Positions 1 to 64,000 of a stretch of DNA of 64,000 bases are shown here, one piece after another; the stretch's first letter is position 1, and the number at the start of each line of letters is the position of its first letter. The stretch is taken from the NCBI RefSeq assembly GCF_021869535.1, contig NW_026262723.1, positions 111,228,001 through 111,292,000 on the forward strand, written 5' to 3'. A program made the position numbers and the translations under genes. Under the pieces are notes generated by a model. The model saw nothing but the letters and a program-made list of their open reading frames with translations, was not told the DNA's origin and ran no database searches. Source of the DNA: Mytilus californianus (lineage: Eukaryota).

Positions 1-225
1 CATTTCAGTAACACGGTTTGTTCACATTGATATGGTATCATTTCTTTTGAGAAACATTCGTCCTAAAAGTATATCAGAAATTCAACTTATTGAAGTGCTC
101 TTTTGAAGTAAGCTTCCTTCGTTAAGATACCCCAGGGTTCTTATATAACATTACGTGCATTCTATTTGGAAATAATTTCTTGTACTTTGCATTTTCTATA
201 TCTCACTGTTTTTTTCTAAAATGTT

Positions 226-387
226 CAGGGGCGGATCCAGCCATTTTAAAAAGGGGGATTCCCAACCCAGGATAAAAAGGGGGGGTTCCAACTATATGTC
301 CCCATTCAAATGCATTGATCGTCAAAAAAAGGGGGAGTTCCAACCCCCGGACCCCCCCCCCCCCCCCCCCTTCTGGATCCGCCACTG
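226..387. mobile_element. GC-rich MITE, TIR CAG(G/T)GGCGGATCCAG, 5-bp TSD
   Basis: caggggcggatccag...ctggatccgccactg flanked by ATGTT/ATGTT. Confidence 0.8.
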
Positions 388-403
388 ATGTTGAAGCACT
401 TAC

Positions 404-523
404 CACGTTTTTATATGCATCTGGGTCTATCTTCTGTCCCGAGATTATTCCATTTGTGAAAAGCGGTGTTGCAATAGTCAAATAAAAGGTACAAGCTAAA
501 ATGTTTCTAATATGCACAGACAT
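404..523 (-). CDS. Acid lipase (LIPA/LIPF family) copy 1, first coding exon; the gene continues off the left edge
   Basis: ATG at 523; signal-peptide-like MSVHIRNILACTFYLTIATP followed by IDPDAYKNV; phase-0 donor GTAAGT at 403. Parallels exon 1 of copy 2 (VDPDAYRNV|gtaagt). Confidence 0.85.
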
Positions 524-1900
524 TATCTTTAGAAGTCAAAATGATAAAAGAAGTTTTAAAATCTCTTATGTTGCAACTTTTACCATTTTAATTTGAGAAT
601 AACCAATAGTGTAGATTTTCATTGGATGACAGTTACCATAATCTTACATAATAACAATGACCTCCAGCTATCAAAGAGTGAACTTATCTTGTCTTACACG
701 AGACTGAATACACTTAATCAGCGGTTGTATTTCAATATCGGCCTGTATGGACTATTCAATGAACTTTTTTTTGCAAAACGAAAAAAATGAAATGAAAATA
801 AATCGAAGTACATGAAAATGTTAAGATTTAAAAAAATGTTTGACAAATAAGTATTATAAACAATAATTTGGTGCGTCCGAAGCACTTTTCTGGATTTACT
901 TTTATCAGGAAGGCTCAAATCAAATATTTGAAAGGCAAAGATATACAAATATTTTAGGAGCTATATCCCCGAAAGGGGTCTAAAGAAAGTAGCCAAAACT
1001 ATCTAAGATATGTTTTTGGGGTTGAATCCTATATATTTCCAATAATTTATCAAATTATTAATGGAAAATTAAAGAATTTGAAGTTGATGACATCAACTAT
1101 AGAGCTAATGACTAATTAAAAACAAAATCAGATGTCATGGTATTATTCATATTAAAGAAGAAAATTATTTAATCTTATCTATATACAAGATAAAACTATT
1201 TGTCGACCGCAGAGATAATTCAACCTAAAGTTGTTAAGTTCAGATGCTTATCAATTTTCTCACAAGGCAAATTTGATGAATCCTATGATATTATGCTGAT
1301 CCTTACGAACAAAAGCTCTTTCCTATAGGTCCAGTCAGATGAAGCATTAAGAACCCCAAACAAATTTTTGTGCATGTATTTCTTTTTATACTGATATAAG
1401 AAAATAGAATTCGTTTATGACGAACGGTGGAGGTTTTTTTTTACAAAATTTTAAGTCCTAAATCGCCTCTGACCAAAATTATTGTGAAAAAATAATGATA
1501 TTAAAAAAGATCTGCAACATTTTAGTCTAGCTTCAAGCTATTGATAAGCAAATTGATATCCGTCATTTAAAATATAAAAATTACCAATGATACATATCAG
1601 ATATAAATTGATACACCTCTAATAAAACTAACCTAATATAGCACTGATCATCTGGAAACTACAACATCGTCATAGACATCATCACCGGTGTGAAAATAAT
1701 CATTCTACCTCGCAATAACAGTGCCTTTGGATTTATAAATCTTGAGTTATGCATATCAAAAACAGTTTAACCTAAGTCTTTACAAGTTTCAGCTTTCTAA
1801 AAAGCTTTGGAGTGCTTCGCTGTATCATAATAAAGTAAAGTGTGGTTTATATGGTTGTTTAAGTACGAGAAAAGTTTATTTATCCCCTATGTGCATATTC

Positions 1901-2130
1901 GAGGGTCTGGATGGGGGTCCTTCATTTTTGTTTTCTTTATTTTTTTAGGCCATTTTTCTCTATTCTTTATAAATTTTGTCCATTAATCTCCATTCTTTAT
2001 ATTTTAACCCTCCATAATTCTCTATGCTTTAATTTTTTGGCCTATTTTTCTCTAATTCTTTATTTTTCTGGTCTTTTATTCTGCGCGTTTTGCTCATTGT
2101 TCTCTATTCTGTAAACCCCATCCATACCCC
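1901..2130. mobile_element. MITE family with GAGGGTCTGGATGGGG / CCCCATCCA(G)ACCCTC ends (other copies at about 2429-2638 and 37968-38191)
   Basis: Three copies share terminal inverted ends and a T-rich interior of 'ttttctctattctttat' repeats. Confidence 0.65.
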
Positions 2131-4399
2131 CATATACTCACAAGTGTGGTCTTATCAGCCCGTCTTAGATGGGTGCATTGTGGTATACTGTAGTTCGTTC
2201 ATGAATACTTCCTACATAACTTAAATTTGCTTTTAGCAATTCACACGAAACTAAAACGGAACATTAGGATTGAAAGACGAAAACTTTCTTTTGATTTTAA
2301 AATTCTTATGTGTCGTCATACAGTACATAAGATACAGTTTGATTTTTGAAAATTTATTATTTGTCATTCCACAGTTATCGGACTTATGGTAATATTCTAC
2401 ATGGCATACTCTAGATCTAAAATGGTTGAGGGCCTGAGGGGGGGGGGGGAAGTCCTTCATTTCTGTATTCTTTAATTTTTTATGCCATTTTCTCTATTCT
2501 TTATACTTTTTGCCCATCAGTCTCTTTTCTTTTAGCACCGCATTATTCTCTATTCATTATTTTTTTTATCCATTTTTTCTATTCTTTATATTTTTTGCCT
2601 ATTATTTTCTATTCTGTAAACCCCCATCCACACCCTCATGTTTGGATTAACTATTTACTTTACGTTGTTGTTAATATTGGCGAATCTAACCTCACTTTGG
2701 ATTTAAACATTTTATAGTTCGTCGTTCCATAAAGTTATGGGACTTTCAACAGTCAATTTTGTCGCAATATCTATTTGCATATGGATATCCTAATGCATGT
2801 TTTCTTACACAGCAATGTTACTAAGTTGTTATTAGATGCATAACTATTTCAGATCTTCTCACCATAATTCTAATGCACAATTCGAGTGTATCATATGGTC
2901 TTGACGTAGCTGTGTTTTTATATCAATTTTTGTTTTGTTTTATAACATGGAATACACGTATTCTGACAATTTTCTTGAAGATCACTGGCAGTTATGTGTA
3001 TTTTAAGTATTGGTGTATATGCATATTTACACCAAGATGTCGTTAAATGAAATTAGATACACTGCAATTATCATGCTTTTCAATAACATATGGTCAAATC
3101 GCTGAAAGACACCCCTCCTAAATTATTGAAAACTATCATTCTGCATTAACAATAATGCCTTAATATTAATTAGATACACCCATTCGGGATTATGCCCTTA
3201 TGGTGTATCTAAAACATAATCAGATGAGCACTCAGAAACTTGTTTATCTTTGCCCCTCTTTTAATTTATCAACACGAATTGACTCGACATTATATAGCAA
3301 GGTAAACCAGTAAAGGCAAAATTAATCATTGGTCGGGTACTCATACTGTAATTTTGTCCGTATTTAATATCTTCTCCTCTCCAGGACATGTTCCCAATTC
3401 TATATCTCATTCCAGCCAATAGAATCTTTCCCACATCATTAGGCAACCAATGAGAACTGATGTTTGTTACGTAATAATTTAAAGATGGCGGGAATATCGT
3501 ATGAAACTGTCAATAAATATTAGGGAATATTTAATAAAGCGAATGGCTTCGAGTAGCAAAAACGCAAAAAGCAAACATTAAAAAAAGTCACAAGTTAAAA
3601 AAAACAAGACGTCACAACATCTTCCAAAAAACTAAAGAAATACATACTACTAAGTATAGTCAGGAACATATATATTGATATACTGTTCCCAGGTATAGTA
3701 CACACAAATACGTTGGAGTCTATATATGCCTTTGCTATCCCATCATTAAACCTGTACTTTAATTATGAAATACAACATGAGGTCTCGAGGTATCTTGTTT
3801 GCTTCAAGTGAAAAGGTCATTGATAGCAAGAATGCCGATGAAGGTGTGATTTTCTCCTAGTCGGAATGATGTGTCCATGTCAGTGTGGTCACATGTGATC
3901 TTTGTTCGTTTTTAGTGCTTTTCCTAATTAACATACGACCAGCTTCTGCCTTGGTTCTTAAAATTGAGCTAAGGAATTCAAATCGCTCAAAATGGCGCAT
4001 TATTGAGGAAGGGATGACTAAGTCCTGAGGAGAAATCATACGATAGCAGCAACAAGGATATATTGTACAAAAGTCAGAAAATATTATCCCGGAGCAAGTT
4101 GAGATCCAAAAACCAAATGCTACGACACATGCTATATATTAGTAAAGTAAGATCCAAATATTTTAAAAGAAAAATTCGGAATCTACCCGTTCACGCAAAT
4201 TCAAAATATCAAGTAAGGCAAGATATATATCAACACAAAAACAGAAAAAAAGCCAATTAATAAAGGTGGTAAGTAAAAACACAGAAATGACAATTGTTTA
4301 GATAAGAACATTACTCCATAAATTGTTTATGTCATATATTATGTTTTTAACCTTGTGTAAACAGAGTACAACGTTATATCTCCGCAATATAAACATATA

Positions 4400-5845
4400 T
4401 GTAGGACTCAAATCTATGGTGGGTTCCATATCTATGGCAGATTCCTAATCTATGGTAAATGTGACGTCACAAACGCCAAACAAATCATAAATCTATTGCA
4501 GTTTTATGTTTTCTCCAAATCTATGGCAGATTTTGATATTACGTAATTTTCCGGGAAGAGGAGTAAACTATAACATGCATAATGTTCACGCTGCCGCTAA
4601 CTCTGACGGTTTTGTTCTATAGAAGGAAAAGAAAAGGCCAGTTTTCAAGGAACCTAATCCATAAATTAGATTATATTTCAGAATTCTAGTCTACGGTGAC
4701 AGAAATCCCTGCAAATGAGAAGATGTACTCATTTGATTCGGATGATACTAGCAAACAAACCCATAGTCATTCGTAGCAGCAAAATCGCTAGTGCAGGCAG
4801 TTTCGCGCAAATGAATATGTTTTTTGTGTTTTTGGTGTTTTCTGTGTTTATGTTTCGTGTTTGTTTTCGCTCCTTCTTTTATTATCCTCGTCTGTGTTCC
4901 TAGTGTTACATTGTTTCTTGATTTTACGAGTTTTTACTGTGAATTTGGTATGTTTTTTTTTAATAATTTTTTTTTATGCAAAGGCTGTTTCTTGTTGCCT
5001 TTTCATTCATATGGTACTCTTCAAATTTGCTTTAAACATAATCTTTAGCACTTATCAGCTTTATTACAGCGACTGTTATATTGTAGCAAATTATCCCTCT
5101 TGACATTTGAAAACTAAAAAAAAAATCTGTCATACATTCCTAATAACTATTCACATTATGTTCAGCTTTATTTATGTCGAATAATTGTACTGTTGGAGAA
5201 ATTTGGATTTTTGAAGAAAGCCACTTCTTTGAGACAAGCCATTGGTCATTACAAGACTTTGACTTCAATTGTCATCAGTTTTTTAACGCTCAAATAAATA
5301 TTAGGTTAAAAGTCAAACTTTTTAATAAAAACTGCTTTTTGGGCGTTTTAAGGGACTTGGTTAAATGACAGGGTCAACAAGGTATCATGCACAGAGTAGT
5401 AAATGCTTATTCTCCCGGAGCACATCATTTCAAAGTCTGTATGAGTATATATCACTTCCTACTAAGAAAATTTTATGGTTGTCATCACGATTTGGTCGAT
5501 CATTATGGAAGGTCTATTTCACAAATGGTTATGGATATGCTTCCGTTGTCGTACATCTTATCCGTTATTCTTATACTGGCTTTTTCGTTATACCTTAGGA
5601 TACTTCCACATGTTGAAGGCAACTTTGAAATCATTGGTCAGACATATATTGACTGTTCCTCCATTTGCAGAAAATCTGCCATAGATTTGAAAACTAGAAA
5701 TCTGCCATAGATTAGGAAACTAAAATTTGCCATATATTAGGATTCTAAAAAATCTGCCATAGATTTGGAATGGCAGGACGTCATATTTACCATAGATCAG
5801 GGATCTGCCATGGATCTGGAACCCACCATAGATTTGAGTCCTACA
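4400..5845. mobile_element. Non-autonomous TIR DNA transposon, TGT...ACA ends, in a TATA target
   Basis: TGTAGGACTCAAATCTATGGTGGGTTCCA is inverted at the right end; subterminal ATCTATGGCAGAT motifs repeat at both ends; TATA on both flanks. Confidence 0.75.
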
Positions 5846-6704
5846 TATATATTCTATAAAAACCAACATATTTCTTTAATTAGAATACACAGTGTGGGAA
5901 TGGAACTGTGCAGTTTTGTAATGTTTTGGTCATTCGGGAGACTGTCAAGCGGGGCTCCGTTATTCGAAACAATAACAATTGCTTGATGGAAAGTTTGATG
6001 AACTCAAATGTTACTATATAACGTTTCTGCTGCAAGTTTTGGTAATCAAAACATTTTATATGTAAATATGAACCAATAAAATAATAAAAATGACATATGC
6101 ATCCAAACGTTTTCCTTAGAATGGTGGAGCTCCCAGTAAGTCGATCAAAACTGTCACGGAGCAGCGATCAAAAGTGTTAAATAAACATCGAAAAACCCAT
6201 CGTTACTACCAGAATTTTCACATGTACCTTTTCTGATATATAGTCTTACCTGTCTGAAAGTTTAAAAGCCATTGTCCCAGTAGAAACCCAAATATATTCA
6301 TTTTCTAAATGTCTGATATTTTAGTTGACTGTACAATCGCTTGCAAAGTTCCTGTATAATCACTTGGAGCTATCCTGTACAATCGCTTGGCCATATCATT
6401 AAATACATTACATACGCGTTTCATTGGTTGTTCCTCATCTGTCCTATTATATTCATCTATAGTATTTGAAATAAAAATGAGTACGAATTCAGTCATTTTG
6501 CCGATTAAGATTATATCAAGGAAACTTTTTAAGGTGTCTATATCAGAGAGAAACTCAACATTCGAACAATAAGCATACAAGACAAAATAAAAGGGTAGTA
6601 CAAATGTAAAGAAACCATTTTAAAGAAAATAGTGCTCGTACAAACATAAATAAATGAAAAGGTGAGTAGGTGCTCTGGAAGGGTAATCATATTTTGTAGT
6701 TCAC

Positions 6705-6886
6705 CAGTGGCGGATCCAGAACTTTTCATAAGGGGGGGGGGGGGGGGGGACGCTGACTTACCTAAGGGGGGGGGGGAGGGGGGGGGCCCGCTCCAGTCAT
6801 GCTTCAGTGATTCCCTATATAATCAACCAAATTTTTCCCACAAAAGGGGGAGCCCGCGCCCCCCAGCCCCCCTGGATCCGCCGATG
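6705..6886. mobile_element. GC-rich MITE, same TIR family, 5-bp TSD
   Basis: cagtggcggatccag...ctggatccgccgatg flanked by TTCAC/TTCAC; nested inside the 5888-8958 element. Confidence 0.8.
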
Positions 6887-7555
6887 TTCACTTAATTTAT
6901 TAATCCCAACAGTTTAAAAAATAATATATACGTATATTAACAATACAACAAAGAATGTTTCATCAGAGGACCGGGATATTCTAACTTGATAAATGCATTC
7001 GAATGTGGAATGGTGGTAGCTTTTCGCGGAACAAAGAAAATACACGTATATGGCAATGAACATAAAATAAAAATAAGAAGATGTGGTATAATTGTCAATA
7101 AGATATTCTGTTTAATACAAAAAAAAAGTAAAATCACAAAAATACTGAAATCCGAAGAAAATTCAAAACGGAAATCAAATGGCAAAACGAGTCAAAAGCT
7201 CAAATACATCAAACGAATGGACAACAACTGTCATATTCCTGACTTCGTACTGGCATTTTCCTATGTAGAAAATGGTGGATTAAACCTATCTTTGCTACTG
7301 GTGGTATAAAGCTCTCTTAATAAGATGTAACCCCCCCCCCCCCCCCCCCAAAAAAAGACAGACATGAACCAACGACAACCACTGAACTACAGGCTCCTGA
7401 CTTGGGACAGGCACATAAAGATAGTGGCGGGTTAAATATTTTTGTGTGCGCTCAGTCCTCCCCAAAACTGGTGTTACAGCACACAAGACCAAACTATAAA
7501 AAAATCAATTGAATGATCATTTCATCACGTAAAACTATCATTGACGATAGCATAC

Positions 7556-7695
7556 GAGACGTGGATCCATCCTTTCTGAACAAAGGGTGATCCAAACCAT
7601 AGAACATCATGAAACTTTCACAAAATAAATAAAATCGAAAAAAATGGGGTTTCAACCACCAGAACACCCTCCCCCGCACACCGGATCCGCTAATG
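7556..7695. mobile_element. Degenerate copy of the GGATCC-TIR MITE
   Basis: gtggatcca...ccggatccgctaatg, flanks CATAC/CAGAC (4 of 5 match). Confidence 0.5.
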
Positions 7696-7919
7696 CAGAC
7701 TGCATCCATTAATTAAAAATAAAACCTTCACACATTAGTGAGACTTTCGAATGTGTTATTGAGGCTTAAATAAAAAAAAATTGATAACAATACCAAATAA
7801 CTGTTATTAAATCATTACAGAACAAGGAAAACAAACTCATGCCAGACATATATATTATGTTGCATTGGATTGCAGTAGTTTTTAATGAACATTTATATGA
7901 CATAAATCTCATTGAAAGA

Positions 7920-8140
7920 AAAAACTGTTCATGAATGTTGCAGAATAGATAACAGTAAGCATTTCCTACTTGAGTGTCATAATTATTCATATGCCCAAAA
8001 CGTAAACACTAGAAACTATTATGTTCCATTAAAATATCAATTTACTTTTTGGCCTATAATGAATTCCTCTTTAATAGACTTTATCTCCGATTTGGAACAG
8101 CATTGAAACACATATCCTAATGTCACGTTTTAACCATTTA
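7920..8140 (+). mobile_element. Decayed LINE ORF2 C-terminal fragment
   Basis: Translates to HFLLECHNY, resembling the HFLLxC motif at the 3' end of L2/CR1-group ORF2. Confidence 0.4.
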
Positions 8141-9178
8141 AAAAGCAGTCATTTCCTTTTATCTTTTAACAGGGAGATTGATATAAGAGCAACATTGTTC
8201 TCAATCTCTTTGTGTATAACTGCAATCATATTTTGTGTTTCATATATTTCAAATAAAATATGTTTTTAAAGCTATGTATCACGAAAATATGATGATACAA
8301 AATAATTGTAATGACATTTGTGCTTTAATTTAACCTGCAATCGAAAATATCAGTGCTAAGCCAGTTTTTATATAGAACATTTAATTACGAGTCAAACAAA
8401 TCAAGCCAATTAAGATATTTCTACTTCCTTTCAATTTTTGTTAACCAAAGTTGGCCAAGCGATTGTACAGGATAGCTCCAAGTGATTGTACAGTAAACTT
8501 GCAAGCGATTGTACAGTCAATTAAAATATCCGACATTTAGAAAATGAATATATTTGGATTTCTACTGGGACAATGGCTTTTAAACTTTCAGACAGGTAAG
8601 ACTATATATCAGAAAAGGTACATGTGAAAATTCTGGTAGTAACGATGGGTTTTTCGATGTTTATTTAACATTTTTGATCGCTGCTCCGTGACAGTTTTGA
8701 TCGACTTACTGGGAGCTCCACCATTCTAAGGAAAACGTTTGGATGCATATGTCATTTTTATTATTTTATTGGTTCATATTTACATATAGAATGTTTTGAT
8801 TACCAAAACTTGCAGCAGAAACGTTATATAGTAACATTTGAGTTCATCAAACTTTCCATCAAGCAACTTGTTATTGTTTCGAATGGCGGGGCCCCGATTG
8901 ACAGTCTCCCGAATGACCAAAACATTACAAAACCGTACAGTTCCGTTCCCACACTGTGGAATATGAATTGTAATGTTTGTGATTTCACTTATTGATTTGA
9001 AATTATATGATTCTATATGCTATGAAAATGTACTGAAACGAATTAGGAATTAGGAATCAGGAATTAGATTCTAAGGCTACTTGTACATTACTTATAAAGG
9101 ATTTTTTTCCGATTCAATAATCATTAGGTTTGCGCAACGCAAAATAAACACAAAACGCACACATGGAAAGTTGTACAT

Positions 9179-9418
9179 TCAGTGATTTTCATGTGATAAA
9201 ATTGTCATAATGATATCATCATAGCATTGCCTATTGGCTTCTATGGCCCAGATAAAGTCCAGATGTTCGTAAGTGGTGATATCTGTATGACGGTAAACGT
9301 TCGGAAGCTTTTTTATCAGCTGTTTGACGTCTTTGGGGTCCGCTAGGATGTCATGTCCACCCGTGTATAGGGATACATTGTTCTTCATTAAACTGGCGTC
9401 ATATAACGGAGCTGTGGT
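9179..9418 (-). CDS. Acid lipase copy 2, exon 8 (catalytic Asp and His, stop)
   Basis: tttcag|TTAPLYD...GGHDILADPKDV...YEHLDFIW...TGA. The eight exons total 1227 nt, open throughout. Confidence 0.95.
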   Translation of the reverse strand, partial: TTAPLYDASLMKNNVSLYTGGHDILADPKDVKQLIKKLPNVYRHTDITTYEHLDFIWAIEANRQCYDDIIMTILSHENH

Positions 9419-9668
9419 CTGAAATTAAAAAGTAAAAATGGTACATACGTTTTACCTTTCAACCATTCTTGTCGATTCTGACCTAACCATCAAACGCACA
9501 AACGTAGATGGATCAATTTAACAATTTGTAGAATGGAGATAACCTGTTGTAGATAAATTGCGAGATGTATTTGTAAAGTTAAAACTAAAAGACTAAAAAA
9601 TTAGTGAAAGATTTAAGCTAAAATAGCATTCTTAATTTTGGGTGGAATTATATATGTTTGATGGGATA

Positions 9669-10615
9669 AAAAAGAGAGGCGAAAGATACCAGAGTGATAT
9701 TCAAACTCATAAGTCGAAAATAAACTGACAACGCCATGGCTAAAAACGAAAAAGACAAACAGACAAACTATAGTACTCAAAACACAACATAGAAAACTCA
9801 AGATTGAGCAACACGAACCCTACTAAAAATTGGGGGTGATCTCAGGTGCTCCGGAAGGGTAAGCAGATCCTGCTCCACATGTGGCACCCGCCGTGTTGCT
9901 CATGTTAGTACAACCCGGTAATAAGTCTAATTCGGTAGGTCACATTCACGAAAAGGGGAAGGATTGTAGCTACGACATTATGGACATATCCGCTATCATC
10001 TGTAAAACGGATATTCCATAACGGTCAACCAACTCTTGATGGCGTCCGTAAAACTTACGATGGGCTGATTTCAACTTCACCACTTGGAACTCTTGGTTTA
10101 ATAGCTTCCTTGTGAGCAGCAACCCTCTATCAAGGAAATCATGATAGGAAATGCACGCCCTGGAATATCGTATCAACAGGGAGATATATACTCCGTGTGC
10201 AGGCGCTGCTAGAATGTTGCTACATAGAAATGGAAAGTTCACAATTGAGAAGCTGAAATCATCTCTGTTCTCGTAAAGTTTTGTTTTCAACCAACGCTCA
10301 TTGTTTATTTCTAGATGCAAGTCAAGATATGAAGTAGACTTAACTGCATCTGTTGTATCCTTTATCTCAAGTTCGATGGGATAGATGCGTTCAACATAAT
10401 CACCAAATTTTGAATTATTTAGTGAGAGAACATCATCTATTTAGCGGAAAGTAAAGTTAAAGGATACTGCTAACTTCTTTTCTTTCTTCCTAAGAAGTTC
10501 CTGTATGAAGTTAGCCTCATATGAATAAAGGAACAAGTCGACAAGAAGAGGGGCACAGTTTGTTCCCGATTGTATCTTGAAAAACACGTCCTCCAAACGT
10601 AAGATTTACAAAAAA
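9669..10615 (-). mobile_element. Penelope-like retroelement remnant (RT C-terminal half plus 3' tail)
   Basis: Minus-strand GTNCAPLLVDLFLYSYEA...FR*IDDVLSLNN (YIDD motif broken by TAA)...SYLDLHL...RDDFSFSIVNFPFLCSNI...YISLLIRYSRAC...KFYGRH. Confidence 0.75.
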
Positions 10616-11220
10616 ATTCTTGTATGTAATTTCATAAATGGCTTCTCATTGATTATCATCTTTTAGATTTTTAGATACTTTTTTGACATCTTTGTTTGCA
10701 GTACTGTTTTGATTTTGTTTGTATATATATTTTTTCAGTTTTTTGTTTTTGATTTGCTGTTTTATCACTATTGTCGATTTTTTTCTTATAGTTTCCAAGT
10801 TTACAAAAATAACAAAACTGTTATGAGTTTTTAAAAAAGAGGCGGAAGATACCAAGGGGACATTCAAATGTAATAAGTCGAAGAAGAACTGACAAACACC
10901 ACAGAAAAAAAACAAGAATCAAGGAAAAGAGGAACAATCATCCCCTAAGTAGCCAGTGTTTTTGTACTGACATGATTTATTACATACCTTTTCCAAGTTT
11001 CGACTCCCTCAAATCAAAGTTGACCTTAAATGGATTTCGCTATTATTCTTAGGTCCCTTTTGGTCATAAAGCTCTTCATGTGTTAAGGTACGTATACACC
11101 TTTGGCTTTTAAATATGGCTTTTAGCGTTCCTTATGAAGATAAATCCAGAAGAGCAATTAAGATGCATACAATTTATCAAGGTTATTTTCATTTTTAAAA
11201 TAATATATAACTTTATTTAC

Positions 11221-11292
11221 CTGATTATAGTGTTCCATATTGGCCTTGGAAGAACCGTAATCAAACATTTGAAATTTTCCACTCAAAACGCT
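11221..11292 (-). CDS. Acid lipase copy 2, exon 7
   Basis: tttcag|SVLSGKFQMFDYGSSKANMEHYNQ|gtaaat; 72 nt. Confidence 0.92.
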
Positions 11293-11859
11293 CTGAAAAA
11301 GATGGTTTACAAAAAAGGTGATGTACTAATAAAATAACGTTCGTTTTAATCATGGAACATTAAACATTTTTTTGGTTAAAACCAGCTAAGTATAGTTAGT
11401 ATGTTTTACTATAATTAGGTCGAAACAACGAGAAAAGTGGAATGTAAGTGCAACCTGGATAAACACGTCAAGTAATCACTGCTTTTTTATAATTATTAAT
11501 TGATAAGCACCTTTCTCAGCTGATGAATGCTTTAAACTTATTTTCTCTCAAAACTATGGTTCCAGCTCCTTTGGTTTGGCTTCTTTTTAAGGCTTGTTTT
11601 GATATTACCTCTCCCATATATTAATTTTTCATTGACTCATATTCCCCGAAAGTATCATGCATTCTTGCACTGAACTTGTACCACTGGTAGTGGACTTTTA
11701 GTCCAAGAATTTATCATCTACACACCAACTGATATTAAATCACTTCATTGGACTATAAGTTCTCGAAAGTATTATGCATACTTCAACTGAAATGATAGCA
11801 CTTTTGGAGTGATACAGTAGTTCGACTTCTTAGACCAATACGCCACCGAGGCCCCCTGC

Positions 11860-12320
11860 GCATAATGAAGAAGAGTTACTCGAGAATAGTGAAGAAGGTT
11901 AATTGGACAAAGTGAAGAAGGTTAACCTGAGCATAATGAAGAAGGTTTACATGAGCATAGTTAGAAATGTTTACCTAAGCATAGTGAATAAGATTTACTT
12001 GAGCATAGTGAAGAAGGTTTACCTGCTAATAGTGAAAAAGGCTGACTGAAGAAGCAGTACCTGATCATAGTGAAGAAGGTTATTTAAGTATTGTGATAAA
12101 GATTTACCTGTGCATCGTGAAGAAGATTAACCTGAGCGTAGTGACGAACATTGATCTGAGCAAAGTAAAGAAGGTTTACCTAAGTTTAGTGGAAAATGTT
12201 TACCTTTGCATAGTGATTTTTTTTACCTGAGCATAGTGACAAAGGTTAATCTGAGCATAGTTAAGAGGGTTAACGTGAGCATAATGAAGGTTTACCTGGC
12301 CATAGTGAAGAAGATTTTTA
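11860..12320 (-). repeat. Degenerate 24-bp tandem array derived from lipase exon 6 end plus donor (about 18 units)
   Basis: Minus-strand unit GTAAACCTTCTTCACTATGCTCAG matches exon end CTTCTTCACTATGGCCAG|GTAAAC. Confidence 0.85.
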
Positions 12321-12367
12321 ACCGATGTTCCTGCTGGATGTTCTTCGACATAGACTGGTATCCTTGT
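12296..12367 (-). CDS. Acid lipase copy 2, exon 6
   Basis: tgtcag|TRIPVYVEEHPAGTSVKNLLHYGQ|gtaaac; 72 nt, PAGTSV motif. Confidence 0.92.
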
Positions 12368-12681
12368 CTGACAAAAAAGTGAATTGCTAGATATTAGACA
12401 TTAAATACTGTATATTTATATTGAAATTATGGAAAATTTATATCGTGAGTATATGTCGGTTTGATGTTCTGAATTCTTTGTTCCAGTTAATGCTTCATTG
12501 TTTTTTTATTGTGTTACTTCTAAATCCAAATATCAGAATGTTATGATATGAAAAATGCAATATATCAGAATTGTTTTGAATAAAACATGTTATTTAGTAA
12601 CTAATTATGTCTTCCATTTATTTCTATTTACATCTTTTAAGTCGGTGACAGCTTCCATGGTTATTTTCTATCTTGACTCAC

Positions 12682-12837
12682 CCGATTCATCTGTTTTGAG
12701 TCATAGCCAGCAAGAAAGAAAAGAAAATTTTCACAAACAATACTTCCGAGGTTGTTTCCACAGAAATCATGTCCAATTAAACGAATGAAGTCAGATGTTG
12801 GTAACAATTCTCCTTTCCCGAGCAGATTAAATAATAT
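12682..12837 (-). CDS. Acid lipase copy 2, exon 5 (lid/cap region)
   Basis: tttcag|ILFNLLGKGELLPTSDFIRLIGHDFCGNNLGSIVCENFLFFLAGYDSKQMNR|gtgagt; 156 nt, conserved Cys pair. Confidence 0.9.
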
Positions 12838-14033
12838 CTGAAACAGTGTATTACAAGGTTATTATTGTCAAATGCCTTTACAAAAAAAAAAGAATAAAAA
12901 TGAAACCCACAACTTTCCATACATGGTTAGCATTGTATAAAATTGCAACTGTTTTCGTGTTGGTGCTACTATAAAGCAATTTCGATAAATTTGTAAAAAA
13001 CGGTTAACAACAGAGAGATAATCATCAAGCCTGAAACCAAAACAAGAGGCAAGAAATTAGCCCTTATGCCGGTACCAAGTCAGGAATCTGACAGTTGTTT
13101 TCCATTCGTTCTGTTGGTTGATACAATTGTGTGTTTGATTTTGTCAGGTTTTATGGACTTCCCCCGTTTTGAAATTATCATGCAGTTCGGTATTTTTGTA
13201 ATTTTTTTTTTTTTTGCAGAATGAAATAATAAACAGGTTTATTCATATTCTAAAATGGTAAGTAATTGCAAAATTTCGTTTTGTGGTAAGAAAAATATAT
13301 ACATAGTGTTTAGCATGTACCTGTTTTTATTTTTGGAAGAAGTATGTCTAATTACCCTGAGTTTATATGACAGCAGGGACATTTTTAAAAGTATTCAATC
13401 TTTACTAAAATTCACATTATCAAATACTTAAGGGCTTTAAACAACATAACAGCGTATTTTATGAACACTTTCCCATTCACTAAACTCTTAAGATGGCTCA
13501 ATACTGCAATCGTGATTGATTAGGACAAATTTTCATTTTTTTTTTCTCAAATAAATTTACAAGATCACTCAGAAACTAAACAAACATATATGTCGGGTAT
13601 AAAGTCATGTTTTGTCTTTCAGATATGAATAATTACATTTTGTTAAACGATGATACTCTCTCTACATGAGGCGTCGGACTAAACGTCTTTATTATGACCG
13701 GACATGGGCGCGTACTTATCATCAAGCACAAAAACGGACGCCTTTTTAAGCAAGGGTTTTACTACCAGAAAGGGAGAGGTCCAGGAATGACCTCATCTCT
13801 ATACTCTAGTCAACCCTTGCATGGTTTCATCTAATTATAATGCTCTGAGTAAAACAAGAACAGGGGAAATTTGTCATAACTCTTTTTCATGCTAATAATA
13901 ACAATTATTTATAATAAAAAATTTTTACTTTATATTTATGACATGCAAACATAAAATAGTTAGAGACACAACACACACCTTTTTTGCATTTTGTATCATA
14001 GCACATTAACTTTCGACTGGACAAGAAACTTAC

Positions 14034-14277
14034 ATCAAGGTCTTTTGCCAACGGAGCCACTGCCTTAAAAGGTCCTCCGACGTCCCCAAGAGTAGCCACA
14101 GGTGCAAGAGCAAAGAAATGTTTTATTTTAGAAGCTAGTGTTGGATTTCGTCCTAATTCAGCGAATATAATCATTGTGCCTTGAGAATGACCGGCATAAT
14201 ATATCTGACTGCTATTGGTTGTATTCACTATGTAGTCTACTGTGGCAGGAAGATCGTATTTTGCCATTTCGTCCCAT
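14034..14277 (-). CDS. Acid lipase copy 2, exon 4 (catalytic Ser, GHSQG)
   Basis: ttgtag|WDEMAKYDLPATVDYI...YAGHSQGT...FFALAPVA...KDLD|gtaagt; 244 nt. Confidence 0.95.
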
Positions 14278-14599
14278 CTACAAAATTAATAGATTCAAAT
14301 GGAATCCAACTCTTTCTAGCAGTATTGACTTCATTAGAGGTTTGTGGCATCCTGAGGTACATTTTGGTTTGAGACCCCAGCGTGTTTATACTAACACATT
14401 GTTAGATGACCAGATTTTCGGCTTCAAGCGTTCAAGTTTTGTTGGAGATACTTTCATTAATATAACAGAAGAGATTTAAGGACTTTGCGAAATTAAAATT
14501 AGAAAGTAACCTTTTCACGATGATATTTTAAAATCTATAAATTCGACTTTACTCGATATTTCATTTTCAACATCTTAAAAGTCATGACTTCGAAGTCTT

Positions 14600-14900
14600 G
14601 ACTTTCAAATTTCGAAATTTCTGCTTTAAAAGCTCAAAAAATTTCATTTTTTCAAACTCGAAATTTTAAACTATAAATTTCGACATTTTGAAACTTAAAA
14701 TTTGACATTTTAAATCTTAAAATTTGACATTTTAAATCTTAAAATTTGACATTTTAAATCTTAGAATTTGACATTTTATATCTTAAAATTTGACATTTTA
14801 AATCTAAAATTTGACATTTTAAATCTTGAAATTTGACTTTTTAAATCTCGAAATTTCAACTTTTTATAATTAAAATTTGCTAGATTTAAACGTCGAAAAT
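14600..14900. repeat. ~22-bp minisatellite (aaaatttgacattttaaatctt)
   Basis: Visible tandem units in lipase copy 2 intron 3. Confidence 0.8.
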
Positions 14901-15398
14901 TAGACTTTATTCAAATTTTGGCGATAGTCAGAGAAGGAGATGGGGACACAAATTATAAAAATCATCATTCTAACATTTTGGCTATTGATATTAATAAATT
15001 GTTCTGTTCTTTAACGTATGATACGGATAAGCATTTAACATGCAGATGATTACTTCAGAGAGACAATGTATGTAGGCGGAGAAAACTGATTTTTTTGACA
15101 TTGCAACTTTAATTGATTTTAAAAAAAGAGGCGGAAGATACCAAACGAAGGAAATAACACTGTATAAATTATATGAGTCCTTAGCGCTTTTCTGGATAAA
15201 CTTTCATCAAAAACGGTTTAAGCCAAATATTGAAGACTGAGGAACACGAACAATATGCACAAATCATTATTACTAAAATTACCAATTGCTAGATGGCTAC
15301 GTGACTTATGTAATTGATATTTACTAAAAAGACAGGACTGATTTCACATTACTTCGGAAAAAATACACAGTTGATATACTGTAAGAGTTTTATCTTAC

Positions 15399-15606
15399 GT
15401 AAAGTTCCAGAATTTTTCATCTGCAGGTTTTAATGTTTTATGTCGTTTTGAGTATGTGTTTCCTCTACTGTTTCCCATCCAGACATCGATGCCTCTGTCA
15501 GCCAACATAAAACCGAGGCTCTGACTGGCAAGATTTTCCACCCAGCACGCAGAACATGACAACAGTCCATGTTGAAGCAAAACGACAGGATTGCTGCCAT
15601 TAGTTC
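15399..15606 (-). CDS. Acid lipase copy 2, exon 3
   Basis: tttcag|[11 protein letters not shown]...[23 protein letters not shown]...FWNFT|gtaag; 208 nt. Confidence 0.95.
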
Positions 15607-15828
15607 CTGAAACAAATAGCTGAACTATATGGACTCACATATTTTCAATTTCTTGTACATGTATGTCTCATTTAAAATAACAGATTTTTTTATAAAACAG
15701 ATAAATCAAAATTGTCTTTGTGTTTTATGCCTTCAATGATAAAACCGTCTCCTTTCTAATTAATGATAGACTAACTCATAGAGAGCATTACATATGTTAC
15801 AGAGAAAAACACTGAGAAAAGTTACTAC

Positions 15829-15940
15829 CGACAACTGAGCTATGCTTTGGAGGAATTCTGTGTAAACCAAGAATGTAACCATCTGCTGTCACCACTGAAT
15901 GTTCTTCGAAAGGATACCCCTTACTTGTTATTAACTGTGA
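15829..15940 (-). CDS. Acid lipase copy 2, exon 2
   Basis: ttttag|[30 protein letters not shown]...; family motif T-x-DGYIL-x-LHRIP; 112 nt, phase-1 donor GTAGTA. Confidence 0.9.
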
Positions 15941-16519
15941 CTAAAACAAACAAAATGGAAGTTTTAGATTAGAAGTAATAACAAAATAAGGTGGGAAAAG
16001 TTCTGATTATTTATCAAAACCGTATAATAGTGTAACAAACTCTTTCGATGTCAAGTAAGATATTTGCACAGAATCGAGTTATTAAGATGTAGTTTTTCAT
16101 CATGAAAGATTAAGTTTTCCCTAAAAGTTCGTGATTTGACATGGTTTACGCGTACTTCGTTCGGCATCCGATTTCACTTTTTGTATGGAAGCGAATCTGA
16201 CAGAAACCGACACAAGATCCTTCCAGATATTTTTAATAACTTAGTGAAGCAGCTGAGTTAATAAAAATTAAAAAAGAAATGTTTCCATGCCCTTGAAATG
16301 GCATTTCATTTCATGTCCATTTCTTTACATTTGTCTCGATCAGTACGAAATGCGATTCAATCGATGACAAATATACTATTATATCACATACAATCTTTTT
16401 TAATTGCCCAACATTTCATATGCTGTAGAATAATTTTTTTACCTTCTCTACAAAAAAAACCCATTTGTTTGCAATAAATCAGTATTAAAAACCATATCAT
16501 AAAATGATTGGATACTTAC

Positions 16520-16642
16520 AACATTTCTATAGGCATCTGGATCTACCTTCTTCATGAAATTTAAATCATTTTTTGATACGGGTGATGCACTAACGAGAGT
16601 ACAAACTAAAACTACAATATCTCCAACACGTAGCGCATTCAT
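16520..16642 (-). CDS. Acid lipase copy 2, exon 1 of 8
   Basis: MNALRVGDIVVLVCTLVSASP...VDPDAYRNV, donor GTAAGT; 123 nt. Confidence 0.9.
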
Positions 16643-17696
16643 CTTTCAGATTAACACCGACACAACAATGAGAAAATCGTCCTTTGATAATGTTATACCA
16701 TAAAATTATCTTGTCACATTTAATGCCCCCTTTATCAAAAACACCATATTATCCCTATAAACGGAAATAAACAATTAATAGATTACTCAACATCACCCCA
16801 CTTTGATGTGAAATAAGATACTAAATATAAAATGATATAAATATGTTACATTCAAATTTGGAGAATACAATCAAAATAACTTTGTAAGCTATCTTTCTCG
16901 CAAAATTAAAATATTTAAGATTATTTACTAAAAATCTTAAACAAAAAGGGTAAATCGATGCCCCTATAGTGCCTTTAAAGTAAATTCATGCTTGATGTCG
17001 AATTTAACTAATGTCTACAAATTCTTACACCAAAGCATGGATTTATTAGCAACAATGTAGTAATGGCAATTTTCCCCCCAGTATCTATCAAGTACTGATA
17101 AAAACAATTGATAGATTTCCAATGTATCAAGAAAAATGCAATTGTGCCTTTTTATGAAAGTATTCGCAATGCTTACATTTATAAAAAAAAATATATATGA
17201 CATAAGTATTGCCCAAAAACCAGCCCATTCTCATTGTGACTTGTGACTTGCGATTGTCCACCTACTAACATGAGACATCAGAGATAGCCGAACTGTGTAA
17301 TAACTTCTGTCCATTTCATTATACTAATCTTTTAAACTTTGACATTAGAAGTCGTAAACGAGGAATTTGTCTGCATATTGGCACCACACAGTAATGACCA
17401 GTTTAATTAATAAGTTATTGATTTCGCGATTGAGAGTGAAAACAAACCTTTGATTTAATTATAACACTTGTTGTTATAAAATAATAATAAAAACTGTATA
17501 TTATACAATTTTATGTGGTAAGCAAACATTGTTCCGTGCGGTTACGTCAGTTTGTATGATTTTCATACTTTTCCCAATGCATTAACACGAGAATGGAAAT
17601 GTCCAAAATGGTTTCACCTTACAAAATAATGTCATAGTAATACACCGTGTCCGCATTGTCATGTCTATTCAATGAGCGCTTCGCTTTATTTATGAA

Positions 17697-18180
17697 GACC
17701 ATCAGAACTCATACGAAACACTCCTGCAGATTTCAAACCTTCCATCACTAAAAACTCGTAGAATGCGCTCAATTGCCTTGGATACCTTTAAAATAATTAA
17801 TAAAAAATGTCACTTATTTATTCAAGATCTAGTTGTTATAAAAACAATTCATATAATTGCAGGTATGTGAACACTGCTGAGGTACCTAGACCTAGAACCT
17901 CAAGTTATGGTAAAAGATCTTTTAGATTTGAGGCAGCACAAGTATGGAACTCCCTTCCCAATGAGACTAGAATTATGACCTCTTTTGACTAATTTAGGAA
18001 TTATATAAATTCCTGGTGTGGGGGTCAAAAATGTAACTGCAGTTTATGCCGTTTCCATCCAGTGCTGTCTCATAGCTGATATTTTTTTTTTTCTTTTTAT
18101 TATGGCCTTTTGCTCTTTTTATGCATTTATTATATATACCTGCTATTAAATGCCAGTGCTTAATAATTTATTTATTTATT
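17697..18180 (+). mobile_element. 5'-truncated LINE 3' end (CR1/L2 group)
   Basis: SYETLL...LPSLKTRRMRSIA...VPRPRTSSYGKRSFRFEAAQVWNSLP followed by a 3' UTR ending in (TTAT)n. Confidence 0.7.
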
Positions 18181-18199
18181 GATTTTATGCTTTTTAGTC

Positions 18200-18483
18200 T
18201 GTTAGTATTGTTATGATATTCAAGTGATTTGCTGGTTCCCCCATTCAATGCACATAGAGGTGCTTGTCGCATGAGCATTGACTCTGGAGGCTCAGAAATC
18301 AAAATCAATTTGCTTTCATTATATTTGCATGCTTTTTCATTTTTATTTATTAGTATTTGCATGATGCTGCATGTTTTTGTATGTGGTAGTAGGTTAAAGA
18401 GCTCACCAGAGCTCATGTTTTGTCTGTTATTATGTATACATATGCCGACTCTAAATAAAATTTACTTACTTACTTACTTACTT
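18200..18483 (+). mobile_element. Probable LINE/SINE 3' UTR fragment with (TTAC)n tail
   Basis: Ends AATAAAATTTACTTACTTACTTACTT. Confidence 0.45.
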
Positions 18484-19081
18484 GAAACCATGTTTTCATC
18501 TTTGTGGTAATTAAGGATATGATTTTAAAATTATTTTTTGTTGTTGATCATATTAGTATTTTATACAAAATCTGTTAGTATACATACGACGTTTTTACTA
18601 TATATACGGATGGACACTATAGGAAGATTAGACATATATATTGAAGTTCATCAATATTACATACGGTCATATCAACAAATAATATTAGTTTTCTGTTAGT
18701 ACATTGGTCTTATCTATGTACTTACAACAGTTTGCCTTGTACTAGTAATGGTGCGACATACATTGTACTTTTAATCAAACAAACGGAGGAGAAGGTAAAA
18801 TTTAAGGTAAAATTGGGATTAAATTCTATAGTTTGAAGAATTTATCGTTCCAGTTTTGGTGTAGACTATTTACCCTTCGTGTGTTATGACACGTGTTATA
18901 CCATAGCAAGATTACCACTTTTTGAATTTTGTTGGTTTCCAATGCTCTTCAAGTTTATTATTGACAGTTTTGAGCAACTGATGAGTCTTAAGTAGACGAA
19001 ATGTACGTTTGGAGTGATTAATTATAAGCCCGGTATCTTTGGTAAGATTTTACTACCACTAGAATAATGCTTAAAGATTAA

Positions 19082-19752
19082 TGGTTAGTTTTTATAACTG
19101 TATATTACAAGCCTGATATCTTTGGTTAGTTTTTATAACTGTATATTACAAGCCTGATATCTTTGGTTAGTTTTTATAACTGTATATTACAAGCCTGATA
19201 TCTTTGGTTAGTTTTTATAACTGTATATTACAAGCCTGATATCTTTTGTTAGTTTTTATAACTGTATATTACAAGCCTGATATCTTTAGTTAGTTTTTAT
19301 AACTGTATATTACAATCCTGATATCTTTGGTTAGTTTTTATAACTGTATATTACAATCCTGATATCTTTGGTTAGTTTTTATAACTGTATATTACAATCC
19401 TGATGTCTTTGGTAAGTTTTTATAACTGTATATTACAAGCCTGATATCTTTGGTAAGTTTTTTATAACAGCATATTACAATCCTGATATCTTTGGTTAGT
19501 TTTTATAACAGTATATTACAATCCTGATATCTTTGGTTAGTTTTTATAACTGTATACAACAAGCCTGATATCTTTGGTTAGTTTTTTATAACTGCATATT
19601 ACAAGCCTGATATCTTTGGTTAGTTTTAATAACTGTATATTACAATCCTGATATCTTTGGTTAGTTTTTATAACTGTATATTACAAGCCTAATATCTTGG
19701 GTTAGTTTTAATAACTGTATATTACAAGCTTGATATCTTTGGTTAGTTTTTA
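19082..19752. repeat. 41-bp minisatellite, about 16 copies
   Basis: Unit ctgatatctttggttagtttttataactgtatattacaagc. Confidence 0.92.
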
Positions 19753-20249
19753 TGTAACAATAAAATGATAGTAAATGCAGTAAAATATCGAAATTACATA
19801 CATTTTTCACTGTTTGATTAATGCATTTCGATATAATATATGGATAACTACTCTCGCCCAAAAAGATATTCACACAAGAAGTGTGTTTCGCGTTTTCTAT
19901 TCTAAAACAGACAGAGATGGATCGAAAACAATAGAAGTCGATTGAACTCCATAATGGAGAGAACGGGTGCGGCGTCGACAGGGTAAGCATGTTAGCCTAG
20001 TCCTAGCTCACTGATCGACAGTAGACTGACGCGAAGAGGAGGTTGGGAAGGATACCAGGTCAGGTTGACATCAATGGACATGTGGGATCAAGGTCAAAGT
20101 TACCATGTCATATAAATGGGTTGAGAAACCGACACAATGTTATCGATGAACTATGATGTCGATTGCATGAAGAATAATTGAAGTGATAATTACGATATAT
20201 TTTCCTTATAACAAGTTTGAGTAGGTTATGAAGAGTGAGAAGATACCAA

Positions 20250-20880
20250 AGGGTAATCAAAACGACAGAATGAATAAATACAGACAACTCCATGCTAAAA
20301 TGAAAAGACGAAAGGGCAAACAACGGTCCAAATAAAACTAAAATGAAAACATGAATGAGCATCAAAAACAAGGGTGAACTCTTGCTCCAATAGTGGTCAC
20401 CAGTCATGTTATTCATTTAATAATATTAGAAACGTGATGTCACAATCAAGAAAATTAGAACTACGACAAGTTGAACACATCCGTGGTCTTCTGTAACACA
20501 TTTATTTGATAACGGTCAACCAAATCATGGTGGCGTCCGTGAAACTTTCAAAGGGATGTCTTCAAATTTACTATTATTATCAATTTCTAGATGTAGATAG
20601 GAAACTGTATCTGTTTTCTTTTTCTTTATTAGAATTGAATTGGGTAGATCCGATCAGCATTGTCACCAAACTTTGAATTATTCAGTGAAAGGACACCGTC
20701 TATATAGCGGAACTTGGAGTTAATGGTTAATACCAGCTTCTTTTAATTTTTGTTGAGAAGTATGAAGTCTGCCTCATGAGAAAAGAGCATGAAAAGTAAG
20801 GAGTATACAACTACTAAATATGTAAGTAAAATCGTCACAACGATAACAACATCTAGCATATCTTATCAACTGAAATAAGG
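20250..20880 (-). mobile_element. More decayed remnant of the same Penelope-like family
   Basis: Shares 'ataacggtcaaccaa...tggcgtccgt.aaactt' and other segments with 10010-10600. Confidence 0.55.
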
Positions 20881-21764
20881 AAACGCAATAGGATGTGACA
20901 GGTGGTATACTTAGGAATAGAAAGTTAAATAGAGAAAATCTTAAATCCTCGTCATTTGCAATTGTTTTAGTTTCAAGTTGTTGTCCTTGTCAAACTAGAC
21001 TGCCATCGAGTTGATTGTGATACATGTAGAATAACATTTGCTTTCCCTTCGAATGAACCTGAGTTCACTAAATAAATTTGATAAAAGATGCTAGCGGTAG
21101 CGTTATCCGATCCTTAATGTTGGTCATTTTTTTTATTATGGTTTACTGCTTGTGCGTTGTCTGTTTATTTGTGCTTTCAATTAAATGATCCTCAATCTAT
21201 GGTATCTAATATTCGATTAAGACGTCTATAGTCTCTCATCTTAGTAGAAAGTACAATTAATTTTCATTTATTCCAGAACAAAAGACACATGTTAAGGTAA
21301 AGATACATCAAACATTTTTGTTCTCCCGTCCTTTTTTGACTCTTTAAATAGTCTTTAAACTCGTTTATATAAATACGGCCAAAGAGAATTTGATTAGATC
21401 TACATATATTTTCTAGCATACACTTAGTTGGTGTAAAACAGATACCGTTTATTTTGCCTATGTGTTTCAGGTCATGTCAACACTTTGCTTCTGTGATGTG
21501 CATTAACTGTTTTTTTCATAAAGAATCTTCTTCTCTGAAATCACCGCACCATCCGGAAACAAAATTTCCCGTGATCATTGTTACGATGTGTAGTTTCAAA
21601 ATGTTCGATCATATAAGCCATACAGTAATTCTAGATCCTTTAGGCCTCAGGTTATTTTGAAGATGGATGTTTACTTGTCACTATTTATATACTAGTATTT
21701 TAATGCAAGGGTTCACAGTGAGCATTAATGAGATTCTATATATATAGAAATGTGCATTATGTTG

Positions 21765-22195
21765 TCTAACGGTTTGATTAGAGGTATGCTTATCTAACGA
21801 TTTATTTATTGGTATGCTCATCTAACGGGTTGATTAGCGGTATGCTTATCTAACGATTTATTTATCGGTATGCTTATCTAACGATTTTTTTTATCGGTAT
21901 GCTTATCTAAAAAAAATATTTATCGGTATGCTTATCTCACGATTTAATTATCGGTATGCTTATCTAACGATTTATTTATCGATCGATATGCTTATCTACC
22001 GAGCTTATCTACCGATTTATTTATCGGTATGCTTATCTAACGGGTTGATTACAGGGATGCTTATCTCACGATTGTTTTGTTCCTGGAATGAGTATCTAAT
22101 GATTTGATTACCGGGATGCTTATCACACGATTTGATTACTGGAATGTTAATTTAACGTTTTTGTTATCGGTTCATGCTTATTTAACGGTTTGATC
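21765..22195. repeat. 28-bp degenerate minisatellite, about 15 copies
   Basis: Unit tatgcttatctaacgatttatttatcgg. Confidence 0.85.
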
Positions 22196-22449
22196 ACCAG
22201 TGTGGAAATCAAAAGTTGGAAGGTAAAAGAGCGGAGATCAAATGTAATCCAACACGATCGAACAAAATTACGTCACGAATAGGACCGAAGTTATGAAATC
22301 GGTTATACAGCCTCCTATATCTATCACTTTATACCAAAAAAAGTCGCTGTTTAGACAAACTGACTGGAAGTACATTGATAGGTATTTTCGTATATATTAG
22401 TATAAACATGGTTATTCGCAAGAATATATAAGTGTTGATTACAATTATG

Positions 22450-22683
22450 TCAATTCAGTTTTCCCATCAATTTTAACATATCTTTGTATAATGTCTTTGG
22501 TGGTGTATTCCCAACAACAAAGTCTGCATGATTCCATTTAGGATATTCCTTATTTTCTACTATATGCTTCAGATTAGCACTGATAAACTTAACGTCCGTT
22601 GGATCAGCTAGATAATCGTTGCCACCAGAGTATAAAGCCACTGGAACGTCTACTTGTGATAAATTCACAAACGGCGGTGTCGT
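22450..22683 (-). CDS. Acid lipase copy 3, exon 8 (catalytic Asp and His, stop)
   Basis: ttttag|TTPPFVNLS...SGGNDYLADPTDV...WNHADFVVG...stop. The eight exons total 1218 nt, open throughout. Confidence 0.95.
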   Translation of the reverse strand, partial: TTPPFVNLSQVDVPVALYSGGNDYLADPTDVKFISANLKHIVENKEYPKWNHADFVVGNTPPKTLYKDMLKLMGKLN

Positions 22684-23675
22684 CTAAAATAGAGGTCAAA
22701 ATTGTGGAAGTATGAATCCACTTGCATGATTTTAGTAAGACGTGGTATTTCACACCAAGTTGATTACGATAATATTGTCCAAAAAGCTAAAAAGTTTAAG
22801 CAGTTTGCTTTAATTATTCTTTTTGGCTTAATTGACTTATTGATAATGACATTGGTTATAATAATAATGTGGTTGTTCATTCATTTGTTCTAGTATTTTA
22901 TTTGTTTGGGCGGATGAACATCAATTCGCAAATATATAGTATAAAGTAAACTAAACTATTTCTTTCATATTTTCTGCATTTAAGTTATATGCAAATTTAG
23001 TATACGCTTTACACAAGATCTCGTCTTCTTGTACTTTTAAAATCAATTCTGAAATAAGAGTGTATAGGAATGCATGATTTCATGTCAGCAGCTTATAAGG
23101 ACTTTTAGCTTGATTTTGTTGTCAGTAGCTGCGAATTTTGATATGGTATATTGTTTATCATTGTCCTGCCGGAACTTTGTTATCTGTTATACCGTTATGA
23201 TAGAGTTAAGTGTCTTTCCTGTACTGATTTTTATTGTTCTTTCTTTTAAGCCCAGTTGTCACTATCAAAGTTTTCTTTCTTTCAAAACTTTTCAAAGGAA
23301 TTTTGACAGTGACAACTGTCAAACAAAATTTTGATAAAAAACTTTGAAGGATTTTGATGGAATAGAATATAAACCTACTTTTCTGGAAAATTTGATGGGA
23401 ATTTACCAACCAGAGTTGAATTTAGGAATGATGCAATTTTGCTTAACAAAACAAAAGCACAAAGTAAAAACGTTGTAAATAATGATAAGACTTCCAGTAA
23501 AAATAAAAGAAATTTTGTTATTGACAAATGGAATGACAGTGAATTGTTATTGAACAAAGAAGTGTAAAATAAAAATTGTAATTGAACAAAGAAGTGTAAA
23601 ATAAAAATTGTAATTGAACAAAGAAGTGTAAAATTAATCTGCCGTAACAAAACATGAGTGAATTTGCCTCGTATA

Positions 23676-25540
23676 TGTAAGAGAATGATAATCCCTTTCT
23701 TCATGAATAAGTACGAGCGTTAGCGAGTACTTATCATGAAGTAAGGGATTATCATTCTCTTACAAACTTAGAATATTGTAAAGTGCTCAAGGCTCAAATG
23801 ATCTATCAATTAGTTTCATTGTCAGTGCAATGTTTATAATTGATGCATGACTTCCTTTTTCGGCATGTCATTTATGGATTAGTTTTAGTGATGTGAGGAC
23901 TTTCTTATCATTTGGGAAATATTTTAAAAAAAATGCGTTATAGATATTAGGTGACACAACAGTAGAAAGAAAAGGTAGGAATTGTATGTTTCCTGACTGT
24001 GAGTATGAATGTAAATCATGTAATATTTTAGTGAGGAATTATCCTTTTTTATTTACAGTTTAAATCAATTAATACATTTGAGTTACAACTAAATTTTATT
24101 TCACAGCCAATAATTTGGTCCGGCTTTTTACATCAAATACTGTTTCATTATGTCAGGGAAATGTTCAAAAATAATCCCTTAAAAGAGTTTTTAATATGTT
24201 CAAAACTAAATTCCTGTTTTTTTTATCGGAACACATGTATTGGAAATAACTATTCTCCCCAACCGCTGATCAAGTAATCAAAGTTTTGGAAAGCTAAAGA
24301 TTTAGGTTATTTTTTATCTGAAAGATTTTTTTCCTTTTTTTTTGCATTGCTTTGGTATTGTTTAATTTTATAGTAATTTGAAGTTATTAATATTTTCATA
24401 ATAACAATCACGGTTCCAATTTTACTGCACCAGTGAACTTCAACTTATTTTGAGATTTTTGTTTGTTTCACAATTCAACTTTTAGTCAGTTTCAATCACT
24501 CTGTGATAAATTCTTTCAATCTGATAAATGTGCTTCAGGGCAGTTGTAACTCATTTATAGAAACTCTTTGTTTTAAACTGTAAATAGACCCAAATAATAG
24601 GATAATCCCTTACTAAGAACATGATTTACATTCATTCTTCACAATTAAGAGGCATCCAATCCTACAATTTCATTGGTCGAGAGTACTTTGCTATATTCTA
24701 ACTAAAATTAGAATATAGCAAAGTACTCTCCACCAATGAAATTGTAGAATTGGATGCCTCTTAATTGTGAAGAATGAATGTAAATCATGTTCTTAGTAAG
24801 GGATTATCCTATTATTTGGGTCTATTTACAGTTCAAAACAAAGAGTTTCTATAAATGAGTTACAACTGCCCCGAAGCACATTTATCAGATTGAAAGGATT
24901 TATCACACAGTGATTGAAACTGACTAAAAGTTGAATTGTGAAACAAACAAAAATCTCAAAATAAGTTGAAGTTTACTGGTGCAGTAAAATTGGTACCGTG
25001 AATTTTATTATGAAAATATTACTATAAAATTAAACAATACCAAAGCAATGCAAAAAAAAAGAAAAAAATTCTTTCAGATAAAAAATAACCTAAATCTTAT
25101 TGGCTGTGAAATAAAATTTAGTTGTAACTCAAATGTATTAATTGATTTAAACTGTAAATAAAAAAGGATAATTCCTCACTAAAATATTACACGATTTACA
25201 TTCATACTCACAATCAGGAAACATACAATTTCTACCTTTTCTTTCTACTGTTGTGTCACCTAATATCTATAACGCATTTTTTTTAAAATATTTCCCAAAT
25301 GATAAGAAAGTCCTCACATCACTAAAACTTATCCATAAATGACATGTCGAAAAAGGAAGTCATGCATCAATTATAAACATTGCACTGATAATGAAACTAA
25401 TTCTTGAATAGATCATTTGAGCCTTGAGCACTTTACAATATTCTATAAGTTTGTAAGAGAATGATAATCTCTTACTTCATGATAAGTACTCGCTAACGCT
25501 CGTACTTATTCATGAAGAAAGGGATTATCATTCTCTTACA
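23676..25540. mobile_element. 1.87-kb foldback palindrome element in lipase copy 3 intron 7
   Basis: Arms 23676-24701 and 24708-25540 are reverse complements around a 6-nt loop; TGT...ACA ends; TATA flanks. Confidence 0.85.
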
Positions 25541-25865
25541 TATACATAGTATTACTTAGAAGATAAAGTAATAAAGCAAATGCAATCGTTCTGTGAGAAG
25601 TCTTTTTACAGCCGCTTTACTTTTTGTATACCTAAAATTCCCGCCTTTTTTTATTGACCAATTAACAGAAAAAGTTTGATAGTGCCAAGTTCTCTTGTTC
25701 AAAGTTTTTGATAAAAAAAACTTTAAAAGTGACAACAGGGCTTTATGCACCTTCTGTATCTCAACTGATCGAGATAAGAAGGGATGGGTGTTCTCTGCTT
25801 TATGTCTTATATCCCAATGTTTTTGTCATTTGGTATGTTCTTTTCTTCATATTTTAAGTAGTTAC

Positions 25866-25937
25866 CTGATTATATCGAGCCATATTTTCAATTGCCGTTC
25901 CAAAGTCATACAACTGGAACTGACCACTGATAACCCC
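25866..25937 (-). CDS. Acid lipase copy 3, exon 7
   Basis: ttacag|GVISGQFQLYDFGTAIENMARYNQ|gtaact; 72 nt. Confidence 0.92.
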
Positions 25938-26159
25938 CTGTAAGCAATACATATTTTCTACTTATTTCATGCCATTGGCGTTCAAATTATTCTTATTATA
26001 CTGAAGTTAAAGATTTAAAAACAATCTTTAGTGAAAGTTAAAGTGTTGAAAACTAATCTGGTGCATTTGCATTCTTGTATTCTTGTTACTTACAGAAAAA
26101 CAAACACTTCGGAAACTTGAAATGAACTATTTAGTAAATAGTTAAAAAAAAATACATAC

Positions 26160-26231
26160 CTGTCCAAAATGTACCATGTTTTGCACAGAGGTACCAGATG
26201 GGGTATGAGACATATATACAGGTACTCTTCT
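26160..26231 (-). CDS. Acid lipase copy 3, exon 6
   Basis: ttgcag|RRVPVYMSHTPSGTSVQNMVHFGQ|gtatgt; 72 nt. Confidence 0.92.
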
Positions 26232-26939
26232 CTGCAATAACAAATACTTAAATAAAACTACATTTAAAAGGAATAAGGTTAATCATGGTCCTCCGATTCT
26301 TTTGAATTAAAGTCAATTCATTTCCACAGGCTAAAAGGTATAATTATATCTGATAGATATAATAATGGCAAGTTTTGTGATAATATCATCGTCACATCAA
26401 ACTTGTGATTTATTTTGTAAAATCAGAATTTGACCATTGTTTTCAAGTAATTTTCATTCTTTTTAACCCGATCGGGCGGGCGGCGGTCGGTGGGCTGCCA
26501 AACATTGTCCGTGCAATAACTTGAAAACGCTTTGACGAAATCTTTTCAAATTTAGATATATATGTTGTTTCCTGTGACGATTTTAGCTTTTTGAGTTATA
26601 GATCTTTAAGTAGCGAAAAGTGATACTTCGATTGATTTTTGCCTTTCCATTTCTGAACCCTACAAAAATTCATTTATTGTTTTACTTGCTCCTGTTTGGG
26701 GTCCAGATTTGCAAATATCATTTTTATGCAGGAAAATCCGATTTGCTGTCAATCTGACAGCCTCTTTTTAAGTATACTATCATGGCCAAATGCACGTGTG
26801 TATCTGACCCATAAGTATATTTTAATCCAAGTGTGTCGAATTTCTAAACAGGGAAATATGCCTTTAAAATCAATGTAACGGAAATTTCGCTACAAATAAA
26901 AATCATATCATACGTTTTAAACAAACAATAATGTTTAAA

Positions 26940-28200
26940 GCAAACGTATAGTTTGTTTTTCTATGTTGTGATGTTATACTATTGTTTTAGAAAAGGGAGA
27001 AGGTTTGGTACCATTAAAACGTTTAATCCCGCTGCAAATGTTTGCACCTGTCCTAAGTCAGGAATCTGATTACAGTAGTTGTCGTCTGTTTATGTAGTTC
27101 ATACGTGTTTCTCGTATCTCGTTTTTATATAGATTAGACCGTTGGTTTTTCCGTTTGAATGGTTTTACACAAGTAATTTTTGGGGCCCTTTATAGCTTGC
27201 TGTTCGGTGTGAGCCAATGCTCCGTGTTAAAGGCCGTATTTTGACCTAAAATGGTTTACTTTTATAAATTGTAACTTGGATTGAGAGTTGTCTCATTGGC
27301 ACTCATACCACATCTTCTTATATCTATGTATAACAGGTAAAAAGTTATATATTCAAATTAATATGCTTGAGATTTATATATATATATATATATATATATA
27401 ACAGGTAAAAAGTTATATATTCAAATTAATATGCTTGAGATTTATATATATATATATAGGACATGCAACGGTTTATAGTAATGGTCAAATTCAGATATCT
27501 ATGTGGAGTTCTGCCTCCTTGAGATTTCATGTTATCTTTCCTTAAATTTGGCATTTACTCTTTTCTTGTTTTTGTTGGGTTTTTTTTTGCAGTTAAATGC
27601 CATACAAAAATTATACGATTAACATTTCCGNNNNNNNNNNNNNNNNNNNNNNNNNNNNNNNNNNNNNNNNNNNNNNNNNNNNNNNNNNNNNNNNNNNNNN
27701 NNNNNNNNNNNNNNNNNNNNNNNNNNNNNNNNNNNNNNNNNNNNNNNNNNNNNNNNNNNNNNNNNACTTATTTGTTCAGTGTATGTTTACTTGTTTTTGT
27801 TTATATGTCTTTTTGATCGAGTTAAGCCATTTCAATTGATATTTTATAGTGTGTCTTTTTATGTTGTAATTTTACAGGTTAGGATGAGGGTTTGCGCCTG
27901 TTGAAAAGTTTAAGCCCAATACATTTGTATGCACCTGTCCTAGGTCTGAAGCCTGTTGTTCAGTGGTTGCCGTTGTGTGGTTCATAAGTGTTTCTCGTTT
28001 TTTATATAGATTAGACCGTTGGTTTTCCTGTTTGAATTGTTTTACACAAGTCATTTTGGGGCCCTTTATAGCTTGCTGTTCGGTTTGAGCCAAGGCTCCG
28101 TGTTGAAGGCCGTATTTTGACCTATAATTGTTTATTTTTTATACATTGGACTTGGACGGAGAGTTGTCTCATTGGCACTCATACCACATCTTCTTATTTA
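26940..28200 (-). repeat. Two copies of a high-copy SINE-like repeat flanking the gap (also about 45760-45972 and, on +, 7075-7460)
   Basis: Shared 'gattagaccgttggtttt...ggggccctttatagctt...gagttgtctcattggcactcataccacatcttctta'. Confidence 0.7.
27631..27765. other. Assembly gap (135 N)
   Basis: Run of N. Confidence 0.99.
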
Positions 28201-28204
28201 TATA

Positions 28205-28380
28205 AACTAAACTAAACTAAACTAAACTAAACTAAACTAAACCAAACCTTACCTAACCTAACCTAACTTAACTTAACTTAACTAAGACTTAACTAAACTT
28301 AGACTAAACTTAACTAAGACTTAACTAAACTAAGACTTAACTAAACTTAGACTAAACTTAACTTAACTTAACTTAACTGA
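28205..28380. repeat. Compound pentanucleotide microsatellite (CTAAA)n/(CCTAA)n/(CTTAA)n
   Basis: Visible; starts about 12 bp into the intron after exon 5 of lipase copy 3. Confidence 0.9.
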
Positions 28381-28392
28381 ACTACTTATTAC

Positions 28393-28548
28393 CAAATCAA
28401 TATTAGGCAGACCATGTCCATATATTAGATCTGTTAATTCTGAGCAAACATATGCTGATGCATCAGTATCACAAATCTTATCTGCTATGTCCATGTTAAC
28501 AGAATTGTTTAACAGGAAGCCTTTCCTGCCAAATATAGTAAACACCTC
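28393..28548 (-). CDS. Acid lipase copy 3, exon 5
   Basis: tttcag|EVFTIFGRKGFLL...ICDTDASAYVCSELTDLIYGHGLPNIDL|gtaata; 156 nt. Confidence 0.9.
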
Positions 28549-28874
28549 CTGAAATATGTAAATTGTTGACTTCAATAAAACTTATAAAAATGTGAATAAA
28601 TCTTGTATGCCAAATAACGAAATCAATTTGAAAAAAAGTTACTTTCAATTTCCTTTTACATATAGAGTTTAATTCAAAAACATATTCGAACTGATATTAT
28701 TCTTAGGAGTATGAATCAATGGCATAATAAACATTACAGGACAGCCAGTAATAATCATAAAACACATGCAAAGGAAATTTTGGAACATACATTGATTGAA
28801 ATTATCTGTATAATCAAATTCTTATTGTTTAAAAGCAGGCAAGAAAAGAGGAAAAAACGAAACGAAAATCTCAC

Positions 28875-29121
28875 ATCTATATTAGGTTTTAATGCTTTGA
28901 CAAGTAAAGATGTAAGTCCTCTGACATCTGCCAATTTTGCAATAGGTGCTAGTGCAATGAAGAGCCTGATTTTCCTTGCCAATTGTTTGTTTCTGCTAAA
29001 CCCAGTAAATCCAATAATCGTGCCCTGGGAATGACCTATGTACACTAGATTGGTTTGGTTTGTAGTTTTCAGTATATAATCGACCATGGCTGGTAGATCT
29101 TTGTCTGCCATATCCTGCCAA
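28875..29121 (-). CDS. Acid lipase copy 3, exon 4 (catalytic Ser, GHSQG)
   Basis: atacag|WQDMADKDLPAMVDYIL...YIGHSQGT...FIALAPIA...PNID|gtgaga; 247 nt. Confidence 0.95.
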
Positions 29122-29762
29122 CTGTATAAAATATTATTTTTTACAGTTATCAGTATCCGCAATTAAATATATATAAAATTAAACAATGATACTGGTCCTA
29201 TAAATATGTATTATCGTTTAAATCATGTTGTATATTGGTAACTGTACTATAAAGGTGTTCATTATGTTTTTTTACTCTCACGAAATGTAGTCTACGAGGA
29301 CAAAGGCTGTTTGTCTTTGATTGCATGTCTATTTTCTCGGAGGAGTCGATTGTTTGTGTTTGGTCGGATCTGGTGTACTGTTCTGATATTTTTGGTTATT
29401 CCTGTGTTCCTATTCAAGTAAATGCATAGCATAAACTATACTAAACCTCCTAGCTATCACGGTTACACATCGGCTAGTAAAATCTCTGTTTTCAATCCCT
29501 CATGTCTAGATTGCTTAGTAAGCAAAAGTGATTTTCATTATATTTCTCTTTAGTTGCTTGTTTAATTTGTCTCGTAAAATATGGCCTGATTAAAGGGAAT
29601 AAATTTCAGTGAGATAAAAGTGAACTAGATGGCTTATATCAAATGATCTTGTTATTGACACAAAAATAAGTTTTACATGAAGATGCAATGTTGGTAAATA
29701 CCAAAAACAGTGCCTATATATTTTTAACACTTATAACATTATTGAAAAAATTACCAACTAAC

Positions 29763-29961
29763 CTAAAATCCCAGAACTCCTCTTGTGTTGAGTTGTATTT
29801 CGTATGTTTCATTGAATAAGTATTCCCGCGTGAGTTTCCAAGCCAGACATCGTATCCAGCATCTGCTAGAATAAACCCTAAACTTCCGTTATAGCCATTA
29901 AACAGATAACAAGACGAATCTGCTAATAATCCATGCTGTAGTAGCACAACTGGCCTAGAAC
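29763..29961 (-). CDS. Acid lipase copy 3, exon 3
   Basis: gaaag|[14 protein letters not shown]...[20 protein letters not shown]...EFWDFS|gttagt; 199 nt. Confidence 0.95.
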
Positions 29962-30512
29962 CTTTCAATAAAAAAAAACGAAACGAATTGAAACCAATAG
30001 ATATATTATTTAAATGTGCCTTCAGTAGTCCGTAGGCCTTGTTTTACTGCATGCAGACTTTTTGTGTTTCCCTATTGACTTACGTCTCTTATATCTATAA
30101 AAAGCGTGACTTACATACTCAAAGTTAAATGTTTATTTTTAGTGCAAAGTCAAAGGTATTTTGGATATAGAGATGCAAATAAAAATGTATAAGGTCCTTT
30201 AATAAGTTGAATCTGATCGTGAAGTTTGGATATCGAATAAACTGAAAAAAAGGCAGGAACTGACATTATAAGTGTTTCGCAAAGGCAAATATATCCTGGT
30301 TGGATATTACAAACAGTTGAAGCTATATATAGAGTGCTTTCTTTACATCTTATCTCTCGTATGATATGGGCATGAATGTAGCTTCAGATATGACAGGTGA
30401 AATTCTGCACTTACAGTTGCATTGGTCTAAATACCGATACATTTTATTTGAAAGAACTCATACCTGGTATCTTTGGTTATGAATATGAAGAGATTTTTTC
30501 CTTATTCATTAC

Positions 30513-30627
30513 CTCCTGGTTTATCATGTCGTCCGTACGGTGTTCTGTGTAATCCCAAGATAAACCCATCCTCAGTTGGTACGGAGTGAGTTTCTGGTTT
30601 GTACCCATTGTACGCTATAAGCTGGAC
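30513..30627 (-). CDS. Acid lipase copy 3, exon 2
   Basis: ttccag|VQLIAYNGYKPETHSVPTEDGFILGLHRTPYG...|gtaatg; 115 nt. Confidence 0.92.
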
Positions 30628-31156
30628 CTGGAATAGTGTTGAGATAGTATCTATTATATAATTAGCACATCATCTGAAAATATACTATAGGTGAAAAACA
30701 ACTGTCCTATTACTGACTTGGTACAGGCATTTTCCGAAGAAAATTGTGGGTTAAACCTGGTTTTATAGGTATCTAAACATCACAATTGTATAACAGTTGT
30801 TTATAGTTCCGTTATATTGACGTAATTGGGTGAGAAACCCAAACAGACATAACAGGAGTAATGTGACAATAATTGGGATCCAGAAGCCAAACTGTGTAAA
30901 CATACATTACAGACATACAACACAACTGACTAAAAAATTCAAACAAAAATACAAATAAATATAACGATGACGCCAACAAAAAGGTGCTGTAGTATTGACC
31001 GAGGTTATTTTTACTTTGATTCAAACAAAGCAAACACTATTTGAACTTGATCTGATTAACATGTGTAATATTAATACATGAATAGATAAACTGTCCATCC
31101 ATCTTTTCTCCTCACCACACTTTTGGTTTCATATTGTATCTATAGAATTTACATAC

Positions 31157-31279
31157 CGAGTTCATAAAAACTTCAGGAGAAACATCATGTCCCTTTTGTA
31201 AGTGTTTAGAGTTCAGAGGTAAGAATCCATTGGATATCTTAATTAAAGTTGCTAATAATGACCACAACAAAAGCTTCAT
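31157..31279 (-). CDS. Acid lipase copy 3, exon 1 of 8
   Basis: MKLLLWSLLATLIKISNG...DVSPEVFMNS|gtatgt; signal-peptide-like start, PEV-x-MN motif; 123 nt. Confidence 0.88.
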
Positions 31280-32319
31280 ATTGTCTGTTAAACTTTGATA
31301 TCACTAAATTTACACTATATTAATGTGATAATCTTTATTTATTTATGTTTATCTGTCACTGTTCTAGTTTTGTTGTGAACTCATCACAAATGAGGACCTC
31401 AACGAATTTGATCACTTGTTTTGTGTCATTTTTTTTTTTTACATTTCAATCCTAAATACTTTTGTCCGACAGCAAAATTCTGTTGATTATTTCCTTCAAT
31501 AGACAACCAACATATAAACAACATACTAATATGTGAAATATATAAACCTCAGGGACAAGAAAGAGGTTATTAGAACAGATAAATATCTGACTTGGAATAA
31601 CCAGGGGCAGATAAACAATTTCGCAGTGGTTAAGACTAGAAGAGAGGTCATGAGTTTCGAAGATCACGGAAATCCTAATTTTAAAGGTTAATTATGCTGT
31701 TCTCCAATTGTTATTTTTCTTTCTTCACTCCATTTCAGACTATCAAAAAAAGAATGTCCGAGAAATGTTACTCACCAGAAATAAAATTCAAACACACTTT
31801 AAAGACGGTCAAACAGAACGAACTGCAAACTTGAACTATAAGTCATCATTATATAATAATTTACCAAGGACCAGTCCAAGTCATCATTATATAATAATTT
31901 ACCAAGGACCAGTCCAAGATCTGCAGGCAGTACAAATAAGTCCGGACAAGTATAATGACCGCCATGTTTAAATGTTTGATTCTCAACCATAAAATGTGCC
32001 ACAAAACCACCTCGAGAATTGCGTTTTAAAGAAAATATTGATCGAACAGGAACAAGACACTATTTTTTACCTGGCCACCAAAACAAATGCAATCTAGATA
32101 TCGTTTGGGTGTGCTGGTGTTGTTTGGTTTCTGTCTTATTGGGAAGTACACAATATCTCTTTTAACAGTAAGTGCACTCTTTTTTTAAGACTATATGAGC
32201 TTGATATTTGTTTTTAATTCAATCTTACGGTGCTTTCCGGTTGTAAAACTCAAGACTGGCAAATAACAATAGTATCTATAACAATTTCATACGATCGCAC
32301 AATGTTATAACGTTATTTT

Positions 32320-33425
32320 GAGGGTTATTGTCCTTACTGTTTATGAATTAGGGTATAAAAAGGGATAAAAAACAAGAATTTTTCTTGTTTTAGGACAATA
32401 ACTTGTGTATAAGTGTATGGATCTCTATGGAATTGCACCACAAGGTTCCATACCTCAAAAGGAAGGTTGGGATTGATTTTGTAGGGTTATGGCCCAAACC
32501 GTTTAGGAATTAGGGTGCCAAAAAGCAGCCAAGAAACTATGATTTTCTGGTATCCGGACAATATCTTGAGTATAAGTCTATGGATCTCTATGGAATTGTA
32601 CCACAAGGACTTAGGTTCCATTCCAAAAAGGAGGGTTGGGATTCATTTTTTTTTTTTTGCCTTGACCGTTTAGGAAAAGGGGCTAAAAACAATACTTTTC
32701 CAATACTTTGTATAAATTGCTTATTTCTAGACCAATTTCAATGTAGTTAATTCAAAGTTTTGAATTCTTGGGGTTCTTTAACATACTGAATCTAACTGTG
32801 AATTTAGATTTTAGATTTTGGGCCCCGTTTTTTTATTGGTTCACATTGAGGTCCAAAATTAAACTTTGTTTGATTTCATCAAAAATTGAATTATTGGGGT
32901 TCTTTGATATGCTGATTCTAAACATGTATTTAGATTTTTTTTATTTTGGGTCCAGTTTTCAAGTTGGTCCAAAATAAAACTTTATTTCATTTCAACAAAA
33001 AATTAATATATAGGGTTCTTCGATATGCTGAATCTAACCGTGTATTTAGATTTTGGATATTGGGCCATGTTATCAAATTGGTCCACAATGAGGTCCAAAT
33101 AGTCTAAAATTAAACTTTGATCTCATCAAACATTGAATTCTTGAGGTTCTTTGATTCTAACCATTCCTTGGTGAACTTGGATATGTTGAATCTAACCATG
33201 TATTTAGATTTCGGATATTGGACCATAATAGGTAAAAGTCCAATTTCATTTTTTTCAGTTCTTTGACCACATTCAATCTGTGTCAGAAACCTATGCTGTG
33301 TTAAAAATTTAATCACAATTCAAATTCAGAGCTGTCTCAAGATTGAATGTAGTGTTCACATTTGCCCCAACTATTCAGGGTTCGACCTCTGCGGTCATAT
33401 CCAGCTGTGCCCAGCGGAGCATTTT
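32320..33425 (-). mobile_element. Helentron/HINE-like non-autonomous element (reverse copy, partial)
   Basis: Reverse complement of the 'aaaatgctccgctgggcgcagc...cgaccgcagaggtcgaaccctg' head, plus internal repeats. Confidence 0.7.
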
Positions 33426-35647
33426 ATTGTTATTGTATATGTCTTTATATTTGGTGAAAAGCTCTTCAGAGCTTGTTTTTCAATGTTTGGCAACATGCGG
33501 ATCAAAATTTTGAAGGAAGTAGAGTAGCACCAATATAGTACAACACAAGTTGTGTCATTCTTTAAGGTCTAGCAAATTGTACAGACGATTTCAGACACAA
33601 CTTGATGGCAATAGCTACCACTAATAATTTGGCCTGACTTGGTTAAATAACTAACATGAGATATCATATTACAAATCTGACATAAATTTCCTTTACTCTT
33701 CGTGAATGACCTTTTGACAGCCACCTGTGGCACACTAAATCTAGGAAATTTTTTTGTGTGACTTCACTATAATAGATTATTACATGGCATTTACTCTGGT
33801 ATCATCCGGAGACTCACATATCTGATAGAGGGCTTTAAAATAATCATGATTTGAATAAGATAAATAGTGGAGAAAGGTATAGTGCTTTCTGATAGAATAC
33901 AAATTTGATATATGAAGTAAAATAGCGAGGCTATTCCAAAGGGATGGTGTAATAGAATTTAAGCAAGGAGCTAGGTATTTCTTAGCCATTCAGAATTGTA
34001 CAATTAAACCTATGGGATTATACCTGCTTCGCTTACTCAATTCTACTTTCTGTTCCTGTAGTTATTACATCAGCCAATGAAATTCCAGTCTACAAATTTT
34101 TGAAAGTGTGTATCATTACGACAAAACTAGAGGATACAAAAAGGTCTTCAAAACAGAAAGTAGAATGGAGCATTGTCAGATCCTTGTAAATAAAGCGTGG
34201 ACACAGATCTGTATTCAAATCAGATTGCTTGTCTATCAGTTAAGAATGTATTATGACTTCTGAAGTTGTTTTATTTGCTGTCTCATTTTACATATATACT
34301 CCACAAGTCCTTTTATTATATTCGGTAGAAGTGTTTTCAATGTGCCTTCCTGAAGTTACCATGTGTTTTAGCCCTTATTTAATCCACCCAGAATTATTTA
34401 GATTTTAAATGTGTTTATTAAAGGTGACAAATGAAACAATACAACTATAAATGAATGTTTATTCATAATAACGTGGTAAAACTTGTGTCTATGCTATAAA
34501 ATGAAATAAATGACATTGATGAAGGTTGTACCTTTACTTAAATCATAACAAATCATATAACATAATATTATACATCTTTATCAATAATCACACACACATA
34601 CAAACACATGCTAATTTATATTGGATTTAAATTTATACATCATATAATGGTCTTCAGAATTCAACCAATCAAAATGCTCAGATGGATTTGGTGTTTACAG
34701 CACAAACTTTTTACTCCCGATTACTGAGTAAATTTTTATAACCATAGGCCCAGGCCTGCATTACATAAACGCAAGTTCAATAAATGACTAGTAGTATTTT
34801 GAATAGTTTGTTTAATGACTGGTCGTAAGTTGTACAACCTTTTGTGAAAGGCAGGCCAGTTCTCCATGTTTTCATTTCAACCCTAAAGTTTCAATGGGCC
34901 TTCATTTCCTTTATCAGTAAAATTTTTTCTGTGATTGCCCCATTTCTCATATAATAAATCCATCAATACTTCAGACACGCTTAAAATGATATCTGAGGGT
35001 AACAAGCTCTTGACCTTGATCCAGTAAGATCATATAGAAAGCAATATCACACAAGGACAAATTTGTGGCTGCTTCAAACAATGAAGATCCCATAAAAAAA
35101 ATACTAACATTTAAATTAGAATTGTCACAAGCCTATAATCTTTTTTCATTCTAAATTAACAGAAGGTATATACTTTTTATAAATAATAAGTTTTTTCCCA
35201 TTGGCTTAGACGTATGCCACAGAGAATTGTGATGTTCTTTCACTGTTCACAGTTACTGTTTAGAAGCCAGTGCCACCATAGAAACATTGTCAACAAGAGG
35301 TAAATTCTATAAAAATTTAAATCATTACTATAGGTTATAAATCAAAGTTATCATATTCAGATGTTATTTATATATATTTACTGCTCATATATATGAATAT
35401 ATATATAAGATTAAAGTTTGAAAAGATAAGAAAGTGATTTAATATACTGTTTTAAGCAACAAGTAATTTTGTGCTGAAATTTGCACTCAATTGTCAAGCA
35501 AAAACAAATCATTCAAAATAAAATATATATGGCTGATGGATGGTCAGTTTAAAAAAAAGCCGAGCAAATAGACTAAAAATATAAAAAATAAACAATCTGA
35601 TAAAGAATATACATTTTTGCTTTGTTCATTTTATACCTGGAAATAAT

Positions 35648-36757
35648 AAAATGCTCCGCTGGGCGCAGCTTGATACGACCGCAGAGGTCGAACCCTGAAC
35701 AGTTGGGGCAAGTATGGACACAACATTCAAGCTTGATACAGCTCTGAATTTGGATTGTGATTAAATATTTGACACAGCATAGGTTTCTGACACAGAATGA
35801 ATGTGGTCTAAGAACTTAAAAAAATTTAATTTACCTATTCAAACCATATCATTATTATTTGCTTTTATATATAAATCAGAAATAACCAATTTAAAATGGA
35901 AAATTTTTAAGAAAAAAAAAGGAAAAAAAAATCCCCCCGAAATTTTTTGAACCCCCTTATGATTCTCCACCCCCAAACTCAATCCCAGCCTTCCCTTTGT
36001 GGTATGGTACCTTGCAGTACAATTTCATAGAGATCCATACACTTGAACACAAGTTATTGTCTGGAAACTAGAAAAATGCTTGTTTTTTGGCCCCTAATTC
36101 CTAAAATTTTGAGGCAATTACCCCCAAAATCAATCCCAGCCTTCCCTTTGTGGTATGGTACCTTGCAGTATAATTTCAGAGAGATCCATACACTTGAACA
36201 CAAGTTATTGTCTGGAAACTAGAAAAATGCTTCTTTTTGGCCCCTTTTTCCTAAACATTTTGGGCAATTACCCCCAAACTCAATTCCAGCTTTCCCTTTG
36301 TGATATGGAACCTTGTAGTACAATTTCAGAAAGATCCATAGACTTACACACAAGTTATTGTCATGAAATTAGAAAAATGCTTGTTTTTTACCCTTTTTTA
36401 GCCCCTAATTCCTAAAATTTTGAGGCAATTAGCCCCTAAATCAATCCAAGCATTCCCTTTGTGATATGGAACCTTGTGGTACAATGTCAGAGAGATCCAT
36501 ACACTAACATACAAGTTATGTCTGGAAGTTACAAAAATGCTTATTTTTGGCCCCTAATTCCTTAACTGTTGGTACCATAACCCCCAAAATCAATCTCAAC
36601 CTTCCTTTTGTGGTATTGAACCTTATGGTAAAATTTCATAGAGATCCATTCACTTTATACTAAAGTTAGAGTGCGAAAACCAATGTGTCTTTGGACGACG
36701 ACGACGCCAACGTCATACCAATATATGACCACAAAATTTTTTTACAGTCGTATAAAA
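35648..36757 (+). mobile_element. Helentron/HINE-like element with internal ~130-bp tandem units
   Basis: Head with sub-TIR ATACGACCGC, (GAC)n microsatellite, terminal hairpin ending gtcgtataaaaa. Confidence 0.75.
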
Positions 36758-39449
36758 ACCTGAAAAATATAATAACCACAGTTAAAGCTTCCCTATGTTA
36801 TTAAGATTGTGTAACACTCTTCAGAAGTAAAATAAAACATAATGAAATAAACATGGAATGGTTAAAATGAATAAACAATCTTTTAACAATTTAATTATGT
36901 ATGTTTGATTTTCCCCTATGAATTTTTTGTTCCATATGCAGAAACGGACATTAAAACTGTCCTAAATAATTAATTTTCATGTTTTATTAGAGAAATCCAT
37001 TATTCATTATCTACATACATTCTTTTGACAAACTTATTCTGTGTTGTATCATCTTGACAAAACCCTCTGTTCTACAGAGTTATTAAAGATTGATTCAACA
37101 ATCTTTAAACTATATAACCACCATAAATCAAGTTTATTACATTGCATTTCATAAATTTAGTAAAATTATCCAATAAAATGTAGGTGTAGCATTAACTGTT
37201 TGATTTAAAGATTTCCATTTCTATAAAATCAACTTATTATTTGCAGAGAATTTTTTCTTCTCAGGTTTGGCTCTTTCTTCGTCGCAATTTACTTTGGCAA
37301 TATTCTAAAAAATTATGTACCGGTAATCCAACTTTTGATATATTTGAGACAATTCATTTTCGAGTTATTTCTTCTCACAAAAGCCTCGTAAATAATTCTC
37401 TTTAGAAAAATTACTCGTATCTGACTGATTATTAAATATCAAACAGTCCCCTATGATGTTTCAACTTCATTAATTAACAGATATTTCTTATTAAGTACAG
37501 TTTATTGGTCTAACCTTGTTCAGCCAATGAAATTTTGAGAGACTCACACTCAAGTGGGAAGCTTGGCACCATAAAACTTTATTTAATACATAAACGAATG
37601 TCCCATCTCTGATATGTGACAAGCATCATTTTTTCACCACTTGTCGATATCTTTTTTGCCACTTTTAAACAGATTTTATAAATGATCACGAGGTAGTACA
37701 TTTGTTACTTATATCATTATATTTTAAGGCTATAATAAAATATACCCAGTGGTCCCTTATATTTACCCTCTGTATACACCAGTCAGAATTGTTCACTGTA
37801 ATAAAATGTACATGTAAGCGATATAACTATCCTACTTTATTGAAGTTATTCTGAACAAGAGATAAGAGAAAATCATGAAGAAATATAAAAAAAAAATATG
37901 GTATAAACAAATGTTATCACAATTGAGCACAACTGAGGAGATAAGTGTTACAATTGAAATAATACAAGAGGGTCTGGATCAGGTGTCCTTCATTTCTGTA
38001 TTCTTTATTTTTTTGGGTCATTTTTCTCTATTCTATTTATTTTTAGCCCATTATTCTCTTTTATATTTTAACATCCCATTATTATCTATTCTTTATTTTT
38101 AGGGCCTATTTTTCTCTATCCTATAATTTTAGGCCCATTTTTCTGCAGTATTGGCCCATTTATCTGTTCTGTAAACCCCATTTAGACCCTCGTACAATCT
38201 TACAATTGAGCACAGCTGAAATGATGCTATAACTATACATGTACCTTTTTATTCATATTGATAAGGTGTTTATATTATAGGTGTTGACATATTGTAAATT
38301 CAGAAATTTTTGTAATGTTTTTATTGTTGCGAAAAGAAAATTGTGACAGGATATGTTTCACAAAAAATAAAAATTCTTATTTTGAATTTTGGTAGCATCA
38401 CTTGTATGTAGCATTTCCTGAAATTGCAATAATTCAGCCTCCCATTTACGTCTGTTGGGCAATAACCGCAATGATAAATGCATGTAAAATAATCTGAATT
38501 TACAGTGTAGATATGTGAGCTTGTAGGCACATAATTATACACAAAGTACTCCTTAAAATAAATTATTTTGCACCACAAAAAATAAACTACAATAATGGCA
38601 ACATATGCTCGGGACTTCATTTGGAAATGTATCCCTCACACTTTTAGTTCATGATTTATTATTCAAGCAAAAAGCACTTTATACAAATTAGTGTGCAGAT
38701 TACATATCTATGACAATCATTTAGACCCCTTTGATATCGAAGGAGAAATTCCTCTAAAAATAGTCTTTACTTTGCTTAAAAACATTTTTTTTATCTGCCT
38801 CTATCTGAACTTTGTAAAGCTGGGTTCAAAAGCTCATTGTTTCATCCAATTACTCTAGTCTTTACTAAACATTTAACCACTGAAATTAAGAAATTTGTTT
38901 TATGGAAAGTATTTTCTCTGAGAACAGGGAAAATGCTGTGTTTATATGAATTACATGGTATCTTAGAAATACATTTTTATTAAATTATATCTTATAAATA
39001 TTTTAACCACTATACTTTAAATACATATAACAAAACATGTTGAAACTGAAGGCTTAGATCAGTTTTATAGAAAAAAAAACATAACAAAACAGAGACAGAA
39101 CTTAGCCATTTTAAAACAGCATTTCTTCTTATATTAGTAATTATATACATCTACAAAATAATGAAGGTGTAATGTTCTTACAATCAGGGTACATTTTGTG
39201 TATTTGTAAAAATGTATTAAAACCTCAGCATTTTAGCCTTACAGAATCTATCCATATTCAAAGACAAATAATCTTATCTTTCAACGTATAACTAGTTATA
39301 TTTTGATTGTGCTATTTAAAACTCACAATTCTGCATATTTTTACACAAAAGACTGAAATGCTACTTTAAAACAAATGTGTAGATATATATAAATGACAGA
39401 AATTTTATACAGTAAGACTAGTTTTTGGTATTTCTTTTTACTATGACCT

Positions 39450-39691
39450 TTATCTGTCCTTGCTTGTGAGCTTGTCAATTAGCTCTTGTAGAGGAGCTAA
39501 CTCTCTCTTCTCAATCAAGTTAAACTCTTGGACAAAGAAAATGAAATGTTTGAAGGACGTGTTAAGATGAGCTTCTTCACTTAGTTGTACCACTTCTTTA
39601 AAGTGTTGATGATATATATGTGCATAAACTCTGAATAGTCTTTTTAATATTGTCTTGGCTATAGCTAGAAAATTCTTCGGAAAGGGCACAC
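39450..39691 (-). CDS. MOB1: MOB kinase activator 1, exon 4 (stop)
   Basis: tatag|VPFPKNF...KRLFRVYAHIYHQHF...HLNTSFKHFIFFVQEFNLI...LTSKDR-TAA. Total CDS 651 nt (216 aa). Confidence 0.97.
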
Positions 39692-39882
39692 CTATAAATA
39701 TACAAACATATTAAATTTTGCAATCTACACATTTTGCAAAGTACATACTAGTAATGATTATGCGTACTCCATATTCTTTGAAAACCCTGTTATTAATACA
39801 AATTCATGGCTTCCCCTGAACTCTTTGGTGAATTCCCTTTACATGTAGAACAATTTTTTTTTGAAGGTCTGTATCATTACAA

Positions 39883-41418
39883 ACAAGAGTGCACACGCTG
39901 AAATGTCTCGCCTTCTTTACTAATCATTGATATTATGTTGATAGTCCTAAATATAAAGCTTTATTACAACTGTCACATAAACTTAACATTAACCAAGTAA
40001 ACTAAACATTGACCAATGAACCATGAAAATGAGGTCAAGGTCAGATGAACCATGCTAGGCAGGCATGTACAGCTAACAATTCTTCCATACAACAAATATG
40101 GTTGACCTATTGCTTATAGTTTAAGAAAAACAGACCAAAACACAAAAACTTAACACTGAGCAATGAACCTTGAAAATGAGGTCAAGGTCAAATAAAACCT
40201 GCTTGACTGACATATAGATCATAAAATATTTCCATACACCAAATGTAGTTGAACTATTGCATATAGTATTAGAAAAAAAGATCAAATCTCAAAAACTTAA
40301 CTTTGATCACTGAACCATGAAAATGAGGTCAAGGTCAGATGACACCTGCCAGCTAGACATGTACACCTTACAATCATTCCATACACCAAATATAGTAGAC
40401 CTATTGCATGCAGTATTAGAAAAAAAGACCAAAACTCAAAAACTTAACTTTGACCACTGAACCATGAAAATGAGGTCAAGGTCAGATGACACCTGCCAGC
40501 TAGACATGTACACCTTACAATCCTTCCATACACCAAATATTGTAGACCTATTGCATACAATATAAGAAAAACAGACCAAAACACAAAAACTTAACTATAA
40601 CCACTGAACCATGAAAATGAGGTCAAGGTTAGATGACACCTGCCAGCTAGACATGTACACCTTACAATCATTCCATGCACCAAATATTGTAGACCTATTG
40701 CATACAGTATAAGAAAAACAGACCAAAACACAAAAACTCAACTATAACCACTGAACCATGAAAATGAGGTCAAGGTCAGATGACACCTGCCAGCTAGACA
40801 TGTACACCTTACAATCCTTCCATACACCAAATATAGTAGACCTATTGCATACAGTATATAAAAAACAGACCAAAACACAAAAACTTAACTATAACCACTG
40901 AACCATGAAAATGAGGTCAAGGTCAGATGACACCTGCCAGTTGGACATGTACACCTTACAGTCCTTCCATACACCGAATATACTAGACCTATTGCTTATA
41001 GTATCTGAGATATGGACTTGACCACGAAAACTTAACCTTGTTCACTGATCCATGAAATGAGGTCGAGGTCAAGTGAAAACTGTCTGACGGGCATGAGGAC
41101 CTTGCAAGATACGCACATACCAAATACAGTTATCCTATTACTTATAATAAGAGAGAATTTAACATTACAAAAAATCTTAACTTTTTTTTCAAGTAGTCAC
41201 TGAACCATGAAAATGAGGTCAAGGACATTGGACATGTGACTGACGGAAACTTCGTAACATGAGGCATCCATATACAAAGTATGAAGCATCCAGGTCTTCC
41301 ACCCTCTAAAATATAAAGCTTTTAAGAAGTTAGCTAACGCCGCCGCCGCCGTAGCCGCCGCCGGATCACTATCCCTATGTCGAGCTTTCTGCAACAAAAG
41401 TCGCAGGCTTGACAAAAA
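39883..41418 (+). mobile_element. HINE/MITE-like satellite-bearing element (~146-bp core repeat x about 8) in MOB1 intron 3
   Basis: Unit 'aaccatgaaaatgaggtcaaggtcagatgacacc...', then (GCC)n and a 3' hairpin. Confidence 0.8.
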
Positions 41419-41833
41419 CCAGTGGATCCCAAAAGATTTTTTAAACAGAAATTTAAAGAGAGAATTTTCACATGCGTGGACAGTGAGCACACAACACAGG
41501 ATCTATATTTCAATCAATAAATGTTCTTAAGTTATATGAAACAAGACGAATCTGTTTTAACATTCTTTGTAAAGACAGCTGTTCCAACTGTAAATTTGAC
41601 ACAGACTTGTAGTTAAAAAAATGTTTTTTCTTCTTCTAAAAATCAACTAAATCAATCTCTGCATACCTCTAGGAATAACATTTTCTTTCGTGTGATGAGG
41701 CGAAAGAGAACAACACTTAAGTATACTTTGAATGAATTTGAGAGTATAAACTGTATGGAGTAAAATGCAAACAATAAAATTGTGAATGGAAGACTTTGAT
41801 ATCAGAACATAAAACTTTGTTTAAGAACAAAAT

Positions 41834-42610
41834 AAAATGTTCTGCTGGGCGCAGCTTGATACGACCGCAGAGGTCGAACCCTGAACAGTTGGGGCAAGTA
41901 TGGACACAACATTCAAGCTTGATACAGCTCTGAATTTGGATTGTGATTAAATATTTGACACAGCATAGGTTTCTGACACAGAATGAATGTATTCTAAGAA
42001 CTTAAAATGTTTTAACATTATTATTTGCTTTTATATATAAATCAGAAATAACCAACTTAAAATGGAAAATTTTAAAGAAAAAAAAAAGAAAAAAAATCCC
42101 CCCCAAATTTTTTGAACCCCCTTATGATTGATCACCCCCAAACTCAATCCCAGCCTTCCCTTTGTGGTATGGTATCTTGCAGTACAATTTCAGAGAAATC
42201 CATACACTTGAACACAAGTTATTGTCTGGAAACTAGAAAAATGCTTGTTTTTTGCCCCTTTTTGGCCCCTAATTCCTAAAATTTTGAGGCAATGACCCCC
42301 AAAATCAATCCCAGCATTCCCTTTGTGATATGGAACCTTGTGGTACAACGTCAGAGAGATTCATACACTTACACACAAGTTATTGTCTGGAAGTTACAAA
42401 AATGCTTATTTTTGGCCCCTAATTCCTTAACTGTTTGTACCATAACCCCCAAAATCAATCTCTGCCTTCCTTTTTGTGGTATTGAACCTTATGGTAAATT
42501 TTCATAGAGATCCATTCACTTAAACTAAAGTTATTGTGCGAAAACCAATGTGTCTTCGGACGACGACGACGCCAACATCATACCAATATACGACCGCGGT
42601 CGTATTAAAA
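41834..42610 (+). mobile_element. Helentron/HINE-like element, same family as 35648-36757
   Basis: Near-identical head, (GAC)n, terminal hairpin atacgaccgcggtcgtat. Confidence 0.75.
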
Positions 42611-43258
42611 TTAAACAATCCTGAATTTATTGAAACAATGTATAAGAGATTTTGAAATAATTGCTGGAATTTTTCAAATTATCTTAAGGGGAAAGGGCAA
42701 TTATTCATTTGGGGTAAGGAGAAGGTATGATAAGGCTACTTCTTCAGTATTATAAATCTTTCAAATAATATTCTTCAGATATTCACAAAACATTTTGAGG
42801 GAAATGCTTATTTTTTTGGAAACAGGAAGTAAAATGGCACTTTATAGCAGAAGAAAAATCATTGAAAATAGTACCAGGACCATGTATACAATTAACATAT
42901 GGTGATTAAGTTTAAGATCTTGCTGGTGTTTAGTGGATAACAGTGAAGCAGGGTGATTGCTGATGGTTTTGGAGATACATGTAACCCATGATTTACTACT
43001 TGTCGTATCATTATCTATTGAATTCACACATAAATATTTCAGAGTGAATCACAACCATTCACTGTGGGTAATGTAATACACTTGTAATATATCATTATCT
43101 ATTGAATTCACACAAAGATATTTCAGAGTGAATCACAAACATTTACTGTGGGATCTTTAATTGCATCACTTTGTGGGTACTGCAATATCAAATAACCAGT
43201 GTTATATTAAATTTAACTACATGTAATCTTAGATCTCCCTGAAGCAAGAGCAACATAC

Positions 43259-43486
43259 CAATTTTGGAAGGAAAGAGGGATTCTTCGTCTAACTGATCTT
43301 GTACCCATGACATGAGATAGTCTATATACTTTGGTGCTGAACATTTTATAGGCTTCTTTACAGTCTGACCATCTGCCCAGTGGTACTCATATTTTGGTCC
43401 AGCCGACATTACAGGACAGGTCTCTTCTGTACAGAACTCTGTTATAGTACCATATAACATATTTATCTGGTTAAAGAAGTCCACAG
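43259..43486 (-). CDS. MOB1: MOB kinase activator 1, exon 3
   Basis: tttag|TVDFFNQINMLYGTITEFCTEETCPVMSAGPKYEYHWADG...LFPSKIG|gtatgt; 228 nt. Confidence 0.97.
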
Positions 43487-43704
43487 CTAAAAATATAAAA
43501 CAAATATCATAAAACAGTTAAATTATAAACTGTCGATGTCTTATTAAATTTTTTATAATTTATACAGCAATCAAAGTACTGTCCTAACAAAAGCTTTGGA
43601 GCTTTATTAAATCGAAATAATAATTGCAAAATGAATTGAAGATTACAGGTTTATTTATATATCCCAGTAGCCAACATGGCCAATTCTACAACAATATAAA
43701 CTGT

Positions 43705-45699
43705 TTTAGAAGCATGTTCACACATTTCCAGGATTGTAACAGATACATTTGTCACACTTTATTTAGAAGCATGTTCTCACATTTCCAGGATTGTAACAGA
43801 TACACTTGTCACACTTTATTTAGAAGCATGTTCACACATTTCCAGGATTGTAACAGATACATTTGTCACACTTTATTTAGAAGCATGTTCTCACATTTCC
43901 AGGATTGTAACAGATACACTTGTCACACTTTATTTAGAAGCATGTTCACACATTTCCAGGATTGTAACAGATACATTTGTCACACTTTATTTAGAAGCAT
44001 GTTCTCACATTTCCAGGATTGTAACAGATACATTTGTCACACTTTATTTAGAAGCATGTTCTCACATTTCCAGGATTGTAACAGATACATTTGTCACACT
44101 TTATTTAGAAGCATGTTCTCACATTTCCAGGATTGTAACAGATACATTTGTCACACTTTATTTAGAAGCATGTTCACACATTTCCAGGATTGTAACAGAT
44201 ACATTTGTCACACTTTATTTAGAAGCATGTTCTCACATTTCCAGGATTGTAACAGATACATTTGTCACACTTTATTTAGAAGCATGTTCACACATTTCCA
44301 GGATTGTAACAGATACATTTGTCACACTTTATTTAGAAGCATGTTCACACATTTCCAGGATTGTAACAGATACATTTGTCACACTTTATTTAGAAGCATG
44401 TTCTCACATTTCCAGGATTGTAACAGATACATTTGTCACACTTTATTTAGAAGCATGTTCACACATTTCCAGGATTGTAACAGATACATTTGTCACACTT
44501 TATTTAGAAGCATGTTCTCACATTTCCAGGATTGTAACAGATACACTTGTCACACTTTATTTAGAAGCATGTTCACACATTTCCAGGATTGTAACAGATA
44601 CATTTGTCACACTTTATTTAGAAGCATGTTCTCACATTTCCAGGATTGTAACAGATACACTTGTCACACTTTATTTAGAAGCATGTTCACACATTTCCAG
44701 GATTGTAACAGATACATTTGTCACACTTTATTTAGAAGCATGTTCTCACATTTCCAGGATTGTAACAGATACATTTGTCACACTTTATTTAGAAGCATGT
44801 TCTCACATTTCCAGGATTGTAACAGATACATTTGTCACACTTTATTTAGAAGCATGTTCTCACATTTCCAGGATTGTAACAGATACATTTGTCACACTTT
44901 ATTTAGAAGCATGTTCACACATTTCCAGGATTGTAACAGATACATTTGTCACACTTTATTTAGAAGCATGTTCTCACATTTCCAGGATTGTAACAGATAC
45001 ATTTGTCACACTTTATTTAGAAGCATGTTCACACATTTCCAGGATTGTAACAGATACATTTGTCACACTTTATTTAGAAGCATGTTCACACATTTCCAGG
45101 ATTGTAACAGATACATTTGTCACACTTTATTTAGAAGCATGTTCTCACATTTCCAGGATTGTAACAGATACATTTGTCACACTTTATTTAGAAGCATGTT
45201 CTCACATTTCCAGGATTGTAACAGATACATTTGTCACACTTTATTTAGAAGCATGTTCACACATTTCCAGGATTGTAACAGATACATTTGTCACACTTTA
45301 TTTAGAAGCATGTTCACACATTTCCAGGATTGTAACAGATACATTTGTCACACTTTATTTAGAAGCATGTTCACACATTTCCAGGATTGTAACAGATACA
45401 TTTGTCACACTTTATTTAGAAGCATGTTCACACATTTCCAGGATTGTAACAGATACATTTGTCACACTTTATTTAGAAGCATGTTCTCACATTTCCAGGA
45501 TTGTAACAGATACATTTGTCACACTTTATTTAGAAGCATGTTCTCACATTACCAGGATTGTAACAGATACATTTGTCACACTTTATTTAGAAGCATGTTC
45601 TCACATTACCAGGATTGTAACAGATACATTTGTCACACTTTATTTAGAAGCATGTTCTCACATTTCCAGGATTGTAACAGATACATTTGTCACACTTTA
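43705..45699. repeat. 57-bp satellite, 35 copies, in MOB1 intron 2
   Basis: Unit tttagaagcatgttc(a/t)cacatttccaggattgtaacagatacatttgtcacacttta; 1995 bp / 57 = 35. Confidence 0.97.
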
Positions 45700-47049
45700 T
45701 TTAATATTTTAACAACAATCTCGGTTTAAGCAAATAGAAAACATGAACAGATAAGAGAACTTTTCGTTTTTTATATAGATTAGACCGTTGGTTTTCCCGT
45801 TAGAATGGTTTTACACTAGTAATTTTTTGGGGCCCTTTATAGCTTACTGTTCGGTGTGAGCCAAGGCTCCGTGTTGAAGACCGTACTGTGACCTATAATG
45901 GTTTACTTTTATAAATTTTGACTTGGATGGAGAGTTGTCTCATCGGCACTCATACCACATCTTCTTATATCTATTTGGGAAGGAGGCTGACATACTGTAT
46001 TCATTTACACCATGTCCTATTTATGTTAATTGATTTAAGTAATGTATTGTCCAAGAGCTGTCGGTTCAAATCTAATCTATTAGTTCAGGTGAAAAAAGTA
46101 GGTCACTGGGATCAATGTTGGATAGCATATCAATGATGAATCTACTTCCTTTATGCTTTCAGGGATGATAAAATACCATGCCAAACTTGAATGGCTTGTA
46201 CCAAATCTGACAGACAAGTAAAATTTACATGTTCAAAATATGTTCCAATTACCTGTCATGGACAAGTAAATTCTGTTAAAGCACAACCAGTACCGAAGGC
46301 ATTTAAAAAAATGTCCATTCAACTACATGTTTGTATAGTATTTGTCATTGGATAGGTGAAGAACTTTGAAATATCCACACTCCTGGTTTTACCATACAAT
46401 TTTGCATTTAGTTTACTAAAACATATCTGAATAATGGTTCTAAAAATATCATTTGAACAGGGACAGAGATGTACATATGGACCAAGAAACATTGCAATAG
46501 TTTCTTTTCTACAACACCCAGACCAATTAATAACAAATTCCTCCTTTAAAGTAATGTTGTTAGATATCAAAATGTACTTTCAATATCTAGCAATTACTGA
46601 AGAAGTTATAGGAAAACAAGTCTAATTGTTTAACTAAAAAAGTCGTATTAAGGCTGTCGCATAGTGGACATTTCTGATTGGACAAGCCATTTAAAGCTAA
46701 GTCAATGTAAGTAGATACAATTATTTGTAAACGAGAATAAATATAGTATTGTACTAAGTTTAAATCTATATTTATTATAAATTCATTGTAATTTCCTGTT
46801 AATAAGTATATAAATCCTTCCCAAACCAATGAGTCATATGACACATACAACGGAAATACATGTACTTTTTGTTGTTTAAACATGTTAACATAAAAAAGGC
46901 TTTTATAGTTTATTAATGTTACCATACACCTATATATATATCATAACTTAAAATAATTTACCAAAAATCTCAATAAAACAAGCATTCTGTGAGTATTACC
47001 TGGCAATACATATTCCCCTACTAGTTAAAAATTCATTGTACTTGAACAA

Positions 47050-47373
47050 AATGCTAACTAGATCTATAACTTGTCATGGTGTAAACTATATAACAAATAT
47101 CAAGTCAACATTTTCAAGCATGTCAGACGAAAAAAAATGTGGAAAACTGATTATTTGAGTGAATTTTCTAAGTCCAAGGACCATAACTCTGCACAAAATC
47201 ATCAGACCAGAACAAAATTTGAACTTGATCTGTAACTTGTCATGATAAAACAAAACACCAAATATCAAATCAATTTCTTCAAGCACGAAGAAAAAAAGTG
47301 TGGAAAACTGATTTGCCGGACTGACGGAGTGCAAACCTAAAGTCCCCTTCGACTTCGTCGGTAGGGGACTAAA
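47050..47373 (+). mobile_element. 3' part of a HINE-like element
   Basis: Ends gactgacgga...AGTCCCCT-tcgacttcgtcggt-AGGGGACT-aaaa (terminal hairpin). Confidence 0.55.
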
Positions 47374-47634
47374 ACCATCAAAACTTACTGTTAATACTAG
47401 CATGCATCAACTCAATAGAAATTCTCTCTGTCCCCTCTTTGGTAACAAAAAATGTTTCTGTACATATTAGCAATGAAGATGAAAATAGCCATTCGTTCAT
47501 ACGCTTACATGATATACCTCAAATCAAATAAAAATATATGTACATTTACTGCCTCCAAATATTTACGTCTTTCCCGACACATTTTCAGAGGTTAACATTG
47601 ACTGATAAATTGTGTTTTTCCACTAAATACTCAC

Positions 47635-47801
47635 TGTTTACAGCCACCCATTCATTTAGATCTTCTCCTTCAGGTAATACCACAGCCTGCCTAAGATTAC
47701 CACTTCCCAATGTGGCAGCAGCATGTTTCATCAAGTCATACTGATGACTTCCCTCAGGAATATTCTTCTTTGGTTTGAAGGTTTTATTGTTTCTTCCTCC
47801 A
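47635..47801 (-). CDS. MOB1: MOB kinase activator 1, exon 2
   Basis: ttgcag|GGRNNKTFKPKKNIPEGSHQYDLMKHAAATLGSGNLRQAVVLPEGEDLNEWVAVN|gtgagt; 167 nt. Confidence 0.96.
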
Positions 47802-49392
47802 CTGCAAATAACAAATCAATTAAAATATATTTCATCATCTGTAATCTTTTGTTTTAAATTTATGATCCTTATGTCGGACAGATATCCAGTTTAATTTACA
47901 CATTTGACATGGAGGTCTCTACTACAAGAGGTAACAGTGATCAAAACGGCATATTTTAATTCTTTACAATGGTTTCCTGGATCCACAAATTTAGTGAAGC
48001 CTTATATTTTATGATTTTTTTTAATTTCTTTCTTTGTCAGGGTCTATTTTAAAAAGTCCTAAAAAGTTTAAAAACGTAATTGTTAAGGAGTAAGCTAGAT
48101 ACACCTATTACAATCCGGCATGTTTGAGTCTATACTTTGTCCATGAAACCTGTAAACTAGAGGCTCTTAAGAGCCTGTGTACATGTAGCTCACGTAGGTT
48201 TATGTGCATATGCAACAATGGACACTTTCAAACATTGTAGACTAGAATGAAATTCATGACAAAAATCTCTTTTTGTTGATCTTGTATTGCTGTAAATTTT
48301 TTCTGTTTTACAGTTTCTCTCTATCTTCTTTAGTTTTTGTCCAAGACACATAAGAGGGTAGAAATAATCATCATTTAAGGGCAATCACTCCTATAAAGAG
48401 TCTACTAACTATATCGGCAATATTTAACTTTTTTGTAGATCTTGTCTTTCTGATCTTTTTGTTCTTTAAAGTTTCTATCTATGTTTTTATAGTTTTCAAG
48501 ATAATAGGCAAAAATGCAAAAAATTGGTAATTACCGTCATTAAAGAGAACTCCACTAAAGAGTCCACTAAAGATTTCGACCAAGTTGACTTAATTTTAGA
48601 TCTTGTCTTGCTGATCATTTTTGCATTCAAAAGTGTCTATCCATCTATTATACTTTTCAAGATAATAGACAAAATGCAAAAAATTGGTCAAAATTGTCAT
48701 TAAAGGGCAATAACTCTTAGGAGTCGTCTGACGATTTTAGCCATGAGACTTATTTGGAGATCTTTTTGCTATTTAGTGTTTCTCTCTTTCTATTATAGTT
48801 TTCAAGATAATTGGCAAAAATGAAAACAAATGGCAAAATTCTTCATATAAGGTCAATAACATAATCTTGAGAGATTTCTGTGATGATGACTACTGATTGG
48901 ACACCACAACCCAAAATCTATAAAAGCAAAAATAATAACCTGAATTGTATATATATATGTTTCTCTAATTCTTTGGCAATTCAACCCTTTCTAAACCCAT
49001 TGTATAAAAAAATTTAATCAAATAGTGGTTGTGGATGATCTCACAAGATGATTGGCTGAGTTTAAGGGTCATAACCTTTATCAGCTCACTGGATGGATCA
49101 AAATGTGCTAACATGCTTTAGAGAAATTGAAACTGTGTAAAATGTGGAAGGGGATTTTCGTTTATCAAAAAAGAAAATGTCCTTGATAATCATTAGAGAA
49201 TAAAATTGAGAATGGAAATAAGGAATGTGTCAAAGAGACAACAATCCGACCAAAGAGCGAAAAACAGCCGAAGGCCACCAATGGGTCTTCTACGCAGCGA
49301 GAATATCCCGCACCCGGAGGTGGGCTTCAGCTGGCCCCTAAACAAAAATGTGTACTATTTCAGTGAAAATGGATGTCATACTAAACTCCAAT

Positions 49393-52203
49393 AAAATGCT
49401 CCGCAGGGCGCAGCTTGATACGACCGCAGAGGTCGAACCCTGAACAGTTGGGGGAAGTATGGACACAACATTCAAGCTTGATACAGCTTTGGATTTGGAT
49501 TGTGATTAAATATTTGACACAGCATAGGTTTCTAACACAGATTGAATGTGGTCTAAGAACTTAAAAATTTTAAATTGGACATTCACCTATTATGGTCCAA
49601 TATCCAAAATCTAAATACATGGTTAGATTCAGCATATCAAAGAACCCCAAGAATTCAATTTTTGATGAAATCAAACAAAGTTTAATTTTGGACCCTTTTG
49701 ACCTCAATGTGGACAAAGTTGATAACGGGGCCCAAAAATCAAAAATCTAAATACATGGTTAGATTCAGCATATCAAAGAACCCCATATATTCAATTTTTG
49801 TTGAAATCAAACAAAGTTTAATTTTGGACCCTGATTTGGACCAACTTGAAAACTGGGCCCATAATCAAAAATCTAAATACATGTTTAGATTCAGCATATC
49901 AAAGAACCCTAAGAATTCAATTTTTGTTAAAATCAAACTAAGTTTAATTTTGGACCCTTTGGACCTTAATGTAGACCAATTTGAAAACGGAACCAAAAAT
50001 TAAGAATCTAAATACACGGTTAGATTCGGCATATCAAAGAACCCCAATAATTCAATTTTTGATGAAATCAAACAAAGTTTAATTTTGGACCCTTTTGACC
50101 TCAATGTGGACAAAGTTGATAACGGGGCCCAAAAATCAAAAATCTAAATACATGGTTAGATTCAGCATATCAAAGAACCCCATATATTCAATTTTTGTTG
50201 AAATCAAACAAAGTTTAATTTTGGACCCCGATTTGGACCAACTTGAAAACTGGGCCCATAATCAAAAATCTAAATACATGTTTAGATTCAGCATATCAAA
50301 GAACCCTAAGAATTCAATTTTTGTTAAAATCAAACTAAGTTTAATTTTGGACCCTTTGGACCTTAATGTAGACCAATTTGAAAACGGAACCAAAATTTAA
50401 GAATCTAAATACACAGTTAGATTCGGCATATCAAAGAACCCCAATAATTCAATTTTTGATGAAATCAAACAAAGTTTAATTTTGGACCCTTTGGACCTCA
50501 ATGTGGACCAATTTAAAAACGGGGCCAAAAATCCAAAAACTAAATACACGGTTAGATTCAGCATATTAAAGAACCCCATGAAATCAAGAATAAAACCCCA
50601 TTGAAATTGGTCAAGAAATAAGCAATTTATAGGAAGTATCTTCTTTTGCACAATCCTGTGCTATTAAATATTTCTTGCTATTGCGCAATACTGTACAATT
50701 GACAATTTCTTGCTATTGCGCAATATTGTGCTATTGGATATTTCTTGCTATTGCGCAATACTGTGCAATTGAAGATTTCTTGCTATTGCGCAATACTGTG
50801 CAATTGAAGATTTCTTGCTATTGCGCAATACTGTGCAATTGAAGATTTCTTGCTATTGTGCAATACTGTGCAATTGAAAATTTCTTTCTATTGCACAATA
50901 CTTATTATATAATAATTTACACATCCTGTTTGGTGTGTATCTCCTACCATATCATTATTATTTATAGAATAACTAATCGAAGAATTCAAATAGAGAAAAA
51001 TATTCAACGAGTGACCGAACAACACATTAATTCACGAATGCGCGTAGCGCATGAGTTAATTATCAGTGTTGTTCGGTCACGAGTTGAATATTATTTCGAT
51101 ATTTGAATTCTTTGATTAGTTATTCTTTTTATTACATTGGCAAATGGCTTTTTTTAATGAAATTAATGTAGAAAATGTAAGGAACTATATCTTTTTTCTA
51201 CGCATTCACAATTTGTTTTGATCCGACGTTATTGACGTCTTGACAACGCCTATTGTTGTATGACGTCAGAGAGTGAAATAACCACGTTTATTTCACATGT
51301 GAAATTATCGGTTTTTATTTGACTGGAAAATCAATGTAATTCATTGCTACCAATGTAATAATTGATTTTAAATATAAATCAGAAATAACCAACTTAAAAT
51401 GGAAAATTTTAAAAGAAACAAAAAAGGAAAAAAAGAAAAAAAAGGAAAAAAAAATAAATCCCCCCCCAAAATTTTTTGAACCCCCATTATGATTCATCAC
51501 CCCCAAACTCAATCCCAACCTTCCCTTTGTGGTATGGTACCTTGCAGTACAATTTCAGAGAGATCCATACACTTGAACACAAGTTATTGTCTGGAAACTA
51601 GAAAAAAATGTGTTTTTTGAACCCTTTTTGGCCCCAAATTCCTAAATGTTTAGGGCAATTACCCCCAAACTCAAACCCAGCTTTCCCTTTGTGATATGGA
51701 ACCTTGTAGTACAATTTCAGAAAGATCCATACACTTACACACAAGTTATTGTCATGAAACTAGAAAAATGCTTGTTTTTTGCCCCTTTTTTGGCCCCTAA
51801 TTCCTAAAATTTGGAGGCAATTACCCCCAAAATCAATCCCAGCATTCCTTTAGTGATATGGAACCTTGTGGTACAATGTCAGAGAGATCCATACACTAAG
51901 ACACAAGTTATGTCTGGAAGTTACAAAAATGCTTATTTTTGGCCCCTTTTTGGCCCCTAATTCCTTTACTGTTATTACCATAACCCCCAAAATCAATCCC
52001 AACCTTCCTTTTGTGGTATTGAACCTTGTGGTAAAATTTCATAAAGATCCATTCACTTAAACTAAAGTTAGAGTGCGAAAACCAATGTGTCTTCGGACGA
52101 CGCCAGACGACGCCGACGACGACGACGACGACGCCGGACGACGACGACGCCAACGTCATACCAATATACGACCACAAAAATTTTTTTGCGGTCGTATAAA
52201 AAA
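49393..52203 (+). mobile_element. Composite Helentron/HINE-like element in MOB1 intron 1 (397-bp tandem units at about 49590-50560, 35-bp repeats at about 50665-50900)
   Basis: Same head and tail as 35648 and 41834; identical ORFs at 49698 and 50095 give the 397-bp period. Confidence 0.75.
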
Positions 52204-52952
52204 TATAAATGAACTAAAATTAAAAATCATACAAGACTAACAAAGGCACGAGGCTCCTGACTTGGGACAGACAAATGGCACAAATTTTCATATAATTGGC
52301 AAAATTTTCCCTGTTAGTTAATGAAAAGATGACAGCCTCCAAAAATCCTACTTTTTCAAGGCTATTCACTTTCATCCAGGTGATATTTTAGTCATGGTGT
52401 CTTTGGGCAATGTGTTGTCATTTACCTGAATGTTTGCCCCATGACAGGAAATATCTTGAGATCAAAAGTTTATATTTTTGTCACTGAAAATGGATACCTG
52501 TTTTGGGGTATAATACCCATAAATGGAGATAGTACCCATTAATGAGGATCTTCTCCAACCTGTTATACATGTAAGCATGAAGGGTGGAACCAGTCATTCA
52601 AGTCCCAAGAATATATTTCATTTTCAGTATAAGGTTGAGTTATTGTTGATGCTTAATGTCCAGCAGCAAAGAATTTTAAGGTGAAATAGTTGTTTCGAAT
52701 GCAGCTGTTCTGAGCAATAAAATAAAGTAACGGGGAAGAGTTCGAGCATATTCATATGACAGCCACTTAAAATGCAACAAAGCATGAATTATATTTTATA
52801 CTAAGCATTCAGATTAACATCTGTTAATGTTTCAGTACTAGTGTGCTTGTTTGTTTATGTTGTCATCTATGGTATATATAATAAACAAATTTGAGAAATT
52901 GTTATCTGTATAATGACAGTTCCGCGAAAATGTAAACAAACATTGAACTTAC

Positions 52953-52966
52953 AAAAAGAAGCTCAT
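52953..52966 (-). CDS. MOB1: MOB kinase activator 1, exon 1 (14 coding nt)
   Basis: ATG AGC TTC TTT TT|gtaagt. Gives MSFFF, matching the MSFLF start of MOB1, and supplies the phase 2 needed by exon 2. Confidence 0.85.
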
Positions 52967-53118
52967 TTCTCTGTAGTGGTAATCAAAATGCAAGCAACAT
53001 GAAACAAGACATTCGAAGAACCAAATATATGGCTGTTTATCCTTTTACAGATATCGATTGCTTGGATTTTTGTAGATTGAAAAGTTCATTTGGATTTTTC
53101 TAAATTCCCAAAAATGTA

Positions 53119-53127
53119 ACCGGAAGT
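53119..53127 (+). promoter_or_regulatory. ETS/GABP-type site ACCGGAAGT about 150 bp upstream of the MOB1 ATG
   Basis: Exact ETS consensus at a position expected for a housekeeping-gene promoter; function not shown. Confidence 0.35.
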
Positions 53128-54615
53128 ACAATATTATTTTCCTGGTAGAAAGAAAGCTGTATAACTTGTATAACTTTTACAACTATCAATATATAGGAAT
53201 ACAAGTTATGTATATATCTTTATAAGTTCAAATTTAAAATAATTTGCAAAATGCGAACTTTTTCAGATTCCGTTAATTTTAATGAAAATTAAATAGTTTC
53301 GTATTCATGGGTAGCATATTTATTGGCATATGATCGTGCACAGTCTTTAATTAATGGTATACCTGTAGACCCATGGTTAAAATTGTTTAAGCATTCTAAC
53401 GACCAAAAATCAAAACATTATGATTTTAAGATGAAGCAGATGTAAACTGATGAGCCCGAATGTTATTCGTTTTTTAACAAGTGGTTTGTGCATGTTTGTT
53501 TTACTTGTCGTTATACTTAAAAAACGTCGATGATGCTATATAAGAAGAAAAATTTGAAAAAAATCATTGTTATCTCTCAGTTATTTGATATATTATATTA
53601 ATTTATGTATAATTCATTGTAATTATTCTGCTCCTTGTGGGCGCTTTGATTAGCAAAATAAAGTATCTGTATCTGTATACATAAATATTAAAAGCGGTCG
53701 GCATGGTTTACAAATCCATTTTAAAGACATAACACGGCTCTCTTTTGAGTTTTTACCCGACAAGCAAGGCATAAAAACACAAACAAGCATTCAATAATTT
53801 TAAATGAATACCAGGGCCAGACCCTTCTGCTATCATATAAACAATAAAGAAGTGTTAATAACTTGGTTGTTTTAGATTACATTGAAATCTTTAGGAATAA
53901 GTTATTTAAAGTACTAATAAGTTTTCATGCGATAGGATCGTATCTTAGTTTACGAGCTCTATAACCTACATGACCGTAAATTTGAAATATGATGTAATTT
54001 CCCGTTAGTGATAGGTTTCCTACGTGTGCAGCCATGAAACCGTTTCAATCCAAAATCGATCACGGCGAAGTCAAAGTCATTGTAAGTAAGTAGGTAAGTA
54101 ATGGTGTTATTTTTAGAAGGGTAACACCATAAAACCATAGATGATAAAACTAATCTTTCCCGAGTCCCTCCCGGACACAAAAAAAAAAGAAATACAATAT
54201 ATACCGTGAACTATAATAATGAAATATATAAAACACACTATGTATATAAGTACGTATATATACAAGTCTAAATTGAAAACAACGTTCAAACCTATGATTG
54301 CGTTGGATAAAAACCGCAATTTTTATACGTGTGCATGCAAAAACAAATTTCTTGTTAGAGGGGTCAAAATACAGCACAAACAACATTTCCCAAAAGACCA
54401 AAAAAGTGAAAAAGTATATTTTAACAAAACGCATTTGACTAACAGGTCGAACAACAAATGTTCTTAAACCCTGCTGACTGCCAATGGCGATTGCCAAATA
54501 AACGGATCACAAGGTGTAATAAATGGATCTTAATTAAAAATTTAATACCAAACAGAAAACAATAAACTTGCGGCAAAGATGGTATACCGCAAACAAAGGT
54601 GCAAAGATTTTTGTA

Positions 54616-54657
54616 CACCATATCCGGATTTCGACAATTAATGTCTCTTCAGTGATG
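54616..54657 (-). ncRNA. Type I hammerhead ribozyme (identical copy on the minus strand)
   Basis: Exact reverse complement of 55220-55261. Confidence 0.85.
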
Positions 54658-55219
54658 TTAGGAGTCGAAACAGTATTTGGAAGGCCATGTAATTTACCTC
54701 AATTTAGGATAGACTCTCGAATTTTGAGGAGTCAAATTAGGATGAACGGATCATATAAACCCGAAGGCAAATATAATACAAGCCCAAACGAAAAAATATA
54801 AACAAGTCTAAATTGAAAACAACGTTCAAACCTATGATTGCGTTGGATAAAAACCGCAGTCAGCAGGGTTTAAGAACATTTGTTGTTCGACCTGTTAGTC
54901 AAATGCGTTTTGTTAAAATATACTTTTTCACTTTTTTGGTCTTTTGGGAAATGTTGTTTGTGCTGTATTTTGACCCCTCTAACAAGAAATTTGTTTTTGC
55001 ATGCACACGTATAAAAATTGCGGTTTTTATCCAACGCAATCATTGGTTTGAACGTTGTTTTCAATTTAGACTTGTTTATATTTTTTCGTTTGGGCTTGTA
55101 TTATATTTGCCTTCGGGTTTATATGATCCGTTCATCCTAATTTGACTCCTCAAAATTCGAGAGTCTATCCTAAATTGAGGTAAATTACATGGCCTTCCAA
55201 ATACTGTTTCGATTCCTAA

Positions 55220-55261
55220 CATCACTGAAGAGACATTAATTGTCGAAATCCGGATATGGTG
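55220..55261 (+). ncRNA. Type I hammerhead ribozyme (intact core)
   Basis: CATCA-CTGAAGA-GACA-ttaat-TGTC-GAAA-TCCGGA-TA/TGGTG: all conserved core bases, stem I CATCA:TGGTG, stem II GACA:TGTC, palindromic stem III, AUA cleavage triplet (cut after 55256). Confidence 0.85.
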
Positions 55262-55796
55262 TACAAAAATCTTTGCACCTTTGTTTGCGGTATACCATCT
55301 TTGCCGCAAGTTTATTGTTTTCTGTTTGGTATTAAATTTTTAATTAAGATCCATTTATTACACCTTGTGATCCGTTTATTTGGCAATCGCCAATGGCAGT
55401 CAGCAGGGTTTAAGAACATTTGTTGTTCGACCTGTTAGTCAAATGCGTTTTGTTAAAATATACTTTTTCACTTTTTTGGTCTTTTGGGAAATGTTGTTTG
55501 TGCTGTATTTTGACCCCTCTAACAAGTACGTATATATATATATACAAGTAGCCTTCATGCTTAATTTGGAATAGAAAATTATTAAGATATTTAATAAAAT
55601 ATAAATTTGCATTCATAACTACTGATCTAGCTTACATTTTGATATCATGAACAAATAATTTGTTTCTTCTAAATTTCTTCTTTCTTTTAAAATCACAGTC
55701 AAGAGAGAACGTAAAGCAGGGGGTAAATGGTTCCATAATGTTATCCCTGAATGATGAAATGTTTTCTTCATAAAAATATATTATGGTCGAGACACA

Positions 55797-57310
55797 ATGA
55801 AATTGAGAATGGAAACGGAGAATGCGTCAAAGAGACAACAACCCGACCAAAGAGCAGAAAACAGCCCAAGGTCACCAATGGGTCTTCAACATAGCGAGAA
55901 AATCCCGCACCCGGAGACGGGCTTCAGCTGGCCCCTAAACAATAATGTATACAAGTTTAACGAAAATGGACGTCACACTAAACTCCGAAACATATAAAGG
56001 AACCAAAATTTAAAAAAAACATACAAGACTAACAAAGGCAAGAGATTCCTGACTTGACACAGACGCGAAAATGCGGCGGGTTAAACATGTTTTGTGAGAT
56101 CTCAACCCTCCCCTATACCTCTAGCCAATGTGGAGTAAACAAATACACAGCAATACGCACAGTAAAATTCAGTTTAAAAGAAGTCCGAGTCCGATGTTAG
56201 AATAGGTAACAGAAGAAACTAAGCAAAATGACAATAATCAACATAAATTAACAAAGGACTACTAGCACTTACTCACAGATCTTAGCCAGCTCGATCCAGA
56301 CCTCAATTAAACCAGAGACATATAGTACTATATGTCTCTGATTAAACTGATTGAAAGATTATGTCTTTATCATATGAAAATCAAGCACAATCCCTCCCGT
56401 TAGGGGTTTGGTATCATACCATCATAAAATATACGATATAAGAACATAACCCGTATCATGCCAACAACTGGTTTTAGAATAAATGTGTTTATTTCCGAAG
56501 ACCCTATATGAGTGAATCAATATTAATTCCAAAAATTGCCATCTTTAATGACCTGACAATAGTATCGTACCTATATCCCTTCTGAATAAGTCTGTTTTAA
56601 GGTTTGGTTAGCTTTTGAGGTGAATGACGACATTTATGTGCTTTTTATAGAACTTTATCATAAAAGATGGGAGGTGAAATACCAGAACGTATAAGGTGTC
56701 TGCACGTTGATTTATATTTACGAATGATGTCCTTGTACCAATGATAAAATTTAGTAAATGTTTTGACAAGTTTGTGATATCGAAAACCCTGGTGTAATAT
56801 TTTTTTCAGTAATATAAAGATTTCTTTCGTTAAAATCAAATACGTTGTTACATACACGAGCGAATCGAACAAGTTGACATATGTAAACACCATAAGATGT
56901 CACCATCTAAAAATGGATATTTAACAATACGAAATGAAAAATCATCTCTTTTATCATAAATTTTAGTATTAAGCTTTCCGTTAAAAATAAAAATATCAAG
57001 ATCAAGGAAAGGGCAGTATTCATTGTTAGTATTACCTTTATTTAAAGTCAGTTCAGCAGGATAAATCTTTTTAGTGTACATACTGAAGTCGTAATTATTA
57101 CGAGCCAATATATCATTCAAATATCTAAAAGTATTATTCAACTTTTGTATCAGATGTTGTTTCAATGGGTCTTTGTTGATTTTAGTCATAAATTGTTACT
57201 CGTAACAATACAAAAACAGTTCCGCAATAAGTGGTGCAGTTATTTACCTTTGGAATTCCGATAACTTGACGATATACGGACTCTTCATAGCGAACAAAAA
57301 TGTTATCTTG
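55797..57310 (-). mobile_element. Penelope-like retroelement remnant, second subfamily (RT plus long tail)
   Basis: Minus-strand VYRQVIGIP...CAPLIAELFLYCYE...FRYLNDIL...CPFLDLDI...KIYDKRDDFSFRIVKYPFLDG. The tail matches the dispersed repeat at 49200-49392 and 52203-52272. Confidence 0.75.
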
Positions 57311-58438
57311 TAAAAATTCAAGTGCAGTTATCAAGTCTCCATTAGTATATAGTATAAGAGATTAATAGTTTCGGTGAGATACTTTAAAATATCACTGACA
57401 TACTCACTTATATGAAGCGCATTTGTTATCTTTTTATACATATATAAATCTCTATGATATTCAACTCTATTGTTAGTTACAGGCAGTGTGGTTACGAGCA
57501 ACGCAACACCGCGGATACAGGGTCATATCGGCCGTTTTTACTATATAGAAAGAGAGAGGGAGCAATAAATGTACGCAGGGCAATACAAGTAGAGATTAGT
57601 CAACCATGTGTGCCAAAATAGCTCTTGTTCAACCAAGGTTAAATTTGTCTTCTGATAAAAAAAAACCCCATCATATGAACGTTTTCCATTTGTAATTTAA
57701 TTTTTATCCCATCCTAACAGTCACGTACCGTCTGAGACATGTCCCTTGTTTAACATTAAGATATTGCAAAATCATTAACTATCAATGAAGATAACCGTAA
57801 ATTCTAAAACTCTATTACTCGAACTCCATTACCATATTATATGACCTCTACGACATTTTCATAACCCTAAGGCTATTACCTTATACCTTTATAACCCTAT
57901 ATGTGTCATGGCCGAATGTTAAAAGTTTATCAGACTAAATAAGTAAAAAAAGAACGATCATGAGAAATAACGACACGAAACCGTAAAAAATAGGAATAAA
58001 CACAAATGTTACATATGGCTAATTAATTATAAGCAGTTACTGTCGCTCAAGGCAAGAAAAAGTTTCGGTTAAAAAAAAGATAAGGCACCACATTTTCCAG
58101 TTTGGGTGAACACAGGTACTTCAAACGGTCAAAAAGGAGTTCCTGTTGCTTATTGAAATTAAAAAATGAAAACAACACGTTATAAATTTCATGCGTCCGA
58201 AGCGCTTTTCTGGATTTACCTTCAGACATCAGGAACTCGCAAAGCCGAATATTTGAAAGCCAAGGATGTATAAAAACCGAAACAATTGAAAAGCTATGTA
58301 AACAAAAGGACCTGAAAAAAAATAGCCAAATCCATCTGAGGTCAACTTTACCTGAGGGAGTTGAAACCTTAGTTTCTTTATAATTTCAAAATTTATATAC
58401 GAACATTTTTTTTTAAATTACTCTTAAAGAGTAACCCC

Positions 58439-58469
<31 letters not shown>

Positions 58470-58689
58470 ATTAGATAACAAATAACCACTAAAAAGACAC
58501 CTAGGGGTAAACATACAGTCTTAAGACTGTATTTGCATATAAATAGTAACAAAACACCAGTTATTCCACACAATTTAAACTCTCTTTTATATGTTACACA
58601 GGCACTTGTCTCTGAAAAAATACCTATATACTTTAACATAAGGTATATAGGGAAAACAAATTTCAGGGACAAGTGCCTGTGGTTGCAAT

Positions 58690-59130
58690 GATCAAACTTA
58701 GACTACTGTACAACAGTATGGAACCTCCTACCAAAAAGAGCAGGCAAAAAAGGTTGAAATGGTCCAGCGTCGTGCAGCCCTTTACGCCACAAATCGCTAT
58801 ATGAACACCAGTAGTGTAGGAAGCATGTTGAAAGAACTTGGCTGGGAATCATTGTAAGACAGAGGGGTGAAACTACAGCTAACCTTATTTTACAAAGTGG
58901 GTTAATGATCTTGTGGATATACCATGCGACAATTACCTATAACATCAAAAGTCAACAAGAACAAGACCATCACATACCAAGAAGTTTCGGCAATACTCAA
59001 CCAAGATTAATGGCTTCAAATACAGCTTTTTGCCAAGAACAGTGACTACTAGGAACTCTTTATCAGTAACAGTAGATGAGGTTCCCTCCTTGGCATCCTT
59101 CAAGAGGGAGCTTTTCATACGCTCTTTCTA
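58690..59130 (+). mobile_element. Decayed LINE ORF2 3' fragment (CR1/L2-like)
   Basis: YCTTVWN...KKVEMVQRRAA...YMNTSSVGSMLKELGWESL...LFYK, with frameshifts and stops. Confidence 0.65.
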
Positions 59131-60049
59131 GTCTTTTCCGTCCCCCATTTGCCAAGTAAGTCAAATGAGAGACTGGAGCTGTGCCGGCGGGGATCATTTC
59201 CCTGGAACCGCAACGGAAGCCGGATTGGTTTAGGCCAGATGGACGAAATGCAAATGGGTACCCCCCTTCTCTTTCTTTACTATTTCCTATTATACTTATA
59301 TACTTGCTTTATATATTCTTGGTTTTATCTTATAAAAATACTCTTTTTTTTGCGCCCACCGGAAGCGTTGAGTATTGGTCAAGATTGACAGTTCAACGTA
59401 TGATGTAGATGTAAATGGATGATTTCAACTTCACCAATTGGAAAGCTTCGTTTAATAGCTTTTAAACCCTTAGTAAATAATAAAAAAAAAAATTCTATGC
59501 CAAAAAACGAAAAAAAAAAACCAACCAAACAACAGTATACAAAACACAACATAGAAAACCAAAGACTGAGCAATATGAACCCCACCAAAAACCGGGAGTG
59601 CTCTCAAGGATATGGTAGCACTCCACAGTTTCACAGGAAATAAATAAAATTGATCCGCAAAATGTTTAATCATCTCCTATTTCTGGCTTTCTACAAATTA
59701 AGGTAACTGTTTGTGTCACACATGTGCACATGTATGTAACCAGTATCTTCCATAGATTTAACTTTGATATTCAACAGTTAAAATGGTGAAATATAATTTC
59801 TTCGTTGTGTATGGTGACTATCCATGGCAACATTCTGCATTTATTTACCATAAACTATTGCAAAAAGGGGCATGAAAATGTCACATGTTCCCCTAAAATT
59901 TGGTTCAAAGTTGAATTTCAATCCCTTTGAATGATATCTTTTCTGAAACTATTGAAATTAATCTATCAAATGATCATATAAAAATTGGGTGCCTTTCGCC
60001 TCATATTTTCTCTCGTAAAGTTGAATCACCCAGTTCGCACTGGGACATA

Positions 60050-61200
60050 ATATTGCTCAGTCGAATGGAAAAGACTAGTAGGAATAAAGATCAAGGAATA
60101 CTGGAAAAATGAATGTCACTATGAAAAAATGGAAAAAACATCACTTAAATAGATAGAGATACAGAACAATCCATTAAATGAAGCACACAATATATGGAAA
60201 AGCGTAAAAAACAATAGTAAAGATGTAAAGGCAGGAGAAATAAAAGCAAGAATAAGTACTCAAACGTACATATTACAAGCCAAAAGAGCTAAGTTCGATC
60301 CGAAAGTTAACCCGATATGTACAATCTGTGAACAGGAAAATGAAGATCTGGAACATTTTATTCTACGCTGTAAAGAATTGGAGCAAATAAGATCTAAATA
60401 TTGCTCAAAAATAGAACAGACAATGGATGAAATCGATACCTCAACATACAAGAAGATCATACAAGAAGGGAATTTACTGCAGCTCATAATGGACTGTACT
60501 AGCAAGGACATAAACTGTTACTCAACTGTGTATGAAAACATTGAAACTCTGGCTAGAAATATGTGCTACGAGATGCACATGCTGCGCACAAAAAGGATTA
60601 AAAACTTGAACACAAGTACAGTATAAGTAAATTTTTTTAAAATAAAATAGTTCCCTACTTTACCATCTTACTATTTTATGACGTATTAGGACCTAAATTA
60701 AATAAAAAAAATTTGCAAAGTTTTAAGATATCCAGTTACCTTAAAGAATAATGATAAGATCCGAAATAAGGTAACTTTAAACTGTGAAGGTAAACTTATG
60801 TATATATGATGAATTGTTCTAAACCCCAACCCTTTTACATAAGTCCTATAAAATAACTTCTCATTATAAATTCTGATGTACGTATAGCACCTTTAACTAA
60901 CAATTATAAGAAAGTTTAATTTAAGACCACTTAAATTCTAAATTCTTATTTGTAAATATATCCAGTTCTTACTTAACTTATTCTTACACTTCAGCACATT
61001 ATGAATATTATTTTTAAAATTTTATGATGACAATCCTATGAATTAGTTATAATATTAATTTTAGTAATTATTATTGCCTAAATTCAGTCATCTGTACATA
61101 ATTAAATGCTTCCTTATGTTCTAAGGTGTATATAGTTGCTACAATTATACCCTATGGGTAGTGCTCCACAATTAATGGAGGAATATACAAGAAACTGAAA
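60050..61200 (+). mobile_element. LINE ORF2 C-terminus with CCHC-type motif plus 3' UTR
   Basis: Open frame 60183-60626: HNIWKSV...KARI.TQTYILQA.RAKF...CTICEQENEDLEHFILRC. Confidence 0.65.
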
Positions 61201-62853
61201 ATAATATATTAGTACAATATAATAGTCACAAGTTTGTGCGACAACCCAAAGGTGAGAAACAACTTTACAATAATTTTGGACCAATGTCTGGTATGGATAT
61301 AAAAATACACACTATCATAAAGAAAACAGCCCATAATACATACATTTCACAATCTTGTCGTTCATATAAACCCTCTTTGAAGGCTATATTTATTAATCTT
61401 TAATCAGCTATCCAAAATTGAATTTTATTGCACACCAACTTCACGTTTATATTTGAAAAAATCAACTGGGGCCAAAATACGAAACCACACAACTAACTGT
61501 GATGTGCTGCATAAGCAGATCCTGCGCCTCATGTGGCACCCATCATGTTGCTCATGAATTGAATTAATGACATTCGCAAATATATGCAATCCATGCCGTC
61601 TGAACCAGTTCAAGAAATGATGAAGCTTCGGAAAAAACAACAACATCAATCTAGAGCCTTACATTTCCTCCCTTTTTGATATGTGCATGCGCTAATATAA
61701 AATAATGTTTACGGAGGACGTCTGCGTTTTTTTTCCCTGTCCGTTATGGTCTATACGCGTATATGTATCTGTACACCGGTTATTGGTTTAGAAAGCCCGA
61801 TCCCGAGCCGTACAGATACCAGCCTCATTTTCATTCTTTTCTTCTGAAACACGCTCCAGCCATTGTTGTCAGAAAGAAACCCACCAAAGGCTGAAAGAAA
61901 ACTCCACCATTATTCTAAGGTTGTTGCAAATATAATCAACGAATCTCTCATATAAAATTGAGAATGGAAATGGGGAATATATGCATATATAGCCCAGACC
62001 TGAGACGAGTTTGTGTATCTAAACTAATCAGACAGTAGTTTTCGGCTATGCTAATTTAACTGTTTTATCCATGAAAAATTATTTGTATATGCCGCATTCA
62101 ATTTCAACCCATTTTTTGAGCTGATAAAACTCAATCAGGTTGTAAGAACTTGATGCAGATGTATCACAAATTACCAATTGTTTATTTTCTAGTGAAATTT
62201 TTCTGTTGGGTGAGTGCTACTTCAGTACATGTATCCTCGTGTATTGTATTTTCGACCTACTAACATATTTCTCCGAATTTCCCTTTTATATGTTTGAACA
62301 TAGACATGCCTAATATTTTGAGAGTCACTAGTATACTTGTGCATAAAATAATTGTATCTGAAATATATTTCGATCTTAAATTATTTTTTTATTTGAGTTC
62401 ATTAGATCGATGGCACGTTTGTTGACAAAAACTAGCGTCTTGTGTTTTCGACCTATCTAAAAAACTGGTCCAAAGTCGGAAATGACATGTCGTACAAATC
62501 CGGAATTGGTTAAAATTTGATGCCAATGTCTATATCAAATTATTTAAATTGTTAGGAGGCGATCAAACTTAGGACTTAATGAATTAAATGGTTACATATA
62601 CAACTTTAAGATAAAAAATATTATTTTGATATCTTTATTTGACTAGTTGTACACATTTCACATGAGGCACTTTGGAAGCAAGTTTGATCTTGTATACAGT
62701 CATTTTTTTGTTCAATACTTTAGTGAAGGCATTGCAGAGTGAGTATTGTCTGTAATTTCCACTGACAGACTGTTGTTTCTGTAAATTAGAATTAATCTAT
62801 ATTTTATTTTTTTAGTGAAAAGCTGTAAGGATCATGCAGATTTCCGTATTAAA

Positions 62854-63552
62854 CAGTCAGGGGTACTACTTAAACAAGTGATTTCAGAATCACTTCCTCG
62901 AGTGATTTTGGCTGTGAAATATTAAAAATTTTCACACAGACTTTTTAAAATCACTGAAACAAGTAATTTTAGAAGTTAAAATGTAATCACTTTAATAAGT
63001 GTTTATAACATGTTCTTGATATTTTTCCCACAAGCTTGATTTTTTTATTGGTAAAAAGACAACAATTCCATTGAAAAAACAACTATGTACATGCAGAAAT
63101 TGTCTTTTGCTTGATAAGCCTGACACTTTTACAGTTTTTTTAAGATATGCAAAAACTGGAATAATTTGTAGATCAGGTCATAACCTTGAAGTAGATCATT
63201 CTAACTCTAAAGAAAACCAATCAGGTTACCTAATATTGTTGATCTTTGTCTGATAGTAAGAGGAGTTAATGAATTTTTGATTACAGAAAAATTCACAAGG
63301 GTACTTTTAAAAGCTTTAGCGCACTAACTTACTGCCCAAGCGCACTGGTGAAATTAATATACAAAGAAAAAGGGATAATTGATTTATGTAGGAAAATTTT
63401 AGAAAAGATAGTGAAAATATGGAAAATCAATGAAATTAGCATTTGAAGATCAAAGAAAACACTAAAATCACTTAAATAGGTGATAACTGAATTTATCAAA
63501 TCACTGAAATAAGTGATGATGAAATCACTTGTTTAAGTAGCACCCCTGACTG
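62854..63552. mobile_element. ~700-bp MITE with ~30-bp TIRs
   Basis: CAGTCAGGGGTACTACTTAAACAAGTGATTT / AAATCACTTGTTTAAGTAGCACCCCTGACTG; no clear TSD. Confidence 0.7.
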
Positions 63553-64000
63553 TTAAAAATAACTTTTAGTATTACAACTAACCACCTGACAGTCATGTGA
63601 CTTAATGACCTGGATGCAAACTTCACGTGCAAAAGGTCCCCTGCCATATTTCTAGAATATTTGTTTATTTTTTTTTATAGATTCTTTTTGAAGGTTAAAA
63701 TAGTATTAGTAAAAGGGTACATAAATGTGATATCAATTAATAAAACGTAAATACTTAATTACATTAACTTTACTTGGAACATCTTAACCACCACGTGGTA
63801 TTATTTGATATTATTACTAATTATAGCAGCCAAATATGACGTCACACGGACATGCGCAGCATACGGGAAGTGAATGTAGAATTAGGTTGAAAACGTAAGA
63901 CGGTCGAAAACACAATACGAGACGATATAATTTCCAAATAATTATGACGTCTTGAAAGGCTATTTTAATTTTTTTTAGTGTGATGCCTTCCTACCTGGTA

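What the first reader, a model, noticed from the sequence alone, without database searches (positions are those of the whole stretch)
55220..55261. Catalytically intact type I hammerhead ribozyme in a 540-bp non-coding repeat (retrozyme-like)
Seen: CATCA CTGAAGA GACA ttaat TGTC GAAA TCCGGA TA TGGTG has the full CUGANGA/GAAA core, A15.1-U16.1, a 4-bp stem II, stem I with one G-U pair, a palindromic stem III and an NUH (AUA) site. An identical copy lies on the minus strand at 54616-54657. Known: type I hammerheads with short palindromic stem III mark Penelope-like elements and non-autonomous retrozymes, which have been reported in mussel and yield circular RNAs. Inference: this is a young retrozyme family whose 540-nt monomer is larger than the roughly 0.2-0.4 kb usually reported, located about 1.3 kb upstream of MOB1.
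Basis: partly seen in the sequence, partly recalled or inferred. Interest (0 to 1): 0.8.

Follow-up and report, generated by a model that had tools for sequence, protein, structure and literature searches.

The report
Hammerhead retrozyme insertion in a mussel
The flagged 42 bases are a real, sequence-intact self-cutting hammerhead RNA motif in a very abundant 540-base non-coding jumping repeat of a mussel genome; this is a new family of an already published kind (animal retrozymes), and this copy is a dead-end, head-to-head insertion.

Summary
Observation confirmed. The motif is exact at 55220-55261 (+) and 54616-54657 (-). It has every conserved hammerhead core base, a 6-bp helix I, a 4-bp helix II and a 2-bp helix III capped by the palindromic loop CCGG. 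Rfam Hammerhead_1 aligns end to end but below its threshold (22.4 against 34 bits).

It is not chance. The genome holds 9,185 exact copies against 0 for the control pattern, mostly spaced about 540 bp in head-to-tail arrays.

The only homology to the published roughly 355-bp mussel retrozyme is about 100 nt around the ribozyme. Within it, 4 of 12 stem pairs changed on both sides.

Insertions behave like retrotransposed copies. The 3' end is fixed at unit position 216-223, the 5' ends vary, and 16 of 20 arrays sit in (TA)n.

The window copy is one 1,256-bp event with a 20-bp target duplication. Its two arms are inverted and permuted and came from one template. Each strand carries a single ribozyme, so this locus cannot release a 540-nt unit.

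Cleavage, circular RNA and the Penelope-like helper are inferred, not shown. RNA reads were inconclusive. The nearest detectable MOB1 exon is 7.5 kb away, not 1.3 kb.

This scan noted the same family before on other DNA of this genome.

Verdict: new member of a known kind.

The parts
54248..54267 (.). Left target-site duplication (20 bp), a short (TA)n-containing target
   Evidence: The same string, with three more TA, recurs at 55524-55549. Its last 6 bases also match the element's 3' end (microhomology).
54268..54858 (-). Canonical arm of the insertion. It covers unit positions 161-540 then 1-216/223, and its 3' end abuts the left duplication.
   Evidence: Its 3' end is the family's usual 3' terminus, seen in 16 of 20 arrays.
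54616..54657 (-). Hammerhead motif of the minus-strand arm, identical to the flagged one
54856..54858 (.). Head-to-head joint: 3 bases (GCA) shared by both arms
   Evidence: Direct-repeat families D1 and D2 overlap at 54856-54858
54859..55523 (+). Inverted arm: one full 540-bp unit (54859-55398) plus unit positions 1-125/128. It ends at a non-canonical position next to the right duplication.
   Evidence: It shares the template-specific variants at unit positions 90 and 113 with the minus arm.
55219..55262 (+). The flagged type I hammerhead, with helix I extended to 6 bp. Predicted cleavage is between 55256 and 55257.
   Evidence: RF00163 full-length alignment, 22.4 bits
55524..55549 (.). Right target-site duplication (26 bp)

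Best explanation
The motif is the ribozyme of a non-autonomous, non-coding retroelement of the 'non-LTR retrozyme' kind. I call the family U540; its unit is window 54859-55398.

SHOWN
- The ribozyme has the complete hammerhead core and type I topology.
- It is homologous to, and co-varies with, the ribozyme of the published roughly 355-bp mussel retrozyme.
- The family has about 9,000 intact ribozyme copies, roughly 5,000 loci by extrapolation from the first 100 places.
- The units form head-to-tail arrays.
- The 3' end is fixed at unit position 216-223, where a UAUAU tract merges into the (TA)n target.
- The 5' ends are variable, down to 17-nt stubs, and short inverted pieces are frequent at the 5' junction.
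- The window copy is one young event: a 20-bp target duplication, two arms made from one template, and 3 private changes in 1,256 bp.

INFERRED
- Multimeric sense transcripts of tandem arrays fold two neighbouring ribozymes into a double hammerhead through the 8-nt palindrome of helix III. They cut after unit position 398 and release 540-nt monomers.
- The monomers are ligated to circles, as shown experimentally for the sister family.
- A Penelope-like reverse transcriptase/endonuclease nicks (TA)n. It primes on the UAUAU tract of a circular or multimeric RNA by microhomology and copies more than one unit.
- In this window a second priming, or a strand switch, at the other nick made the inverted arm.

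The local copy carries one ribozyme per strand. It cannot excise a unit and is a dead-end insertion. A transcript across it would instead fold into a roughly 508-bp hairpin.
For: Motif and chance.

Homology and covariation with the RF00163-positive family:
- Only about 100 nt round the ribozyme align, at 63-65% identity.
- 97% of cells are paired, against 14-48% when the partners are slid.
- 4 of 12 pairs changed on both sides.

Conservation: in 13 older units (89-95% identity) the ribozyme differs at 2.3% of positions against 6.1% elsewhere, Fisher p = 7e-5.

Dimer: the minimum-energy fold of two copies is the double hammerhead at -26.7 kcal/mol. Two monomers give 2 x -9.1, and the single-hammerhead fold only -3.1.

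Arrays, fixed 3' end, variable 5' end and (TA)n target.

Sister family: its 3' end is fixed about 42 nt after its cut site, and 0 of 8 insertions lie in (TA)n.

Single event from one template, and non-coding.

Literature:
- Mussel retrozymes give circular RNAs, and their ribozyme cleaves in vitro (PMC7229834).
- The canonical metazoan hammerhead works as a dimer (PMC4209133).
- Tandem/inverted insertions, 5' truncation and (TA)n bias are Penelope-like hallmarks (PMC8557442).
Against: - No cleavage or circle was shown for this family.
- In two RNA-seq runs, reads lie on both strands, and many run from unit position 223 into (AT)n flanks.
- Read depth peaks just upstream of the fixed 3' end, as copy number would. 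No molecule ends pile up at 55256/55257. That pattern fits read-through or background transcription as well as anything.
- The Rfam score is below threshold.
- Within the young copies the ribozyme is not significantly better conserved than the rest (0.6% against 0.8%, p = 0.23). Even in old copies its window ranks only 124th of 540.
- The 540-nt RNA is barely more structured than shuffles (z = -1.8), unlike the 'highly self-paired' published circles.
- No helper element was identified.
- Genomic 5' ends are not enriched at the cut site.
- Two long arrays contain recurring length variants of 507 and 581 bp. This points to some DNA-level array growth as well.
Confidence: 0.8

Rival explanations
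1. U540 is essentially a satellite DNA that grows by unequal crossing-over or replication slippage. The hammerhead is an inherited relic with no present role.
For: - Arrays of 15 or more units exist, one spanning about 24 unit lengths (19 exact ribozymes), with recurring 507- and 581-bp variant units inside two of them.
- RNA reads look proportional to copy number and come from both strands.
- There is no extra conservation of the ribozyme among young copies.
Against: - Dispersal is wide: 53 loci per 100 ribozymes, most of them with 1-3 units.
- The 3' terminus is constant, with all degrees of 5' truncation down to 17 nt.
- This copy has a target-site duplication.
- Compensatory stem changes separate it from the sister family.
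- Old copies show lower divergence in the ribozyme than elsewhere.
Confidence: 0.1
2. The 540-bp unit is the pseudo-LTR of an autonomous Penelope-like element. The arrays are solo or tandem pseudo-LTRs, not a separate non-autonomous family.
For: - The insertion architecture is that of Penelope-like elements: tandem plus inverted pieces, 5' truncation and a (TA)n target.
- A 2026 preprint finds vertebrate retrozymes to be sister to pseudo-LTRs.
Against: - In 24 genomic regions holding about 159 unit pieces, no coding insert interrupts the 540-bp period.
- The longest stop-free run in the unit trimer is 104 codons.
- The 19-nt 3' tail is found only on U540's own copies, with no second consistent upstream sequence.
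- The ribozyme has the canonical architecture, not the Penelope min-HHR one.
Confidence: 0.08
3. A chance resemblance to the hammerhead consensus in AT-rich repeat DNA.
For: - The Rfam score is below the gathering threshold.
- The isolated 55-nt RNA folds no better than shuffles (z = -0.64).
Against: - The descriptor gives 0.01 hits per simulated window.
- RF00163 aligns over its full length.
- The flanks are homologous to a bona fide hammerhead family, with compensatory changes in all three helices.
Confidence: 0.02

Closest known systems
Mussel non-LTR retrozymes with type I hammerheads (Cervera & de la Pena 2020, NAR, PMC7229834). They are present in this genome as roughly 355-bp units that score over the RF00163 threshold.
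   Same: - Same ribozyme architecture: helix I 6 bp, helix II 4 bp, helix III 2 bp plus a palindromic tetraloop.
- About 100 nt round the ribozyme are homologous.
- Both are non-coding, AT-rich head-to-tail arrays with a fixed 3' end and variable 5' ends.
   Different: - The unit is 540 bp, not 350-390 bp, and the other roughly 430 nt are unrelated.
- All three stems differ through compensatory changes. N7 is A, not U, and the cleavage triplet is AUA, not GUC.
- The 3' end lies 358-365 nt after the cut site (unit 216-223), not about 42 nt.
- It inserts in (TA)n in 16 of 20 arrays, against 0 of 8.
- It is about twice as abundant: 9,185 exact copies against 4,061 by a looser pattern.
- Copies are 98-99% alike, against 80-95%.
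Penelope-like elements and their insertion mode (PMC8557442, PMC4209133)
   Same: - Partial tandems, an adjacent inverted 5'-truncated copy, heavy 5' truncation and (TA)n bias, as described for Naiad and proposed for Neptune.
- Ribozyme pairs 100-700 bp apart on opposite strands are reported for these elements. The two copies here are 604 bp apart.
   Different: - U540 has no RT/GIY-YIG ORF.
- The ribozyme is not the min-HHR type, which has helix II of 7-8 bp, helix I of 4-5 bp and no helix III.
- Naiads, the published (TA)n-targeting clade, are reported to lack hammerheads.
Newt satellite 2 and axolotl retrozymes; double-hammerhead self-cleavage (Forster et al. 1988, as cited in PMC4209133)
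   Same: A weak helix III with a palindromic loop. Activity is expected only when two copies pair, and the double hammerhead is predicted as the minimum-energy dimer.
   Different: Different phylum, unit sequence and unit size (about 330-350 bp). Dimer dependence here is predicted only.
L1 twin priming (5' inversion)
   Same: In this copy both 3' ends face outward next to the target duplication, and both 5' ends meet at a 3-nt microhomology.
   Different: - The two arms are circularly permuted multimers of one unit, so the template was a circle or a multimer.
- The enzyme is presumably a GIY-YIG Penelope-like one, not an L1.

Membership tests
Hammerhead ribozyme, type I (Rfam RF00163) | Conserved core C3 U4 G5 A6 N7 G8 A9 ... 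G12 A13 A14 | tested here: met
   CUGAAGA and GAA at the right places
Hammerhead ribozyme, type I (Rfam RF00163) | G10.1-C11.1 and A15.1-U16.1 pairs; residue 17 is not G | tested here: met
   Helix II opens with G-C, A15.1 and U16.1 are present, and H17 is A
Hammerhead ribozyme, type I (Rfam RF00163) | Three helices with helix I open (type I topology), supported by covariation | tested here: met
   97% of cells paired and 4 of 12 pairs with changes on both sides against the sister family; slid controls 14-48%
Hammerhead ribozyme, type I (Rfam RF00163) | Score at or above Rfam's gathering threshold (34 bits) | tested here: not met
   No hit at gathering. 22.4 bits with a full-length alignment in a 71-nt search.
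Hammerhead ribozyme, type I (Rfam RF00163) | Site-specific self-cleavage | not testable with these tools
   RNA-seq shows no pile of ends at 55256/55257, but these libraries are not suited to show it
Animal non-LTR retrozyme | A type I hammerhead in every unit of short head-to-tail repeats | tested here: met
   Met genome-wide, with about 540-bp spacing of exact ribozymes. Not met at this locus, which has one ribozyme per strand.
Animal non-LTR retrozyme | Non-coding, low GC, no LTR/PBS/PPT | tested here: met
   34% GC. Longest stop-free run is 104 codons in a trimer. PBS and PPT were not specifically searched.
Animal non-LTR retrozyme | Retrotransposon-type insertion with target duplications longer than 4 bp | tested here: met
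   20-bp duplication here. Elsewhere the duplications are masked by (TA)n.
Animal non-LTR retrozyme | Expressed as unit-length circular RNA | tested here: inconclusive
   Reads are present in RNA runs, but on both strands and running into flanks. A circle junction cannot be told from a tandem junction.
Animal non-LTR retrozyme | Co-occurrence with, and mobilisation by, Penelope-like elements | not tested
   Literature and earlier scan notes only. No shared 3' tail with another element was found.
Penelope-like element pseudo-LTR with min-HHR | min-HHR architecture: long helix II, short helix I, bulged base before 10.1, no helix III | tested here: not met
   Helix II 4 bp, helix I 6 bp, no bulge, helix III present
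Penelope-like element pseudo-LTR with min-HHR | Flanks an RT plus GIY-YIG ORF | tested here: not met
   No coding insert in 24 regions
Satellite DNA | Long homogeneous arrays at few loci, grown by DNA-level mechanisms | tested here: inconclusive
   Some long arrays hold recurring length variants. Most loci, however, are short, dispersed and 5'-truncated.

The most novel reading that the evidence does not exclude
U540 would be a chimeric retrozyme. It kept the roughly 100-nt ribozyme module of the older mussel retrozyme and acquired a new body and a new 3' end. That switched it to a different, (TA)n-specific Penelope-like helper, possibly Naiad or Neptune, and Naiads themselves lack hammerheads. 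Priming would be by microhomology between the nicked (TA)n and an internal UAUAU tract of a circular RNA. That would explain why the fixed 3' end lies 358-365 nt from the cut site. If so, the most abundant hammerhead family of this mussel genome is an undescribed one that shows modular helper switching by retrozymes.
Probability: 0.3. Interest if true: 0.55.

Novelty: new member of a known kind. Interest (0 to 1): 0.4.

Why it matters
Retrozymes are the main known natural source of ribozyme-made circular RNAs in animals, and how they move is still inferred.

This family offers unusually clean genomic evidence. It has thousands of near-identical copies, a sharply fixed 3' end far from the cut site, a specific (TA)n target, and a sister family in the same genome with a different 3' end and target. 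Together these make two questions testable:
- Is the template a circle or a multimer?
- Which Penelope-like clade moves which retrozyme?

For genome annotation, about 5 Mb of this assembly (about 0.3%) belongs to this family. Rfam's threshold misses its ribozyme.

Tried and rejected
1. Rfam at gathering score on the whole window gave nothing. Rfam at E <= 10 on 2.2 kb gave only noise hits to speF over the core. The hammerhead model appeared only in a 71-nt search.

2. Within-family conservation in young copies has no power: 0.6% against 0.8%.

3. RNA evidence came from two raw RNA-seq runs and two contig sets. Reads lie on both strands, run through into flanks, and show no ends at the cut site. 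They cannot tell a circle from a tandem junction.

4. A search for a helper sharing the 3' tail returned only U540's own mutated or extremely truncated copies.

5. An earlier scan note says Naiad tails carry a twister. RF02684 on the genome found nothing at E <= 0.001, so I could not collect Naiad tails that way.

6. Test for run-off 5' ends at the cut site: only about 11 junctions lay in the 10-nt zone, 5 of them exactly at the site. The ATAT there is itself a (TA)n microhomology, so this shows no enrichment and gives no evidence for or against cleavage.

Junction statistics therefore rest on 20 arrays.

8. Pfam on the ORFs right of the insertion gave nothing.

9. Full-text search for the motif string found no paper.

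10. The thermodynamic z-scores of the isolated motif (-0.64) and of the 540-nt monomer (-1.8) are unremarkable.

Full report
THE OBSERVATION

The 42-nt string is present exactly at 55220-55261 on the plus strand and at 54616-54657 on the minus strand.

A rule-based type I hammerhead descriptor asks for the CUGANGA core, a helix II hairpin, GAAA, a short helix III closed by A15.1-U16.1, a non-G residue 17 and a complementary helix I. It finds only these two sites in the 64-kb window. Helix I is 6 bp with one G-U, helix II is 4 bp, and helix III is 2 bp under a CCGG loop.

Sequences simulated from the window's own trinucleotide statistics give 0.01 loose hits per window and none in 300 at the observed stem lengths.

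Rfam reports nothing at gathering score. When only 71 nt are searched, RF00163 Hammerhead_1 aligns over its whole length (model 1-45, window 55219-55262) at 22.4 bits against a threshold of 34. The predicted cut is between 55256 and 55257.

THE REPEAT AND THE LOCAL ANATOMY

The unit (U540) is window 54859-55398. The repeat-bearing stretch runs from 54256 to 55526 and consists of two arms in opposite orientation:
- The minus-strand arm covers unit positions 161-540 and then 1 to about 220.
- The plus-strand arm covers one full unit plus positions 1-128.
- The two 5' ends meet head to head and share 3 bases at 54856-54858.
- The two 3' ends face outward.

A 20-bp string at 54248-54267 recurs, with three extra TA, at 55524-55549. 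The 1,256 bp between are therefore one insertion with a target-site duplication.

Both arms carry the same two departures from the family consensus, at unit positions 90 and 113, so they were copied from one template. Only 3 private changes separate them from it, so the event is young.

The finding's ribozyme sits in the arm whose 3' end is atypical. The other arm has the family's normal 3' end. Each strand has only one ribozyme, so this locus cannot release a unit-length RNA. A transcript across it would form a roughly 508-bp hairpin.

THE FAMILY IN THE GENOME

The assembly is 1.65 Gb, and earlier notes of this scan call it a mussel.
- The exact 42-mer occurs 9,185 times, against 0 for the reversed control.
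- Among the first 100 places there are 53 loci: 35 with a single ribozyme, 18 with two or more on one strand at about 540-bp spacing, and 3 with both strands.
- A BLAST search of the unit finds long head-to-tail arrays at 98-99% identity and a few older ones at 90-95%.
- The unit is 34% GC. Its longest stop-free run in a trimer is 104 codons.

I fetched twenty arrays with 2-kb flanks:
- Sixteen end at unit position 216-223, in a short T/A tract that runs straight into (AT)n.
- All twenty 5' ends differ.
- About fourteen 5' junctions also lie in (TA)n.
- Five have a short inverted piece of the unit at the 5' junction.

A pattern search for the last 17 nt shows copies truncated down to those 17 nt inside (TA)n.

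This is the signature of target-primed reverse transcription from a fixed start. The tandem/inverted architecture and the (TA)n bias are the ones published for Penelope-like elements (PMC8557442).

IS THE RIBOZYME REAL? COMPARISON WITH THE KNOWN MUSSEL FAMILY

RF00163 run on the whole genome hits a different family at 34-45 bits. That family sits in units of about 355 bp. A degenerate pattern counts 4,061 copies with two main loop-2 variants. This matches the two published mussel motifs of 2,880 and 1,681 copies in 350-390-bp repeats, which give abundant circular RNA and cleave in vitro (PMC7229834).

U540 and this family align only over about 100 nt centred on the ribozyme, at 63-65% identity. 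In an alignment of 4 U540 and 11 sister-family ribozymes:
- 97% of cells are paired, against 14-48% when partners are slid.
- Four of the twelve pairs differ on both sides: one in helix I, two in helix II, one in helix III.

These are few independent events, essentially two lineages, but they fall in all three helices.

In 13 older U540 units the ribozyme differs from the consensus at 2.3% of positions against 6.1% elsewhere (p = 7e-5). Its window is only the 124th best conserved of 540. In young units there is no difference.

HOW IT WOULD WORK

By the published definition, canonical metazoan type I hammerheads have helix I of 6 bp, helix II of 4 bp and a helix III of 1-2 bp under a small palindromic loop. 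They are active as dimers in tandem transcripts (PMC4209133). U540 fits this exactly and does not fit the Penelope 'min-HHR'.

Folding agrees:
- Alone, the 55-nt region prefers a non-hammerhead fold (-9.1 kcal/mol; the hammerhead fold is -3.1; z = -0.64).
- Two copies have as their minimum-energy structure the symmetric double hammerhead, with an 8-bp intermolecular helix III and helices I in trans (-26.7 kcal/mol).

The fixed 3' end lies 358-365 nt downstream of the cut site, and insertions span several units. The template therefore cannot be a cleaved linear monomer primed at its end. It must be a circle or an uncleaved multimer primed internally. I infer that the UAUAU tract anneals to the nicked (TA)n.

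The sister family has its fixed 3' end about 42 nt after its cut site, and none of its 8 insertions lies in (TA)n. The two families therefore probably use different helpers or signals. All of this paragraph beyond the geometry is inference.

WHAT DID NOT WORK OR ARGUES AGAINST

RNA reads from two species labels cover the unit at roughly 150-230 reads per kb per million, but the signal is ambiguous:
- The reads lie on both strands and are mostly 90-99% alike.
- Many run from unit position 223 into (AT)n.
- Depth peaks just upstream of the fixed 3' end, as copy number would.
- No molecule ends pile up at the cut site.

This is as expected from read-through or background signal, and these poly-A/cDNA libraries are poor at catching circles.

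Other negative or neutral results:
- The 540-nt RNA is only marginally more stable than shuffles (z = -1.8).
- Genomic 5' ends are not enriched at the cut site.
- No helper was identified.
- Two long arrays carry recurring 507- or 581-bp variant units. Rolling-circle copying of one circle would not produce these, which suggests DNA-level growth too.
Mob1-domain exons lie at 39489-39695, 43257-43487 and 47570-47716 on the minus strand.

COMPARISON AND NOVELTY

The kind is known: animal non-LTR retrozymes, including in mussel (PMC7229834). Their derivation from Penelope-like elements has been argued for vertebrates, with unit lengths of 51-972 bp (bioRxiv 10.64898/2026.07.22.740005). So 540 bp is not exceptional.

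What seems undescribed is this family itself:
- No paper in the searchable library prints the motif.
- It is about twice as abundant as the published mussel ribozyme.
- It has a different body, 3' end and target.

Earlier notes of this scan on the same genome (s1-302566, s1-274867, and s1-282026 on this window) had already flagged the 538/540-bp unit, its (TA)n sites and the inverted permuted insertion. I re-derived those points independently here.

Verdict: a real feature, a new member of a known kind, of moderate interest.

Noticed in passing
window 18977-19753: A 41-bp tandem array (16 copies, 94% matches) is about 76% similar to the 3' tail of the roughly 355-bp sister retrozyme, the 37 nt just after its cut site. 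It is preceded at 18977-19001 by a 25-nt, 92% match to that family's ribozyme region. It looks like a retrozyme tail that expanded into a minisatellite.
   Followed up: partly
window 56848-57189 (-): A 113-aa ORF has no Pfam hit. Its nearest Atlas clusters carry HTH_animal and RVT_1 (score 0.89, a lead only). It is probably a decayed retroelement fragment 1.3 kb right of the insertion.
   Followed up: partly
window 43705-45703: A 57-bp tandem repeat (35 copies, 98% matches) creates a spurious 701-aa ORF. It lies just beside a Mob1-domain exon at 43257-43487 on the minus strand.
   Followed up: no
window 39489-39695, 43257-43487, 47570-47716 (-): Three exons match Pfam Mob1_phocein (E 2e-25, 1e-29 and 2e-4). 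The gene runs on the minus strand, so the retrozyme lies on its 5' side, at least 7.5 kb from the first detectable exon.
   Followed up: partly
L013-L016 (C57:21494002-21502391) and L002-L022 (C132:22416442-22424662): Long U540 arrays contain recurring 507-bp or 581-bp variant units every 3-5 units. Copying of a single circular template would not give this, which hints at unequal crossing-over or mixed templates.
   Followed up: no
window 54351-54858 with 55019-55526: The two arms form a 508-bp, 99% inverted repeat with a 160-bp spacer. This is a potential long hairpin RNA or small-RNA source and a fragile palindrome.
   Followed up: no
loose ends at window 55248/55249: RNA reads reveal a diverged subfamily. 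Its sequence departs from U540 right after the GAA of the ribozyme, so helix III and the cut site are replaced. Some expressed relatives therefore carry a broken ribozyme.
   Followed up: no
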